Source of the DNA: Staphylococcus phage vB_StaM_PB50
Direction: 5' to 3' (one strand)
Length of the DNA: 64,000 nt
Sequence record: OR770614.1
Positions 1 through 64,000 of this stretch are shown in pieces; the stretch's first letter is position 1, and each line of letters begins with the position of its first letter. The notes beneath the pieces are model-generated. The model was not told the origin of the DNA. It saw only the letters and a list, made by a program, of their open reading frames with translations, and did no database searches. Position numbers and translations under genes: made by a program.

Positions 1-327
1 TTATAAATATGTGTAGACTATATTAATCTTATAATAAGATCAATACACCCAAATATAACAGTACGACTTTTTGATTTTAATTAATAATCTTTTTTATTTA
101 ACTCATTTTGTCTACAATTAGCATTTATTTCCTATTCGATAACTGGGAGGTCCCAGACCTTCTGCTCTTTAATTATAAGGGTGAATTAAAGAGTCAGGCA
201 TATTTATAGACTAGTTATAAGAGCGAAGAAAGATGACATTCTCTCTTCCATTATTATAATATAAATTTAAAAATTAAATTAAAATAATAAATGTGCTTTA
301 ACATGTACTTATTAAAATTTTAAGAAA

Positions 328-1317
328 ATGAATGGTGGTGAAGAAAGATTGGCTGAAGATGATAAAAGCTTAGAAACTTCTTTTAAGGAAGAACTTAAAA
401 AAGAAGGTAATGTAAAAGAAATAGAATCCTTTAACCCTTATAGAATGAAGGATAAAAATTCAGAAATATTTAATAAAGGATTACCTTATATTTTCTTTAC
501 TGCTCCTCGTTTAAATTTAGTAGATGGTAATATAAATAGAGATAGTTTCTTTTCATATCTTAAAAGTGTTAAACCAAAATTATTAGAAACTTTAAATTTT
601 AGTAATTTAAATGCTATAAGTTCAGGTAAACCTTTTATTCCAATCCTTTCAAATAGATTTATGGGTATATCTATACCTGATACACAAACTACAATGAAAG
701 AATTCCATGAAACATTCTATGGATATAAACAACACTTACCGGTAGGAACAGTTAACTCAATTGCCGGTGGAGAAATTGCTGTTGACTTTGAAGAAAATAA
801 AAATATAGATATTATACATTTAATAAAAGCTTGGAGCGAATATATTGAAGGAGTTACTAGAGGTTACATGTATCCTTCAGATGATGCTAAAGATAAACGC
901 TATATAGATTATACTAGTTCTATATATTATTTCTTATTAGATTTTGATGGTGAAACTGTATTACATTACTCTAAATACACAGGATGTTTTCCTATTAATG
1001 TACCGTATGATATATTCTCTCAAAATGTTGGTGAAGATGTAGACGTTCCACATGTATCAGTTAACTTTGCTTATTCGTATAAAGAAGATATGAATCCAGA
1101 TACTTTAGTTGATTTTAATACAGTATCAACAATGGGAAGTTCAGTTGCAAATGCTTCAGGTGCTTCTCCTATAAGAGCTAATATAAATGCAGTAACAATG
1201 GGTGTTAAACTTAAATACGATGAAATGTATCCTATTAATACAGGTAATCCTTATATTGCGATGGGATCAAGAAGTGAAGATGGATCACAAAATAAATATA
1301 GATTAAGATTTTTATAA
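328..1317 (+). CDS. hypothetical protein (possible virion structural protein)
   Basis: Long ORF with coding-like composition; first in a + strand block with two further large ORFs; no motif recognised. Confidence 0.5.
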   Translation: MNGGEERLAEDDKSLETSFKEELKKEGNVKEIESFNPYRMKDKNSEIFNKGLPYIFFTAPRLNLVDGNINRDSFFSYLKSVKPKLLETLNFSNLNAISSGKPFIPILSNRFMGISIPDTQTTMKEFHETFYGYKQHLPVGTVNSIAGGEIAVDFEENKNIDIIHLIKAWSEYIEGVTRGYMYPSDDAKDKRYIDYTSSIYYFLLDFDGETVLHYSKYTGCFPINVPYDIFSQNVGEDVDVPHVSVNFAYSYKEDMNPDTLVDFNTVSTMGSSVANASGASPIRANINAVTMGVKLKYDEMYPINTGNPYIAMGSRSEDGSQNKYRLRFL

Positions 1318-1340
1318 GAAAGTGAGTTGAAATTAATAAA

Positions 1341-4331
1341 ATGGCTATAACACAGTATTTCTCTAACGAACAAGAGAAATTAGATTTTTTAAATAATGCT
1401 AAGATAGATACGGATAGTGTTATTAAAATAGGAAGTACTTCATATGATGTTAAAGAAAAATGGTTTAATATGGCTAGTAAATTCTTTGAAATTGATACTG
1501 AAAATACTCCTATTGATGATAATGAAAATGAAGAACTTATTAGTTTGCTTAAAGCAGGCTTATTTGGTTATATTAATGAAATTAATTCTCATGAAGTTAA
1601 AAATGCTATTTATCACAGAAATGTTTTGTATGATGAATTATTCTTAAATACAGCATCAATACCGATGTCAATTTATAACTTTGCTAAATTATATAACGTA
1701 CCTATTCAAATGGCTACTCCTGCTAATTTTAAAGTAGATTTAGTAGTTAGAAAAGAGGATATATTAAAACTTCCAACTAAAGAGATTATATCCACTAAAA
1801 CTATTGATAAGGAAAAATCTTTAAAAACATATGAAGCAACTATATCTAAAAAACAAGATTTCACTATAGGTAACTTTAAATATAGCTTACCTTATGATGT
1901 TTCTATTATATTAAAACAATATCCAGTTACTAAAGATGGTAAAGAATTAATTGATTATAAAATATCAGCTAATTATAATATAGATAACAACTTATTTAAA
2001 TTCTCATCTATACTAGACAATAATGTTAAAGTAACTAAAAATATTTCTAATGGAATAGATTATTTATTCTTTAGTCTAGATCTATATCAAATTGATAGAG
2101 TTGAAAAAGAATTTAATATTACAAGTAATGATATTGCAGAAAATATTTATCTAGATAGTAGTTATGAAGGTCAATTAGCCGGGTTTAATGTATTTTATGA
2201 ATATATGGGTGAAAGAATCCCTATGGAAACTTATTTCAATAATACATTTACTCCAGATACAGATAATCCTTTCTGTTATTATAATTTTAAAGAGGAAAAT
2301 AAATTAGAAATATCTTTCTCTAATATTGCTAATTCATTTAGACCTAAAGCAAATAGTAGAGTTATAATTGAAACTTTAACTACTAGAGGTGAACAAGGTA
2401 ACTTTAATTATAATGATACATTAAATGTATCATTAGAATCTGGAGTTAGTACATTTGAAAAAATACCTGTTACAGTATTACCTAAAGGAAATTCTGTTAA
2501 CGGTAGAAATAAACCTACAGTAAACTCAGAGAAAAGACGTATTATTAATAAAGCTATAACTAGAGATAATATTATTACAGATTTTGATATTAAAAATTAT
2601 TTTAATGAAGTTAATGATAGTAATAATATTAATAATTCATTTATTAATTTCGTTAAGAAACGTAATGATCTATATACACGTATGTATAATGCATTCTTAT
2701 TATTAAGAGATAGTGATAATAAGGTTATGCCTACAAACACTGCACCTTATTTAGATTTCCCTAAAGAATATTTTATTGGAAATACATCTCTAGGAAATGA
2801 AGAAGACGGTTATGTTATTCCAGAAAATAGTCTATTTAAATACGATCATGAAGAAAAAGAATATATCCATATACCTGATGGTTTAGATGATAAAGATGAA
2901 AAAGAAAAATTTGAAAAAGATAAGGATTCTTTATATTATGTAAATCCTTTCTTAATCAAGATTAATAAGTATCCTTTCTTATCTTCCAACTATTATAAAC
3001 TTCATGTAAATGATTTATTCTCAACTGAATATAAATACATTAATGATTTAATACCTAGTAATATAACTACAACTGATTTATATGTAGAAAAATTAAATGA
3101 TTTCAAAAATACATTAGAGTCAGATACATTTAAATTTAGTGTAGAAATTGGTATGGATACATCATTACAAGAAATGAAAGATTTATTAAGTGTTAGAGCA
3201 GTTCTATTATCTCAAGAAACTGGAGAGAAGTATGGTTACTTTGAATTAAAACCAGAAGAAAATATTGAATCTGAAAATAATATTATTGATGACAGTGATA
3301 GTAGTGTTGATAAATCTTCACTATATACAGGTATGATATCTACAAATAGATCTTTCCATGAAGGAAAACTAGCAATCACAGATTCATTATATGATTCAAA
3401 AGGTATTGTACAAGATAATGTATTTATAGATGAGAAATTTGTAGTCAAAATTGGAATTATGTATAAAGATGAAGATATGAGATATTTTAATGAATTAGAT
3501 TATTCTGATGAAATGAATTTCTTTAAAGATGCTTTTCCTAATCATGAAGATAATGAAATTAATGACTATACATTAGCTTGTTCTATGGAAACTTTTGAAG
3601 GAGTATCTATCTATAAAGATATGTCAAATGTAATGAATAGTACAATATCCATGGATGATTCTAAATGTAGAGTGGAATTAATACCAATGTTTTCATTAGG
3701 TTACTTTATGAATAATTATGAAGAAGTATATAAAGTATTAGATGGTTATAAAGGTATACTAGAAGATGCTATTCCTAGATTACAAAATAATACTAGTATA
3801 GATATGAAACTGTATAATACAAAAGGTCCTTCTAATAATTATTATTTAGATACTAAATTAAATGATGATAATGTAGAAAATAAATATATTTCTAGAACTG
3901 ATATATTACTAGATCTAAATATAACATTATATGCTCCAATTAATGATTTCTTAGATAAAGAAATTAAAAGATATATATCAGATTTTATTGAAGCATGTAA
4001 TGAAAATGGTATTATACCTATATCTAATTTAATAAGATTATTAGAACAAAATTTTGATATTATTAAATATATTGTATTTAATGGAATTTCAGGTAAATAT
4101 GCAGAGAAAGTTGATAATCACTATCAAAAACTTCTTAACACTAATTTAGGTTATAATGATCTAAATAAACAAGAAATTATCGAATATGTTCCAGAATATA
4201 TAAATATTAAAAAGAATCTTAGAGAAAATAAAGTAGAAATTGAAAATGAAGATAATTCAACAGGAACTACAGTTATAGATTTAGGATTAACTTATGATGA
4301 TGTTGTAAATGTTACTTATTCAGTTTCTTAA
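1341..4331 (+). CDS. large hypothetical protein, 996 aa (possible structural protein)
   Basis: Uninterrupted 3 kb ORF, N/D/K/E-rich; no catalytic motif recognised; the internal 1444..1647 ORF is an alternate-frame artefact. Confidence 0.55.
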   Translation: MAITQYFSNEQEKLDFLNNAKIDTDSVIKIGSTSYDVKEKWFNMASKFFEIDTENTPIDDNENEELISLLKAGLFGYINEINSHEVKNAIYHRNVLYDELFLNTASIPMSIYNFAKLYNVPIQMATPANFKVDLVVRKEDILKLPTKEIISTKTIDKEKSLKTYEATISKKQDFTIGNFKYSLPYDVSIILKQYPVTKDGKELIDYKISANYNIDNNLFKFSSILDNNVKVTKNISNGIDYLFFSLDLYQIDRVEKEFNITSNDIAENIYLDSSYEGQLAGFNVFYEYMGERIPMETYFNNTFTPDTDNPFCYYNFKEENKLEISFSNIANSFRPKANSRVIIETLTTRGEQGNFNYNDTLNVSLESGVSTFEKIPVTVLPKGNSVNGRNKPTVNSEKRRIINKAITRDNIITDFDIKNYFNEVNDSNNINNSFINFVKKRNDLYTRMYNAFLLLRDSDNKVMPTNTAPYLDFPKEYFIGNTSLGNEEDGYVIPENSLFKYDHEEKEYIHIPDGLDDKDEKEKFEKDKDSLYYVNPFLIKINKYPFLSSNYYKLHVNDLFSTEYKYINDLIPSNITTTDLYVEKLNDFKNTLESDTFKFSVEIGMDTSLQEMKDLLSVRAVLLSQETGEKYGYFELKPEENIESENNIIDDSDSSVDKSSLYTGMISTNRSFHEGKLAITDSLYDSKGIVQDNVFIDEKFVVKIGIMYKDEDMRYFNELDYSDEMNFFKDAFPNHEDNEINDYTLACSMETFEGVSIYKDMSNVMNSTISMDDSKCRVELIPMFSLGYFMNNYEEVYKVLDGYKGILEDAIPRLQNNTSIDMKLYNTKGPSNNYYLDTKLNDDNVENKYISRTDILLDLNITLYAPINDFLDKEIKRYISDFIEACNENGIIPISNLIRLLEQNFDIIKYIVFNGISGKYAEKVDNHYQKLLNTNLGYNDLNKQEIIEYVPEYINIKKNLRENKVEIENEDNSTGTTVIDLGLTYDDVVNVTYSVS

Positions 4332-4359
4332 TATAAAATAAAAAGGAGAATTTAAACTT

Positions 4360-5340
4360 ATGTCTAAACCATTCATCTCAAAATATCGTCAAAGTCAAGC
4401 TGACTTAAATAAAAAAGCTAATAAAGCTTTAGAACAAAAGAAATACAACGATATGGTTAATGAAGAATTACAAGTTTCAAAAGAAAAAGATTTAATTTCA
4501 GGAAGAAATAACCAAATCAAGGCTACAAATAAAAGAGCTATAGATAACGCTAAAAATAAAAATGATAGAGATTTATTATCATTAAATACTCAAACTATCA
4601 TGACTACTTTATTCTCAGCATTAGTATTTAATACTTTCCCTAACAAAATTGCTGATAAAAGTAAATTACGTGACCATATTGTAAATAAGAGTCGTGTTTT
4701 CTTTAATGAAGCAATTGATGCTGAATTGGCTGATTATCAAGGTAGTGAAGTATTTAAAAATGCAAAATTCAATGCTGCAACTTATGCTAAAGATGCTCAT
4801 GGAGTTATTGATCCTAAAGACTCAATTAAAGGAGCTAAAGTAGTTTATAAAAAAGGTAGTACTGAATTTGACTACTTAGTAAATGTAGTTGCTAAGAAAA
4901 TTGAATCTGCAGTAATCAGAGAATCAGAACTAGTTGAAGTACGTGAAAAATTAAATGAAGGTATTGCTGATACTCATAAAAAACAAAGTAAAACATTTTT
5001 CCGTACATTACATGAAATGGCAATTAATGATATTGTAAATAATGAAGAATATCTTAAAGAAGAAATTTCTGCTGAAGAAGTTAATATGAATGCGTTAACT
5101 GAAGCTGTTTTAGACTATACTATTATGGAATTAGTTCATACAGCTAAATTAAGTACATTTGATATGTCAGAAGTTCAAAAATCTATTAAAAATGGATCAT
5201 TGAAAGTTAATACATCTCAATCTTCTAAAGTAAATCCTGAGAATGGTTCTACTAAACCATCTGGTGATGGTGTAAAACCTAGAGTTAGAGATAATGAAAA
5301 TAAACCAAAATCAGGAAAAGTTCAATTAAACGAAGAATAA
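4360..5340 (+). CDS. hypothetical protein
   Basis: ORF preceded by strong SD AAAGGAG 8 nt upstream; followed by a conserved terminator hairpin. Confidence 0.6.
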   Translation: MSKPFISKYRQSQADLNKKANKALEQKKYNDMVNEELQVSKEKDLISGRNNQIKATNKRAIDNAKNKNDRDLLSLNTQTIMTTLFSALVFNTFPNKIADKSKLRDHIVNKSRVFFNEAIDAELADYQGSEVFKNAKFNAATYAKDAHGVIDPKDSIKGAKVVYKKGSTEFDYLVNVVAKKIESAVIRESELVEVREKLNEGIADTHKKQSKTFFRTLHEMAINDIVNNEEYLKEEISAEEVNMNALTEAVLDYTIMELVHTAKLSTFDMSEVQKSIKNGSLKVNTSQSSKVNPENGSTKPSGDGVKPRVRDNENKPKSGKVQLNEE

Positions 5341-5357
5341 AAAAAATAATAAAATTT

Positions 5358-5387
5358 CCCCAATACCTATTAATTTAGGTATTGGGG
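5358..5387. terminator. bidirectional rho-independent terminator hairpin (CCCCAATACCT-loop-AGGTATTGGGG), member of a conserved family
   Basis: Perfect 11-bp inverted repeat between convergent genes, flanked by A-run and T-run. Confidence 0.7.
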
Positions 5388-5396
5388 ATTATATTT

Positions 5397-5867
5397 TTAA
5401 ATAGATTTTTGATAGTCATTTCTTTCTTTTACATATAGTGTTAATTTGTAGTACATTATATCTAATATGATATTTGGTAATTCTTCATTGTCATAAACTT
5501 TATAGAGTTTTTTCTTAAAGTCTTCAGATATATAATTCATGTATCTATTATAAACATCTTCTAGTATTGTATTCTTTCTTTGTTCCGTAATACTTACATT
5601 AGAAAATTTCATAGATGGATTTTCTAAATATACATCTAGATATATTTCTTCTATTGTTATATCATAAGTAGGTTTTAAGAAGTTATCAATAGAATAATCT
5701 AAATCATCAATGATACTTTTACCATCAAATTTGTCTTCCATGTCTTTTACTTTATATTGAAGTTGATTAATATTCTTTAAGCTTTGCTTATATTTATAAT
5801 AATAATGCCCTATGAATATACCTAGAAGTACACATATAAATATTAAAGCTGTAACTAAAAACCACAT
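5397..5867 (-). CDS. small membrane protein (N-terminal TM helix)
   Basis: N-terminus MWFLVTALIFICVLLGIFIGHYYY is hydrophobic; rest is a soluble domain. Confidence 0.5.
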   Translation of the reverse strand: MWFLVTALIFICVLLGIFIGHYYYKYKQSLKNINQLQYKVKDMEDKFDGKSIIDDLDYSIDNFLKPTYDITIEEIYLDVYLENPSMKFSNVSITEQRKNTILEDVYNRYMNYISEDFKKKLYKVYDNEELPNIILDIMYYKLTLYVKERNDYQKSI

Positions 5868-5906
5868 TTATTTCACTTCCTTTTTATTTTTAATTCTAAT
5901 TTTTCA

Positions 5907-6461
5907 TTACAGTTCATCATCCTTAATTCTAATGAAGTTAACATTATTCTCTATTAATAAATCCATAACAGGTTCATAATCATCATAGAGTTCATTAAAG
6001 TAAACTGTTTTTATTCCTGAAGCTATGATATTCTTAGCACAATTGTAACATGGTGAATGTGTGCAATATAAATCAAGTCCTTCTGTAGATATTCCTTTTT
6101 TACTCATCTTAGTCAATGCATTTATTTCTGCATGAACTTCATTAAGTAATGACCATTTATGATGGAGTTCTTGATCTTTGCATTTCATTAACTCATCTCC
6201 ATTAATTTCATACCAAATATTATCTTTTTTCTTAAATATTTCATTACAATTAACTTTACCCGGAAATGATCCATTTACTCCTATAGAATATATTGAAGAA
6301 TTATCTGCAATAATTGCACTAACTTTTTTAGCTGCACATTTACTTAATTTAGAAGCTTCTTTACAGTATTTCATACATAATATGTTCCATTTATTAATTT
6401 CATAAAAATCATTAAATTCATTATCGTTAAAATCTATTTTTGTAGCCATAATTAAATTCAT
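5907..6461 (-). CDS. deoxycytidylate (dCMP) deaminase, cytidine/deoxycytidylate deaminase fold
   Basis: Zinc-binding motifs HAEINAL and SPCYNCAKNI (H-A-E ... P-C-x-x-C) typical of dCMP deaminases. Confidence 0.8.
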   Translation of the reverse strand: MNLIMATKIDFNDNEFNDFYEINKWNILCMKYCKEASKLSKCAAKKVSAIIADNSSIYSIGVNGSFPGKVNCNEIFKKKDNIWYEINGDELMKCKDQELHHKWSLLNEVHAEINALTKMSKKGISTEGLDLYCTHSPCYNCAKNIIASGIKTVYFNELYDDYEPVMDLLIENNVNFIRIKDDEL

Positions 6462-6470
6462 AAACTCCTT

Positions 6471-7082
6471 TTATTTTAAATTATTAACAAATTCAGTTAT
6501 TTTCTCTATAATATAATCATATGAATAAGCTTCATCATTATTTTCATAAGCAAGTAATTTTCCTTTATTTGCATATTCATCAGCTATTTCATTATATTTT
6601 GAATCTTGATCAATTGATTTATTATGTCCTTTTGTCCATGATAAATTTATATTAAACTTCATTCCTAAATTATGTTTTATATCATCCACTAATAACCATA
6701 ATTCTTTATTTTTTATAGGAGTTCCTGTATTTGTTAACCAACCATTTTCTGACCATTTTAAGAGATATTTATTAAAACCATCAACAACATATCTAGAATC
6801 AGTTTTAATATTTATATTCAATTTTCTATCACCCTTATAAGTTTCTATAGCAAATAGAGCAGAAAATATAAATGATAGTATTTCTAAATTGTTATTAGTT
6901 AATTTTTCATCCATTACCGGTATTCCCATAGACTCAAAAGGTCTATTTTCTTCAGGTAAATATATACCTAGTCCACCATATTTAGTTCCTTTAGATTTAA
7001 CACCTTTTATTGCACCATCACAATATATTGTTACTTTATTACTATTTTCATTTAAATATTTCTTAAAGTCTATCAAATTCAT
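6471..7082 (-). CDS. rnhA: ribonuclease HI
   Basis: RNase H type 1 motifs: YCDGA near the N-terminus, TDS, WxxGH...N..AD.LA near the C-terminus. Confidence 0.8.
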   Translation of the reverse strand: MNLIDFKKYLNENSNKVTIYCDGAIKGVKSKGTKYGGLGIYLPEENRPFESMGIPVMDEKLTNNNLEILSFIFSALFAIETYKGDRKLNINIKTDSRYVVDGFNKYLLKWSENGWLTNTGTPIKNKELWLLVDDIKHNLGMKFNINLSWTKGHNKSIDQDSKYNEIADEYANKGKLLAYENNDEAYSYDYIIEKITEFVNNLK

Positions 7083-7184
7083 ACACCGTCCTAGAATTTA
7101 TAAAAAAAAAAAATAAATGAAGAGAGATTTAATCTCTCTTCATCCTTTATATAATTAAAAAGTTTTCATCATTTATTAATTTTA

Positions 7185-9254
7185 TTAAACCATAAATGAA
7201 TCTAAAACTTCTTCATCTAAAGAATTGATATCAGTTTTCTCACCAGCAATTAAATTTACTAAATCTTCATCACTATCTAAATCTTTATTAGTAACTTTAA
7301 TTCTGATATCTTCTAAAGTATCTGTTCCTTCAAGAACATCAATATAATCACTAACAAATTGAACTTCACCATCAATATTAGTAACTTTAATAGTGTGACT
7401 ATCAGAGAACTCTACACTATCTACAAAAGCAAATTTAGTATTATCATTAATTAACTTGTTGATAAATAATTTACGTTTAGCAATTTCTAATTCAATATCA
7501 CCTTTACGAATTTTATCAATTCTATGTGTAGCTCCTGCATATTTAAATGATACATCCTTAGTGAATTTATTTTCTTTAATAATTTGGTATGTCATATTTA
7601 ATTTCTCCTCTTTTTTATCATTTTTAGTTTCTTCTACATGTTCTATAGTAGTTTCTTTTGATTTAATTTCTTCTTGTACTTCTTTCAATTCATCTTCATT
7701 ATTAATTTCAATAATACTTTCTTTAGGTTTAGAAATTGCATATTTTCCTTCAATTATATTTTGATATTGATTGGTAAATGCATCAACGTAATTTTTATCT
7801 TCATTGAATATTGCCTTTAATGAAGATTCTAAACTTAGTTTTAGATTTGTATATCTAGTTGAAGATGTTTTAATACGTTTACTACTATCAAATATATCTT
7901 TTCTTGAAGTGAAGACATCTTTAATATCTTCATTAAAATCAGTGTTATTATTTTCAAAAGTAATGAATTTCATTAATTTTATAACATTGAAATCATCAAG
8001 TTTTATAGTTTGATTACTTGACTGTATATATTCAAATAAGAAGTTATTGAATAAAGTATAACCTACTATATGAGTGCTAGTACTTGATGTTTCTAATATA
8101 TTCATTTTTAATGGATACTCATTTTTCTTCTTCTTAATATAACCACGTTTATTTTCTGAATTCAATAAATATGATTTTGATGTGAATTCATTAACATTAC
8201 CTTTAGAATATATTCCTGAATAAACCCCTTGAAGAAGTTCAAAAGTAAATCTCTTTAAAGTATTTTCAATATTTTCTATACCTAAGAAACTTAAGAATAA
8301 ATCATATATCAATGTCTCTCTAATAGGATGGTCATAACTAACTGATAAGAAACGTTGTCTAAATGGATTGAAATACAAATTTTCTCTAGTTAAGATACTT
8401 GTATCTCTTATCTTTTGTTCTTTTCCATTTGTGCATATAAATAAATCTACTCTAGTATCATCTCTTACATCGCTTACTTTTGGAATATTGAATAATGGAT
8501 TACTAGCGAAATAATAATCTGAACGTTGACTAAATGTAAACACTTCAGAATATGTTCTCTGTGAAAATATATCATTTCTTTCAATCTTTTCAATTAATTT
8601 ACCTTCTTTACTTCTAACATTTAGGTTAGCATCCATTAGTAAATCAAAATAATTAATTGCATCATAAGATTTATTTAATAGTTCCTCACTGTTTAGTGAG
8701 ATTAAATAACTACCTAAATTGTCTACACTTAATTCTTTATACGCTGTCATAATAGAATCTTTATTAATTTCAGCAATTAAATCGTATAATGTATTTCTTT
8801 CATAATTACCAAAACTGCTTAGTTTTTTATGGAAACTAAAATTTCCAGTTTTATAAAATTTATAAATCATTAAATTGTCAATTATACTTGATTTGACAAA
8901 TTTTAATAATGCATCTACATTTACATCGCTGTGTTTATCTTTAATATTCATTTTTGGACCATATACTCTAGTAACAAAAGGAATATTATCAATTGAATAA
9001 ATGATAAAAATATTTCTAGATTCTTCATTATTATCATTAGAAATAAATCTAAACATTGTATCTGTTATTTTATTTTCTTTCATAATATTAATAACACCAT
9101 CAAAAAGATTATCTACATTATTTACATAATCTTTATCATTTATCATTTTAGATGATTGATTAACATCCATTTCTTTCTTAAACCAACGTTTAACCTCTTT
9201 TAAACTGATATTACCTTCTGACAAATTGTTTTTCTTTAGTATTATTCTACTCAT
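7185..9254 (-). CDS. hypothetical protein, 689 aa
   Basis: Long ORF, no motif recognised. Confidence 0.5.
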   Translation of the reverse strand: MSRIILKKNNLSEGNISLKEVKRWFKKEMDVNQSSKMINDKDYVNNVDNLFDGVINIMKENKITDTMFRFISNDNNEESRNIFIIYSIDNIPFVTRVYGPKMNIKDKHSDVNVDALLKFVKSSIIDNLMIYKFYKTGNFSFHKKLSSFGNYERNTLYDLIAEINKDSIMTAYKELSVDNLGSYLISLNSEELLNKSYDAINYFDLLMDANLNVRSKEGKLIEKIERNDIFSQRTYSEVFTFSQRSDYYFASNPLFNIPKVSDVRDDTRVDLFICTNGKEQKIRDTSILTRENLYFNPFRQRFLSVSYDHPIRETLIYDLFLSFLGIENIENTLKRFTFELLQGVYSGIYSKGNVNEFTSKSYLLNSENKRGYIKKKKNEYPLKMNILETSSTSTHIVGYTLFNNFLFEYIQSSNQTIKLDDFNVIKLMKFITFENNNTDFNEDIKDVFTSRKDIFDSSKRIKTSSTRYTNLKLSLESSLKAIFNEDKNYVDAFTNQYQNIIEGKYAISKPKESIIEINNEDELKEVQEEIKSKETTIEHVEETKNDKKEEKLNMTYQIIKENKFTKDVSFKYAGATHRIDKIRKGDIELEIAKRKLFINKLINDNTKFAFVDSVEFSDSHTIKVTNIDGEVQFVSDYIDVLEGTDTLEDIRIKVTNKDLDSDEDLVNLIAGEKTDINSLDEEVLDSFMV

Positions 9255-9432
9255 ATCCGATTCACTCTCCTAGTGTAATTTTTATGAAATACTATTAGCT
9301 AATTAGTACTTCATTTTTATAATATATATTTAAAAATTGATATAAAACGGTAATATAAAATTCATGTAGTTTAAAATATTATGGTAACATATTATTATAA
9401 TAATACAAATAAAACTATCTAGAAAGAAGGTC

Positions 9433-10125
9433 ATGAAATCTATGCAAATGCCAAAAGTAGATAAAAAAGACCTGCCAAAATTAATAGAAACAATAGAGTT
9501 AAATGTAGATGAAACTAAAAAATTTGATATGTACAATACTGAAGACGAAATCAAGTCTGAAGAGACTTTTAATAAATATGTAGAAAAAATAATTAGAAGC
9601 TCATTTGAATATAAATCATTTATTAAAGCTTTGAAAACTGAAATGGATCTAACTAAATGTAAATTTATTCCAGAGGTAGATATAAATGATGATAAAAAGC
9701 TTACTATTGAGATGCATCACTACCCACTTTCATTGTATGACATCGTCTCTAGCTATCGTGAAAAATTAAAAACTAATTATGAATATAAAAAATCATATGA
9801 AAGTTTTACTGTAGCTGAAGATGTTATCAAAATGCATTTTGAAGGTAATATAGGTATTGTACCATTATCATATACTGCACATGAACTAGCTCATAATGGT
9901 GATCTTTTCATTCCATTAAATGAGGAATTTGTTTTTGGTAATTTTGAAGGTCTTTTTAATCAGATTGAGTTAGAAGCTCCTTTAGAAAATAAAATAGAAG
10001 CAGTTAAGAAAATGACTAAGAAATATGAAGAAGATCCTTCTTTATATGAGTCAGAGGTTCTTGATAAAGTTAAAACTGAAATCAAGATGAAGAATGAAGT
10101 TAAACCAAATAAGATAATACAATAA
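9433..10125 (+). CDS. hypothetical protein
   Basis: ORF with coding-like composition followed by a conserved terminator hairpin. Confidence 0.5.
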   Translation: MKSMQMPKVDKKDLPKLIETIELNVDETKKFDMYNTEDEIKSEETFNKYVEKIIRSSFEYKSFIKALKTEMDLTKCKFIPEVDINDDKKLTIEMHHYPLSLYDIVSSYREKLKTNYEYKKSYESFTVAEDVIKMHFEGNIGIVPLSYTAHELAHNGDLFIPLNEEFVFGNFEGLFNQIELEAPLENKIEAVKKMTKKYEEDPSLYESEVLDKVKTEIKMKNEVKPNKIIQ

Positions 10126-10144
10126 AAAAAAAAATAATAAAATT

Positions 10145-10172
10145 CCTCTAACCTAAATTAATAGGTTAGGGG
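10145..10172. terminator. bidirectional terminator hairpin (CCTCTAACCT-loop-AGGTTAGGGG)
   Basis: Inverted repeat between convergent genes, A/T-rich flanks. Confidence 0.65.
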
Positions 10173-10184
10173 ATATATTTTTAA

Positions 10185-12389
10185 TTATTCAAATATAAAA
10201 TTAGTTGAACCTGTGTCATATACTTTATTTATATAAGTTTTATTTCTATCAATCTTATTTCTTATATAGCTATCATTACTTGTACCTTTTAAGAAAGTCT
10301 TTTCAATAGGTAATTCATTACCTACTTTATACATTCCAAATTTTTCAAATTTATAACACGTATATGAATCAGATTTTACATTAAAAGTTAAACTTGGAAA
10401 TGTCTTTTTAATTTTAATTAAATCTGCGTCTGTATTTAAAAGTGAAATAAAATTATGTGATACATTAGTCTTATTATTAAAAGAAAATGCACAAATAATA
10501 TAACCTTTATAATAAAGAGCGAAGAAGTCAGAATCTTTCCCATAAAAGTCTTCTGTTGAGTGATTTTCAAAGAAATCTTTAAATGTAAAGAATCCCATAG
10601 ATTTAATTTTCACACCGCCATAGTCTAATACAGAATAATCATCTTTAAATAGTAACAATTGATGTAAGAATTTAGCATAATTCTTACCATCAATTCTTTT
10701 AGTTTCATTACGGATATCATCATCAAATAAATTAAGAAGATGGTATCCTTTTTCTTTAAGTTCATTGTATTTCTTAAGTTGATGATACTTAGCATTTATC
10801 TCAGATTTAGTTTCATTAGAATGATATTTAACTCCATTAACTTCAATAGCCAATTTATGTTCTTTACAGAGTATATCAATTTCTTTACCATCTAATAAAT
10901 CTCTATTCTGTCTTTCTATTTCAAAACCTAAATATTTCATTTCATCAGATACTTTTGATTCAGCAATAGATGATTTTCCATTACTACATGATGGACAATT
11001 AATACCTTTTTCTATTAAGTCATTTGCATTTATTTTAAATTCACCATGGTCTTTACATATTACTATTGATCTTTCATATTTATCGCTAGGTCTAAATTTA
11101 CTCATATTGTATTTATCTTTACCATGTTTAATATTTGCAAGTGTTTGATATACTTCAGTCTTTTCTTTTTCAGTATAATCAAAGTTATTAAGATTTTTAA
11201 TCTTAGTATTAAGTGACTTTATACGTTTATACTCTTTTAATTCTTGAACAGAATATTTTCTCTTATCCTTTATTTTTGGTATTGATTCTGGAATTATTTC
11301 TTTTTTATTTTCATTTGATTCTTTAATATTATCCTTAACTTTATCAATATTAAAATTATTAGAAATTTCTCTTTCTATACTTTCTTTCTTCATGTTCTTT
11401 TTAGCTTTTGGTGTTTTCTTTATACCCTTAAGTAATTTCTCAGTTTCTTCTTCACGTTTCTTTTTATTATTTTCTACAATCTTTTCCCAGTCTTTATCTA
11501 TACTAAGTTTTTCTTCTTCACACTTAGGGCAAGCTAATTTCTTATCAAATAACATTTCGTGTATAGATGTTTTAAATTCACCATGTTTTTCACATATAAT
11601 TGGTTGAACATCTTTTTCGTTAATAGGTCTAAATTTAGAAAAATCATAGTTTGTATTATTAGCTTTATTCAGAGCTAAATCATAAATATGACTTTTTTCA
11701 TCTTCTGTATAATCTTTAGTCAACTCTAAAAATAAATCAGGGTCTATGTCTTTTAAATTATTAAAGATATTTTCAGTAGTTGCAACTTCTCCATCTTTTT
11801 TACAACCTGGACAACCATCAAGATTATTCATAAGAAAATTTTTAACTGAACTTTTAAAGCTACCATGTTTTTCACAGATTATATTTTGTTTAGTATTTAT
11901 ACTGTTTGGTTTAAAATTAGATACATCATAAGGAGAATATAGTCCATATTTAGCTATCGTAACATTATAGAAGAATAAATATTTTTCTTCTTTACTTTTA
12001 TTTTTTAAATATCTAACTTTATCTTTCATTTTAGTAGAGCTATTTAAGAAAAATGTATAAGGTTCTAAATATTCATTAGGATCTTCTACCATAGGAGATT
12101 CAAGTCTCTTAGTTCTTTCTTTATTTTTTAAAAATTTCTCAGCGTTAGCTTTATTTTCATTTTCTCCTAATTCAATTATTCTTAAACAACTTTCAAAATA
12201 ATTATCAAACCATTCTTTACTTTTAACGTATTTAATCGTTCTTATTTTAAATTCTTCAGATATTTTTCCTTTATAAGTTACTTTTAATTTATCTTCATTT
12301 ATTTGATAATCTTTATCATTATCTATATTAAATGTATAGTCTTTACCTAATTTTTCTTTAAAGCTTTCTCTTAATTTTTTACCTAACAT
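10185..12389 (-). CDS. putative nuclease with four tandem Zn-ribbon modules and a C-terminal PD-(D/E)xK (DUF559/Vsr-like) domain
   Basis: Four repeats of ICEKHGEFK...CPxC-type (CPGCKKDG, ACPKCEEEK, CPSCSNGK). C-terminal EIDILCKEHKLAIEVNGVKYHS resembles the DUF559/Vsr endonuclease core. Confidence 0.5.
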   Translation of the reverse strand: MLGKKLRESFKEKLGKDYTFNIDNDKDYQINEDKLKVTYKGKISEEFKIRTIKYVKSKEWFDNYFESCLRIIELGENENKANAEKFLKNKERTKRLESPMVEDPNEYLEPYTFFLNSSTKMKDKVRYLKNKSKEEKYLFFYNVTIAKYGLYSPYDVSNFKPNSINTKQNIICEKHGSFKSSVKNFLMNNLDGCPGCKKDGEVATTENIFNNLKDIDPDLFLELTKDYTEDEKSHIYDLALNKANNTNYDFSKFRPINEKDVQPIICEKHGEFKTSIHEMLFDKKLACPKCEEEKLSIDKDWEKIVENNKKKREEETEKLLKGIKKTPKAKKNMKKESIEREISNNFNIDKVKDNIKESNENKKEIIPESIPKIKDKRKYSVQELKEYKRIKSLNTKIKNLNNFDYTEKEKTEVYQTLANIKHGKDKYNMSKFRPSDKYERSIVICKDHGEFKINANDLIEKGINCPSCSNGKSSIAESKVSDEMKYLGFEIERQNRDLLDGKEIDILCKEHKLAIEVNGVKYHSNETKSEINAKYHQLKKYNELKEKGYHLLNLFDDDIRNETKRIDGKNYAKFLHQLLLFKDDYSVLDYGGVKIKSMGFFTFKDFFENHSTEDFYGKDSDFFALYYKGYIICAFSFNNKTNVSHNFISLLNTDADLIKIKKTFPSLTFNVKSDSYTCYKFEKFGMYKVGNELPIEKTFLKGTSNDSYIRNKIDRNKTYINKVYDTGSTNFIFE

Positions 12390-12479
12390 ATCATATTCAT
12401 CTCCATATTATAATATTAAGATTATATTTTAATAATCTCAAATTTATAATATATATTTAAAACGTAAAATAAAAATAAT

Positions 12480-12507
12480 CCCAATATCTATTAAATTAGA
12501 TATTGGG
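12480..12507. terminator. terminator hairpin (CCCAATATCT-loop-AGATATTGGG), conserved family variant
   Basis: 10-bp inverted repeat downstream of the minus-strand tRNA cluster. Confidence 0.55.
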
Positions 12508-12522
12508 AAATATGTATAAAGA

Positions 12523-12572
12523 TAACCCTAACCTCTTCGACTAATTTTGGAATCAATCTGTAGGTTAGGGTT
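12523..12572. repeat. long-stem hairpin (12-bp stem TAACCCTAACCT / AGGTTAGGGTTA with 26-nt loop) in non-coding tRNA region
   Basis: Perfect 12-bp inverted repeat seen directly. Confidence 0.5.
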
Positions 12573-13026
12573 ATAGTTACTTTTACGAGAAAAGTATAAA
12601 GTTGCTTTAATAATTTTTTATATCCCATAAAGCATAAGAAGGATTAAAGAAACCAATATATGCATGGAACATATTAGGAATCTTGTAGCGATTTAATAGT
12701 CTAGTTTTTCTTATATTAGGGACTAAGAAACTAGAAAACCTAAAAAAGTATTAAAGTCAGATATTTATCACAAATTAATGTAAAATAAGTCCTCTTTAAT
12801 ACTTCGATCTAATAACTAAACGTAAATTAGATCTAAGACTGTAATGATTGTTGTGATACATATATTTAATTTGGCAGATTAAATATATGTGCTATTTTTT
12901 TTACAACTAAAGATATGCCTTAACTTTAGTTGAATCTAATAAATTAAGTTTGGCATATTACTTAATTTATATTTTATTCATAGCAGGTCTGCAGCCAAGC
13001 TATAAGGATGATTAATCCTATAGGGT

Positions 13027-13129
13027 TGTTCCTAATGAGATTCGAACTCATAACCTACAGATCCATAAATTATCCTATCCAGGTATAATTCATAAAATCC
13101 GTACACTCTGACCATTGAGCTATAGGAAC
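13027..13129 (-). tRNA. tRNA-Lys(TTT)-like gene with a 31-nt insertion in the anticodon loop (possible intron-containing tRNA or pseudogene)
   Basis: Clean acceptor stem (GTTCCTA/TAGGAAC), D-arm (GCTC-AATGGTCA-GAGT), anticodon stem (TACGG/CTGTA), T-arm (ATGAG-TTCGAAT-CTCAT). The anticodon loop region is 38 nt, not 7 nt. Confidence 0.55.
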
Positions 13130-13136
13130 ATAGAAA

Positions 13137-13208
13137 CTGCTCTAGTTTGATTCGAACAAACAACCTCTTGATTAACAGTCAAGCATTCTACCATTGAATT
13201 ATAGAGCA
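13137..13208 (-). tRNA. tRNA-Asn (anticodon GTT)
   Basis: Canonical cloverleaf: acceptor TGCTCTA/TAGAGCA, D-arm ATTC-AATGGTA-GAAT, anticodon arm CTTGA-CTGTTAA-TCAAG, T-arm GTTTG-TTCGAAT-CAAAC. Confidence 0.8.
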
Positions 13209-13560
13209 TTAATAAAAAAAAATAAAAGAGTACATTTATCATCTATGCACTCTTTTAAGTAAATAAATATATAATAATATCTATTCATTTTTAATTATAC
13301 GTAAGGAGGCGTATGGATTTCTATTTAAAACCATGACATATTAAAAATAGAAACAAGAAATCAAAGGAACATTTTTAAAGCAACAACAAATGACAAAGTA
13401 AGTTATAATAGAATTTAATCTATTATATTTTTTAGTTAAATCAAAAACTAAAAAAAAAAATCTATAATAATTTGACGAGGATCATTATAGATTTATACTA
13501 TATAGTTAATTAATATTTTTAAATAAAATTTTTTAATAAATAGGAATTTTAGACCAAAAA

Positions 13561-13630
13561 AAGCTTATCCGAGGGATCGAACCCCGGACACATGATGAAA
13601 ATCATTGCTCTACCAACTGAGCTAGATAAA
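13561..13630 (-). tRNA. tRNA-like gene with non-canonical anticodon arm (5-bp stem ATGAT/ATCAT closing a 4-nt loop TTTC); isotype unresolved, possible pseudogene
   Basis: Classic D-arm TAGCTCAGTTGGTAGAGC, T-arm CGGGG-TTCGATC-CCTCG and 7-bp acceptor stem. Total 70 nt, 3 nt short in the anticodon loop. Confidence 0.5.
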
Positions 13631-13678
13631 CTTTCTTCATTATTATAATATATGTTTATATTTCACTATATTACGCTT

Positions 13679-14074
13679 TTAATAAATATAATCTTCGATA
13701 TCAATTTCATTTTGTTTAATTGTCATATCATGGAAAGACTTCATGGAGCTTGTTACAATTGCTTGAGCTACCTGATTGACTAATAAACCAATATTTTCAA
13801 TACCTAATTTGTAAGGTAATTCTCCTGCACATTTACTACAAATATCTTCACTCGCACAATACATAGGACTTCTGAAGTTCAATACTTTCTCAATATACTC
13901 ATCTACATTTTCAGGAGTTAATAATATTAATTGACCTTTTCTTCCTGAAGTATTTTCAAAATATCTATAAAGTAAAAGACTTGCATTATCTTTAGTTAAA
14001 GTTAATTTTAATGTATGTTTTGTTCTACAATCAGAACCTTGTTTATCTAATACAGTTGTTTGGAAAGCGGACAT
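13679..14074 (-). CDS. RNAP beta-prime-like subunit, distal exon or fragment (trigger-loop region)
   Basis: ICSKCAGELPYKLGIENIGLLVNQVAQAIVTSSMKSFHD aligns with bacterial beta-prime CxxCYG...[25 protein letters not shown]. Confidence 0.7.
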   Translation of the reverse strand: MSAFQTTVLDKQGSDCRTKHTLKLTLTKDNASLLLYRYFENTSGRKGQLILLTPENVDEYIEKVLNFRSPMYCASEDICSKCAGELPYKLGIENIGLLVNQVAQAIVTSSMKSFHDMTIKQNEIDIEDYIY

Positions 14075-14239
14075 AAGTTTTTTAGCTTGATCATTTTATT
14101 ATCTATATTTTACTATAGATTAGACTATATCTTATGAATTTAATCATTTCTATATTTAGTCGTTGGACAACTTTATTAAGTTGATGCTAGTTAGTTTTAA
14201 CATTCTAGCAATTAATAGAATTTATTGTGAGCATCTAAT
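14075..14239 (-). mobile_element. intron-like intervening element (conserved core family) splitting the beta-prime C-type gene in the bridge-helix region
   Basis: Contains family core TTAATTGCTAGAA...TTAACTAGCATCAAC...TTGTCCAACGACTAAATA...GATATAGTCTAAT in gene orientation. Flanking ORFs are contiguous in the beta-prime alignment (GSAGRALGTQEGG | SAFQTTVLD ~ GARKGLADTALKTAN | SGYLTRRLVD). Confidence 0.55.
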
Positions 14240-15055
14240 TTACCCACCTTCTTGAGTACCTAAAGCACGTCCAGCTGAACCAGCTGTCATAATATCACCA
14301 AACATATATAATTCTTCTGGATCAATTCCATCAGCTAAAGAACTCTTAGCAATACGTATTTTACTAGGATCAGCAAAATTTTTATTTGCTCCACGAATAA
14401 GAGCTGTTAATTTAAAGTTATTTTCAAAACTACCTCTTGATTTACTATCATAAATATCAAGATCTGCTAAACCTTCTAATTCTTCCTTACTTAACTTAAT
14501 TAATTCTTCTTCAATAGCACTAATAGCATTCAATTCTTCACCAGGAGTATTTAATGCTTTACCGTATTTCTCTAGTAATTCTTCTTTCTTTTGTTTAACT
14601 TTATCTGGAGCAACCATCATTGTAGTTGTTAAGCTAGAATTAATAAATCCTGCTATAGAGAAACCAAGCCATTGAAGTTTATCAATATACATATTCATAT
14701 CTTTAGTTGTAATAACGTCATTAAGTAATAAACTAGATAGTTCAGATTGTAGATTTCCTACACCTGATCCTCCCATATCTTTATTCATATATCCTATAAT
14801 AGGTCCTATTTTATTGTCTAATATAAATTTATTAAATATATATCTTCCAACTGTTGTTCTTTCATCTTTACTATTATAAACTAAATCTTTTTTAAGTTTA
14901 AATCTATCGCTAGGGTTAAACATTGGTTGTGTATTTTGTCTAAATGCAAATAATTCTTTAAGTTTATCAAGAGTAATATCTTCTTTTTTTATACTTAATA
15001 AAGTTGATATTTCTTTCTCAGATAAATCTTTTTTATCATAAGTCATATTAACCAA
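14240..15055 (-). CDS. RNAP beta-prime-like subunit, proximal exon or fragment (region up to bridge helix)
   Basis: C-terminal ELYMFGDIMTAGSAGRALGTQ resembles beta-prime EYFISTHGARKGLADTA (region F). Confidence 0.6.
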   Translation of the reverse strand: MVNMTYDKKDLSEKEISTLLSIKKEDITLDKLKELFAFRQNTQPMFNPSDRFKLKKDLVYNSKDERTTVGRYIFNKFILDNKIGPIIGYMNKDMGGSGVGNLQSELSSLLLNDVITTKDMNMYIDKLQWLGFSIAGFINSSLTTTMMVAPDKVKQKKEELLEKYGKALNTPGEELNAISAIEEELIKLSKEELEGLADLDIYDSKSRGSFENNFKLTALIRGANKNFADPSKIRIAKSSLADGIDPEELYMFGDIMTAGSAGRALGTQEGG

Positions 15056-15258
15056 TTTAATTTCACTTCTTTCATATATTATTTGTAATATTTGAATGTT
15101 ATCATCAATTTTATATTTTTGTAATTTATAAAATTATCTCATAAAAAATTTGAAAACCTCCGGAATATTATATTTATATAATAATATAATTATTATAATA
15201 TATTAAAATATAAAATATTTTAATATATAAAAAATATAATATTAGAGGGGGTATATTT

Positions 15259-15281
15259 AGATTTTGATATAATCAAAATCT
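15259..15281. promoter_or_regulatory. perfect 10-bp palindrome AGATTTTGAT-ATA-ATCAAAATCT in the divergent promoter region between the beta-prime and beta genes
   Basis: Seen directly in a very AT-rich 316-nt intergenic region between divergently transcribed RNAP genes; candidate operator or promoter element. Confidence 0.4.
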
Positions 15282-15371
15282 AATAAATTATTTCTCCTTA
15301 AATTACATAAAAAAGATAAAGAAAACAAGTACATATATAAAATTTATTAAATGAAAGGAATTGAATAATAA

Positions 15372-18300
15372 GTGAAGTATCTTAATAGATTAAAGAATTT
15401 AAAATTCTATTCAATTTCAGGATATAAGATTAAAGCTATAGATGAAAATATTAAGGATCAAAAGAAAAACCAATTAATAATTTATAAAGGTTTTAAAGAA
15501 AATTCATTTATAGAATTCTTAAATAGTGGTATATTATATTATCAAAATTTCAAGAATATTTATACTCCTAGAATATATAGAACATCAAATAGAAAATCAA
15601 GATTAATTACTAATATTTCAGATTACCAACAAGAAATTAAAAGTAAATCAATCAAATCTTATAGAGTAGAAAGAAATGAGAAATTATTTAAAGGTAGAAA
15701 TTATATAGTTGATTCAAGTAAATTTATCAATCTTGAAAATAAATCTTTAATGACTAAGAATTTTAAAACTGTATTAGATTCAATTAAAAATACTTATAAT
15801 AATTTAAATAATCCAGAAGAATATGAAAATTTATTATATGTAATTAATGTAGATGGATACAATAAATCTTCTCAAGAAGCTATTAGACCAAATACAAAAG
15901 ATTTTATGTCAAGTTTATTTATGATGATTAAGAATCAGGAAGAATTACCTCACAAAGAAAATCAAAATGTAGTAGCTTTATTTGTTTCTATTGAGAACGG
16001 TATAATGTTCAAATTTGATTTTAAAGATTATAATAAATTGAATAATAGATTAAGACAAAGGTTAAGAAGAGCTATTGATTTAAATACTCAACAAATGGAT
16101 ACAGATGAAATTTCTAATGTTGAAGATGATGATAATACAGAAGCTATAGATTCAACTATTAAAAAGAAATCATTTAACAATGTTAAAGATATTGATCCAA
16201 TTGAATTACAAGATAATAATAAAGATGAAATTAATCAAAACATTGAAGATTCTAAGATGGAAAAAATATCTAAGAAAATAGATGATACATTAAGATATAT
16301 CAAATCTAATGATAATATTGATATGGATATTAATGATGAGTATAATATTGCAATGATAATTGAAAAAGAATTAAATGATAATAATGATCTTATTGATATT
16401 GATGAAGATACATTATATAATGATGTACTTGATAAGAATGATTCATTTAAATCAATTAAAAGAGATATTAAAAATAAATCATATATTGGAGACACTGCAT
16501 TAAAGAATTCTAAAAAGATATTATCATTATCTAAAAATCAAGATGAATATCTTGAAAAATTAGAAGATTTTAGTTTCTCTGAAGATAGTGTTATTGATAG
16601 AGAGATTAATGAAAATGTTAATAGTATTAATGATGAAGCAATCAACAATGTATCTTCGAATGATTTTGACTTATCTTATATGAAAAAGACATTTAATAAA
16701 GACTTTGTAAATATCATGAAGAGTTTTAATGATAAAGAAGAAATACCTGTATTCATTAGCAAAATGAATGTAGAAGATAATTCAGATTCTCAATCATTAA
16801 AAAATACTGTAAAAGTCCAATTTAAGAGTCCTGATGGGATTAATCATAATGTAAAATTTGATGTACCTAAAATTATTGATGGTAAATATTTAAAATTAAA
16901 TGGTGGTAAAAAGGTACTAACTAAACAATTAATGATGTATCCTATTGTTAAATATAGACCAGATACAGTTTGGATTACAACTAACTATAATAAATTCATC
17001 ATTGAAAAATTTGGTAGCAAAGAAAATTCTGAAACTGAATGGCTTAAAAAAGTTATTGAAGATAAACAAGTACTAGAATACATTAAAGATAAAAATGATA
17101 TTAGTATTCAAAAAGGTAATTCATCTTTAATTAATAAAGAATATTTAACTTCTGTGTTGTATAATAATTTATCTAAAAATATATTAAGATTCTCTAAAGA
17201 TGATTTAATAATTGATTTTAATCAAAGAAATCTTAAAAAAGTTATTTCAGAAAGTAAAACTTTAAGTGAGATTGATTACGATAAAGATAAATACTATCCT
17301 ATCGGTTATAATTCAAACAAATCTAAATTAATATTGTCAAATACTACAGAATCTATTATTTTTAAAGCTACTAAAAGTAATATAGAATCCATGAATATTA
17401 ATATCACAGATTATATTATTGAACAACTTGAAGATAATATTGATTTTAGTCTAATAGATAAAAAATTCAGTAAAAATATTCAAGCTAGTAAAACAATGGC
17501 ATTCTCTCGTGTTAAAATTACTAATAAATTAATCCCTACAATAGTGTTATTAGGTTTCTATAAAGGTTTAACTAGTATTCTTGATCTCTATGAAGTTGAT
17601 TATAAGTTTGTTAAGGAAAATGAAAGAATAACTATTAAAGATAAAAAGAATAAAATTAAATTCCAAGATGGTTATCTTATTTATTCAACAGATAAATTAA
17701 GATATGATTTATTATTATCAGGATTAAATACTATTCCTACTTCACAATATGACTTTGAAGAATTTAATAGTGAAACACCTTACTTAGAATACTTTAATGA
17801 TAAGTTCTATAGTCGTAATGTTGGTAAAGGTATTAAAAATGCATTAGATTTAGCAATGGATCCTATTACAGAAGATGTATTAAGAGATTTAAAATTACCT
17901 GAAACTATGGTAGAATTATTACTCTTAGCTAATACCATGCTAGAAGATGTAACTGCTAGAGAACACAATGACATGGGAATATATCGTGTACGTGGTCCAG
18001 AACAAGTTAATGCTTTAATATATAAAATGATTGCAAATGCATATAAAGAATATTCAGACTCTTACAATAATAAGAATCCTAAGAATATTTCTGTTAAGCA
18101 AGACCAATTAATCAAAACTATAATGGAACAACCTACTGTAGATGAAGTATCTGATCTTAATCCATCTTTAGAGATTGATAAGATGACTTCTGTTACATTT
18201 AAAGGTCCAGCAGGACGTAATAATGAACAATCATATGAACCTGACATTCGTTCATACAGTGAAAGTATGCAAGGTGTATTAGGAATATCTAGTCCTGATT

Positions 18301-18488
18301 CTAATAAAATTGGGGTAGTTAGACAGCTTTCATATAATTCACTAATTAAATCTACTAGAGGTTATACAGATGGTGGTAAAAAAGATGCTAATGACACATC
18401 TCTATATACTCCATTAGAACTACTTAACCCATATTCTAGTAGACATGCCGATGATCAAACATGGATAGTCGGCTTAAAAACTATTTAA
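15372..18488 (+). CDS. RNAP beta-like subunit, exon 1 or N-terminal fragment (GTG start)
   Basis: C-terminal part (SRHADDQTWIVGL) aligns with the bacterial beta region (HDDANRALMGANM); continued by two downstream ORFs carrying the next conserved beta blocks. Confidence 0.6.
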   Translation: MKYLNRLKNLKFYSISGYKIKAIDENIKDQKKNQLIIYKGFKENSFIEFLNSGILYYQNFKNIYTPRIYRTSNRKSRLITNISDYQQEIKSKSIKSYRVERNEKLFKGRNYIVDSSKFINLENKSLMTKNFKTVLDSIKNTYNNLNNPEEYENLLYVINVDGYNKSSQEAIRPNTKDFMSSLFMMIKNQEELPHKENQNVVALFVSIENGIMFKFDFKDYNKLNNRLRQRLRRAIDLNTQQMDTDEISNVEDDDNTEAIDSTIKKKSFNNVKDIDPIELQDNNKDEINQNIEDSKMEKISKKIDDTLRYIKSNDNIDMDINDEYNIAMIIEKELNDNNDLIDIDEDTLYNDVLDKNDSFKSIKRDIKNKSYIGDTALKNSKKILSLSKNQDEYLEKLEDFSFSEDSVIDREINENVNSINDEAINNVSSNDFDLSYMKKTFNKDFVNIMKSFNDKEEIPVFISKMNVEDNSDSQSLKNTVKVQFKSPDGINHNVKFDVPKIIDGKYLKLNGGKKVLTKQLMMYPIVKYRPDTVWITTNYNKFIIEKFGSKENSETEWLKKVIEDKQVLEYIKDKNDISIQKGNSSLINKEYLTSVLYNNLSKNILRFSKDDLIIDFNQRNLKKVISESKTLSEIDYDKDKYYPIGYNSNKSKLILSNTTESIIFKATKSNIESMNINITDYIIEQLEDNIDFSLIDKKFSKNIQASKTMAFSRVKITNKLIPTIVLLGFYKGLTSILDLYEVDYKFVKENERITIKDKKNKIKFQDGYLIYSTDKLRYDLLLSGLNTIPTSQYDFEEFNSETPYLEYFNDKFYSRNVGKGIKNALDLAMDPITEDVLRDLKLPETMVELLLLANTMLEDVTAREHNDMGIYRVRGPEQVNALIYKMIANAYKEYSDSYNNKNPKNISVKQDQLIKTIMEQPTVDEVSDLNPSLEIDKMTSVTFKGPAGRNNEQSYEPDIRSYSESMQGVLGISSPDSNKIGVVRQLSYNSLIKSTRGYTDGGKKDANDTSLYTPLELLNPYSSRHADDQTWIVGLKTI

Positions 18489-18626
18489 TTGCTGAAATTA
18501 CTTTAAAGTTAATCAGCATCAATCAAATTGTTCAACGACTAAATAATAGTTACTAATTATATAATTAGTAATGATATAGTCTCAACTATGTATAAAGTAT
18601 ATAGAAATAAGATAATGTCTCCACGT
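18466..18626 (+). mobile_element. intron-like intervening element in RNAP beta (approximate limits inferred from protein alignment; the ORF-to-ORF gap is 18489..18587)
   Basis: Core TTAATTGCTGAAA..TTAATCAGCATCA..TTGTTCAACGACTAAATA..GATATAGTCTCA. Joining HADDQTW to IGMTGTQAKHVIP recreates the beta motif HDDANRALMGANMQRQAVP. Confidence 0.5.
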
Positions 18627-19091
18627 ATTGGAATGACTGGTACTCAAGCCAAGCACGTAATTCCAACAAAAACTAATAGTAAACCATTAGTTGGATCTGG
18701 TGTTGATAAATCTTTAGCTTATCAATTATCAGATACATTTGCTTTTAAAGCTAAGCAAGATGGTAAAGTATTAAAAATTAATGAGAAAACTGGTTTAATG
18801 ACAGTGGAATATATCAATGGTGAAAAAGATATTGTTGATATATCTGAAAAATTAGCCAAAAACTCTAACTCAGGTTTTTATCAATCTAATAAACTTGATC
18901 CACAATTTAACGTAGACGACACTTTTAATAAAGGTCAAATACTTGCTAAAAATAATAATTTCTTTGCTGGATCTGGTAAAAATAATGATATTCAATTCAC
19001 TTCAGGTAAATTATCTAAAGTATCTGTAGCTAGCTCATATGGTATTATAAATGCCTTTCATTATAGTAATGTAATGTCAAAAAATTATTAA
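18588..19091 (+). CDS. RNAP beta-like subunit, exon 2 or fragment (KPLVGSG block)
   Basis: SKPLVGSGVDK (beta KPLVGTGME), AKQDGKVLKI, NSNSGFYQSN, ends AFHYSN-VMSKNY inside the conserved beta motif AFMPWNGYNFEDS. Confidence 0.65.
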   Translation: MYKVYRNKIMSPRIGMTGTQAKHVIPTKTNSKPLVGSGVDKSLAYQLSDTFAFKAKQDGKVLKINEKTGLMTVEYINGEKDIVDISEKLAKNSNSGFYQSNKLDPQFNVDDTFNKGQILAKNNNFFAGSGKNNDIQFTSGKLSKVSVASSYGIINAFHYSNVMSKNY

Positions 19092-19220
19092 TTGCTGAGA
19101 AATATTAAATTAATCAGCATCTCTATATTTATAGAGTTCAACGACTAAATATAATTATTCATTAATGCTAATGAATTTGATATAGTCTAATCTATTATAA
19201 AAATATAATAGCTAATATAA
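19080..19220 (+). mobile_element. intron-like intervening element in RNAP beta, second copy (ORF gap 19092..19220)
   Basis: Core TTAATTGCTGAGA..TTAATCAGCATCT..GTTCAACGACTAAATA..GATATAGTCTAAT. Flanks AFHYSN | (M)TYEDSSI recreate the beta AFMPWNGYNFEDSI. Confidence 0.5.
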
Positions 19221-19982
19221 ATGACTTATGAAGATAGTTCTATTATTTCTAGTAGTATGTCTGAAGCAATGTCTACTAAAGTTACTATGAAGAAAACAGT
19301 AAATATTCCATCAAACACAAATATTCAATATATAGTTAAAGAAGGTCAGAAAGTACGTACAGGAGATCCTTTAATGATATTTGAAACTTCATTCGATGAA
19401 GAAGGTATTGGTTCTTTATTAGATAAAATTGGTAGTGAATTTGAACAAGATATTCAAGATATAGCTAACCGAGCTGTTAGAAGTAAATATACAGGTAATA
19501 TTAAAAAGATTAATATTTATTATAATGATGATATTGAAAATATGACTGATAGTTTAGCTAAATTAGTTAATAATTACATTAAAAAATCAAATGATAAATA
19601 TAAAGAATATAAATCTGGAATTAAAAATAATAAAGAAACTTTACCTGGTATTGATGTAGATATCGCTGCAGTTGATAAAATTAATACAGAGAAAATTAAA
19701 GGGGAAAAAGTTGACGGAGTTCTTATTGAAATCTTCACTGAGTATGAAGATGATATGAGTGTTGGAGATAAAATTAGTTTCTATGGAGCTTGTAAAACTG
19801 TAGTTGCTGATGTAACTCCTCCAAATGAATCTCCTTATGCAGAATATAGACCTGATGAGGAAATCGAAGCTGTATTCTCTCCATTAAGTATTGTCTCTCG
19901 TATGACAGTTGATATTTACATGATGCTATTTACAAATAAAGCTTTAATAGAATTAAAACGTAAAGTAAAAGATATGATTTAA
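19221..19982 (+). CDS. RNAP beta-like subunit, exon 3 or fragment
   Basis: TYEDSSII (beta NFEDSIL), GDKISFYGACKTVVADV (beta GDKMAGRHGNKGVVSKI), SPLSIVSRMTVD (beta NPLGVPSRMNIG). Confidence 0.7.
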   Translation: MTYEDSSIISSSMSEAMSTKVTMKKTVNIPSNTNIQYIVKEGQKVRTGDPLMIFETSFDEEGIGSLLDKIGSEFEQDIQDIANRAVRSKYTGNIKKINIYYNDDIENMTDSLAKLVNNYIKKSNDKYKEYKSGIKNNKETLPGIDVDIAAVDKINTEKIKGEKVDGVLIEIFTEYEDDMSVGDKISFYGACKTVVADVTPPNESPYAEYRPDEEIEAVFSPLSIVSRMTVDIYMMLFTNKALIELKRKVKDMI

Positions 19983-19987
19983 TTCAC

Positions 19988-20020
19988 ATATCCCAATGAT
20001 TATATTGATCATTGGGATAT
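19988..20020 (+). terminator. terminator hairpin ATATCCCAATGAT-loop-ATCATTGGGATAT
   Basis: 13-bp inverted repeat immediately after the beta exon 3 stop, followed by T-rich tract. Confidence 0.65.
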
Positions 20021-20071
20021 TATTATTTAACACAATATTATTATAAATATTAAAGAAATGAGGAAAATATA

Positions 20072-21100
20072 ATGGATTTTAAATCTCTAGAAGAATCTTT
20101 AGATAAAGAATTTGGTTTAGTTAATGAAGATCCTGAACAAAACCTTTTTAATGATTTAAAAGGTGTTATTATAAATCAATATCAAAAAGGAATTGATAGA
20201 TTAACTAAACAAGGATATGCTAATTTTCAACCTAGTAAATTTGTTTATGCGGGAACTAATATAAACTTAGAAGTAAAATGTAAACATTTAGTTAGCGGAG
20301 ATAATACGGAAAGAGACTTTGCTGTAGTTAGAGTTAATAGAACTATTGCATCTGGTGGACAGTATGAAAGTTTAATGAATAGAAATAAATCATCCGTATT
20401 TCCTGAACTTAAAAAGATGAAACCTTCAGATGAAGCTAAAAAAGCTGCTGAAAGTAGAATTAAGAAAGATAAAATGAAAACGGAACTTCAAAAAGATATT
20501 GAAGATATTAGAAATACTAAAGACAAACAAGAGAAAAAAAGAAAGATTAAAGAATATAAAGAGAAATTGAAAAATAGTAAGAAAAAATTAAATGAAGAAT
20601 TGAATCGTGATATCGATACTGATAAAGAAGAACCTATTTGTGAAGAGTGTGGTTCTAAAATGTCTCCAAATGAATCAGGTCAATTAGTATGTGAAGATTG
20701 TGGTAACACTGCAGATGTTGCTGTTCAAGAAGGAATTGTTGAACCTGATACTCTTGAAGCGGATTTTGCTAAAGCTTGTATGAATTTTAAAATAAAAGCT
20801 AAAAGTAAAGGTATTAGGATTGATTCGGGTAATGCTGTGGTAGTAGCTAAACGTACTGGTGGCAAAAACGCTGCTTTAGAAGTACCTATTATATATAAAG
20901 GTAAAGATAAAATTAGAAGAATACCTATTGGAATAGTTGCAGATCGTTTCAAAGAAGCTCAGAAATGGGCTCAAAGTAATGGTAATAAATTTGTATCTAT
21001 CTTTAAAAAAGCTCCTGATAAAAAACCTGAGATTGATGAAGATGATAAAGTGGTAGAAGAATTAGAAAATAAATTGAATGAAGAATTCTTTTTAAACTAA
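20072..21100 (+). CDS. hypothetical Zn-ribbon protein
   Basis: CEECGSKMSPNESGQLVCEDCG four-Cys ribbon. Its N-terminal peptide SLEESLDKEF is duplicated at the C-terminus of the 21138..21728 ORF. Confidence 0.55.
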   Translation: MDFKSLEESLDKEFGLVNEDPEQNLFNDLKGVIINQYQKGIDRLTKQGYANFQPSKFVYAGTNINLEVKCKHLVSGDNTERDFAVVRVNRTIASGGQYESLMNRNKSSVFPELKKMKPSDEAKKAAESRIKKDKMKTELQKDIEDIRNTKDKQEKKRKIKEYKEKLKNSKKKLNEELNRDIDTDKEEPICEECGSKMSPNESGQLVCEDCGNTADVAVQEGIVEPDTLEADFAKACMNFKIKAKSKGIRIDSGNAVVVAKRTGGKNAALEVPIIYKGKDKIRRIPIGIVADRFKEAQKWAQSNGNKFVSIFKKAPDKKPEIDEDDKVVEELENKLNEEFFLN

Positions 21101-21137
21101 TAATTATTAAAAATAAAAAAAAGGTAGGAAAAAACTT

Positions 21138-21728
21138 ATGGAAGATATTTATATTCAAGAAGGTAAAAAATTAGATAAAGCTAAAAAAGCAGCTAGAAAA
21201 TTATTTTTAGGATTAACTCCTGAAGAAATTAAAGAAAAATTTGCTATACGTGTAGCTAAAAAGAAATATAGTCTTGAAGTTAAAAAAGGTTATAAGATAA
21301 ATTATTCTGACGCTAAATTATTTACACATGCAACTACACGTAAAGATTCACATGCTATAGATTACGAATTAAGTTTAGTGTTTTCTTTTACTAAACCTAA
21401 TGGTAAGAAAAGTTTCTTTGATAGAAGCGTTTTTATTTATAATCGTTTCGGATCAATGCAAGAAGCTGTATCATTCCAAAATAAACATGGAAAAGATTTA
21501 TTAAAAATATTTAAAACGACTAAAGCAGATAAAAAACCTAAGAAATCTAAATCAGTTAATGAAAGTATGGAAGAATTAGGTATTAATGAAGATTTTGAAG
21601 ACAAATTATTTGAATATTTAGAAGGCGTTACAGAGCAAATCTTATCTGAAGAAAATAAAGAAGAAAATGATAATAAAAAAGAATTAGATTCTCTAGAAGA
21701 ATCTTTAGATAAAGAATTCAGTTTATAA
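21138..21728 (+). CDS. hypothetical protein
   Basis: ORF with SD; C-terminal LDSLEESLDKEFSL repeats the N-terminus of the 20072 ORF (29-nt identical DNA). Confidence 0.55.
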   Translation: MEDIYIQEGKKLDKAKKAARKLFLGLTPEEIKEKFAIRVAKKKYSLEVKKGYKINYSDAKLFTHATTRKDSHAIDYELSLVFSFTKPNGKKSFFDRSVFIYNRFGSMQEAVSFQNKHGKDLLKIFKTTKADKKPKKSKSVNESMEELGINEDFEDKLFEYLEGVTEQILSEENKEENDNKKELDSLEESLDKEFSL

Positions 21729-21732
21729 TAAT

Positions 21733-21767
21733 TATCCCAATACCTAAATTAATAGGTATTGGGATAT
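21733..21767. terminator. bidirectional terminator hairpin TATCCCAATACCT-AAATTAAT-AGGTATTGGGATA (conserved family)
   Basis: 13-bp perfect inverted repeat between convergent genes. Confidence 0.7.
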
Positions 21768-21771
21768 TTTA

Positions 21772-22941
21772 TTATTTAAGTAAATCTAATTTATATTGTA
21801 ACGTTTCAATTTCTATGCCTAGTTTAACTGCTTTAAGAATATTTTTTCTTTCAGTTATAATTGTAGGAATAACATAAGATATTTCAGTGTTTAAGAAATT
21901 AATATAATTTAATTTCTTGCTATTTGATGCAATAAATTTATTAAGACTATCTATGTCTTCTCTAGTTATATCTGATTCTGGATCATTAGCTGCTTTAAAA
22001 TACTCATCTGATCTTTCTAAATCTTCATTAAGTTCTTTTTCAACTTCTTTATAAATTTTATCCATATCCTTAGAGAATAATTTTAAGTTATTTGTAAATT
22101 TATCAATTTTTTCTATATCTTTATATCTAATATTTGCAGCATTATTTTCATTAATCACTTCATTAGCTGGAAAGATTTTTAAAGAGCTCTTATAATTTCT
22201 ATAATTAGATATTAATTCATCGATTTGTCTTACACTTCTTTTAACTTTAATTACTGAGCTGTTTATATTAACTTCATCTTTTATTCCCATAAATAAATCT
22301 TTAATGTCATTCAATACAGAAAGTTCTTTTAATAATCCTACGCTACCTCTTCCGATTATTCCTTCATAACCATCTTTTATTTTAATTTCACTTAAAGCTT
22401 TTTTCTTAGAGATTATTATATCATTAAATTCTTTTTTCTTCTCTTCTTTATTTTTTCTTAATTCTCTTTCATAGGTATCATTTAAATTATTTAAATATTT
22501 TCTAGATTTTTCTAGATCATTTATTGTTGAATCTTTCTTTTTACTTTCTCTTTCTTTATCTGCTAATTCTTTTTCTTTTTTCTCTATAGTCTTTTTCATA
22601 CGATCTAATTCAGAAGAATAAATATTATAATTATCTGAATTTACTTTTTTCATTTTTTCATTTTCTTTTTTAAGTTTATCTATCTCAGCAATAAATGCTT
22701 CTTCTTTCTTAGAATAACCTGTAATTTTATTAAATAGATTAACTATAAATTTCTTGAATTTCTTATAAATATTTACTAAGAAATTTTTAATTTTTAAAAG
22801 CATTTTCTTAATCTTTTCTAATACACTCTTTTTATTTTTATTTGAAGATTCTTCTTCATTAATTACTTCATAAAAAGAAATTGATTCTTTAACAAAATCT
22901 ATTTCATATTCTTTCATCTCCAACATAGTATCTTCCCTCAT
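21772..22941 (-). CDS. coiled-coil protein (K/E-rich), hypothetical
   Basis: Long ORF with heptad-like K/E/L-rich composition. Confidence 0.5.
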   Translation of the reverse strand: MREDTMLEMKEYEIDFVKESISFYEVINEEESSNKNKKSVLEKIKKMLLKIKNFLVNIYKKFKKFIVNLFNKITGYSKKEEAFIAEIDKLKKENEKMKKVNSDNYNIYSSELDRMKKTIEKKEKELADKERESKKKDSTINDLEKSRKYLNNLNDTYERELRKNKEEKKKEFNDIIISKKKALSEIKIKDGYEGIIGRGSVGLLKELSVLNDIKDLFMGIKDEVNINSSVIKVKRSVRQIDELISNYRNYKSSLKIFPANEVINENNAANIRYKDIEKIDKFTNNLKLFSKDMDKIYKEVEKELNEDLERSDEYFKAANDPESDITREDIDSLNKFIASNSKKLNYINFLNTEISYVIPTIITERKNILKAVKLGIEIETLQYKLDLLK

Positions 22942-23029
22942 TTTATTATTATTTTTTATATAAATTTAATGTTAACATTAACATATCGTATAAATAATAA
23001 TAATAATAATAAGAAAGTGAGGAAAATTA

Positions 23030-24298
23030 ATGGGTTATTTTATTAGTAATGATGATCTTCAACCGAAAGATATTGTAAATAGTTATGTATCTTCATATCT
23101 TTCAGGTACTGAAAAGTATAGTAAATTCCAAGCTGGAGCTCCTAGTTTTGTTACTTATTACAGTAAAGATCATGAGAACTCAACCTCAGATAGATCATTA
23201 GATAATGTTGAAGAAATTGTTGGAGATAATTCTCCACTTAAATATAATAAATTAAAAGATTTTCCTATATATTCTGTTACTGAAATGAATCCTACTATAG
23301 AATGGGATGAAGAGTGGGGAACTGAAAAAGATTTAGAAAGTGAAGCTGTAATATTACCTGGAACTATTGAACCTCTTCCAGATGATTTTATTGTATTTCA
23401 GTATCAAACTAAAGATAATTTAAATAGTAGAATATATAGAGTAAATAATGTAGAAATGAGTTCATTAGAAAATTCATCATATTATAAAATAAGTTACCAG
23501 AATTTTAATGTAAATACAGAAGATATTGAAAGACAAGTTTCTAATACTTATAGAACTGTATTTTCTAATATTGGTACAGATAATAAATCATTGATATTAG
23601 AAGAAGATTTCTATCAAGTTAATAATAGTATTAAATACTCCGATGAAATATCTGCGTTAATTATTGATAATTTCTATAATTCTTCATTAAATACATTCAT
23701 TTATTATGAAGATGAAATTAGTGCAATAGCAAATATAAAATATATAGATTTAAATTTATCTAGATTTATATACGATAATAATTTATTAGTAAAGTCTAGT
23801 ACCTATTTATCAAACATAATGCCTTATAAAGATAAAAATCCTAAAAATGAAAGAATAAACCAGAAAAATTATAAATATTCTTTATATGAAAGATTGAAAG
23901 ATAGAAAAGAATTACCTAATATAATAACTTTAGATGAAACTAAAGATAATTTTTTAAAAATGTTTAGAGAGAAATATTTAGAGATTAACTTTATGAATAA
24001 AGCTCTTCATGATACAAAAATATTAAATGATATGAATGATTTCACTGAATTATCTAATATAAGTAAGATTAATAGAATTAATGAAGATTATCAAGGTTTA
24101 AATAGTTTAACTGATCTTGATGAACGTTATAAATTAATTATACTATACTTACAAAAAGATAATATTGATGAAAAAATTCTTGATAAAATATTTAAGTACT
24201 ATGACAATAAATTTGAATTAGATATGGAAGATTATATATTATTACCATGCATATTATTTATTATAAAGAATAATATTGAATCTAAATTTAAAAAATAA
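23030..24298 (+). CDS. hypothetical protein
   Basis: ORF with SD (GAGGAAAATTAATG); no motif recognised. Confidence 0.5.
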   Translation: MGYFISNDDLQPKDIVNSYVSSYLSGTEKYSKFQAGAPSFVTYYSKDHENSTSDRSLDNVEEIVGDNSPLKYNKLKDFPIYSVTEMNPTIEWDEEWGTEKDLESEAVILPGTIEPLPDDFIVFQYQTKDNLNSRIYRVNNVEMSSLENSSYYKISYQNFNVNTEDIERQVSNTYRTVFSNIGTDNKSLILEEDFYQVNNSIKYSDEISALIIDNFYNSSLNTFIYYEDEISAIANIKYIDLNLSRFIYDNNLLVKSSTYLSNIMPYKDKNPKNERINQKNYKYSLYERLKDRKELPNIITLDETKDNFLKMFREKYLEINFMNKALHDTKILNDMNDFTELSNISKINRINEDYQGLNSLTDLDERYKLIILYLQKDNIDEKILDKIFKYYDNKFELDMEDYILLPCILFIIKNNIESKFKK

Positions 24299-24336
24299 TA
24301 AACTGTGAAATATAGAAAATAAAGGAGAATTTTAAT

Positions 24337-26253
24337 ATGTCTAAAAAAATAAATAAAACAGATTTAAATGAAGAAGATATGTTTTTATATGAAGGAAATG
24401 ATTTAGATAGTAATGATGAAGAATTAAAACGAGATATTCCTGAAGATGAAGAAGAAATTGAAGAAACTTTCAATAAATTAATCAATGAAGAAGAAATTGA
24501 TGATGAAGAATCTGATGATCTTGATGAAGTAGAAGATGCTGAAGAAGAAGATGATGTAAAAGTTATTGATTCTGATGATCCTGAATACGATGATCCTATT
24601 ATCTTAGATAAAGATGATGTAGTTGATGATGATACTGCAAATAATGACATTCAAGAGAATCTTTTATTTAATGAAGATGATAAAGAAGATGAAGAAAAAA
24701 CACAACCTGGTTATACTGAATTAAGAGCTAAATTCTTAGATTCTCAAATGGTAGTTCCTACTACTTTTGGTCCTCATTCAACTTATGGAGTTAATACATC
24801 CAGTGCAAATACTTCAGCACCTTCCGTTAGTGATGGAGGAATGTCAACAGCTAACGGTACAGCTAGTGTTGGAGGAGCAGTTACTGAAACTTATTTATAC
24901 AATAAAGATCCTAAACCTGAATTTACTTTTGTAGATTTAAAAAATGCTTTGTTAGATACTGATGCCGAAGTAGGATATACAATAGGTACACCTGAATCTA
25001 GTGAAGTAAAAAATCAAAGTAAAAATATTGTTGCGAATGAAGCTTATGTAGATGAGGAAAATAAAGCATTTCCTTTTGTTAAAGTAAATGAAAATTACGA
25101 TACTGCTATTGTAAAAGCTTTTAATGGTGAAGTTAAGAAAATTAGTGAATCCATTTTAAATACTTTTAAATTAGAATCTAAAAGTAGAAAACAAATTTTT
25201 GTTACTAATGAATCAATTGAAACTATGCGTGGATTATTAAATGAAACTGGAAAAATTAAAAACGGTCAACAAATTTGTGAAGATTGTGGTAGTAAACTTT
25301 CTCTTAATGAATCCAATGAATTAATCTGTGAAAATTGTAATAAAGATATAAATGAAGCAATTAAACAAGAAAAAGAAGTTGGAGAAGTTATCTGCAATGA
25401 GTGTGGGGTACAAGAAGAAGTTGACCCTAACGTTAATGAAGCTGAATTAGTTTGTGAAAATTGTGGTTCTGATGATGTTGAATTTAAAACTAAAGTTATT
25501 AATGAATTTGAAACTAATGAAGAATTTTCACCTAAAGATTTATTAAGATATGCAACTACAATTTCCGAATCATTAGGTAAACGTGTAGATATAGTTGTAT
25601 CTAAAGAATCTTATTCACAAATTCCTTCTGTATATGATCCATCTTCTTTACTTGTAGATAAAGTTGACTTTGGTAAAGGATTTAAAAAGGTAATTGTTGT
25701 GGCTCCTAAAGGAAATAAATTACTTAAAGAACTTTATACTAGTAATGAAATTGATTTTGATTCACTTAAAGAAGAATTCAATAGTCAATTAATACAACGT
25801 GTCACTAATGAATCACTAAATGGAATTTTAGAAAACTTTTTAAATCCTTTAGATGAAGTTGATCATAGTGTAAAAGAAGAACTTAATAATAATGAAGTTG
25901 ATCTAGAACAATTAGAAGAATCAATTAATGCTGAAATGAAAAATAAAGATGAAGTATTATATGAAGGTCATCAAGAGTCTTTAGAAGAATTCTATGAAGA
26001 TATTGTTTTTGAAGCTTATGAAAATGTACCTAATAAAGATGAAGAAAAATTCAAAAAAGCTTTAAGTGAAAATATCAATGATCTTAATATCAATAAAGAA
26101 ATTAAAGTTAGTGAATCATCATTAATTATCAATGGAAAAACTATTGATTTTGAAGATAAAAGTGAAAAAGAATTAAAAGAAATGCTAATGAATGAAAGTA
26201 GATTAGAACAAAATCTATTGAACGAAAATATTTTTAAAATTATTAATGGTTAG
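24337..26253 (+). CDS. acidic protein with two Zn-ribbon motifs (paralogous ribbon to 20072 ORF)
   Basis: D/E-rich N-terminus; ICEDCGSKLSLNESNELICENCNKD and ICNECGV...CENCGSDD ribbons; strong SD AAAGGAG. Confidence 0.55.
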   Translation: MSKKINKTDLNEEDMFLYEGNDLDSNDEELKRDIPEDEEEIEETFNKLINEEEIDDEESDDLDEVEDAEEEDDVKVIDSDDPEYDDPIILDKDDVVDDDTANNDIQENLLFNEDDKEDEEKTQPGYTELRAKFLDSQMVVPTTFGPHSTYGVNTSSANTSAPSVSDGGMSTANGTASVGGAVTETYLYNKDPKPEFTFVDLKNALLDTDAEVGYTIGTPESSEVKNQSKNIVANEAYVDEENKAFPFVKVNENYDTAIVKAFNGEVKKISESILNTFKLESKSRKQIFVTNESIETMRGLLNETGKIKNGQQICEDCGSKLSLNESNELICENCNKDINEAIKQEKEVGEVICNECGVQEEVDPNVNEAELVCENCGSDDVEFKTKVINEFETNEEFSPKDLLRYATTISESLGKRVDIVVSKESYSQIPSVYDPSSLLVDKVDFGKGFKKVIVVAPKGNKLLKELYTSNEIDFDSLKEEFNSQLIQRVTNESLNGILENFLNPLDEVDHSVKEELNNNEVDLEQLEESINAEMKNKDEVLYEGHQESLEEFYEDIVFEAYENVPNKDEEKFKKALSENINDLNINKEIKVSESSLIINGKTIDFEDKSEKELKEMLMNESRLEQNLLNENIFKIING

Positions 26254-26421
26254 AATTTTATAACATTATTATATAATATTAATTATTTTTCGCTGTTTTG
26301 AATAAATACCCTAATACATTACTAAACGATGAGCCAATTTAAATATAAGAGACAATCATCGGTTTACAAGTGTATTAGGGGGATTTATTTGAAAAATTTA
26401 AACAGAAAGTAGGAGAAACTC

Positions 26422-27576
26422 TTGAATAATGAAGATGGTAAAATTCTAATAACGGTCCCACATAGAACATATATACCCAATAAAGGAATGGGACCAATAA
26501 ATAAACCTTTTTATGTTGATAAAGATATTTTAAAATTGTATGACTTAATGAACATACAATATAAAAGAATAACTGAGTATGATTATGTTGATATAAATGA
26601 AGATGGAAAATATGAAGTTGAAGAAATTAAATCAGTAGAAGAATTTATTGAACTAAAGTATCTACAAATTAATGAAATACTTAAACAAATAAAGATTATG
26701 TCTAATGACAGTGAAAAGATTAATAAAGAAATGGAAGATAAATTTAACAAAGTTAAAGAAAATTTAATCAATACTGATAATCTTGATGCATACTTAAGTG
26801 ATCTTGATGAATTTAAAAACAACATAGAAAATAAAAAATCAGATCTTCAATCTGAAAAAGAAGATGTGATTTCAACAATAGAAGATATGAATACTAAGTT
26901 GAATGATATGAAAGCCACTTTATCTGATTTTGAAAAAGTCAAAGAACAGTTCAATAGTAATTATAACAATACAATGAGTCTTAATGATGAAATGCAAAGT
27001 TTAAGTGAAACTGTAAATTATATTAAGGATATGGAAAATAGTGTAATTAAGGTTGAAGAAAAATTAAATCTTATAAAAGATAAATCTGAAGAATTAAAAT
27101 CTTCACAAGATTCATTTAATAATAGAATAAACGATTTTGAAAATAATTTATTAGATTATAAAGAGAATCTTAAAAATTATATGATAGAAAATGCTGAAAT
27201 GTATAAAGGTGATCCAGGCAAACAAGGACCTAAAGGCGATCCTTTCAAATACTCTGACTTTACTCAAGAGCAGTTAAATGGATTAAAAGGTGAAAAAGGA
27301 GATAAATTAACTTTTAATGATTTAACTAGCGAAGAAAAAGAAGAATTAAAAGGTGAAAAAGGAGATAAATTAACTTTTAATGATTTAACTACTAAAGATA
27401 AAGAAGAATTAAAAGGTGAAAAAGGCGACCCCTTCAAATATTCTGATTTTACAGAGGAACAATTATCTAACTTAAAAGGTGAAAAAGGCGATTCAGCACC
27501 TCCTAAAGTTTTTACTAGAGAAGAGTATGAAACTTTAGAAGAAAAAGACCCTAATACTCTTTACTTTATTATATAG
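26422..27576 (+). CDS. tail-fibre-like protein with collagen-like / GEKGD repeats
   Basis: C-terminal repeats KGDPGKQGPKGDP, LKGEKGDKLTFNDLT x2, LKGEKGDPFKYSDFT x2; N-terminal coiled coil. Confidence 0.6.
   Translation: MNNEDGKILITVPHRTYIPNKGMGPINKPFYVDKDILKLYDLMNIQYKRITEYDYVDINEDGKYEVEEIKSVEEFIELKYLQINEILKQIKIMSNDSEKINKEMEDKFNKVKENLINTDNLDAYLSDLDEFKNNIENKKSDLQSEKEDVISTIEDMNTKLNDMKATLSDFEKVKEQFNSNYNNTMSLNDEMQSLSETVNYIKDMENSVIKVEEKLNLIKDKSEELKSSQDSFNNRINDFENNLLDYKENLKNYMIENAEMYKGDPGKQGPKGDPFKYSDFTQEQLNGLKGEKGDKLTFNDLTSEEKEELKGEKGDKLTFNDLTTKDKEELKGEKGDPFKYSDFTEEQLSNLKGEKGDSAPPKVFTREEYETLEEKDPNTLYFII
27214..27510 (+). repeat. tandem in-frame DNA repeats encoding collagen-like GEKGD units
   Basis: Near-identical 60-nt units (aaaggtgaaaaaggagataaattaacttttaatgatttaact...). 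Confidence 0.7.
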
Positions 27577-27581
27577 AAAGG

Positions 27582-28322
27582 ATGGCTAAAATGATAAATA
27601 TAGGAAGTCTTAAATCATCTTTTCTATATAAAGGTAAAGATTTAATCTATCCGAATCCTATTAAAGATGGTTTAATTCTATGGTATGATTTTGCAAGCAT
27701 GAAAAATGATAGTGCTAATAAAAGTATTGCAAAAAATATGATAAATATTGATAATGATGGAAAATTAAATAATTTTGCTTTTAATAGTGAAAGTGGATAT
27801 AGTAATAATAATCTTAATTTTGACGGAATAGATGACAAGATAATTGTTGATGGATCTGATGGCAGATTTATGTTAGATAGTTTAACTGTAGAATGGACTG
27901 GAAAAATGAATGCAACTGAAAATAGTGGAACAAATCATATAATATATTGTGGTTATTATATGGGCTGGTCCTTAACTTATCATGATTCAAATCAATTGAT
28001 GTTGTGCATGAAAAATTCTTTAAAGGAAGATGGATGGAATAGAAATTACTTATCAAGAACCGTATTTGAAGTTGGTTCAGAAGCTTTTCACTTTACTGCA
28101 GTTTTCAGTCCTAATGGAATTAAATGTTATATTAATGGAGATTATAAAGAAAACGGATCAAACACTACAGAAATAAAACCTCAATATGAAAAAATGTTTG
28201 ATATAGAGATTATGAATGATTTAGAAGGAAGTTTAATGTCAACTAGAATATATAACAGAACTCTTACTGAAGAAGAAATCAAACATAATTATCAGTTAGA
28301 AAAAGAAAGATGGGGGTTATAA
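27582..28322 (+). CDS. LamG/concanavalin-A-like jelly-roll protein (tail-associated, receptor-binding candidate)
   Basis: N-terminal YKGKDLIYPNPIKDGLILWYDF and C-terminal IYNRTLTEEEIKHNYQLEKERW are LamG-domain signatures common in phage tail proteins. Confidence 0.55.
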   Translation: MAKMINIGSLKSSFLYKGKDLIYPNPIKDGLILWYDFASMKNDSANKSIAKNMINIDNDGKLNNFAFNSESGYSNNNLNFDGIDDKIIVDGSDGRFMLDSLTVEWTGKMNATENSGTNHIIYCGYYMGWSLTYHDSNQLMLCMKNSLKEDGWNRNYLSRTVFEVGSEAFHFTAVFSPNGIKCYINGDYKENGSNTTEIKPQYEKMFDIEIMNDLEGSLMSTRIYNRTLTEEEIKHNYQLEKERWGL

Positions 28323-29149
28323 TTATGAATACAATTAGATTAGGCAATAATCCCATATCTTTTGTTTATCAAGGTAGTAAATTAATATACCCTAACCCAA
28401 TTAAAGATGGATTAGTTTTATGGTATGATTTTAATGGTATGAAAAATATTGATACTAATAAAGGTGTTACCAAAGATCTAACTGGAAGATCTACTGAAAA
28501 TACACAACATTTTAATTTCCTATATAACTCTGAAAGTGGTTATAATAAAGGATTAAAATTTGATGGTATTGATGATAGAATTATACCTATGGCAAAACAC
28601 CCTGACGGAACGGTAAGTCAGTTAGATATGAAGAAAATTAACAATGGTCAAAAATTTTCAGTTGAAATGACACTAAAAATGTCAGATAAACTTATAGAAA
28701 AAGGATCTGAAATTTTTATGACCAGTAAAACATATGGTAGATTTTGGTTACAGTTTATAAAGGACAATAATATAGTTTCTTCTGAGGAATATAGTATTTC
28801 TGCTTCTACTTACTATGGAGCTGAAGGTGGTAGAAGTACCTATTCATTTAGTAAATCAGAAGGATATAAATATGGCGATGAATTTCATCTAGTATCTACA
28901 GTTGATAAAAACGACAAAATTACATTATATGTAAATGGGGTAAAAAAGGATGAGAAACCTTTAAATGATATTACAATTACAACTTCTCAAGAAACAGATT
29001 TTAAAGTATTTTTAGGTCAAGGAGATGCTACAGCTTATTATAGAAGATTTGAACATGAACTCTATTCAATGAAAATTTACGATAGAGTGCTTACTGAACA
29101 AGAAATTCAGTACAACTATAATTTAGAAAAAGAAAGGTGGAACTTGTAA
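28310..29149 (+). CDS. LamG-like jelly-roll protein, paralog of the preceding gene
   Basis: Shares YQGSKLIYPNPIKDGLVLWYDF and IYDRVLTEQEIQYNYNLEKERWN with 27582 ORF. Confidence 0.55.
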   Translation: MGVIIMNTIRLGNNPISFVYQGSKLIYPNPIKDGLVLWYDFNGMKNIDTNKGVTKDLTGRSTENTQHFNFLYNSESGYNKGLKFDGIDDRIIPMAKHPDGTVSQLDMKKINNGQKFSVEMTLKMSDKLIEKGSEIFMTSKTYGRFWLQFIKDNNIVSSEEYSISASTYYGAEGGRSTYSFSKSEGYKYGDEFHLVSTVDKNDKITLYVNGVKKDEKPLNDITITTSQETDFKVFLGQGDATAYYRRFEHELYSMKIYDRVLTEQEIQYNYNLEKERWNL

Positions 29150-29370
29150 TGAAATTTGTAATTGCAAATGTAGAATTTTTTGAGAAATTAGGATATAGTA
29201 CTAAATATTGGAGAAAATCTGTAGATGGAAATAAAACTATTTGTCATCTAGAATATGCTGAAATTTTAGATAATGGAATTCAAGAGGAAGAAAATGTTTT
29301 AGTTGTTGATGCAGCTGAAGCCCAAGATATTATGAATACTGAAGAATGGTCTAGTAAAGAAGAAGAATAA
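29137..29370 (+). CDS. small hypothetical protein
   Basis: 77-aa ORF overlapping the upstream stop (ATGA-type coupling). Confidence 0.4.
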   Translation: MELVMKFVIANVEFFEKLGYSTKYWRKSVDGNKTICHLEYAEILDNGIQEEENVLVVDAAEAQDIMNTEEWSSKEEE

Positions 29371-29411
29371 GAACAAGTAAATATAATAAAAATAAATGGA
29401 GGAAATTTTTT

Positions 29412-30374
29412 ATGGCTAAAAAACATATCGGTACATGGAACGGTGTTCCTGTATATACTGATTTTTTACCAATAGGTACTCGTAGAGCTGGAGATAAGCT
29501 TAACGGACCTAAATTTATTGTTGCTCATGACACTGGGAACCCTAACACTACAGCACAAAATAATGTAGATTACTACCGTAATTCATATAATATTGATTGG
29601 AATTATACAGCATCAGCTCATATCTTTGTTGATGATAAAGAATGTATTATCTGTGTTCCTTTAGATGAAAAAGCATGGCACGTTATGTATGGTACACCTA
29701 CAGATAATGCTTGGTATGGAGTGGATGCAAACGATTCAGCAATTGGAGTAGAAGGATGTTACTTCTCAGACCGTAATCGTTCATTAAAATCATTTGATAA
29801 TTACTGTCGTGTATTAGCTTATTTATGTAAAACATATAAGATTAACGCTAGCACAAATATGCCTGGACATCAAGATATTCAGGCAGATAAACAAGATCCA
29901 GGTAACTTATTAGCTGCGTGCGGTATGTCTCGTAGTGTTTCTAATGTAGATAAAAAAGTATTAGCTTATATGAAATCTGGTGTTACTTCGACTGCAAAAG
30001 ACAGTAAAACAACTAAAGTTGCTACTAAAGAAGAAGTTGCTAAGAAAGCTCCAGCTAAACCGGCTAAAACTTCAACTGTAACTTCTAAAACTTGGAAACG
30101 TAATTCTGCAGGAATTCTATGGAAAACTGAAAAAGCTACATTTAAATGTGGTGTTTCAGTAGGTATTAAAACTCGTAAAGGTGGTCCATGGACTGGATGG
30201 CCGCAAGGTCCATTTATGGCTAAAGGAGATACTATTAAATATGATGAAATTCAAGATTTTGATGGTTATATTTGGGTATCAGGTAACTTTAAAGGTCAAT
30301 ATGTTTATGTACCGGTTGGTAAATCAACAGGAAATGGTAAACGTGTAGGGCCAGCATGGGGTACATTTAGTTAA
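29412..30374 (+). CDS. N-acetylmuramoyl-L-alanine amidase (Amidase_2/PGRP) with C-terminal SH3b (SH3_5) cell-wall-binding domain; endolysin
   Basis: FIVAHDTGNP amidase_2 motif. C-terminal WKRNSAGILWKTEKA..ITRKGGPWTGWPQ..KGDTIKYDEIQDFDGYIWVSGN..YVYVP..AWGTFS matches staphylococcal lysin/lysostaphin SH3b. Confidence 0.8.
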   Translation: MAKKHIGTWNGVPVYTDFLPIGTRRAGDKLNGPKFIVAHDTGNPNTTAQNNVDYYRNSYNIDWNYTASAHIFVDDKECIICVPLDEKAWHVMYGTPTDNAWYGVDANDSAIGVEGCYFSDRNRSLKSFDNYCRVLAYLCKTYKINASTNMPGHQDIQADKQDPGNLLAACGMSRSVSNVDKKVLAYMKSGVTSTAKDSKTTKVATKEEVAKKAPAKPAKTSTVTSKTWKRNSAGILWKTEKATFKCGVSVGIKTRKGGPWTGWPQGPFMAKGDTIKYDEIQDFDGYIWVSGNFKGQYVYVPVGKSTGNGKRVGPAWGTFS

Positions 30375-30389
30375 TTTATTAATTTAATT

Positions 30390-30418
30390 GTCCTAACGTT
30401 CATATAGAGCGTTAGGAC
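30390..30418 (+). terminator. rho-independent terminator GTCCTAACG-loop-CGTTAGGAC
   Basis: 9-bp inverted repeat then T-rich tract, directly after the amidase stop. Confidence 0.6.
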
Positions 30419-30489
30419 TTATTTCTTTAATAGAAGAACAGGTTATTATAAATATATAAAATGGAATAAAGAAAGGATTTGAATTCTAT

Positions 30490-31287
30490 ATGAAAACAAA
30501 AACTCAAGCTCTTGATTGGGTTAATAGTCGTATTGGTCGTAGACTAGATTTTGATGGTTGGTATGGAGCTCAGTGTATGGATTTAACTATAGGTTACTGT
30601 AATTATATCTCAGGTGGTTCTTTCCGTCCTTGGGGTAATGCAATTAATCTTAAAGACAACACAATGCCAGCTGGATGGAAATTAATTAAAAATACTCCAT
30701 CATTCTTACCTCAACCTGGTGATATTGCTATTTGGGCTTATGCACCTTATGATGTTTATGGTCATACAGGTATTATTACTTCAGCTAACTTAAATAACTT
30801 CTATTCAGTTGACCAAAACTGGTTTAATGCAGGAAGTAACGGTTCACCGGCAGCTAAAGTATTTCATGATTATACAGGTTTCTGGGGAGTAATTCGTCCA
30901 GCTTTTGGTAGTACATCTACTAAGAAAGCAACTCCTAAGAAAGCGGCTCCTAAGAAAAAAGTAGTTAAAAAAGCAGCTACTAAGAAAGCAGCTACAACTG
31001 CTACTTGGAAACGTAATTCTGCAGGAATTCTATGGAAAACTGAAAAAGCTAAATTCACATGTAATGTTTCTTCAGGAATTATTACTCGTAAAAATGGTCC
31101 ATGGACTGGATGGGCTCAAGGTCCATTTATGAAGAAAGGTGATACTATTAAATATGATGAAATTCAAGATTTCGATGGACATATTTGGGTATCAGGTAAC
31201 TTTAAAGGTCAATATGTTTATGTACCAATTGGTAAATCAAATGGTAAAGGACAACGTATTGGTGCTGCATGGGGTACATTTAGTTAA
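30490..31287 (+). CDS. CHAP-domain peptidase with C-terminal SH3b (SH3_5) domain; second lysin
   Basis: CHAP catalytic Cys (WYGAQCMDL) and His (YGHTGII); C-terminal SH3b about 85 percent identical in DNA to that of the amidase gene. Confidence 0.8.
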   Translation: MKTKTQALDWVNSRIGRRLDFDGWYGAQCMDLTIGYCNYISGGSFRPWGNAINLKDNTMPAGWKLIKNTPSFLPQPGDIAIWAYAPYDVYGHTGIITSANLNNFYSVDQNWFNAGSNGSPAAKVFHDYTGFWGVIRPAFGSTSTKKATPKKAAPKKKVVKKAATKKAATTATWKRNSAGILWKTEKAKFTCNVSSGIITRKNGPWTGWAQGPFMKKGDTIKYDEIQDFDGHIWVSGNFKGQYVYVPIGKSNGKGQRIGAAWGTFS

Positions 31288-31297
31288 TTAAGTTCTT

Positions 31298-31326
31298 AAA
31301 GGGATTTTTATAAAATCCCTTTTTAA
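31298..31326 (+). terminator. rho-independent terminator AAAGGGATTTT-loop-AAAATCCCTTT
   Basis: Inverted repeat plus T-run after CHAP lysin. Confidence 0.6.
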
Positions 31327-31372
31327 CTTTTTTATATAATAAAATAATAAAGATGAAAGGAAAGAAAATTAT

Positions 31373-31897
31373 ATGTTAAATTTCAATGAAGATAATAATT
31401 TCATTATTATTAATGAAAAAGCATTTGTTCCTGGTAAAGGTAAAGGTCCTTTTGTTAAACCATTTGTGGCTACAGGATCTCAAATTCGTTTATATAGACG
31501 TTTAGGTTTACAAGTAACAATAGTGGATGAAAATTATGAATATCCTAGTGATAAAGATAATAAAAAAGAAGAAAAAGCTGAAAAGAATGAAGAAGTCAAT
31601 GTTGAAGAAAATAATGATACAACAACTGAGACAAAGAAAGATGAGGAAAGCGACTCTTCAGAAAGCAAAGAAGAGAGCGAAGTTTCTGAAGAAAGTAATG
31701 AAGAACATTCAACTGATGAAAAAGTAGATGAACCTCAAGAAGATAATTCTAAAGAAGAATCAGAAATTAGTGAAGAAGATTTAAATGAATTCACTGTTGC
31801 TGAACTTAAAGATGAATTAGATTCAAAAGGCATTGAATATGCAAATAATGCACGTAAAAAAGATTTAATTGAATTATTAAAAGAAAACTCAAAATAA
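31373..31897 (+). CDS. acidic protein with C-terminal SAP/HeH (Rho_N-like) motif
   Basis: E/D/S-rich middle; C-terminal FTVAELKDELDSKGIEYANNARKKDLIELL matches SAP/HeH helix-extension-helix. N-terminal 25 aa are shared with the 26422 fibre ORF. Confidence 0.5.
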   Translation: MLNFNEDNNFIIINEKAFVPGKGKGPFVKPFVATGSQIRLYRRLGLQVTIVDENYEYPSDKDNKKEEKAEKNEEVNVEENNDTTTETKKDEESDSSESKEESEVSEESNEEHSTDEKVDEPQEDNSKEESEISEEDLNEFTVAELKDELDSKGIEYANNARKKDLIELLKENSK

Positions 31898-31917
31898 GAA
31901 AGGAAGTTTAACTAATA

Positions 31918-33825
31918 ATGGCAACTACTAACTTTTATAAAGTGAAAGTATTAGATGAAAAAATAATTCCATTTTTAGGTTATAAAGAATACGGTCCTAG
32001 AGAAAATGTTATTCTTTCTGGTAGCGATTTAGCTAGTTTAAAACAAGCTGGCTGGACTATTACTGATGTTACACCTTTACCTGAAACTGGAAAAATTAAA
32101 TATGATAGACGTACTATCTATTTCAAAACTGAAGGAGAACAAAATAAATTTATTAACGTTCCTTTCTATGTAAATCCTATTGATGCTCGTGATGTATTTG
32201 GTTTACTTAAATTTGATTTAATCAAATTATCTGATAAAACAGTTGTAAGTACACATAATGTTAAAGAAATTAAAAATGAAATATTAAGTATACCTACTTC
32301 TGATCTTGAAATTGGTGAAGAATACAAATTAAGATTATACTTCCCTAAAGATGCAGATGAAAACTATGACATCGCTATTTCTGAAGGTTATAAAGATCTT
32401 TTTGAAAGAGTACATGATGAAGTATTTATTCAAGTAAAAGAATACGGTAAAATTACAGGTCGTCTTGTTCAATTACAACAAGATATTAATGTATATAAAG
32501 AATCTGTATTACCTTTAGAGAAAATTGTAGGATATAAAGACTTTGATTCTAAAGAAGTAACTCCTATAAGTAAAGAGAATTTATTACAATTATTATCAGT
32601 TGAAGTTAGTGATACTAGCTTTGCTAAATTTGAACGTAATAAAAATCGCTTATTCTTCTATAGTAAAGAAGGAAAAATAGTTGTTAAAGTTATTGAAAGA
32701 AACATTCAAGACAATATCATTAACTTTAATGTACGTATTTTAAGTGAAGAAACTGCACAAAAAGAAATTGATAAAAAACTTGAATATTCTGTTTATAATC
32801 CTAAAGATGGAAAATTTGAAAGCATTAATCAAACTAAAAGTATAACTGTTACTCCAGAAACAGTTAATATTGAAGCAGAAGGAACTCAAAAATTAGAAGT
32901 TACTACTGAACCAGAAGGAAGAAAAGTAAGCTTTGAATTAAAAGACGGTTCTGAATTTGCTTCATTAGATAATAACGGAAATATTACTGGTATTTCTGAA
33001 GGAACTGCAACTGTTACAGTTAAATCAGATAATGTTTCTAAAGATGTAAAGGTTAATGTAAGCCGTTTAAAGACTAAGAGTCTAACTGTTACTCCAGAAG
33101 AAATTAACATAGACGCAGAATCATCTCAACAGTTAGACGTTAAACTACAACCATCTACAAATGTTGTAAATTATTCTATTACTGAAGGATCTGAATTTGC
33201 TTCAGTTAATAGTAGCGGTCTTATAACTGCTAAAGCTGTAGGAACTGCTAAAGTTAAAGTAAGTTCTGATTCTATTAGTAAGACAGTTAATGTTAATGTA
33301 ACTAGAGTAAAAACTAAAAATCTAACTGTTACTCCACAGACAGTTAGTATAGATGCAGAATCAACTAAACAGTTAACTGCAACTACAGATCCTAAAGGAA
33401 ACCCTGTAAGTTATTCTATTACTGAAGGATCTGAATTTGCTTCAGTTGACAATAACGGTCTTGTAACCGCTAAAGATGTAGGAACTGCTAAAGTTAAAGT
33501 TGTTTCTGATAGCGTAAGTAAGACAGTTAGTGTTAATGTAACTAGAGTAAAAACTAAAAATCTAACAGTTACTCCTAATAGTGTTGATATGAAAGATAAT
33601 GAAACTCAACAATTAACAATAACTACAGATCCTAAAGGAAACCCTGTAAGTTATTCTATTACTGAAGGATCTGAATTTGCTTCAGTTAACAACAGTGGTC
33701 TTGTAACTGCTAAAGCTGCAGGAACTGCTAAAGTTAAAGTTACTTCTGATAGTGTAAGTAAAGATGTTAGTATTAATATTTCTACTTCACAAGTAGAAGA
33801 AACTCCAGAAGGAACTTCAGAATAA
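31918..33825 (+). CDS. structural protein with five tandem Big_2 (bacterial Ig-like) domains
   Basis: Five repeats of ...LTVTPE.V.IDAES.QQL......P....VSYSITEGSEFASV...GLVTAK..GTAKVKV.SDSVSK.V.VNV. Confidence 0.7.
   Translation: MATTNFYKVKVLDEKIIPFLGYKEYGPRENVILSGSDLASLKQAGWTITDVTPLPETGKIKYDRRTIYFKTEGEQNKFINVPFYVNPIDARDVFGLLKFDLIKLSDKTVVSTHNVKEIKNEILSIPTSDLEIGEEYKLRLYFPKDADENYDIAISEGYKDLFERVHDEVFIQVKEYGKITGRLVQLQQDINVYKESVLPLEKIVGYKDFDSKEVTPISKENLLQLLSVEVSDTSFAKFERNKNRLFFYSKEGKIVVKVIERNIQDNIINFNVRILSEETAQKEIDKKLEYSVYNPKDGKFESINQTKSITVTPETVNIEAEGTQKLEVTTEPEGRKVSFELKDGSEFASLDNNGNITGISEGTATVTVKSDNVSKDVKVNVSRLKTKSLTVTPEEINIDAESSQQLDVKLQPSTNVVNYSITEGSEFASVNSSGLITAKAVGTAKVKVSSDSISKTVNVNVTRVKTKNLTVTPQTVSIDAESTKQLTATTDPKGNPVSYSITEGSEFASVDNNGLVTAKDVGTAKVKVVSDSVSKTVSVNVTRVKTKNLTVTPNSVDMKDNETQQLTITTDPKGNPVSYSITEGSEFASVNNSGLVTAKAAGTAKVKVTSDSVSKDVSINISTSQVEETPEGTSE
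32818..33780 (+). repeat. tandem ~240-nt coding repeats (Big_2 domains)
   Basis: High DNA identity between successive units. Confidence 0.7.
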
Positions 33826-33843
33826 AAAAAATAATAAAATTTC

Positions 33844-33873
33844 CCCAATACCTAAATTAATAGGTATTGGGGA
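33844..33873. terminator. bidirectional terminator hairpin CCCCAATACCT-AAATTAAT-AGGTATTGGGG (identical to the one at 5358)
   Basis: Perfect inverted repeat between convergent genes. Confidence 0.7.
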
Positions 33874-33881
33874 TTATATTT

Positions 33882-34730
33882 TTAACCTCTAATAATATCA
33901 TCATCAGAAAGTTCTATTTTATTACCTGCATCCATTTTATTTATCTCATCTGTATCTATTGTTTCTTTAATGAATTCTATTTTTAAATTCATTCCTAAAG
34001 AATTGATGACTGTTTCCATAGTCTTCCAAGTTAATTTTCCTTGTTTGATCATTTTATCTAAAGATGATTTTAGTTTACTTACTACATTAACTTCATCTGA
34101 ATTCTTTTCTAGCTCACCAAATAACATTTCAAATGTATAACCTTCATTACCTAATATTTCTAAGAAATCCACAAATTCTAATATATATTCTTCATATAAA
34201 ACATCCGGCATTAATTTAAATCCTAGTTTACCTGAAAATTTAGATGTCTTAGTTTTTCTTTTAGGATTATATAAAGTTAATTCATCTTTATCTTTAAATT
34301 CTTCTGAAACTAATGAAACTTTATACCCGATTACTTCACAAATACTAATTAATGAATGTATAGTAAATACTTTACTACTCTTTAATCTATACATAGTGTT
34401 TTTAAATGAATCGATTTCACCTTCACCATATACTTTAGCATATCTTTCAAAATATTCTTCGAAAGTCATTCCTTCTTTATCGCCTACAATATTTTCCATA
34501 AATTGTATTACCTTTTTACCTAAATAAGGTAATTTATCATATTCTTCTTTAGTAACAATTCCTTGTATACTACCATGATATTTTGAAGAATTTGATTGTT
34601 CTTCTTGATCTTCCATTTCATCATTTAATTCAGTATATCTGACATCTTTAAATACTGATTTAACATCAACTTCGTCTACATTAGATATAATTCTTTCTAA
34701 TTCGTCTGAAACATCTCTATTGTTTTTCAT
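33882..34730 (-). CDS. hypothetical protein
   Basis: ORF, no motif recognised. Confidence 0.5.
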   Translation of the reverse strand: MKNNRDVSDELERIISNVDEVDVKSVFKDVRYTELNDEMEDQEEQSNSSKYHGSIQGIVTKEEYDKLPYLGKKVIQFMENIVGDKEGMTFEEYFERYAKVYGEGEIDSFKNTMYRLKSSKVFTIHSLISICEVIGYKVSLVSEEFKDKDELTLYNPKRKTKTSKFSGKLGFKLMPDVLYEEYILEFVDFLEILGNEGYTFEMLFGELEKNSDEVNVVSKLKSSLDKMIKQGKLTWKTMETVINSLGMNLKIEFIKETIDTDEINKMDAGNKIELSDDDIIRG

Positions 34731-34810
34731 TTACATAATCTCCTTACAGTATATAAAAAATAAATATAATATTGGTATAATGTGAGGTTAATCACATTAT
34801 ACCGTATTTA

Positions 34811-36016
34811 TTAAATTCCTAAATCATCATCTTTATCTAATTCTTTACTTTTACTTGTAAATTTATCTAATAATGATTTTGATCTACCTTGATCTTCACC
34901 ATTTTCTTCATTTACATTATTTGATAAGTCTTCCATAGATCCAGATTCTTTATTAACATCTGCATCTTTAAACATTGTAGATTTATCAATTTGTCTATCA
35001 TCTTGTTGATTGTTAGTTTCTGTTTTATCAGCAAAAGGTAAATCGTCATCAGAAATATTATCCACTGCACCAAAAGGATTTTCCGGAGTACTTTGTTGTT
35101 GATTTTGTGGTGTATTATTTACATTACCGAAAGGATTTGGATTTGATTGTTGCTGCTGTTGAGGTTGATTAAAATTACCAAATTGATTATTTGATTGTTG
35201 AGGAGCATTATTCTGTTGTTGATTAAATCCTCCATTATTATTACCAAAATTTCCAAAACCATTATTTTGTTGGTTAAATCCACCTGAGTTATTTTGTTGT
35301 CTTGGAGCACTATTGTATGAAGCTTTCTCATCCATATGATGATTAGACATATCAGTTGGTAAACCTTGAGCTCTTAATAATCCTTTAAGTAGTTGATTAT
35401 TTTCAATTTCTTTAGCTTGCATTTCAGCTTGTACACATTGATTTCTAAATGTTAAAGGATCATTAGTAATTCTAACTAATAAATTAACTAAACTAATAAA
35501 AGCATTTGCTGAAATGAAATCATATTTATTATTATCATTTACAATAATAGCAAAACCAATTTCAGTTGAATTAGTACGTTTATTAACAATTGTAGTTGGA
35601 GCGAAAGCAATACCTTTACCTGAAACTAAACTAGGTGATTGCCAAATATGATTTTGATACTCAGCAGTTACTTGATTATTTTGGAAAATACTATTAAAGT
35701 TTTCACCAATACTTTTGTAAGTAGCTTTTAAGAAATTATTAAATTCTTGTAAGTGTGGATAACTAATTAATACATCCTCTGAAATAGGTGCTTGACCTTG
35801 TTGAAATTTACTGTAAGAGAATGAAATATAATGATTACCGTTATTTTCAATTTCACTTAAAAATGGAATATTGTTATATTGACTTGATTTATAAGTATTG
35901 ATATATTCACCATTAATAGCATTACCAGTGTTTTTATTCTTTCTAGCAAATAGTGTGTAAATTGAAACTGAAACATTTTGTCCTCGGTATAGATGGTCTT
36001 TGAAATTTGTTAACAT
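34811..36016 (-). CDS. protein with Q/N/G-rich FG-repeat low-complexity region and internal Firmicutes SSB-tip motif ISDDDLPF; possible SSB-like protein or SSB C-terminal mimic
   Basis: Residues ~235-310 GFNQQNNGFGNFGNNNGGFNQQQ...PFGNVNN...PFGAVDNISDDDLPF; second acidic tip DKDDDLGI at the C-terminus. Confidence 0.55.
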   Translation of the reverse strand: MLTNFKDHLYRGQNVSVSIYTLFARKNKNTGNAINGEYINTYKSSQYNNIPFLSEIENNGNHYISFSYSKFQQGQAPISEDVLISYPHLQEFNNFLKATYKSIGENFNSIFQNNQVTAEYQNHIWQSPSLVSGKGIAFAPTTIVNKRTNSTEIGFAIIVNDNNKYDFISANAFISLVNLLVRITNDPLTFRNQCVQAEMQAKEIENNQLLKGLLRAQGLPTDMSNHHMDEKASYNSAPRQQNNSGGFNQQNNGFGNFGNNNGGFNQQQNNAPQQSNNQFGNFNQPQQQQQSNPNPFGNVNNTPQNQQQSTPENPFGAVDNISDDDLPFADKTETNNQQDDRQIDKSTMFKDADVNKESGSMEDLSNNVNEENGEDQGRSKSLLDKFTSKSKELDKDDDLGI

Positions 36017-36081
36017 AATAAAATCTCTCCTAATAAAATAATTTTTGTATTACTACTTTTATATAATATATATTTAAATTT

Positions 36082-36687
36082 TTAATCTAAAATTTTTGCT
36101 TTCTTAATGAATGACAATAATAATGATGCAATTGATAGTGAGGAATCAGTCATAGATTCATTTGTTCCCATTAATTCTTCTGCATAAGAATAATCACCAT
36201 CTTTAATACTAGACATTCTTACTACTGATTTCACATCAATAGGTTGGAAATCAATATATGAAGGAAATTCATAAGTGTTATCTGAAGATCCACCGTATAC
36301 CAATTCAATTAATTGACTCCATAAAGTTATTTCATCTATCCAGAAAACTAATTTATCTGCATATTCAGAAAGTCCTTCAAAATAATCTCTAATACGTTGA
36401 ACTTGAATAACTGTATCATCTTTAATTAATCTCAAGTTATAATCATCTAACGTTTTATCAATCTTAGTATAGTTAGACAATTGACCTTTTTCATATGCAT
36501 CCTTAAGCATTTCATTTTTAAATACTTCATTTAGATCTATATCTGAGAACTCTAAATACAAGTCTTTAAATTTAGGACTATCTACCATAAATGTCATATT
36601 GATAAATTCAGTATTAGTTTTAGGTGAAGTAGTTACTGCAGAAACTATTATATTTAACGCTGGCAATTTTTCTTCAAATTCTATCAA
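36082..36687 (-). CDS. hypothetical protein
   Basis: ORF. Confidence 0.45.
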   Translation of the reverse strand: MIEFEEKLPALNIIVSAVTTSPKTNTEFINMTFMVDSPKFKDLYLEFSDIDLNEVFKNEMLKDAYEKGQLSNYTKIDKTLDDYNLRLIKDDTVIQVQRIRDYFEGLSEYADKLVFWIDEITLWSQLIELVYGGSSDNTYEFPSYIDFQPIDVKSVVRMSSIKDGDYSYAEELMGTNESMTDSSLSIASLLLSFIKKAKILD

Positions 36688-36689
36688 TC

Positions 36690-37403
36690 TTATAACCTAC
36701 CTTCATATTTAATGTAAAATTCAAAACCATATTCATTTCTAAAATACTGTAAGAAACCATTTATCTTATTGATAATGAAATCTTTATTAGCAAATCTGAA
36801 GTCATATTTACTAATTGTATCTTTTTCTTTTTGAAGTGAGTTTAATTCTTTATTATTCTTATCTAATAACTCTTCATTACTATAGATTCTCTCTTTTAAT
36901 TCATTTATTTCTTTTTTAATTTTAAATGAATTATCCATACCTACTAGATTTAATAATGCATTAGATAAAGAACCTAGTTTAATTTTTTCAATTAGTTCAT
37001 TATTTTTATCTTCTAATTCTCTATTATATTTTTTATTATTTCTATTCATAATTTCGATAGTATTTTTTCTAGTGTCTATTTTATTTTCTAATATATTTAT
37101 TTGATTATTAATTGATTCTTTTAAAAATTCAATATTCTCTTCTAAGTCATATAAGAATATAATACCTTCGTAAATATCAAATTCAATAAATTTGTTTAAG
37201 ATTAAAAGGGATATATTATTCTTATTTTCAACTATATCAAAATTAGATTTAATATTTTTAATAATAGATGATTTAAAACTAGTATGATTAATTTTAAATA
37301 TCTCATCTGATAAAAAATTATTAATATCTCTTCTTACATTTATAAATAATTCGTTGAGGTATTGATAATTATCAATTGCCTCTTTACGAGATATACGTGT
37401 CAC
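36690..37403 (-). CDS. hypothetical coiled-coil protein
   Basis: ORF. Confidence 0.45.
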   Translation of the reverse strand: MTRISRKEAIDNYQYLNELFINVRRDINNFLSDEIFKINHTSFKSSIIKNIKSNFDIVENKNNISLLILNKFIEFDIYEGIIFLYDLEENIEFLKESINNQINILENKIDTRKNTIEIMNRNNKKYNRELEDKNNELIEKIKLGSLSNALLNLVGMDNSFKIKKEINELKERIYSNEELLDKNNKELNSLQKEKDTISKYDFRFANKDFIINKINGFLQYFRNEYGFEFYIKYEGRL

Positions 37404-37423
37404 AATACCTCAACTACCTTTCT

Positions 37424-38980
37424 TTATTTTAACTTAAAATCAGTAACGTTTAAAGCTTTTTTCTTAAATACATTTTTTAATCTATTATTAGCTTGCGTTA
37501 CTAGTTTTTTAAAACCATGATCGACAAAATCAAAATACATCAATTTTTCATTTTCAATATAGCGTAATCTTCCCATTATCTGTATAACTTTACTTTCAGA
37601 AGATAATGGAACTGTATTAATGACAGCTTTGAGATCAGGTATGTCTATACCTGTTCCTAAAGATAAATCTGTAGTAATTATTAGATTAGATTCTAATACT
37701 TTAGATTTTTCTTCTTTATCAATTCCATCATAGTAGCGAATACAGTTTAGAAATTCTAATCCTTCTTTACCTAATTTTTCTTCTAAATAGTAATAAAACT
37801 CATCTATCATATTTTTCAATTTAAACATAACGACAGTTTTTCTTATTTCTTTTTTCATAATAACTTCATTAATGATATTAAATATCATATCAAAATATTT
37901 ATCTTTTCTCTCATCTTTATCTATAAGATATTTACTGTAATGATTTACATTAAGACCATTTCTTCTTGATGCTGAAACAAAATCTGCTAGCTCTGTTTCA
38001 CTAGGTTCACTATTGTAGCGTATAATGAACACATCATGATATTTAGATGGTATCTTTCTATTAGAAGCTATTTGTTTATCATAATTGTCAGATCTAAATA
38101 TAGGAACATTTAAGAATATATTATTAAATACAAAGTTCTCTGATTTATCAGATCTTTCAGGAGTTGCAGAGAGATATATAGACGGTAAATCTGTTTGTAT
38201 ATCTATATTTGTTAAACTTCTAAAGTCTAAATGTGCTTCATCAAATATCTTAATAGATACTTTAGTTTTAAATATTAGTTCTTGTAGTTTTTCAATGTCG
38301 TCTTCTATAAATGAATTTAATGTCTTATACATAACTATATAGAAATCTATTTTATTACGTTCATCAGACTTCATTTTAAATAATTTATTAATACTTGATT
38401 TACCTTGAATAATATATATTCTTTCATCATCAATATTGGTATATTCTTTAATCTTATCAAACCATTGTTCTTTAAGTTTATTATTATTGACAAATATCAT
38501 AGGAACTAACTGACGATCAATAACACTTTTTAAAGCACAAAAAGTTTTACCTTCACCAGTTTTAAGTGATAAAAATTTCTGAGTTGAAGCTTCATATATA
38601 CTAAAAGCATTTAAGAATTCAATAGATTTCTTTTGTAATAAATCTCTTGGTTTAAAATTCATTTCTACATCATAATTCTTTTTAGGTTTAAAATATAAAT
38701 TGTCTACTTTTCTAAAATCTTGAAAATCTACTTCTCCATGATTTTGTAATGACTGAATTAGTATCTTCATATTTATTCCAGCAGGAAATGATATAGTTTT
38801 CTCTTCTTCATTATATACGAAAGCTTTATACGTATGTTTAAAGTATATTTTATCCCATACAGATAGATACTTCTCTATTGCTGAACAATATCCTAGTTCA
38901 TAATTTTCAACAAGAATTCGTGTCGGATAAACCGACACTTTTATTTTTCTTGTTTTATTTAAAACTACCATAAATTTCAA
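37424..38980 (-). CDS. superfamily 2 DEAD/DEAH-box helicase
   Basis: Motif I KTGEGKTF, motif II FDEAHL, motif III SATP, C-terminal helicase domain. Confidence 0.7.
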   Translation of the reverse strand: MKFMVVLNKTRKIKVSVYPTRILVENYELGYCSAIEKYLSVWDKIYFKHTYKAFVYNEEEKTISFPAGINMKILIQSLQNHGEVDFQDFRKVDNLYFKPKKNYDVEMNFKPRDLLQKKSIEFLNAFSIYEASTQKFLSLKTGEGKTFCALKSVIDRQLVPMIFVNNNKLKEQWFDKIKEYTNIDDERIYIIQGKSSINKLFKMKSDERNKIDFYIVMYKTLNSFIEDDIEKLQELIFKTKVSIKIFDEAHLDFRSLTNIDIQTDLPSIYLSATPERSDKSENFVFNNIFLNVPIFRSDNYDKQIASNRKIPSKYHDVFIIRYNSEPSETELADFVSASRRNGLNVNHYSKYLIDKDERKDKYFDMIFNIINEVIMKKEIRKTVVMFKLKNMIDEFYYYLEEKLGKEGLEFLNCIRYYDGIDKEEKSKVLESNLIITTDLSLGTGIDIPDLKAVINTVPLSSESKVIQIMGRLRYIENEKLMYFDFVDHGFKKLVTQANNRLKNVFKKKALNVTDFKLK

Positions 38981-38988
38981 CTACTTTC

Positions 38989-39447
38989 TTATTTATTAAT
39001 TTCAATTGTAGAAGAAAATACGTTATTAATTATTTGAAAGATATCAGGTCCATCAGCTTTAAACATTCCTGAAAGATCAAATGTAGCATTTTCATCTTCT
39101 AAATTAACATATACAGGCATAGGACCGAATAAAATATCAGAAACAACATAGAATAAACCTTCTTTGAATTGATTATTTTCTTCAGCTTTAATTAGAGTAA
39201 TCTGTTGATCTTCTTCTTTATCTACAATAATATTTAATTTATAAATATCTTTAGAAGTAATACCATCTTTTGAGTATTTTAAATAATCTTCAACATTTTC
39301 ATTAATTAATTTAGTAATAGAAAAAGTACCTTTTTCTGAATTGAAAAAAGCATCTTTAATCTCTTTTAAGTATTTATCTTCTGTATTTAACTCAATTGTA
39401 ACTTCTTTAGGGTATTCTAATTCTTTTAATTTAGTAACTTTCAGCAT
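38989..39447 (-). CDS. hypothetical protein
   Basis: ORF. Confidence 0.45.
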   Translation of the reverse strand: MLKVTKLKELEYPKEVTIELNTEDKYLKEIKDAFFNSEKGTFSITKLINENVEDYLKYSKDGITSKDIYKLNIIVDKEEDQQITLIKAEENNQFKEGLFYVVSDILFGPMPVYVNLEDENATFDLSGMFKADGPDIFQIINNVFSSTIEINK

Positions 39448-39516
39448 ATTGAAAATTCTCCATTCTATATAATTTTAAAATTTTATATCTATCAGTTATT
39501 ATAAATTTTTAATTTT

Positions 39517-39810
39517 TTACGAATTAATTTCTCTAATTATCTTTTTATTTAAATCTTCAAACTCATAAATATCTTCAATAGAAAAACTATGTGAAGACAC
39601 AGGTATATCATCTTTAGTTAATAAGAATGAAAGTACATATTTATCATTAATATCAGCATCAGAAATTAAATATATATTTCGTTCACCATCGTCATTAATA
39701 TTGTCAAATACCGCATCACAATTTTTAAATATCGCCTTTAGTAATTCATCTTTATCATAATGAAACTTCTCTAATAAATTATCATTAAAAATATTTTCTT
39801 CATTAATCAT
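39517..39810 (-). CDS. hypothetical protein
   Basis: ORF. Confidence 0.4.
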   Translation of the reverse strand: MINEENIFNDNLLEKFHYDKDELLKAIFKNCDAVFDNINDDGERNIYLISDADINDKYVLSFLLTKDDIPVSSHSFSIEDIYEFEDLNKKIIREINS

Positions 39811-39886
39811 ACTTAAATTCCTCCTTAGTAATTTTTATATAATATACCAAACTCTAAAGTTAATTAGAGTTTGGTTAAATCAATTA

Positions 39887-41803
39887 TTAAATATCAAAAT
39901 CAAATAATGGATCGAACATAGATTCATCATCTTTACTGAAGAATCCATTAGTTTCATCTGTAGTAAGCTGAGCACGAACATTTTCAAATATCAATGAATG
40001 TACTGGTGAAGGTGAATTTAATATAGAGTTACCTACATTACGTAAAGTAATTTTAGGATTAAAGTCAGGATCTTTATATTTCACTCTATCTTTATATATA
40101 GTATCATTTAAGAATACCATATTACGAATAATAGTCTCAACATGAACTGACATAACATCTGTACCTGATTTTAATAATAGATCCATTACATCATTAAACA
40201 TTCTTTGATAATCTTTTTCTTCATAATCATTCTTAATAAAATTACTTCTTTCTAATATAGAACGAATTTTTAGAAGTGGATCTGCGACACCTTCATTTTT
40301 AATTTTAATATTAAATAAGAAATTCTCTCCTAAATCTTTCATATTAAATACATAAGCATTTTCATCTTCATTGTAGAATTTTTCAATTGAATCAAATTTC
40401 TGATCTGGTATTCTAAGAATAACAGGTGATTTAACTTCATGTACTTTAGTACCTATTTTAAATTTAAATGATTTAGCTTTATATTTTCCATAATCAATAT
40501 CTTCATTAATAATCATATCATCTATAATAACTTTAGTTTTCTCATCACGAGGAATAATATTATCACCAGAGAATTCAAAGTGTTCGTTAAATATATCTGG
40601 CCATGAGAATTCAGAAAGTTGAACAGCTTGAAGATGCTTTGTTGAAAGTAATTTCTGTGTCATAGGTTCTGTTAACTGTAATGTAGCTATGATACCTACT
40701 GCTAAATTTCTATTAATATCATATAGTCTTCTTCCATAACACATTTGACATATTTTACCATTTGGTTCAGCACATGTTATAGGAGATCTTAATGGTACAA
40801 TTTGCCCTATTAAATGAACATCATTTCTACTATCAATTAATTTAAATTCTTGATCGTTATCATCATAATAATATCTATCATTAATACGATCTAGTTTTTC
40901 TTGACTATCTACATTAAAGTAAAGTAAGTGCTTACTACCACAATCATGATTATCTGATAGTTTTAAATCTGAAGTTAATAATGTAATCTTACGGTTTAAG
41001 TATCCTGATTCTCTAACTTTATTCTTAGAGTTCATTAATGCATTTAAAGAAGATTCTGCATCAATAGCAAATTGAGTTGTATTCTTTAATCCACGCATAA
41101 ATGAAGTATCAATAATATCAGTAACAACATCTCCACGAATATCAGGTTTAAATCCTACAAAACTTAATACCTCATTCAATTGTATTTTATTTATACCTGT
41201 TCCTGACTCTAAGAAAGTTTTATAATCATTTTCTTTATCCATCTTAATATGTTTAATAAGATTATCCATATTAGGTTTTTGAACTTCATTAATAATTTGT
41301 TGATACGTTAAATTAGGATCGATATCGTCATTATCAAAGTTAATTAATCTTTCAATTTCTTTATCTTCATTAGCTAATCTCATAATATCATATAAAGATA
41401 TAGAAGGTCCATCTACAGGAAGAATATATTCATTTGAGAATATAGTAAGTTCATCAATGATATAAGCTATTGATTGACTGATTTTAATAGGATCATGTCC
41501 TTCTTTAATAAAGTTCACTACAATTTTATCAAAATAATCATAGTATTCATTAATATTAGTTGGATTAACTAAATACTCTTCTGTAAATTTCTTATTCATT
41601 TCTCTAAAAGGTTTTCCTAAAATTAATAATGTTAAATAATTACTTTTAGAAATATTATCTTCAAAATAGTCATTCATTCTATCTTTAGGGTTATTAATAA
41701 TATCCTGCTTTAATTCTTCTATTATTTCATAATAATTATCTGAATGTAAATAATTATTATATTTACCCAATTTTAAATCCAAAACTAACTTTTCTTCACT
41801 CAT
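39887..41803 (-). CDS. RNAP beta-prime C-terminal-type subunit of a second RNAP (uninterrupted)
   Basis: Bridge-helix-like ESGYLNRKITLL (SGYLTRRLVDV) and trigger-loop region ICQMCYGRRLYDINRNLAVGIIATLQLTEPMTQKLLSTKH (CxxCYGRDL...[25 protein letters not shown]). Confidence 0.7.
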   Translation of the reverse strand: MSEEKLVLDLKLGKYNNYLHSDNYYEIIEELKQDIINNPKDRMNDYFEDNISKSNYLTLLILGKPFREMNKKFTEEYLVNPTNINEYYDYFDKIVVNFIKEGHDPIKISQSIAYIIDELTIFSNEYILPVDGPSISLYDIMRLANEDKEIERLINFDNDDIDPNLTYQQIINEVQKPNMDNLIKHIKMDKENDYKTFLESGTGINKIQLNEVLSFVGFKPDIRGDVVTDIIDTSFMRGLKNTTQFAIDAESSLNALMNSKNKVRESGYLNRKITLLTSDLKLSDNHDCGSKHLLYFNVDSQEKLDRINDRYYYDDNDQEFKLIDSRNDVHLIGQIVPLRSPITCAEPNGKICQMCYGRRLYDINRNLAVGIIATLQLTEPMTQKLLSTKHLQAVQLSEFSWPDIFNEHFEFSGDNIIPRDEKTKVIIDDMIINEDIDYGKYKAKSFKFKIGTKVHEVKSPVILRIPDQKFDSIEKFYNEDENAYVFNMKDLGENFLFNIKIKNEGVADPLLKIRSILERSNFIKNDYEEKDYQRMFNDVMDLLLKSGTDVMSVHVETIIRNMVFLNDTIYKDRVKYKDPDFNPKITLRNVGNSILNSPSPVHSLIFENVRAQLTTDETNGFFSKDDESMFDPLFDFDI

Positions 41804-41909
41804 ATCCTAATCTCTCCTTAAGTATAAATAAATCAAATATTGTTACATGTTTATAATATATAATTGAATAATGATTTGTAATAAACCATTATTCAATTAT
41901 TTTTATATC

Positions 41910-44396
41910 TTAAAAATCACTATCATCATCTGCATTGTTATCATCAGAACCAAATGAATCATCATCTGTATTACCATCAGAACCAAATGAATCATCATCA
42001 GATTTTTTTGATAACTCATCTTCTTTTTTATCTTTTTCTATATCTTTTTTAACATTCTCAATAATGTTTTCAAATCTATCATAAGATAAATTAGACATAA
42101 ATTCTTGTGTTACTAATTCTTTCCTAAATAATCTCTTAAGTTTATCATTTTCAGTCTCGTCTTCAGTTTCTGGAGTATATAAAGGAACTAAGAAATCTAA
42201 CATTTGTGTTACTGCACCAACTTCTTCATTTAAATTACCTAAATTTAAAAATACTGGTGGTGGGAAATATGCTTCTATTTCTGATACAGTTCCTAATAGT
42301 TCTTCATAATCTTTTTCATTATTAGTTTCTTTATTTTCTAAATAATATAAACGTCTTAATACTTTAGTAAAGAAATCTCCAAATGAATTTTGATAGTTAA
42401 CTACTTTTCTTACAAATCCATTATTTTGCATTGCTAATGATCTTGCATAATCAGTTTCAGCTTCAGAATCAATATAATTTAAAGGTACTCCTGTACCTGA
42501 AATAACGGATTTCTTAAGCCATTCTAAGAATTCATCATTAATATCAATTTGAATACCTGAAATGGTATCTATTTCTAAAGGTGTATTACCATCTTTATTC
42601 TCAGGAATGTACATGTTCTCTAAATTACCTACTTGGTTAAACATTGTTTGAACTGATGTTCCATCTCCAAACATACCAGAAGACATTTCACTAGATCTTA
42701 CATTACGGATAACTTCTTCTACAGTACCTTCATAATCATCATCTAATCCAGATTTAACTCTAAATACACGTCTATCTCTTGACTGATTTATTTTAACCAT
42801 CATTGTAGTAATTAATGTACTTAAATATAATTTAGCAAAGAATAATGATTTGTATAATCTTGAAACTCCATATGTCTTCTGACTATCAAGTTTATGATGT
42901 ACAACTTCTTCAGGTTCTAAGTACGTTAATTTAATACCATTTTCAATAATATAATTTTTACGTATTAAACGATATATAACATCTTTAAAAGAATCATTTT
43001 TATTTACAAAATCCATATCAATCTTTTTAGCTATACCTTTAACCATTACATCTACAAGACCTTGATAAGCCATTAATGTATTACCATTTTCAAAGTAAGA
43101 ACCTGAAGTAGCATTCATTCCAGCATTTGGATTTTTAGAATTAGTAGTTGTTCCTCCCGTAGCTGAATTACCTGTAACAGGATCTAAATTAGTTATTCCC
43201 ATTCCATTTGGCATAGAACCCATTTGGGATTGTTTTTGATATCCATCTCCCATAATACCGTTCATAGCACTTAATAAAGGATTTGCTCCTCCTCTAATAT
43301 CAGTACCAGAATCAGGTTCAATATAAAGATAACCAATACATAAACCATCAATTTCTAATTTAATCATATCTTCTGGATTAACATTTCGGAAATATGTAGT
43401 TCCACTTTTAATCTTTTTATCTCTGTTACTTCCTTGAGCTTTATCTAAGAAAGATTGAAGGTCATTTGAACCTTTATATTTACCAACATCAGAAAGCAAT
43501 TCAGAAGAATTTTTAAAGAACTCTACATTTTCATTAATACTCTTAAGAATCTCATTTTTAAAATTTTCTTTTTGTAATTTAACATTCTTTTCATCTTTAT
43601 ATATTGATCCTTCATCAATATGATTATTTAATTCCTTAAGTAAGATATCTAAATCTTCATTATTAATTTCTTCATCTAAAAATGATTCATTAATAACTTT
43701 AGCATCATCAACAGAAGAACTTTCTCTACCTAAAACATCATCGTTCTCAGTAAGTATTTCTTCAAAATCTTTTCTAGTATCTTTAATAATATAGAAGAGA
43801 TCACCTAACATTAATCCTTCTCTCACTGAAGGATATATTAATTTATTTAAATCATATTTATCTACAATACGATCTAATTCTCTTTTAACTTTTCTATTCT
43901 CTTCATTATTTTCATTAATGTCAGATTTATATCTATACATTAATGATAATTTACTAGTATCATCAGGAGCTATAATTGAAGTTGAGAATACATCTATACT
44001 AGAAGAAATTTCTGGTATAAATTTATCTATAATACGATAATCATCATATCTAGATATTCTAGCTACTTCAGTACTAAAATCTTGATCATCGATATTCTCT
44101 TTAATAAAATCATTAACAAAGTTTTGTCTCTCATCTTTAGATACAGTTTTATTCCTTCTACTGTTACTCATTTCTTTAGCAGTAACCTTAGCACCTAAAG
44201 ATAATAAATCTCCACCATTTTCATCTCTATGACTAGTTTTTCTTCTTATATTAGGCAATCTTTTATTAAAATCGTTAATACTATTTCCTAGTATTTTAGG
44301 ATTTTCTTCAGGATCTAAACTTTTAATAATATCTTTATCTAAATTATTAAAAGAATTATTTATTTTATTATTTTCATCAGCCAAATTCCATTTCAT
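41910..44396 (-). CDS. large hypothetical protein with acidic DDDSFGSD repeats at the C-terminus
   Basis: 828-aa ORF upstream of the beta-prime C gene; no RNAP motif recognised. Confidence 0.5.
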   Translation of the reverse strand: MKWNLADENNKINNSFNNLDKDIIKSLDPEENPKILGNSINDFNKRLPNIRRKTSHRDENGGDLLSLGAKVTAKEMSNSRRNKTVSKDERQNFVNDFIKENIDDQDFSTEVARISRYDDYRIIDKFIPEISSSIDVFSTSIIAPDDTSKLSLMYRYKSDINENNEENRKVKRELDRIVDKYDLNKLIYPSVREGLMLGDLFYIIKDTRKDFEEILTENDDVLGRESSSVDDAKVINESFLDEEINNEDLDILLKELNNHIDEGSIYKDEKNVKLQKENFKNEILKSINENVEFFKNSSELLSDVGKYKGSNDLQSFLDKAQGSNRDKKIKSGTTYFRNVNPEDMIKLEIDGLCIGYLYIEPDSGTDIRGGANPLLSAMNGIMGDGYQKQSQMGSMPNGMGITNLDPVTGNSATGGTTTNSKNPNAGMNATSGSYFENGNTLMAYQGLVDVMVKGIAKKIDMDFVNKNDSFKDVIYRLIRKNYIIENGIKLTYLEPEEVVHHKLDSQKTYGVSRLYKSLFFAKLYLSTLITTMMVKINQSRDRRVFRVKSGLDDDYEGTVEEVIRNVRSSEMSSGMFGDGTSVQTMFNQVGNLENMYIPENKDGNTPLEIDTISGIQIDINDEFLEWLKKSVISGTGVPLNYIDSEAETDYARSLAMQNNGFVRKVVNYQNSFGDFFTKVLRRLYYLENKETNNEKDYEELLGTVSEIEAYFPPPVFLNLGNLNEEVGAVTQMLDFLVPLYTPETEDETENDKLKRLFRKELVTQEFMSNLSYDRFENIIENVKKDIEKDKKEDELSKKSDDDSFGSDGNTDDDSFGSDDNNADDDSDF

Positions 44397-44421
44397 CTCC
44401 TTTTTAGAATTTTTCCTTACA

Positions 44422-45207
44422 TTATATATTATAAATCAAAAAATCTAAATTTGCTATAAATTTATCTTGAGAAATTGAAAATTTTAGTAAGATAAATTCA
44501 CTATATACATCTGTTTCCGGAGCAAAGATATCTACATGAACTTCAGGACAAACAATATTTCCTTTTGTCGTTTTATATTTTAATCCTAATAGATATTTCT
44601 TTGAAGTTCTGAAATCAATTAAATAATCATCTTCATCATAAATATAATACGGTTCTCTTACAAACATTTCATTTTCAGTAAATATACATTTAAAGAATTC
44701 AGAAGGTTTACATTCTTTAATATATAATAAAGATTTTTCATCTAAATTAAAAGAATAGAAAGGATCTGATTCTTTAAGAAATTTAATAGCATCCTCTGTA
44801 TAATTATATTCTTCATTGATATTCTCTTCAATATGATAATCTTTATCATCAATAATTGTTTCTAAATCAGATTCTCTAGTAAACTTAATACCTTTATTAT
44901 CTTCATCATTAAAGAATTCTACTTTAATAATTTTATCAGCTTTATTAGTTCTAACTTGTATAAAATCTTCTACATTAAAGCTACAATATTCAATTGGAAG
45001 AAGATAATCATAAATTGGATTATCTTCTTTAATTTGTACATTAACATTATTAGGTATAGTCTCTAAATTAGAACCATTAGTAAATACATTATTTTTGAAA
45101 TCTATCAATTTATTTCCATTTTCAATATTATTAAATAATTTAGAAATTTCTTCAAAAGTCATGACTAATTTATTTACTATTTTACTTTCTTCAATTAAAA
45201 TACTCAA
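44422..45207 (-). CDS. hypothetical protein
   Basis: ORF. Confidence 0.45.
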   Translation of the reverse strand: MSILIEESKIVNKLVMTFEEISKLFNNIENGNKLIDFKNNVFTNGSNLETIPNNVNVQIKEDNPIYDYLLPIEYCSFNVEDFIQVRTNKADKIIKVEFFNDEDNKGIKFTRESDLETIIDDKDYHIEENINEEYNYTEDAIKFLKESDPFYSFNLDEKSLLYIKECKPSEFFKCIFTENEMFVREPYYIYDEDDYLIDFRTSKKYLLGLKYKTTKGNIVCPEVHVDIFAPETDVYSEFILLKFSISQDKFIANLDFLIYNI

Positions 45208-45210
45208 AGG

Positions 45211-46152
45211 TTAAGCTCCTTTACTTTTTATTTTATCAGATACTTTCTTAGCTGCAACATTCAATGGAGGTAAACCATGAAATTCTTGAGCAAATGCTAC
45301 ACTATCTTGACTGTTAAATTTACTAATAAATTCAGTATTAAAGTCGTAATTTAATTTGTCTTCTTCATACTTAGGAACTGTCATTGTAGATTTATCTTGT
45401 ATTTGAATTTTACCTATATGTCCTTCAGGTGTTATATTATATGCTCTAATAATAGATGGATATAGAGCAGTCAAGTCAAAGTCACAAACATTACTAAATA
45501 ATCTATTAGATCTAATATCTCTACCTTTAACTAAAATATCACCCATACGTTCTATTAATGTCATATTAGCTACAAATCCACCACGTATTTTATCTGCGTT
45601 TGGATCAGATAGTATTTTAGAGTGATTATTACTTAATACATATCCTTGATTTTCAAAGAAGACAGAACTACGATTTCTTAAACAAATAGTTTTCTTAAGT
45701 GCTTTACTTGGTCTCGTTCTAGTCATATCTACAATAGAGAATAATAAATCAAACATATTAGTGTTCTTTTCTATTAAAGCAGTTAATACTGTATCTTTAA
45801 TATTGTATAGAATAAATGTATAATAATCTCTAAAATGTAAATCAGAGATAGATCCTTCATATACATCCTTTTTAATACCAGTTTCTTTTTCACCAACATC
45901 ATTTAACTTAACTGATTCCATAACACCATTTGGTTTATTTACATTTGCATATAAAGCTAATTGGTCAATCCAGTTAGTGTATGAGTTAGTTTCGAATGTA
46001 GATGATCTATTAGCTGCATCTGTAGCATTTTTATCTAATCTATAATAAGCTTTTTTATCTTGTAAATCTTTAGAACAGAAATAATCAGCTGGATCTTCTC
46101 CATTAGCTCTGATTCTTTCAAATATAGCAGGAAAATCGTAATCAAGATTCCA
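45211..46152 (-). CDS. family B DNA polymerase, distal exon (Exo II to motif A); the listed ORF 45211..45921 extends upstream in frame to about 46152
   Basis: WNLDYDFPAIFERI (Exo II WN..FD.PY) and DFDLTALYPSII (motif A DxxSLYPS). Protein stops about 60 aa after motif A, with no motif B or C. Confidence 0.7.
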   Translation of the reverse strand, partial: WNLDYDFPAIFERIRANGEDPADYFCSKDLQDKKAYYRLDKNATDAANRSSTFETNSYTNWIDQLALYANVNKPNGVMESVKLNDVGEKETGIKKDVYEGSISDLHFRDYYTFILYNIKDTVLTALIEKNTNMFDLLFSIVDMTRTRPSKALKKTICLRNRSSVFFENQGYVLSNNHSKILSDPNADKIRGGFVANMTLIERMGDILVKGRDIRSNRLFSNVCDFDLTALYPSIIRAYNITPEGHIGKIQIQDKSTMTVPKYEEDKLNYDFNTEFISKFNSQDSVAFAQEFHGLPPLNVAAKKVSDKIKSKGA

Positions 46153-46293
46153 CTTTTATTTAAATAGACTGTATCTTATTTGTTATTTAAACAAATTTCC
46201 TTATTCAGTCGTTGAACGTATATTAATACGATGCTGATTAGTTTAAACACTTCCAGCAATTAAAGGAATTTTACACGACCTAGAATTTTGATT
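46153..46293 (-). mobile_element. small intron-like element (conserved core family) in the DNA polymerase gene
   Basis: Core TTAATTGCTGGAAG..TAATCAGCATCG..GTTCAACGACTGAATA..GATACAGTCTAT. Joining the flanks gives PDVCTA|WNLDYDFP, matching the family B PDVITGWN..FD.PY. The exon side ends in U and the element ends in G. Confidence 0.55.
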
Positions 46294-46606
46294 AAGCCGT
46301 ACATACATCAGGTTTACTAATTTCATTAATATAATATAAAAATGCTTTTATAATTTCCATTTCAGATTCTAATTCATATATTTCAAATTCTAATCCTAGA
46401 TTACCAATTTTACTATTTTCATTATTATAAATATTATTTAAATCTTCTAACAGTTTACTTTTATTTTCCATAGTTTCTTTATAAGTATCTGTATCATATT
46501 TTAAAGCAAATGTTAAACATTTACGTTTACTCCAGTCAACAGCAGTTATAATATTAACTTCAGCCTCTGCTTTTTCTGGTTCAGGGACATTTATATTAAC
46601 TTTATA
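46294..46606 (-). CDS. family B DNA polymerase, middle exon (approximate limits)
   Basis: NVPEPEKAEAEVNIITAVDWSKRKCLTFALK resembles the T4 gp43 segment FPDPMKAEYEIDAITHYDSIDDRFYVFDLL as I recall it; SEMEIIKAFLYYINEISKPDVCTA is the pre-Exo II block. Confidence 0.5.
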
Positions 46607-47352
46607 CAATTGTATAAAGATTAGACTATATCTTTTAAATTCAAATATATTTCCATTTAAAATTTTTGTAAGTTTTACTATTTCTATAACCATTTGCAAC
46701 TGCTTGTATTCCTTTTCTATCTATATTTAATTCTTCCGCTGCAAATTTAGCACTTTCATATTCTTTTATAATTTTATCTGTTTCTTTATCTATTTGTGCC
46801 ACTGGTTTTCTTCTCTTTTTTAATGATTCTTCCATTTTATCAGTTTTATGAAGATTATTTTCTATAGCATGTAAATTATTTTCTAATACTGACATCCATT
46901 CTAAATTAGATAAATTATTATTTAATTTATTACCGTCAATATGATTAACTACATTTTTATCAATATCTTTATTTTCGATAAAATTCTCTGCAACTAAACG
47001 GTGTATTCTTCTTGTATGCTTCTTATTATTTTTATATAATTGAACATCTTCATAACCATTTTTATTTATTCTTGTCTTTAATACTCTTTCTTTAATAAGC
47101 ATTCTTTTATCTTTACCTTTTAAAGAATCATTATATACATATCTTGAAACCGATTTAACTTTACCAGTATTGGATATTTTATAGTAATTTTCAAAATCTT
47201 TAATGTCTTTCCATATTTCTTTCATTATTTTCCTCCTTTTATAAAGGAAGTATATTTGAATTATATTATTATATTTAGTCGTTGAACACTAAATTAGTGA
47301 TGCTGATTATTTTTAAACTTTTCAGCAATTAATAATTTTTTAATTGAGCTAC
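46607..47352 (-). mobile_element. intron-like element of the same core family carrying an HNH homing endonuclease ORF
   Basis: 5' part has core TTAATTGCTGAAAAG..TAATCAGCATCA..GTTCAACGACTAAATA followed by SD and HNH ORF. 3' part has GATATAGTCTAATC. Interrupts the polymerase just after Exo I. Confidence 0.6.
46641..47225 (-). CDS. HNH homing endonuclease (NUMOD4-like N-terminus plus HNH_3)
   Basis: WKDIKDFENYYKISNTGKV; HRLVAENFI...NHIDGNKLNNNLSNLEW HNH motif; strong SD AAAGGAGG. Confidence 0.8.
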   Translation of the reverse strand: MKEIWKDIKDFENYYKISNTGKVKSVSRYVYNDSLKGKDKRMLIKERVLKTRINKNGYEDVQLYKNNKKHTRRIHRLVAENFIENKDIDKNVVNHIDGNKLNNNLSNLEWMSVLENNLHAIENNLHKTDKMEESLKKRRKPVAQIDKETDKIIKEYESAKFAAEELNIDRKGIQAVANGYRNSKTYKNFKWKYI

Positions 47353-47844
47353 CTAAATTAACCCAACTGTTTGCGAAGAATCAACTTCTATATCAAAGAA
47401 AACTATATCAATTCCAACTTTACTATCTAAGTTTTGTTTGATATACTCATTAATATTATAATCTTCAATATTAATATCAGATCCATGAACATTATTCATT
47501 AAATGAAAATCTTTTAATTTTCTAAACTCTTCATAATTACCTGAAGATAATATTCTATCGTATTCTGATTTATCTTGAGCATTACCTGCTTCTCTAACTA
47601 TAGATTTAATAACATCTTTATGTTTACAGTGTACAGTTCTAACTTTTTCTTTAGCCATAGAACCTACAACTATATTAGGTGGTAACCAATGTTCATCTTT
47701 AGTTACATAATAATGCATCATAGGATCTACTATTTCCATATGTTTCTTAGTTCCATCTTCTTCTTTGACTACCATTACTACTTTTTCTTTTTTATTAGAT
47801 GTTTCTTTTTTATTCAAATATGTTGATTTTATAAAACGACCCAT
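47353..47844 (-). CDS. family B DNA polymerase, first exon (Exo I motif)
   Basis: GIDIVFFDIEVDS (Exo I FDIE). Confidence 0.65.
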   Translation of the reverse strand: MGRFIKSTYLNKKETSNKKEKVVMVVKEEDGTKKHMEIVDPMMHYYVTKDEHWLPPNIVVGSMAKEKVRTVHCKHKDVIKSIVREAGNAQDKSEYDRILSSGNYEEFRKLKDFHLMNNVHGSDINIEDYNINEYIKQNLDSKVGIDIVFFDIEVDSSQTVGLI

Positions 47845-47921
47845 AACTAAAAATTCCTCCTAATTCAAGTTATTTCATAATTGCTAGTTATTACAATTTT
47901 GTAAAAAATTAAAAATATAAT

Positions 47922-47950
47922 GCCAAACAACCTTATTAAAGTTGTTTGGC
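47922..47950. terminator. bidirectional terminator GCCAAACAAC-loop-GTTGTTTGGC
   Basis: 10-bp perfect inverted repeat with A-run and T-run flanks. Confidence 0.6.
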
Positions 47951-48009
47951 TTGTTTTATATTTATTTAGTCCAAATAAAAACTGTTTCTTTAGTAGTTTT
48001 TGATTCTTT

Positions 48010-48210
48010 TTAAATTTTCTCCTTTGATTTTAATTCTAAGTAATAATCATTTAACTTTTCACAAATATTTAAAGATAATCCACCTATTTCTCTTTTACCA
48101 TTCTTAAGTTTAGATATTTGTGATTGATCTACTTTTGTTTCTTTTGCAATTCTACTTCCATTTATATTACTTTTAAGTAATTTTTCTATATTATTTCTCA
48201 TCTCACTCAT
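48010..48210 (-). CDS. small HTH (XRE/Cro-like) DNA-binding protein
   Basis: SRIAKETKVDQSQISKLKNGKREIGGLSLNICEKLN fits the HTH_3 pattern. Confidence 0.6.
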   Translation of the reverse strand: MSEMRNNIEKLLKSNINGSRIAKETKVDQSQISKLKNGKREIGGLSLNICEKLNDYYLELKSKEKI

Positions 48211-48434
48211 ATATAAACTCCCATTCTATATTTTATAATAATTTATCTTCTTCATTATATACATATTTTTCTGTATCAACTGTGTCGATATCATCTTGCT
48301 GATATCTAGTTCTTAAATGTTCAAAGAATAAGTTAAGTGGTAAAGCAATTGCAATAGTCATTAAAGTAGATATTAGTAGTCTTTTTTTATTCATTTTAAA
48401 ACATCCTTTTCAAATTTATTTAAATAAGTCTTGT

Positions 48435-51170
48435 TTAATTTAATTTAAATAACACATTCTTACCTTGCATTATTTCTTCATCATTAATATCAATCTTACT
48501 TTCATATCCTTTAAGTAAAATTAAATCAATATCAGAACTATAAAATTCATCATTATGACTAATTAAGAATACTTGTTCTAATCCCATTAATTCAATTTGT
48601 TTATCTATAACATCAACAAATCTTCTACGATTATTAGAGTCTAATGTTGCGTCCATCTCATCTAGGTAAAGAATATTATAATCTTGTGATACTTTATTTA
48701 ATAATGATAATGATAAACTAATATTAGTTAAAGCTGTTTCACCTTGAGAAGCTTCTTTAATGTCTTGTAATTCAGTTCCATTACCTTTATAAACATTAAT
48801 AAAGAAATCCTTGTCAGTTAAATCAAAATCAATCTTGAATGAATTATTATAAGCTACTGAAAGAAGTTCATTAGTACTTACTGCAATATCTTTAAGGTAA
48901 TTAGTAATGAATATTAATGGTATAGAATCTTTTTTAGGGTTTAATGAATCGACTACTAATGAATATTTCCATAAAACTTTCTCAATATCATCAATCTTAT
49001 TAATAATCGTATTTACTGTAAAGTATTTTTCTTTAGTAGATTCTAATTCATTTTTCTTCATAGTTAAATTATCTTTAATAGAATTAATCTTATTATCTGA
49101 TTGTTGATTAAGTTCATATAATCTACTTAATTTATTTAAATCTTTATCAACTTCATCAATCTTATATTGTTTATCTTTAATGTTAGATTTAATTTCATCA
49201 GACTTCTCTGTTAAATTAATAAATTCATTAATAATGTCTAAAGTATTTTGTCCTTTATCTTTCTTTGCATTAAGTTCATTAAGATTCTCTAAGATATTAT
49301 CTTTATTACTTTTAACTTCTTCAATCTGCTTTTCTAATTCAGCTTTATCTTCATTATATTGATTCATTAATTTTTGATTAGAATGATCTTCTTTAAACGC
49401 ATATCTTTTTCTTTCTAATTCTTTAGATAATTCATCTCTATTGCGTTCAGATGTTCTAATTTCATTAACATTATCTGATAATGATTTCAAGCTATTTTCT
49501 TCATTAGTAAATGAGCTATTATTAATAAATATTTCTTTAATATTATCCATAGTAATAATATCAAAACCTAAATATTCGTTTAATGAATCGACATCTTCTT
49601 TAATATAATTAAATTGATTTAATATATCGATATGATTAGAAAGAAGTTCATTATCATTTTCTAACTGATTATTTTCTTCATAAAGTTCATTAACTCTAGT
49701 TTCCAATTTATCAATTGAATCATATTCATTATCTTTAAAATCAACTACTAAAGGTACAAACACACATTCTTTATAATGTTCATGATCTTTTTGTTCTAAT
49801 ATTTTAAGTAAATCTGATTTACCTTTAATTTGATTAAGACTTGTATTAAGTTCATTAGCTTCATTTAGGTTCATAGAAATTTTTTCTTTATTAGATTTAA
49901 TTTCAGTTTCAAAATCTCCATGAATATCATTATATTTAAATTTATTATCATTAACTAGACTCTTGAATTTATTAACTTTATTTAATAGATTATCTATATA
50001 TAAATTAAGCGTATTAACTTCAATGTCGTCTTTAATTTTAATATTAAAGTTATTGAAATAAGATCCTCTAGCAGCATCTATATCATTATCCAAATCAGTT
50101 AGATCATCTTTATATGATTGAAGAATTTCATCAATTTCCTGTGAAGCGTCATAATCTTCATTGAACTTAATAGCATTCATTCTAGATTCAATTTTAGATT
50201 TTCTACTAATTAAATCATCTAATTTATCTTGATTAGATTCTTTATCTTTTTTAGTTGATGTTAAATTTGTATGAACTTCATTAAGTATAGAAGATACTTT
50301 TTCTTTCTTTTCATTAGCAGATTCTAATGTATAATTATTTAAATTTTCATTAGATTCTTTTAACTTTCTTTCTTTTTCTAATTCAATTTCAAGTTCATGA
50401 AGTTCATTACTTAAATTTTCTTTTAATTGAGTTGGATGAATTTCATTATACTTTTCTTCCATAATAGAATTTAATTTAGTTTCATTAGAAGTCTTTTCTT
50501 TATTAGCATTATCTAATTCATCCTGAATTTCATTAATTAGATTTTCTAGTACTTCTTTTTCTTTCTTAATTTCATCAAATTCTTTATATTTATCTAAATC
50601 AAATCTTAATGATTTAAGATCTTTATCAATAAGTCTTTTCTTTTCATTAGCTACTTTATAAGCTTCTAAATATTTATCAATATTAGGTACAAATTTATTA
50701 ATATATGTCTTACGATCACCAGTAGTATAATCAATAAAGTTAGAAACATTATCTCCTAATCTACCTACAGTGAAATATTCTTGAGATACGTCTAATTCTT
50801 TATCAACTATTTCATTAAATAACTTAATACCACCATTCTCATTTAGCTCTTCACCATTCTTTTTAATAAATGATTTATTTTGAGAACTGTTTTTTCCATA
50901 ATGATGTTTAATCTCATATATGTCACTATTTTTAATATAATCGATTTCTTTAATTCCTTTTTCATCTTCAATAATATGATTTTTTCTTACATCATTAGAA
51001 CCTCTGTATGGACTTAATTGAGATATAATCGCTGATTTTCCAGATCCATTATCTCCAAGAAGCATTATCATATTATTTTTACTTTTACTGAAGTCTATTT
51101 CAATTTCTTTTAATCCTGTTCCAGCATATATACCTATAAAATTCTTTAACTTTAATCTTTTAATTTTCAT
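48435..51170 (-). CDS. SbcC/Rad50-like SMC-family ATPase with long coiled coil
   Basis: Walker A LLGDNGSGKSAI at the N-terminus, ~650-aa coiled coil, signature and Walker B ILYLDEMDATLD at the C-terminus. No Mre11/SbcD partner in window. Confidence 0.75.
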   Translation of the reverse strand: MKIKRLKLKNFIGIYAGTGLKEIEIDFSKSKNNMIMLLGDNGSGKSAIISQLSPYRGSNDVRKNHIIEDEKGIKEIDYIKNSDIYEIKHHYGKNSSQNKSFIKKNGEELNENGGIKLFNEIVDKELDVSQEYFTVGRLGDNVSNFIDYTTGDRKTYINKFVPNIDKYLEAYKVANEKKRLIDKDLKSLRFDLDKYKEFDEIKKEKEVLENLINEIQDELDNANKEKTSNETKLNSIMEEKYNEIHPTQLKENLSNELHELEIELEKERKLKESNENLNNYTLESANEKKEKVSSILNEVHTNLTSTKKDKESNQDKLDDLISRKSKIESRMNAIKFNEDYDASQEIDEILQSYKDDLTDLDNDIDAARGSYFNNFNIKIKDDIEVNTLNLYIDNLLNKVNKFKSLVNDNKFKYNDIHGDFETEIKSNKEKISMNLNEANELNTSLNQIKGKSDLLKILEQKDHEHYKECVFVPLVVDFKDNEYDSIDKLETRVNELYEENNQLENDNELLSNHIDILNQFNYIKEDVDSLNEYLGFDIITMDNIKEIFINNSSFTNEENSLKSLSDNVNEIRTSERNRDELSKELERKRYAFKEDHSNQKLMNQYNEDKAELEKQIEEVKSNKDNILENLNELNAKKDKGQNTLDIINEFINLTEKSDEIKSNIKDKQYKIDEVDKDLNKLSRLYELNQQSDNKINSIKDNLTMKKNELESTKEKYFTVNTIINKIDDIEKVLWKYSLVVDSLNPKKDSIPLIFITNYLKDIAVSTNELLSVAYNNSFKIDFDLTDKDFFINVYKGNGTELQDIKEASQGETALTNISLSLSLLNKVSQDYNILYLDEMDATLDSNNRRRFVDVIDKQIELMGLEQVFLISHNDEFYSSDIDLILLKGYESKIDINDEEIMQGKNVLFKLN

Positions 51171-51227
51171 TATCCAAAGTCATCTCCTAGCCGAATTATA
51201 ATTTTCCGTTACTATAGATTTTTAATT

Positions 51228-52088
51228 TTATTTAAAATTATCCCTTACTTTATATTTAGCTATAATCTTTTCATCATTAATTTTCTCAAATGTATCTGTT
51301 TCATCTATATAACTGAATAATTCTATATATTCATCTTTAATATCTTCTTCTTTTATTTTTAAATCTTCTTTGCTAAATTCTAAAAAATATTTTTCATTTA
51401 AATAAAAATTTATATTAAGATGGTTAGTTATTTTATTCAATAATATTAGTATTTCACTATTTATATTTAGAAGAACTTTATACATCATATGATGACCTAG
51501 ATTTTTTTTCTTTAAAGCATTATATAATTGAATTGGATCTTCTTCAGGTATAAATTTATTTATTTCAAATACCAATGTATTATTTTCTCCTTTAAACTCA
51601 AATACATTTCCACATATTTTATTAAATAATTTTTTGTCTAATTCAGTTCCAAGATTTGAAATATTCAATTCTAAACTAAGATCAATACCATTTTTAAGTA
51701 CATAAATATCATTATCGTCTTTATCTTTATATTTACCTTTTTCATGAAATTTAACATCTGAATTTAAATTTATACTAAAATTATTTAATATTTTTGAATT
51801 GTCTATACTATAAGATAAAAAAGGTAGAAATGACATCATATCTAGATTAACTCCTTTAATATGTCTTGGTTCCTCTTTAAAAATATTAAAAAGCATAAAA
51901 GGGGATTTATCAGGGTTTCTATTTTCTTTATTTGAGAATTGTAAATTTGATAATATATGACTTAAAGTATTAATTTCTGGAGTTATAAAATTCTTTATAC
52001 CTATATCCGATAAATCTTCAATTTCATTTTCAACTGTGTACATTTTGTCTTCTAATTTATATAGATAATAATCTTTATTTTTATCCAA
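51228..52088 (-). CDS. tandem paralog family member 1 (C-terminal tail FEKINDEKIIAKYKVRDNFK)
   Basis: Conserved C-terminal tail shared by 13 genes in 51.2-62.4 kb. Confidence 0.6.
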   Translation of the reverse strand: MDKNKDYYLYKLEDKMYTVENEIEDLSDIGIKNFITPEINTLSHILSNLQFSNKENRNPDKSPFMLFNIFKEEPRHIKGVNLDMMSFLPFLSYSIDNSKILNNFSINLNSDVKFHEKGKYKDKDDNDIYVLKNGIDLSLELNISNLGTELDKKLFNKICGNVFEFKGENNTLVFEINKFIPEEDPIQLYNALKKKNLGHHMMYKVLLNINSEILILLNKITNHLNINFYLNEKYFLEFSKEDLKIKEEDIKDEYIELFSYIDETDTFEKINDEKIIAKYKVRDNFK

Positions 52089-52102
52089 CGAAAAATCCTC
52101 CT

Positions 52103-52834
52103 TTATTTAAAATTTTCTCTTACTAAATACTTCTCAATAGTTTCTTTATCAGTTATTTCCTTAAATATTCTACCAGAATCAAAATTTTTAAGAAATTCAA
52201 TTTCTTTATTATCGAATTTACTATAGTCTTCTAAATTTTTAGTTCCAATTATAGATGCAAAAGAAACTTCTTTTATTAAGAATTCTAAATCAAAATGTTT
52301 AGACATTGCATGTAAAACATTGATAATTGCACCATTCATATCAGATAAAGTAAACACCATATCATTATTATTTTTAAGATTTTCATTTTCAAGATCTGAA
52401 ATGAAAATATCATAATCACTTATTACCGGTAAATACTCCATTTTTATTGAATTATTTTTGTCTAAGATATCTCCAGATACAGATCTAAAGAATGGATTAT
52501 AAACAGTAGGATAAACTCCAGTATTAAATACTAAAGTTAAGTAGCTGGTATCATTTTTATTTATTTCAAATCTTCCAGCAATATCGATATAATCAATTGA
52601 TTCTTCATTTTTACTTTTTATTGAATAATATAATCTAGGAAATATATTATGAAAATCTATAGTACAAGATTTTTTATCTTTTTCATAGCTGGACCATTCA
52701 TAGGAATCAGTTTTAACTTGTAAACTAGCAAGCAAATAATTGAAAAATATTTCATTATTTGTTTGCTCTGAATTTATATTATCTATTTCAATTAATCTTT
52801 CACTTAGTTTTGTTACAAAATATTTTTTACCCAT
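52103..52834 (-). CDS. tandem paralog family member 2
   Basis: N-terminal KKYFVTKLSERLIEID; C-terminal FKEITDKETIEKYLVRENFK. Confidence 0.6.
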   Translation of the reverse strand: MGKKYFVTKLSERLIEIDNINSEQTNNEIFFNYLLASLQVKTDSYEWSSYEKDKKSCTIDFHNIFPRLYYSIKSKNEESIDYIDIAGRFEINKNDTSYLTLVFNTGVYPTVYNPFFRSVSGDILDKNNSIKMEYLPVISDYDIFISDLENENLKNNNDMVFTLSDMNGAIINVLHAMSKHFDLEFLIKEVSFASIIGTKNLEDYSKFDNKEIEFLKNFDSGRIFKEITDKETIEKYLVRENFK

Positions 52835-52850
52835 ATTAAATTTCTCCTTT

Positions 52851-53633
52851 TTATTTAAAATTATTTTTCACTAAATATTTTTTAATAATCTTTTCATCTT
52901 TAATCTCTTCAAATACTCCAGATATTTTATACTCGTCAAATAAATTATAGTATTCATCATCTATATCAACATTATCTCTTTTATCATTCTCTGGTATGTG
53001 CGAGAAACAACCATCTGATACAAAAAATTCTATATCAAAATGATCTCTAATTTGTGATAAAATTTCCAATATAGAACTATTTACTTCAACTAATATTTGG
53101 TATAAATCTTTATTATTTCTAAAATTATTCTCTGTACCACTATTAAAATCTGATATTAAATCTTCCATGCTATTTATATGAAATCTAAAAGGCACTTTTA
53201 AAGAATTGGATTCATCTAATATATTGCCAATAACGCTATTAAAAATTATTGAATTTATACCTGAAGAGTATGGATTTTCAATTCTAACTTTTAAATAGTT
53301 CTTATTTTCTATTGATTCGTTGAAAATAATATCAAAATCAATAATAAGTATATTCGTTGTCTTTTTATTATTAACATTATATTTGATAACTGGAAAAATA
53401 TATCCAGCCGATATAATCCCTGACCATAAATTCTCTCCATTATCATCTTTATCAACAATCTCTTCAGAAGATATAGTTATTTCTTCATTACTTTTTACTT
53501 GTAAATTAGAAAGTAATTGAGGTAGATATAAATAATCTTCACTTATATTATATTTGTATAAATTAGTAACTTCAAATAAATCATCTGTCATTTTACTTAA
53601 AAAATATTTTTTATGACTTTTATTTATACTCAT
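52851..53633 (-). CDS. tandem paralog family member 3
   Basis: N-terminal KKYFLSKMTDDLFEV; C-terminal FEEIKDEKIIKKYLVKNNFK. Confidence 0.6.
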   Translation of the reverse strand: MSINKSHKKYFLSKMTDDLFEVTNLYKYNISEDYLYLPQLLSNLQVKSNEEITISSEEIVDKDDNGENLWSGIISAGYIFPVIKYNVNNKKTTNILIIDFDIIFNESIENKNYLKVRIENPYSSGINSIIFNSVIGNILDESNSLKVPFRFHINSMEDLISDFNSGTENNFRNNKDLYQILVEVNSSILEILSQIRDHFDIEFFVSDGCFSHIPENDKRDNVDIDDEYYNLFDEYKISGVFEEIKDEKIIKKYLVKNNFK

Positions 53634-54490
53634 TATGAAAATCCTTTCTTGACTTTAAAATTTTTAATATCTTTTTCATCTGTTAATTCTTTAAATAAAT
53701 CATTTTCATCACTTTCTATTAGATGTAATAAATTAATTAAACTGCCACCCTTACTGGAGAAACTAATATAAAATTCTATATCATCTTTATACATATATTT
53801 AATCTCATAAAGAGACATTAATACACTAAGATTATTCTGATATAATATTATAAAGAATAAATCCTTAAAATCTTCTATAAATTTAATAATAGGATTTTTC
53901 TCAAATGCCGATATTGAAAAACTTAAATCCATAAATGATTCATTATTATATTTGATCTCGTATAAACTCTTTTCAAATAATTCAATATTTACAAGAGATC
54001 TCATTTTTTCATTTATTCCTTCATTAACTAAATTATTTTCATTTACTAAACCATTAGTAATTGTATTGAAATATTCTTTATATAATGAATTATCAAAATG
54101 AAAATCTAATTTAAATTCTCCAGTTTCAATTTTATCCATTCTACCAGTATTGAAATTAATATGAAAATTAGTATTAAATCTTTTAAAAGCATCATTTTTA
54201 TTATGTTTGTCTATAAAATAAATATCATTATCAATTTCTTTATAATGAAAATTCATATAATCTTCTTCTTTAGAAATATTATTTATGAAAGATTTAGCGT
54301 ATCCTTTACTACTTAAAATATTATTAATATCCATAGTGGTTAATACATATGCAATATATTCATATCGGTTAAGATAATTTCTATCAATTTCAATTAATTC
54401 ATCTCTTTCTTTATCTATAAAATATTTTGTATTATTTTTCATATTAGGAAAATCCTTTCTTGACTTTAAATTTTTTAATCTCTTTCTCAT
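53633..54490 (-). CDS. tandem paralog family member 4 (true start probably the internal Met near 54442)
   Basis: NTKYFIDKERDELIEID; C-terminal FKELTDEKDIKNFKVKKGFS. The first 16 codons overlap the upstream gene in another frame. Confidence 0.55.
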   Translation of the reverse strand: MRKRLKNLKSRKDFPNMKNNTKYFIDKERDELIEIDRNYLNRYEYIAYVLTTMDINNILSSKGYAKSFINNISKEEDYMNFHYKEIDNDIYFIDKHNKNDAFKRFNTNFHINFNTGRMDKIETGEFKLDFHFDNSLYKEYFNTITNGLVNENNLVNEGINEKMRSLVNIELFEKSLYEIKYNNESFMDLSFSISAFEKNPIIKFIEDFKDLFFIILYQNNLSVLMSLYEIKYMYKDDIEFYISFSSKGGSLINLLHLIESDENDLFKELTDEKDIKNFKVKKGFS

Positions 54491-55223
54491 CAGTTATTTC
54501 TCTAAAATATGCATCAGCGTCAAAATCATTTAAACTGATATACTTATCATATTCTTTTTCAAAACTAAAACCTTTTTCTTTTACCTTTTCCTTAACGCTA
54601 AAATCCCAATCCGGTGCAATAAGAAATTCAATATCTGAATGGTCTTGTATCTGATCTAGTAATTCAAAGATTAATTTATTTGTATCATTAAATATTTTAT
54701 ATAAATCATCTTTGAGTTCTACAGCTCTTTTTCCTTTTTGTATATGACTTTTATAATATTTTAAAAATCGAGATATAATTTCTTCATTAAAGCTATGATG
54801 TAAATATAGTTCGCCATCATCATCAAATATACCAGATCTTTTACTAAATAATCTTTTACCTATCTTACTATTATTATATACAGGGAAAGCTCTAATCTTA
54901 ATATAGTTATCGTCTTCTTCTTTTAAACTAAAACGTATTGTAGCGTAAAAGAGAAGTTCCATTTTATTTTTTTTACCCTTATATTTATATTTTACGGTAG
55001 GGAAAGCATCAAAAAATAATCTAACACCAAATAAGCCATCATTATCATCATATTCTTCATGAGTTATGAAAAATCTTTCATTATACTTTAACTGCATTTC
55101 AGCGAATAATTTGCTTAAAACTTTCCATTTAAAGTCAAAATAGTTTGTTTCATTTTCATTGAAACTTAATTCCATAAATTCTTCTCTCAATTTACTAATA
55201 TAATATTTATTAATTTTCTCCAT
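54444..55223 (-). CDS. tandem paralog family member 5
   Basis: KYYISKLREEFMEL; C-terminal FREITDEKEIKKFKVKKGFS. Confidence 0.6.
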   Translation of the reverse strand: MEKINKYYISKLREEFMELSFNENETNYFDFKWKVLSKLFAEMQLKYNERFFITHEEYDDNDGLFGVRLFFDAFPTVKYKYKGKKNKMELLFYATIRFSLKEEDDNYIKIRAFPVYNNSKIGKRLFSKRSGIFDDDGELYLHHSFNEEIISRFLKYYKSHIQKGKRAVELKDDLYKIFNDTNKLIFELLDQIQDHSDIEFLIAPDWDFSVKEKVKEKGFSFEKEYDKYISLNDFDADAYFREITDEKEIKKFKVKKGFS

Positions 55224-55249
55224 TTATTTAACTCCTTTTATTATAATAA

Positions 55250-55280
55250 TCCCAATACCTAAATTAATGGGTATTGGGAT
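55250..55280. terminator. terminator hairpin TCCCAATACCT-AAATTAAT-GGGTATTGGGA (conserved family)
   Basis: Inverted repeat with one mismatch. Confidence 0.6.
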
Positions 55281-55305
55281 AACATTTTTATAATATATAT
55301 TTATT

Positions 55306-55707
55306 CTAATCTTCAGAATTGAGTGACACTTGAACATTTTCCATTTCTTCACGTTGTTCTTTAAGTCTATCAAGAACTTCTTTTTCTTCTTTATTTTGAG
55401 TTAATTCTGGTTCAATTAATAATTCTTTTTCTTTCATGTCTTCTAATATACTTAAACCTTTTTGAACCTCTGGCGATTCATTAGAAGGATTAAATCTATT
55501 ATGTTTATTATCATAATAATTTAATTTAACTAGATCTGAATTAGTTTCAATAACCACTTCAGCTTCTATGAATAAAATATCATTCGGATCAGTTACACGT
55601 TTTCTATATATTAAAGCTTTAGTATAAGAATCCTTTTTAAAACCATAATCTCTTAATAGCTGTTTAATATTTTCTTTATTACTATTTAATCTATATTCTG
55701 ATAACAT
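55306..55707 (-). CDS. hypothetical acidic protein
   Basis: ORF inside the paralog array; not a family member. Confidence 0.45.
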   Translation of the reverse strand: MLSEYRLNSNKENIKQLLRDYGFKKDSYTKALIYRKRVTDPNDILFIEAEVVIETNSDLVKLNYYDNKHNRFNPSNESPEVQKGLSILEDMKEKELLIEPELTQNKEEKEVLDRLKEQREEMENVQVSLNSED

Positions 55708-55869
55708 TATAAATCACTCCTTAATTATTTTTACTAAATTCATGAACTTCATTAAGATGCTCATGATCTTGGTAGCTAAATTTAAACTCGTATAGTTTCT
55801 TTTCAAATCTTTTTCTAGTTAATAATTCGTATAATCTTTTTAACATATCTAATACATCTCCTTATTAAT

Positions 55870-56280
55870 TTAAAATGAAGCATCTATTACTAAATAAAAA
55901 TTATGCTTATTGCTTTCTAAATAGTATCTATTTTGAAATATTTCTAACATTAATTTGTAGTATTTTGTTAGATCATTATCAAAATTATCTTCTTTTAATT
56001 CTTTTTTCATTAATTCTTTTAAATTTGATTCTGAAATTACTTGAACATCATAACCTTCATCATCTTTAAAAATAGTTGAATTTTCACTTAAAACTTTAAA
56101 TAATTCATGTGGTTTATATAATTCTAATTCAAATAAGTGATTTTTCTTATTTATATATCTTTTATTTTTAATATACCAATCTAAATTTCTTTGATGACTT
56201 TTATTTATTCCATATATACTAAGTTCCATACCCATAAATAATACATCTCCTATATAATAAATACCCATAATATATTGCAT
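55870..56280 (-). CDS. hypothetical protein
   Basis: ORF. Confidence 0.4.
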   Translation of the reverse strand: MQYIMGIYYIGDVLFMGMELSIYGINKSHQRNLDWYIKNKRYINKKNHLFELELYKPHELFKVLSENSTIFKDDEGYDVQVISESNLKELMKKELKEDNFDNDLTKYYKLMLEIFQNRYYLESNKHNFYLVIDASF

Positions 56281-56303
56281 TAATATATTATGGGCAAAAT
56301 AAT

Positions 56304-57089
56304 CTAAAATTCTGCTTTTTGATAAATATTTCCAAATTCATCTTTAACTATTTCATCATTACCTTCAATATCTTCAAAGATAAGATCTCTAGTCATAGTA
56401 AATAATTCTGGATATTCATCTTCAAGCTCATCTTCTTCAATGATATTCATTTCATTATCAGCAATTACTAGTTCATATTCATTTGGAGTATCACCTAATA
56501 CAAAGAATTGCAATGTGCCTTTATATACTTTTAAAATAGAAGCTAAGTCTTGATATTTAAGTTCATTGACCTCTTTTTGTAATTCCTCTCTTTTTTCAAT
56601 TTCTTTTTCATCTTCATCTATATCTTTATTTAGATTTTCTAAAGTTTGATCTAATTTATCTTTCAAATCTTCTTCATCTTCAGCAGTATCTTCTTCATTT
56701 TCTGTCATGCTGTTTAATATATCTTTATTAGACATATTATTAAGCTGACTAAGTACATTTTTAGCAAGCACTTTATAGTTATCTTCAGATTCATCATCTT
56801 CAGCCATTTTCTGAGCTTTCATAGTTAAGTCAATAATATCTTTTTTAACATTTTTCATTTGCATAATAGTGTCTTTAATTTCTTTTTCTACACTAATAAT
56901 ATTAGCTTCCATATTAGATACAAATGTATGTTTAGGATATTTCAGATTCTTAGTTAAATCTCTAATTCTTTCTTCTAATTGAATTTCTTTACGTTCCATT
57001 TTAGATTTAAAACCAACTAGCATTTTATATTCTTCCATCATATCATTAATTTGTGAAATTAAATCAATTCCGTTATTTTCATTAGACAT
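56304..57089 (-). CDS. acidic coiled-coil protein
   Basis: E/D/K-rich ORF. Confidence 0.45.
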   Translation of the reverse strand: MSNENNGIDLISQINDMMEEYKMLVGFKSKMERKEIQLEERIRDLTKNLKYPKHTFVSNMEANIISVEKEIKDTIMQMKNVKKDIIDLTMKAQKMAEDDESEDNYKVLAKNVLSQLNNMSNKDILNSMTENEEDTAEDEEDLKDKLDQTLENLNKDIDEDEKEIEKREELQKEVNELKYQDLASILKVYKGTLQFFVLGDTPNEYELVIADNEMNIIEEDELEDEYPELFTMTRDLIFEDIEGNDEIVKDEFGNIYQKAEF

Positions 57090-57135
57090 TTAGTTAATCA
57101 CTTCTTTCATATATTATAAAAGTAAGTTAATTAAA

Positions 57136-57822
57136 TTACCTAAAGTTTTTATTTACTAAATAGTTTTTAATTTCTTTCTCATCTTTAATTTCAATAAATT
57201 TCTTACTGAAATTTAATATATTATAATCTTCTAATGTACCATCTTTATACTTCGAGAAATTTTCTAGTTTTATTTTATTCTTATTTTCTTCAAATTCTTC
57301 TATAATTTCTTCATTAATTACATAAAAATCAATATCATCATTTTCAATTTCTTTTAATACCGCTTCAAACATTTCACTAAAGAAAATCTGATCTTCTTCT
57401 TTATAATCATATTCAAATTTAGGATAATTTTCATATTTAAATAATTTCCGGTTATAAAATAAGTTTCTTACTTTTGTGAAATTTCCAACACTTTCAAATT
57501 TATTAAGAGTTGCAGCTGTAGGTGTAAGTTTAATATTAATTATAGCTTCATGATTAAGCTTCAACCGAATAGTCAATTCTATGTGTTTTATTCTATACAT
57601 AATGTTATTGTGATTAATTACAATGAAACTTCCAGTCATTCCTTGATGTCTCAATATATAGTCGTCTTTTGTATATTTTTCATGCTTCACTAAGTATAGA
57701 TTATCATCCACATAGTTAATAAATGAAAAAGATCTAATATATTTTTCTATACCATCTTTTGCTTCTATATATTTTCCATTATCTATATTTTTGTATAATT
57801 TAAAATCAATCATATTATTCAA
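57136..57822 (-). CDS. tandem paralog family member 6
   Basis: C-terminal FIEIKDEKEIKNYLVNKNFR. Confidence 0.6.
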   Translation of the reverse strand: MNNMIDFKLYKNIDNGKYIEAKDGIEKYIRSFSFINYVDDNLYLVKHEKYTKDDYILRHQGMTGSFIVINHNNIMYRIKHIELTIRLKLNHEAIINIKLTPTAATLNKFESVGNFTKVRNLFYNRKLFKYENYPKFEYDYKEEDQIFFSEMFEAVLKEIENDDIDFYVINEEIIEEFEENKNKIKLENFSKYKDGTLEDYNILNFSKKFIEIKDEKEIKNYLVNKNFR

Positions 57823-58450
57823 AACCTTTCTTGACTAAGTAATTTTTAATTTCCTTTTCATCCGTTACTTCTTTAAATAGTTCATCTATAATATTTAAAT
57901 TATAGATTTCTTTTATATCCTCTTTACTTATTTTGTAATCATGAATATTGTCTTCGTTATTTAATGAAAAGACATTAAATGCAGAACCATTTTTATTAAA
58001 TATATCTCTAGTCAAGTATTCTTTAGCTCTGTCTAGTAAAGTTTTTCCTTCAGTATATATTTCTGTATCATTAAAATAAAATTCAATTTCACCTTCTCTA
58101 GATACAAAAGGTCCTATTTCACAGTGAACTTCTTTTTTTGAAAACGCTGGAATATCTAATACAAAACTAAATTCATATTGACCATCATTTTTATCTACGA
58201 AAAGATCAAATTCATTTACATAAAAAAGATTATTCATATCATAACCGAATCTTAGAATTAGACCATCCATAGAATTTATCCAAAGACGAACATTTTTAAC
58301 ATCATAACCAGTACAGCCTGGATGTTTGAAAAATTGATCAAAAGATATATCAAATAATTCTTTTCTAGAAAGACTCTTTTTATCAATGAAACTATATTCT
58401 AAAATATCAGATACATATAATGATTCATTCATTTTAATTACCTCTTTCAT
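57815..58450 (-). CDS. tandem paralog family member 7
   Basis: C-terminal FKEVTDEKEIKNYLVKKGFE. Confidence 0.6.
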   Translation of the reverse strand: MKEVIKMNESLYVSDILEYSFIDKKSLSRKELFDISFDQFFKHPGCTGYDVKNVRLWINSMDGLILRFGYDMNNLFYVNEFDLFVDKNDGQYEFSFVLDIPAFSKKEVHCEIGPFVSREGEIEFYFNDTEIYTEGKTLLDRAKEYLTRDIFNKNGSAFNVFSLNNEDNIHDYKISKEDIKEIYNLNIIDELFKEVTDEKEIKNYLVKKGFE

Positions 58451-59064
58451 TATTTAAAATTTTTTTCTACTAAATATTTTTTAATTTCTTTTTCATCTTC
58501 TAGTTTTCTAAAATATACATGAGGTTCAAATATATCAATACCATTTATAAAGATTTTAGTATTTCCATCAACATTTTCTTCTTTAAGCATTTTGTCCAAC
58601 AAATTAGACAATGTATCTAAATTATTTTCGTATTGATTATAACCCATAAGATCTTTTTCATAAAAATCTTTTACCATTGTTATAGCAAGACTATTTGAAA
58701 TAGTATCATCTTCTAAAAATTGTATCTGAGTATCTCTATTAATATAGGTTTCTAATTGTAATGTTACTTCATTATCTTTAATTTTTACATATGAAAATTC
58801 TAAGGCTTCTACTGGAAGATTCTTTCTAATCCCATTATATATATTACTGTAATATATATTTTCACTATCAATTAAATCAAAACGTAAATTTCTATTATAA
58901 TAAAGATCATCATTTAAACTAGGGTAATAATCTAAATTTCTTTCCATTAACTTTTTATAATAGAATTTATTTATTTTATCATTAATATCATTTTCATCTT
59001 TACCAATTATAAAAAGCTCATTAATATCCTTATTGTAATAAAATTCATTCTCTTTTAAAATCAT
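58450..59064 (-). CDS. tandem paralog family member 8
   Basis: C-terminal FRKLEDEKEIKKYLVEKNFK. Confidence 0.6.
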   Translation of the reverse strand: MILKENEFYYNKDINELFIIGKDENDINDKINKFYYKKLMERNLDYYPSLNDDLYYNRNLRFDLIDSENIYYSNIYNGIRKNLPVEALEFSYVKIKDNEVTLQLETYINRDTQIQFLEDDTISNSLAITMVKDFYEKDLMGYNQYENNLDTLSNLLDKMLKEENVDGNTKIFINGIDIFEPHVYFRKLEDEKEIKKYLVEKNFK

Positions 59065-59156
59065 ATCTTTTCCACTCTCCTAATTAAATTAATATAGAGA
59101 TAATGAATCATATTAATTCATTATCTCATTTTTATAATATATATTTAACACATATT

Positions 59157-59834
59157 TCATCTAAATCCTTCTTTAACTAAATAATTCTTGAATTCTTTAT
59201 CAGTAGCAACTCTAAATAAGTTTTCATTGTGTAAATTGATATCTTTTAAACTATAATATTTTCCATCAATTAAAAACTGTATATCTTCATATTTATTTAA
59301 TTCAGTTATTATTTTTAAAAATTCTTTTTTAAACTTTTCAATTGATAAGTGAAATTTAGGACACCTTTTACCATCAAAATCTGATAAGCTTACTAATTCT
59401 TTTGTTTTAACCTTAAGTGTATTCTTTTTGTTATTCATACCTAAATTTTTTCTTTTCATCATATTAAATTCATATAGTATTTCATCTTCTAAATAACTAT
59501 TATCTTTCTCTTTAGATATAATTTTTAATTCAGTAGAAGTAAATGATAAACCGGCAAAATTAGTTGTATGGTCATTCATATTCTGATAATAACTTATTTT
59601 AATATCTTTATAATCATTAAAACCTCTTAGTTTTAATTTACAATCAATTTTAAATGATATTATATTTTCAAAATCAGGATTAGCATTATTCGTTAATAAT
59701 CTCATCATGTTAACAACATTTACTTTCTCAATATATTCTCTATCATTATTATATTTATCTTTATCTATTCTCGTAAAATAATTATTTTCTATATCTTTGG
59801 TCGCTTTATATAGATCAAAATCATAATTTTCCAT
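59157..59834 (-). CDS. tandem paralog family member 9
   Basis: C-terminal RVATDKEFKNYLVKEGFR. Confidence 0.55.
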   Translation of the reverse strand: MENYDFDLYKATKDIENNYFTRIDKDKYNNDREYIEKVNVVNMMRLLTNNANPDFENIISFKIDCKLKLRGFNDYKDIKISYYQNMNDHTTNFAGLSFTSTELKIISKEKDNSYLEDEILYEFNMMKRKNLGMNNKKNTLKVKTKELVSLSDFDGKRCPKFHLSIEKFKKEFLKIITELNKYEDIQFLIDGKYYSLKDINLHNENLFRVATDKEFKNYLVKEGFR

Positions 59835-59836
59835 TA

Positions 59837-60022
59837 TTATTCTTCTCCTTTTAAGATTCTTTCCATTTCTTCTTTAGAAACTTTCTCTCCTATAATTGGA
59901 CCTTTTATTTTTTTCTTGTCTTTATTTTTCTCTCTGTATAATTCTGCATCAATTTCCCATTTTTCTTGTAAAGTCAATTGTTTACTTTCATTTTTTCTAA
60001 TTTCTTTTCTCATATTTATCAA
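59837..60022 (-). CDS. small K/E-rich hypothetical protein
   Basis: 61-aa ORF. Confidence 0.35.
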   Translation of the reverse strand: MINMRKEIRKNESKQLTLQEKWEIDAELYREKNKDKKKIKGPIIGEKVSKEEMERILKGEE

Positions 60023-60027
60023 TCCCC

Positions 60028-60519
60028 TTATCTAAAATGATTTCTAATTTTAAAATCTTTTACTTCTTTACAATCTTCTGAGATTATTTCAAATATATCT
60101 TCATTATCAAAATTGAATTTTTCTAATGGAATATTATAATGTGCCATATTTATATCTATCGCATAACATAATCTTTTATAAAATAAATAATAAAGATCAA
60201 TTGAAGAGTCTGATATGACAAGATTTTGGTTTGTTAAATCTATATTTTTAGGTATAAAAGGAATACTATTAAGATCCCAAGAAATGTTTGTAGTTAAATG
60301 AAGATTAATAAAACCGTAAAGTAAGAAAAACTCCAATTTTATAATTCCTACGTCTTCATCATATAAATCAATCTTTTTACCATAAGATCTATAAAAAGAC
60401 GAATTCTCTTTTTTAAATTTATTTCCAAATACATAATAAAATGCATCATCTTTTCTATGAATATCATTAACTTCATATATTTCGCCATTTACTTTATTTT
60501 CGTAATATATCATATCCAC
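60028..60519 (-). CDS. tandem paralog family member 10 (near-duplicate of 61247..61729)
   Basis: MIYYENKVNGEIYEVNDIHRKDDAFYYVFGNKFKK; C-terminal EDCKEVKDFKIRNHFR. Confidence 0.6.
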   Translation of the reverse strand: MDMIYYENKVNGEIYEVNDIHRKDDAFYYVFGNKFKKENSSFYRSYGKKIDLYDEDVGIIKLEFFLLYGFINLHLTTNISWDLNSIPFIPKNIDLTNQNLVISDSSIDLYYLFYKRLCYAIDINMAHYNIPLEKFNFDNEDIFEIISEDCKEVKDFKIRNHFR

Positions 60520-60529
60520 TTACACTTCC

Positions 60530-61231
60530 TTATTTAAATTCTTCTTTAATTAAGTAATTTTTAATTTCTTCCTCATCAGTAATTTCTTCAGCAATAAATT
60601 CCAAATTCCATCTTAGATAATCCATAAAATACATATACGAATTGTCGATCTTAATTCTAAGGTCCTTTAATATATAATATATCAATTCATCTAGAGAATC
60701 ATAAACGTCATTATTCTTATCAGACAAATAATCTTGTTTGAAACTAACTTTAAAATGTACTTCATTTTTATCCATTGTACAAGAAGATATTTTATATTTA
60801 TCACTTTTATATTTATCTAGCATACGAATTATTTTCTTAGCCTTTTTTGTATTTAAAACAATTTGAAATATATTTTCATAAATTCCATCATTATCTGTAT
60901 TAGAATCAGAGAAACAAACAATTGAAGATGAAATATTTCTTTCTTTATTTTCATTACTCTTAATTATTATATCTTCGTCTACTCCAATTAAATTTTTAAA
61001 ATTTATAATAATATCTGAATGTGTATAAAAATGAAAATTCAGTTGTTTATTAATTAAATAAGAGTTTCCATTGGTTGTAACGGGTTGGTCTTCATAATTA
61101 TAATATGGGTAAAAATTACTTTTTATCTGTTTCATGACTTTATAAAGAAATCTACCATTATTAATTTCATCTTTAGATAAAATAAATTTATTACCATTTT
61201 CTAGATTTTTATACAATTTAATATTTTCCAT
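60530..61231 (-). CDS. tandem paralog family member 11
   Basis: C-terminal IAEEITDEEEIKNYLIKEEFK. Confidence 0.6.
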   Translation of the reverse strand: MENIKLYKNLENGNKFILSKDEINNGRFLYKVMKQIKSNFYPYYNYEDQPVTTNGNSYLINKQLNFHFYTHSDIIINFKNLIGVDEDIIIKSNENKERNISSSIVCFSDSNTDNDGIYENIFQIVLNTKKAKKIIRMLDKYKSDKYKISSCTMDKNEVHFKVSFKQDYLSDKNNDVYDSLDELIYYILKDLRIKIDNSYMYFMDYLRWNLEFIAEEITDEEEIKNYLIKEEFK

Positions 61232-61246
61232 TTAAAATTTCTCCTT

Positions 61247-61729
61247 TTATTTAAAAAGATTTCTAATTTTAAAATCTTTTACTTCTTTACAATCTTCTGA
61301 TAATATTTTAAATATGTCTTCATTATCAAAATTAAATTCTTTTAATAATATATTATAATTTAATAAAGGTATATCTATTGCATTACACATTCTTTTATAT
61401 AATATATAGTAAAGATCTTCTGAAGAATCAGATGAGACAAGATTTTGATTCTTTAAATCTACTAATTTAGGTGCAAAAGGATTATTATTATCATATTTCA
61501 TATGTGTAACTAAAAATAATCTAGATGAGTCATAATTTAATTGGAAGTTTAATTCTTTATGTCCTTTATCTTTATCAAATAAATCAATTTTTTTACCCAC
61601 TGATTCATATAATTCCATTCTTTCTTTTTTAAATTCATTACCAAACACATAACAAAAAGCATCATCTTTTCTATGAATATCATTAACTTCGTATATTTCA
61701 CCATTTACTTTATTTTTGTAATATATCAT
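61247..61729 (-). CDS. tandem paralog family member 12 (near-duplicate of 60028..60519)
   Basis: MIYYKNKVNGEIYEVNDIHRKDDAFCYVFGNEFKK; C-terminal EDCKEVKDFKIRNLFK. Confidence 0.6.
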   Translation of the reverse strand: MIYYKNKVNGEIYEVNDIHRKDDAFCYVFGNEFKKERMELYESVGKKIDLFDKDKGHKELNFQLNYDSSRLFLVTHMKYDNNNPFAPKLVDLKNQNLVSSDSSEDLYYILYKRMCNAIDIPLLNYNILLKEFNFDNEDIFKILSEDCKEVKDFKIRNLFK

Positions 61730-61746
61730 TATCTATTTCAACTCCA

Positions 61747-62367
61747 TTATTTAAAATTTTCTTTAATTAAATATTTCTTAATCTTATCAATATCTTTTTC
61801 TTCATTATTTTCTAATTCATTTATATTCCTACCATTTAATAACAAATCATAACCTTTATCATTAAATTTTCTTTCTAAATCGTATAAGTATCTAATTACA
61901 ATATCAGAATATTTTAAATGAAAATCATTTTTATCATAATTAAAAATAGAAATTGTTACATTATTGATTTCTTTATCATCTACTATTAAATTTATATAAT
62001 CAACATCTGATATAAGTTTTTTATATCTATCACTTTCTATTTGTTTTTCTTCATTATCATAAAACAATCTTATGCCACTTGTATATTCATTTAACTCATT
62101 TTCTTGTTTTTCAGAAAAAATATCTATTGACAAACTAAATTGAAATTTTATATTTTCACATATCAATTCAAGATTATCAAGAGAAATATTTATATCTAAT
62201 CTCTCTAGACCTAAATTTAGAAAATTATCTTCCTTGATACGATCTACATCAATATGCAACATTCCTATCAAGTCTGTAATATTTCCTTTAATTTTATCTT
62301 TATAGATTTGCATTAATCTATCATCCATTTTAAAATACCTATAATCATTAATATTCAAAATAATCAC
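61747..62367 (-). CDS. tandem paralog family member 13
   Basis: C-terminal EKDIDKIKKYLIKENFK. Confidence 0.55.
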   Translation of the reverse strand: MIILNINDYRYFKMDDRLMQIYKDKIKGNITDLIGMLHIDVDRIKEDNFLNLGLERLDINISLDNLELICENIKFQFSLSIDIFSEKQENELNEYTSGIRLFYDNEEKQIESDRYKKLISDVDYINLIVDDKEINNVTISIFNYDKNDFHLKYSDIVIRYLYDLERKFNDKGYDLLLNGRNINELENNEEKDIDKIKKYLIKENFK

Positions 62368-62442
62368 TTCTCCTTTTATATTTTAATACACTTCTATTTT
62401 ATAATATATATTTAAATAAGTATTTTGTATAAGAGCAATATA

Positions 62443-62475
62443 ATAAGAGTAACGATCTATATTAGACCGTTACTC
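62443..62475 (-). terminator. terminator hairpin AGAGTAACG-loop-CGTTACTCT after the beta-prime N gene
   Basis: 9-bp inverted repeat directly after the mini-exon stop. Confidence 0.55.
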
Positions 62476-62485
62476 TGAATTTTTA

Positions 62486-62521
62486 AATTATTCTTTAGTT
62501 AAAGAATATAAAGCTTGTACC
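62486..62521 (-). CDS. RNAP beta-prime N-type gene, terminal mini-exon (MVQALYSLTKE)
   Basis: VQALYSLTKE aligns to beta-prime DVVLGLYYMTR, which directly follows the block ending the previous exon (..PSQ); 11 codons then stop. Confidence 0.5.
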
Positions 62522-62644
62522 ATATATTTATGATAATTAGACTATATCTTATGATATTTAAATCATTTTCATATTTAGTCGTTGAACAACTTTTATTAAG
62601 TTGATGCTGATTAATTTTGTTTTTCCAGCAATTAATGAAATTTA
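62522..62644 (-). mobile_element. intron-like element (core family) in the beta-prime N gene, copy C
   Basis: Core TTAATTGCTGGAAAAAC..TTAATCAGCATCAAC..GTTGTTCAACGACTAAATA..GATATAGTCTAAT between ..FVCSQ and (M)VQALYSLTKE. Confidence 0.55.
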
Positions 62645-62778
62645 TTGAGAGCATACAAACTTACTCTCATTACCAACTCCACGTATACTATTTCCTGTGT
62701 AGTTTAAGTAATTAGTTTTCTTATTAATAAGTTTATCAGCTTCTTTATTTGCTTCTACAGACCATAAAGAGCGTATTG
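62645..62778 (-). CDS. RNAP beta-prime N-type gene, exon (DMISIRSLWSVEANKEADKLINKKTNYLNYTGNSIRGVGNESKFVCSQ)
   Basis: Aligns with beta-prime [41 protein letters not shown], immediately after the NADFDGD motif. Confidence 0.6.
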
Positions 62779-62937
62779 AAATCATATCCATTTTATATAC
62801 ATGTATTTACATATAATTAGACTATATCTTCTTTAGTAATATATTTAGTCGTTGAACAACTTTTATTAAGTTGATGCTGATTATCTTATAGATTTTCCAG
62901 CAATTAATATTATTTAATGATGGTAATATAAAATTTT
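62779..62937 (-). mobile_element. intron-like element (core family) in the beta-prime N gene, copy B, inserted within the catalytic NADFDGD motif
   Basis: Upstream exon ends ..YAQALGADFDG; the next exon begins D-MISIRS. The element ends ..AAAATG immediately before GATATGATT. Confidence 0.55.
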
Positions 62938-63129
62938 GCCATCAAAATCTGCACCAAGTGCTTGAGCATATGAATTGTGTATGATTGCAGTATCTAAGAA
63001 AATATCTTCATCAACAGGATACTCTCTTACTACTTTAGGGTAATCTTTTAATACTATATCATCTAAAATTATTTCTGGAATAGTATCAACAGTAGTTAAT
63101 ATTTTAATTTTAGCAGGTGCTACGTTCAA
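62938..63129 (-). CDS. RNAP beta-prime N-type gene, exon ending in ADFDG (catalytic loop)
   Basis: HNSYAQALGADFDG matches the HPLVCAAYNADFDGD context. The listed ORF uses a TTG start and runs on into the element (KILYYHH stop). Confidence 0.55.
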
Positions 63130-63300
63130 GAAATTTTCGCATTTATTATATTTATATAAGTATTATATAAATTAGACTATATTATATACTATTAAATAGT
63201 ATCATTGCATTTAGTCGTTGAACAATTATATTTAATTGATGCTGATTAACTTTATTAATAGTATTTCAGCAATTAACAATATTTATCAACTTAAATCACT
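63130..63300 (-). mobile_element. intron-like element (core family) in the beta-prime N gene, copy A
   Basis: Core TTAATTGCTGAAATAC..TTAATCAGCATCAAT..TTGTTCAACGACTAAATG..AATATAGTCTAAT between SRYPINKMVAA (NRAPTLHRLGI) and the next exon. Confidence 0.55.
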
Positions 63301-64000
63301 TTAAGCAGCGACCATTTTATTAATCGGATATCTTGAATACATAACATGCTTATCTTCTACTATTTCGGTTGCAGCAATATAAAGTAAATCAATTACAGTA
63401 AAATCTCTACCCAAAGTTTTTTCAAATAATTTAACTTTATGGCGTTTACCTTCTCTATCATTTACATATATAGGACTAAATCTTTCATTAGGATCTTTAA
63501 TAAAGAATTCTAGCATATTCTTAATAGATTTATCATCGAATTGTTCATATACTTCTTCTAATGATAATTCTTTCTCATCATTTCCAGTAGCTGTTTGGAA
63601 AGCATCTTTATGAAGTTCAATAAAATCAATTATATACTTATTAAAGAATGGTAAGAATAATGTAACTAACTGAGTTAATGGTACACCTAACTCACCAAAC
63701 TCAATTTGCATTTCATCCCATTTATTCGAATTAATTTTAGGTGAAGAAATAACAGCACGAGTACTATTATCTACCGTTTTACCCAATATACGTTTTTGCA
63801 TAAAACCAGTTTTACCTGATAATTCTCCTGAAGTAAATTTCTGATATATTTCAAATAATGTATTTTGTATATTATATTTAGTACTGTTAGCAATAAAACC
63901 AAAAGAATTAAAACTAATGGCATCTACAGAACGTATAATAGAAGAATACATATTATTAACTTCTTCAGTATCTTGAATTTCTCCTGAAGTTTCATTAGGA
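63301..64000 (-). CDS. RNAP beta-prime N-type gene, proximal exon (partial; continues beyond the window end)
   Basis: GFMQKRILGKTVDNSTRAVISSPK matches beta-prime NLLGKRVDYSGRSVIVVGP; YSRYPINKMV matches LNRAPTLHRL; the frame is open upstream to position 64000. Confidence 0.7.
   Translation of the reverse strand, partial: PNETSGEIQDTEEVNNMYSSIIRSVDAISFNSFGFIANSTKYNIQNTLFEIYQKFTSGELSGKTGFMQKRILGKTVDNSTRAVISSPKINSNKWDEMQIEFGELGVPLTQLVTLFLPFFNKYIIDFIELHKDAFQTATGNDEKELSLEEVYEQFDDKSIKNMLEFFIKDPNERFSPIYVNDREGKRHKVKLFEKTLGRDFTVIDLLYIAATEIVEDKHVMYSRYPINKMVAA

Follow-up and report, generated by a model that had tools for sequence, protein, structure and literature searches.

Three putative compact group I introns in the virion RNA polymerase β′-N gene of a Staphylococcus jumbo phage

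Group I introns of phages are typically found within essential genes, where they occupy the best-conserved stretches, those that code for active sites. In Bacillus phage AR9, g145 encodes the N-terminal portion of β′, a subunit of the virion RNA polymerase (RNAP); this gene and its introns were reportedly described by Lavysh et al. in 2016. The gene is orthologous to the one we analyze here (~40% identical) and is annotated as a join of three pieces; its interruption by introns is already published (PMC12350094, Fig. 5A). One AR9 intron, of group I, splits the catalytic motif as DYD^GD (^ marks a junction throughout), 3 nt from the DFDG^D site interrupted in our sequence, and its core contains the CUGCUGG...UCAGCA and UCAACGACUA segments that are also present in the introns described below. 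Another AR9 intron is three codons from our first insertion site and belongs to group II (RF02004, 80.7 bits; RF00029, 55.2 bits). In AR9 the introns are large, and every one of them has a homing endonuclease gene, whereas ours are 142 to 183 nt long, lack open reading frames (ORFs) and occupy other exact positions.

The same gene is interrupted in Staphylococcus phage Machias, for which Korn et al. (2021) deduced introns from protein alignment only, assigning neither class nor structure. The Machias record (CPT_Machias_117, 97% over the gene) joins three pieces, which amounts to removal of our introns I1 and I2, with boundaries 'predicted based on alignment'. Our third intron, I3, is 100% identical in Machias (115618-115759). 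The Machias CDS reads into it, ends in ...GNESKFVCSQ and a stop, and misses the last exon; the public Machias protein carries six intron-encoded residues at its end and lacks its true C-terminus. Among gut phages, Jug (jumbo gut) genomes have an average of 18.5 small group I introns of ~206 nt, which are mostly ORF-less and fragment essential genes; 37 of 76 were confirmed as spliced by metatranscriptome reads (PMC12880540, 2026). Jug hosts are Bacteroides/Phocaeicola rather than Staphylococcus, the phage lineage differs, and our introns are shorter. As intron disruption of this gene has already been published for AR9, Machias and Jug phages, the kind of arrangement reported here is known. Three details appear new: I3, which is unannotated in the Machias record; a natural C·A wobble in I2; and cores without P8 or P5.

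Within a window of 64,000 nucleotides from Staphylococcus phage vB_StaM_PB50 (OR770614.1), we found three insertions in the virion RNAP β′-N gene (Table 1). An earlier note, made from the letters of this DNA, had described two, without naming their type, and left out I1. The boundaries in Table 1 replace those given there for the insertion in the catalytic motif (62779-62937, 159 nt) and for the downstream one (62522-62644, a 5′ end 18 nt too far downstream). The downstream junction had been read as FVCSQ^VQALY, by alignment with PSQD of β′. The uninterrupted site in phages S6 and SA1 instead puts the 5′ junction at GAGAGT^AAGTTTG, after ...GNES, so KFVCSQ and its stop are read-through into I3 and the likeness to PSQD is coincidental. 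What had been taken for a mini-exon of 11 codons between two elements is the terminal exon, 10 codons and a stop, after the third intron. Other readings in the note were borne out: on the minus strand, 62938 is the last position of the exon ...YAQALGADFDG, the insertion that follows finishes in ...AAAATG, and the next exon opens with GAT ATG ATT (D-M-I-S-I-R-S). The gene does stop after VQALYSLTKE, an end shared by the S6 and SA1 CDSs, and a 14-bp terminator-like hairpin lies 12 nt past the stop. The proposed additional split of β′ into N and C genes also stands: in all relatives the gene stops at this point, and 'beta-prime, N-terminal' is the name used in the Machias and AR9 records.

Table 1. 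Features of the β′-N gene and further members of the putative intron family in the window.
Feature	Coordinates	Strand	Description
Exon 1, virion RNAP β′-N	63323..64000	-	Partial, gene continues past window end; last residues ...YSRYPI (CCGAT^)
Putative intron I1	63140..63322	-	183 nt; ORF-less compact group I; missing in S6 and SA1
Exon 2	62938..63139	-	202 nt; ...ENFLNVAPAKIKIL...YAQALGADFDG
Putative intron I2	62789..62937	-	149 nt; between the G and D codons of ADFDG^D
Exon 3	62663..62788	-	126 nt; DMISIRSLWSVEANKEADKLINKKTNYLNYTGNSIRGVGNES
Putative intron I3	62521..62662	-	142 nt
Exon 4	62488..62520	-	10 codons (VQALYSLTKE) and TAA; C-terminus conserved in S6, SA1 and LY01 genes
Terminator-like hairpin	62446..62476	-	T-rich tail, 3′ of gene; 14 pairs; 0 expected from shuffles
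Member A	46588..47360	-	773 nt; DNA-polymerase-like gene; carries I-HmuI-like HNH/NUMOD4 homing endonuclease ORF (46641-47225)
Member B	46153..46294	-	142 nt; ORF-less; same gene as A
Member C	19044..19223	+	180 nt; in orthologue of 1417-aa S6_1000 gene
Member D	18453..18617	+	165 nt; same gene as C
Member E	14092..14241	-	150 nt; in orthologue of 408-aa S6_1010 gene

In S6 and SA1 the gene is uninterrupted, and the window differs from them by three clean insertions. Both phages read GCAGATTTTGACGGT^GATATG without a break at the catalytic motif, and excision of I2 restores ADFDG-D, as had been claimed. The exons are 84 to 88% conserved with the S6 gene (exon 1 has 87.6% identity to CDS S6_0550). 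Predicted joined junctions are CCGAU^CGAAAA (I1), GAUGGC^GAUAUG (I2) and GAGAGU^GUACAA (I3), spanned by the predicted peptides ...YPIENFLNVAPAK, ...ALGADFDGDMISIR and ...GVGNESVQALYSLTK. The joined ORF is continuous, running through ...RYPIENF...GADFDGDMISIRS...GNESVQALYSLTKE to the stop, and removal of I3 gives the C-terminus ...GNES^VQALYSLTKE. The I1 junction could be placed to 1 nt because introns of this group end in G and because S6 and SA1 supply the empty site, which rules out a junction at ...INKMV^ENF. In-frame I2 junctions with a U-ending exon were likewise rejected, as the Gly of DFDGD would be deleted or the frame shifted. A comparison with β′ models, suggested in the earlier note, placed the joined product in PF00623 (RNA_pol_Rpb1_2) at 27.7 bits (cut-off, 25.3 bits) over residues 279-315, across the I2 junction; its continuous GADFDGD aligns to NADFDGD of solved β′ chains, as expected for Rpb1 domain 2. 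The product also aligns with M. tuberculosis β′ through both ADFDG^D and GNES^VQALYSLTK, and exon 4 matches ...VTGLYYLTT of β′. Except for short read-through, I1, I2 and I3 contain no ORF, and none of the three encodes a homing endonuclease.

The insertions have the core topology of group I introns, with a P3-P7 pseudoknot around P4-P6 and P8 between P3′ and P7′. A core 15-mer, allowing up to 3 mismatches, occurs at 11 window sites against 3.07 expected (8 of the 11 have at most 1 mismatch), and none of 100 shuffles reached 11. Window copies match our compact-core covariance model (R1) with E-values of 1e-13 to 1e-16, the scores of I1, I2 and I3 being 96.2, 89.9 and 100.3 bits. The corresponding scores with Rfam RF00028 are 21.9, 32.6 and 27.8 bits (E = 3e-6 for I2, and 8e-5 and 5e-3 for the remaining two). 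These alignments span J3/4-P4, P6, P7 and J8/7, and AAUUGCUGGAAA, AAUCAGCA, GUUCAACGACUAAAU and AAGAUAUAGUC match the RF00028 consensus. Note that RF00028 has no match in the whole window at its gathering threshold of 50 bits, a curation cut-off rather than a biological criterion; I1 to I3, and all eight window introns, score below it because P2, P5, P8 and P9 are missing. In I1, hairpins P2 and P9 are both present, the core occupies 63171-63283 and the final G is at 63140. The I2 core (62816-62914) has a CUAAAG linker in place of P8, with the terminal G at 62789, and the I3 core (62536-62642) has neither a P5 stem nor a P9 hairpin, with the terminal G at 62521.

Covariation was counted in P3, P4, P6, P7 and P8, and every helix shows compensatory changes. 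In a MAFFT alignment of seven window copies, 98.9% of cells are paired and both sides have changed in 16 of 26 pairs; slid controls are 27 to 49% paired, and none of 500 shuffles was as high. One swap among these copies falls in the P7 pseudoknot (GACUA/UAGUC to GACUG/CAGUC). Pairing is similarly complete in 47 distinct copies (98.4% of cells) and in 79 distinct metagenomic copies (95.2%), with slid controls over the three alignments at 24 to 50%.

Terminal G closes all eight window introns (for I1, the G was itself used to place the junction) and is also seen at resolved LY01 junctions. A U·G splice-site pair occurs in seven of the eight (I1, I3 and the five others), I2 being the exception, and 12 further LY01 junctions obey the same splice-site rule. 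On the guide, P1 and P10 adjoin, with 7 + 10 bp in I3 and 7 + 7 bp in I2. In I3, P1 (62646-62652) pairs GCUCUCA with exon UGAGAGU, including U·G, and P10 (62653-62662) pairs AAGUUUGUAU with GUACAAGCUU of the 3′ exon over 10 bp. In I2, P1 (62918-62924) pairs ACCAUCA with UGAUGGC of the 5′ exon, leaving C·A at the splice site, and P10 (62925-62931) pairs UUAUAUU with GAUAUGA of the 3′ exon. The P1 of I1 is 4 bp (CGAU/GUCG, with U·G), a length not above chance alone, as at least 4 bp formed with 1746 of 2000 random exon 10-mers. The LY01 homologue of I2, at the identical site, has U·G (exon GACGGU^, guide GCCGU), whereas window I2 has C·A (exon GAUGGC^, guide ACCAUC). As read from these two alleles, the change is an isosteric wobble swap plus compensation of C-G to U-A. 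An engineered c-A at the splice-site position allows accurate splicing in a Tetrahymena-derived construct (PMC11417360). A literature search for natural C·A splice sites, and for any published lower size limit of natural group I introns, returned nothing usable.

We therefore consider the three insertions very probably to be compact ORF-less group I introns, in a single-copy β′-N gene, that are removed by splicing. After transcription, each intron would adopt the group I core fold (P3-P7 pseudoknot, P4-P6, and P8 in those that have it), and its 5′ internal guide sequence would pair with the upstream exon end (P1) and the downstream exon start (P10). Free guanosine in P7 would attack the 5′ splice site, and the freed exon 3′-OH would then attack after the terminal G of the intron, ligating the exons into a single mRNA that codes for joined β′-N. 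This chemistry, and whether the RNA needs help, we infer; seen directly are the uninterrupted sites in relatives, the core sequence, helices that covary, pairing of the guide with both exons, a G at each intron end and an ORF made whole on joining. Joining at the RNA level, one of two routes offered in the earlier note, is well supported by the group I sequence, the covarying structure, the splice-site rules and the intron-free alleles. We lean toward autonomous self-splicing rather than protein- or chaperone-assisted splicing. Our confidence on this point is only modest, because I2 combines C·A with the loss of P8, I3 lacks P5 and P9, and the RNAs have 19 to 25% G+C and weak predicted folding (−17 to −24 kcal/mol; z-scores, −0.9 to −2.9).

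The introns may instead be group I-derived and no longer autocatalytic, strictly needing a phage or host cofactor (maturase or chaperone) that recognizes their shared, near-identical core. This refinement of the main explanation, which yields the same joined mRNA, we find possible without finding it probable. No candidate cofactor was found, and the catalytic segments are all intact (the P7 G-binding G-C pair by the bulge, J8/7 AAGAUAU, J4/5, J6/7 and the terminal G). Furthermore, miniature versions of phage group I introns, engineered to ~180 nt, reportedly retain activity (attributed to Doudna and Szostak). Dependence on a cofactor would nevertheless fit the absence of P8 from 10 of 46 compact cores (where a CUAAG linker of 5-6 nt stands in), of a stable P5 from 19 of 47, and of peripheral tertiary-contact elements, as well as the low G+C and weak folding energies. 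Likewise, P4, P7 and J8/7 are invariant over 47 copies, a pattern compatible with recognition of all of them by one protein, and the failure of these phages to form plaques at 37°C (Korn et al.) is circumstantial evidence in the same direction.

It is very unlikely that the gene is truly fragmented or a pseudogene, with its pieces translated separately or not at all. Jumbo-phage RNAPs are already divided among several genes, and the AH12 and LY01 records list the pieces as separate hypothetical proteins. However, the break would fall between Asp residues of the catalytic DFDGD, and the last fragment would be a peptide of 10 residues; in LY01, internal fragments would measure 14 nt and 9 nt. 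Ribosome-binding sites are lacking from the fragments, and the exons remain conserved with the intron-free S6 gene. Nor is there an intact back-up, as the earlier note had contemplated, in the intron-bearing relatives Machias, AH12 and LY01: all three are viable, plaque-forming isolates, and each encodes the protein at one place only. In T4 gene 60, a coding gap in an essential phage gene is likewise skipped to give one protein; the gap is 50 nt, with matched GGA codons and no ribozyme. That ribosomes hop the 142-183 nt elements in this way, the second route offered in the earlier note, has a negligible chance of being right: coding does resume in frame-compatible pieces and I2 and I3 end by chance with an in-frame AUG, but none of the three gaps has the defining gene 60-type features (matched take-off and landing codons, a stop directly after take-off, a gap of ~50 nt), I2 reads GGC, AAA ... 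AUG GAU, the gaps are three times longer, I1 needs a phase-2 join (CCG AT^C GAA) that hopping would not give, and bypassing leaves unexplained the guide pairings, the terminal G and the covarying ribozyme core, which itself accounts for the elements.

Splicing of compact group I introns, our preferred reading, would extend to five further members in the window (A to E; Table 1). Among the eight window introns, only A carries an HNH/NUMOD4 ORF. Names of the host genes S6_0790, S6_1000 and S6_1010, which had no Pfam matches, were taken from the DC4 paper, where S6_1000 is RNAP beta and S6_1010 is RNAP β′ (PMC10638138), or from a visible FDIEVD motif. LY01 has 34 compact cores (model R1), and the internal exons of 14 nt and 9 nt in its β′-N gene suggest that the compact family may leave exons down to 9 nt in the region coding for the RNAP active site. 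An extra intron in AH12 has its 5′ junction at GGC^ or GGCU^, giving Ala or Ser in G[A/S]DFDGD, and the 5′ exon of a 384-nt LY01 intron apparently ends in G. With the covariance model, 153 compact cores belonging to this family were detected on contigs of up to 393 kb from gut metagenomes. These include contigs of 371-393 kb, the size range of Jug genomes, which are only candidate Jug phages. The compact pattern had no matches in 185,579 bacterial and archaeal genomes. I1 to I3 probably spread via trans-acting endonucleases or reverse splicing. Spread by reverse splicing through the clade's 'retron-type' reverse transcriptase was also considered; tblastn placed that gene in all nine Staphylococcus jumbo phages, and the correlation was dropped because the intron-free S6, PALS_2, DC4 and SA1 carry it too.

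The Rfam default threshold detects none of the eight window introns and none of the 34 in LY01, while a simple compact-core covariance model detects many arrayed copies on gut-phage contigs and may help to resolve fragmented genes. Yutin et al. ascribed fragmentation of the RNAP gene in Zeta-group crAss-like phages to 'yet unknown expression mechanisms'. If our reading is true, the compact family may account for such gut-phage fragmentation, which endonuclease-domain searches left unexplained. If these introns self-splice, those of 142-149 nt that lack P8, or P5/P9, would help to establish how small a natural group I ribozyme can be and could serve as very small scaffolds for RNA circularization. 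The natural swap of U·G to C·A at the cleavage site between orthologous introns is of relevance to ribozyme biology. The whole picture is more tentative than its parts, and we rate it as possible rather than probable: at 140-183 nt, these introns would rank with the smallest natural group I ribozymes that function, dispensing with P8 or P5/P9 and using a natural C·A in I2, and they would have spread without endonucleases of their own to ~30 copies per genome and might explain why genes are fragmented in gut phages.

Classical phage group I introns (T4 td/nrdB/sunY, the SPO1/SP82 DNA polymerase introns with I-HmuI, Twort orf142 and nrdE) are ~250-1000 nt long, have complete P5, P8 and P9 helices as well as peripheral elements, and number few per genome. 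Intron A, with its I-HmuI-like HNH/NUMOD4 ORF, resembles them, whereas LY01 has 34 compact cores. The Azoarcus and Anabaena tRNA introns (~205 and 249 nt) are often cited as small ribozymes and share with ours a minimal architecture without P5abc and the logic of J8/7 and P7. They are G+C-rich, however, and keep P2, P5, P8, P9 and tetraloop-receptor contacts. The window introns are A+U-rich and 20 to 60 nt shorter, individually dispense with P8, or with P5 and P9, and may rank among the smallest natural group I introns.

An earlier note, made from the sequence alone, had described an interrupted NADFDGD catalytic motif at 62486-63300, and this observation is real once the coordinates are corrected. 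The affected gene, on the minus strand, occupies the right-hand end of the window (24.5% G+C), with its 5′ part beyond the window edge at position 64000. It corresponds to the N-terminal part of the virion RNA polymerase β′ subunit (β′-N), as annotated both in phage Machias and in the phage AR9 orthologue, g145. BLAST places the window in a clade of Staphylococcus jumbo phages (S6, PALS_2, DC4, SA1, MarsHill, Madawaska, Machias, AH12, and LY01), and the gene stretch is 97% identical to Machias. A tblastn search, with a joined protein that was still provisional as query, recovered the region as a single piece from S6, PALS_2, DC4, and SA1, and split into two or three from Machias, AH12, and LY01. 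We conclude that the pieces are joined at the RNA level, with group I intron splicing as the predicted mechanism.

Junctions were placed on a DNA alignment of the window, Machias, AH12, and the uninterrupted genes of S6 and SA1. Three clean insertions (I1, I2, and I3; see table) leave exons of 202 nt between I1 and I2, 126 nt between I2 and I3, and 30 nt plus TAA after I3. I1 was absent from the earlier description. The empty site fixes its junction to within one base; with the placement CCGAT↓T…AAATG↓C (arrows mark junctions), the exon ends in U, the intron ends in G, and the peptide is PIENF as in S6. The interruption at ADFDG↓D (I2) had been described correctly, except that it was given as 159 nt with an end at 62779. 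The 5′ end of the next element had been misplaced: S6 reads GGTAACGAATCG↓GTACAAGC, and the window exon before I3 therefore ends at GAGAGT (…GNES). We rejected KFVCSQ-stop as the exon end, because by the S6 empty site it is translation into I3.

Introns and other features located in the window and in LY01
Feature	Coordinates	Strand	Length	Basis or content
I1	63140-63322	-	183 nt	alignment to S6/SA1 empty site
I2	62789-62937	-	149 nt	alignment to S6/SA1 empty site
I3	62521-62662	-	142 nt	alignment to S6/SA1 empty site
Tandem paralogous ORFs	57815-62367	-		about 160-230 aa each
Endonuclease-bearing intron	46588-47360	-	773 nt	I-HmuI-like HNH/NUMOD4 homing endonuclease ORF
ORF-less intron	46153-46294	-	142 nt	same gene as the 773-nt intron
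tRNA match	13027-13129	-		Rfam, 52.5 bits
LY01 β′-N gene (record L024)	OR836606.1, 176199-177561			five introns: four compact, one of 384 nt

Removal of I1 to I3 yields a joined ORF (…YSRYPIENFLNVAPAKIKIL…YAQALGADFDGDMISIRSLWSVEANKEADKLINKKTNYLNYTGNSIRGVGNESVQALYSLTKE-stop). Its product matches Pfam RNA_pol_Rpb1_2 across the I2 junction (27.7 bits; cut-off, 25.3 bits), and its alignment to Mycobacterium tuberculosis β′ runs continuously through the I2 (NADFDGD) and I3 (…VTGLYYLTT) junctions. Excision rebuilds ADFDG-D, as the earlier note had foreseen. The note's claim that the gene terminates after VQALYSLTKE is likewise sustained: a terminator-like hairpin of 14 bp comes after the stop codon (0 expected in shuffles), and β′-N therefore ends there. 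The tandem ORFs directly downstream share a conserved C-terminal tail, ...E(E/K)EIKNYL(I/V)K(E)xF(K/R); S6 has these ORFs as well.

I1 to I3 have in common the blocks AAUUGCUGRAAA, AAUCAGCA, GUUCAACGACUAAAU, and (A/G)AUAUAGUCUAAU, which alignments to Rfam's group I model, RF00028, place in J3/4-P4, P6, J6/7-P7, and J8/7. The three RF00028 scores (32.6 bits, E 3e-6; 27.8 bits, E 8e-5; 21.9 bits, E 5e-3) all fall below the gathering threshold of 50 bits; at gathering threshold, Rfam reported tRNAs alone and no intron in the whole window. A core 15-mer occurs at 11 places in the window with ≤3 mismatches, eight of these with ≤1 (expected 3.07; 11 attained in 0 of 100 shuffles). Compared with the syntenic S6 DNA (77 kb), all eight window elements, I1 to I3 and five in other genes, are clean insertions into genes.

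The group I secondary structure (P3, P4, P6, P8, and the pseudoknot P7) was written by hand, and its pairs were scored on the seven compact window copies as aligned with MAFFT. Cells were paired in 98.9% of cases, with both sides changed in 16 of 26 pairs; slid controls reached 27-49%, and 0 of 500 shuffles were as high as observed. Covariation is seen in P3 (UUUCAU/AUGAAA vs AACUAUU/AAUAGUU vs AUUCCUU/AAGGAAU) and P7 (GACUA/UAGUC vs GACUG/CAGUC). A covariance model built from this alignment found 49 cores. The complete LY01 genome contains 34 of them, the window 8, and the Machias and AH12 loci together 7; the S6 segments have none. Among 47 distinct cores, 98.4% of cells pair, versus 24-48% in slid controls.

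Intron load contrasts sharply between close relatives in this clade. Machias, AH12, and LY01 have 27-32 places that match the I3 sequence, MarsHill and Madawaska have 9-12, and S6, PALS_2, DC4, and SA1 have none, despite 80-95% exon identity. A connection of intron spread to the clade's reverse transcriptase was rejected, as the enzyme is also found in intron-free phages.

All eight window introns end in G, and in seven the preceding exon U pairs with a G of the intron's 5′ guide. Twelve more LY01 junctions, resolved against S6, show the same U↓…G↓ pattern. I3 has a textbook arrangement, with P1 (UGAGAGU/GCUCUCA) adjoining P10 (GUACAAGCUU/AAGUUUGUAU). P1 of I1 is just CGAU/GUCG, which is not significant alone and is conserved in LY01. 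I2 has P1 UGAUGGC/ACCAUCA and adjoining P10 GAUAUGA/UUAUAUU, with a C as final exon base facing a guide A. Its LY01 homologue, at the identical site, has GCCGU as guide to the exon GACGGU↓. LY01 therefore has U.G as its splice-site pair where the window, Machias, and AH12 have C.A, and next to it a C-G is swapped for U-A. A change from U.G to C.A preserves wobble geometry. The swap supports the I2 P1 assignment, and the C.A pair is the clearest unusual feature of this catalytic-motif element. A Tetrahymena-derived construct with an engineered c-A pair at the same position splices accurately (PMC11417360).

Introns with the guide GCC(C) sit at GGU↓A sites in different RNAP genes (LY01 131457-131633, 137548-137727, and 138059-138242; window 19044-19223), two of them at GGU↓ACUCAAG (G-T-Q motifs). 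The sequences of this sub-family suggest ectopic spread to look-alike sites, via reverse splicing or a relaxed-specificity endonuclease.

LY01 is 80-86% identical to the window in this region. The 384-nt intron in its β′-N gene is another group I type, with an apparently G-ending upstream exon, and the ORF is continuous once all five introns are removed (…GALGADFDGDMISIRS…GNESVQALYSLTKE-stop). Within the GALGADFDGD-coding stretch, introns flank two exons that measure only 14 nt and 9 nt (UUUGACGGU, encoding F-D-G). In AH12 (L003, 2523-2720), a further compact intron lies 15 nt upstream of I2, with an ambiguous 5′ junction: GGC↓ would give GADFDGD and a second C.A pair, and GGCU↓ would give GSDFDGD and U.G. 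The mini-exon between two elements that the earlier note placed in the window is thus found in these relatives instead.

If β′-N were truly fragmented or a pseudogene, the break would split DFDG↓D and leave a 10-residue piece in the window and pieces from 9-14 nt exons in LY01; this is implausible, and the gene is the sole copy in isolated, plaque-forming phages. Ribosomal bypassing over the elements, the earlier note's alternative, lacks all its hallmarks and leaves the covarying ribozyme core unexplained. Joining at the RNA level, which that note had proposed, is borne out by the covarying group I core, the guide pairings, and the restored ORF.

The structure is the most interesting part: very small cores lacking either P8 or P5 and P9, and a natural C.A wobble at the predicted cleavage site. 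The ORF-less introns of the window range from 142 to 183 nt and those of LY01 from about 140 to 190 nt. I2 has a 6-nt linker (CUAAAG) in place of P8, as do 10 of 46 compact cores (5-6 nt; three phages, different genes). I3 lacks the P5 stem, with a 14-nt A-rich loop closing P4, and also the P9 hairpin. Minimum-free-energy folding recovered P4/P5, P6, P7, and P9 of I2. Fold stability is low (-17 to -24 kcal/mol; z-scores -0.9 to -2.9), so autonomous self-splicing is only somewhat more likely than a need for a chaperone or cofactor; the product is a joined mRNA either way. These phages do not form plaques at 37 °C (Korn et al., bioRxiv 10.1101/2020.12.14.422802). The many weakly folding ribozymes, rich in A+U, that lie in essential genes might play a part in this, which is pure speculation.

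Elsewhere in the window, a gene that resembles DNA polymerase genes and has the exonuclease motif FDIEVD is interrupted by the 773-nt and 142-nt introns; in LY01, the site of the 773-nt intron is occupied by an ORF-less one of 142 nt. The tRNA match, which has a 34-nt anticodon-loop insertion, adjoins tRNA-Asn (13137-13208), drew no ARAGORN call, and may be an intron-containing or degenerate tRNA.

The compact-core pattern had 0 matches in 185,579 bacterial and archaeal genomes and occurred in 36 metagenomic loci, mainly human-gut contigs up to 393 kb. In these loci (254 kb), the covariance model found 153 compact cores (95.2% paired vs 34-50% in slid controls), frequently arrayed at a spacing of about 200 nt (e.g., contig L028, 3926-5087). 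The arrays sit on human-gut contigs of 130-393 kb (L028-L063). Yutin et al. (PMC7886860) found introns via endonuclease domains, and left to "yet unknown expression mechanisms" the RNAP gene disruptions in Zeta-group crAss-like phages that lie "within…the DxDxD motif". Compact introns without an ORF are an obvious candidate to explain these disruptions, and arrayed cores might account for unexplained gut-phage gene fragmentation.

Many genes of MarsHill, Madawaska, and Machias, RNA polymerase subunits included, were reported as "intron-disrupted", with exons predicted from protein alignments and introns left unclassified (Korn et al., bioRxiv 10.1101/2020.12.14.422802). The Machias record (MW349128.1; L004, 2689-2811) joins the β′-N CDS from three pieces and runs on into I3, where it stops (…GNESKFVCSQ-stop), so that I3, the last exon, and the true C-terminus are missing; the AH12 and LY01 records list the exons as separate hypothetical proteins. 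AR9 g145 has two introns, both endonuclease-bearing: a group II intron 3 codons from the I1 site (RF02004, 80.7 bits) and, at DYD↓GD, a conventional group I intron whose site is 3 nt from that of I2. Invasion of β′-N by both intron classes has been discussed (PMC12350094, Fig. 5A). Small group I introns (about 206 nt) number 18.5 per genome in Jug gut jumbo phages, and metatranscriptome reads confirmed splicing for 37 of 76 (PMC12880540). Given these precedents, the kind of element, its location at the active-site motif, and its abundance in jumbo phages are all already known.
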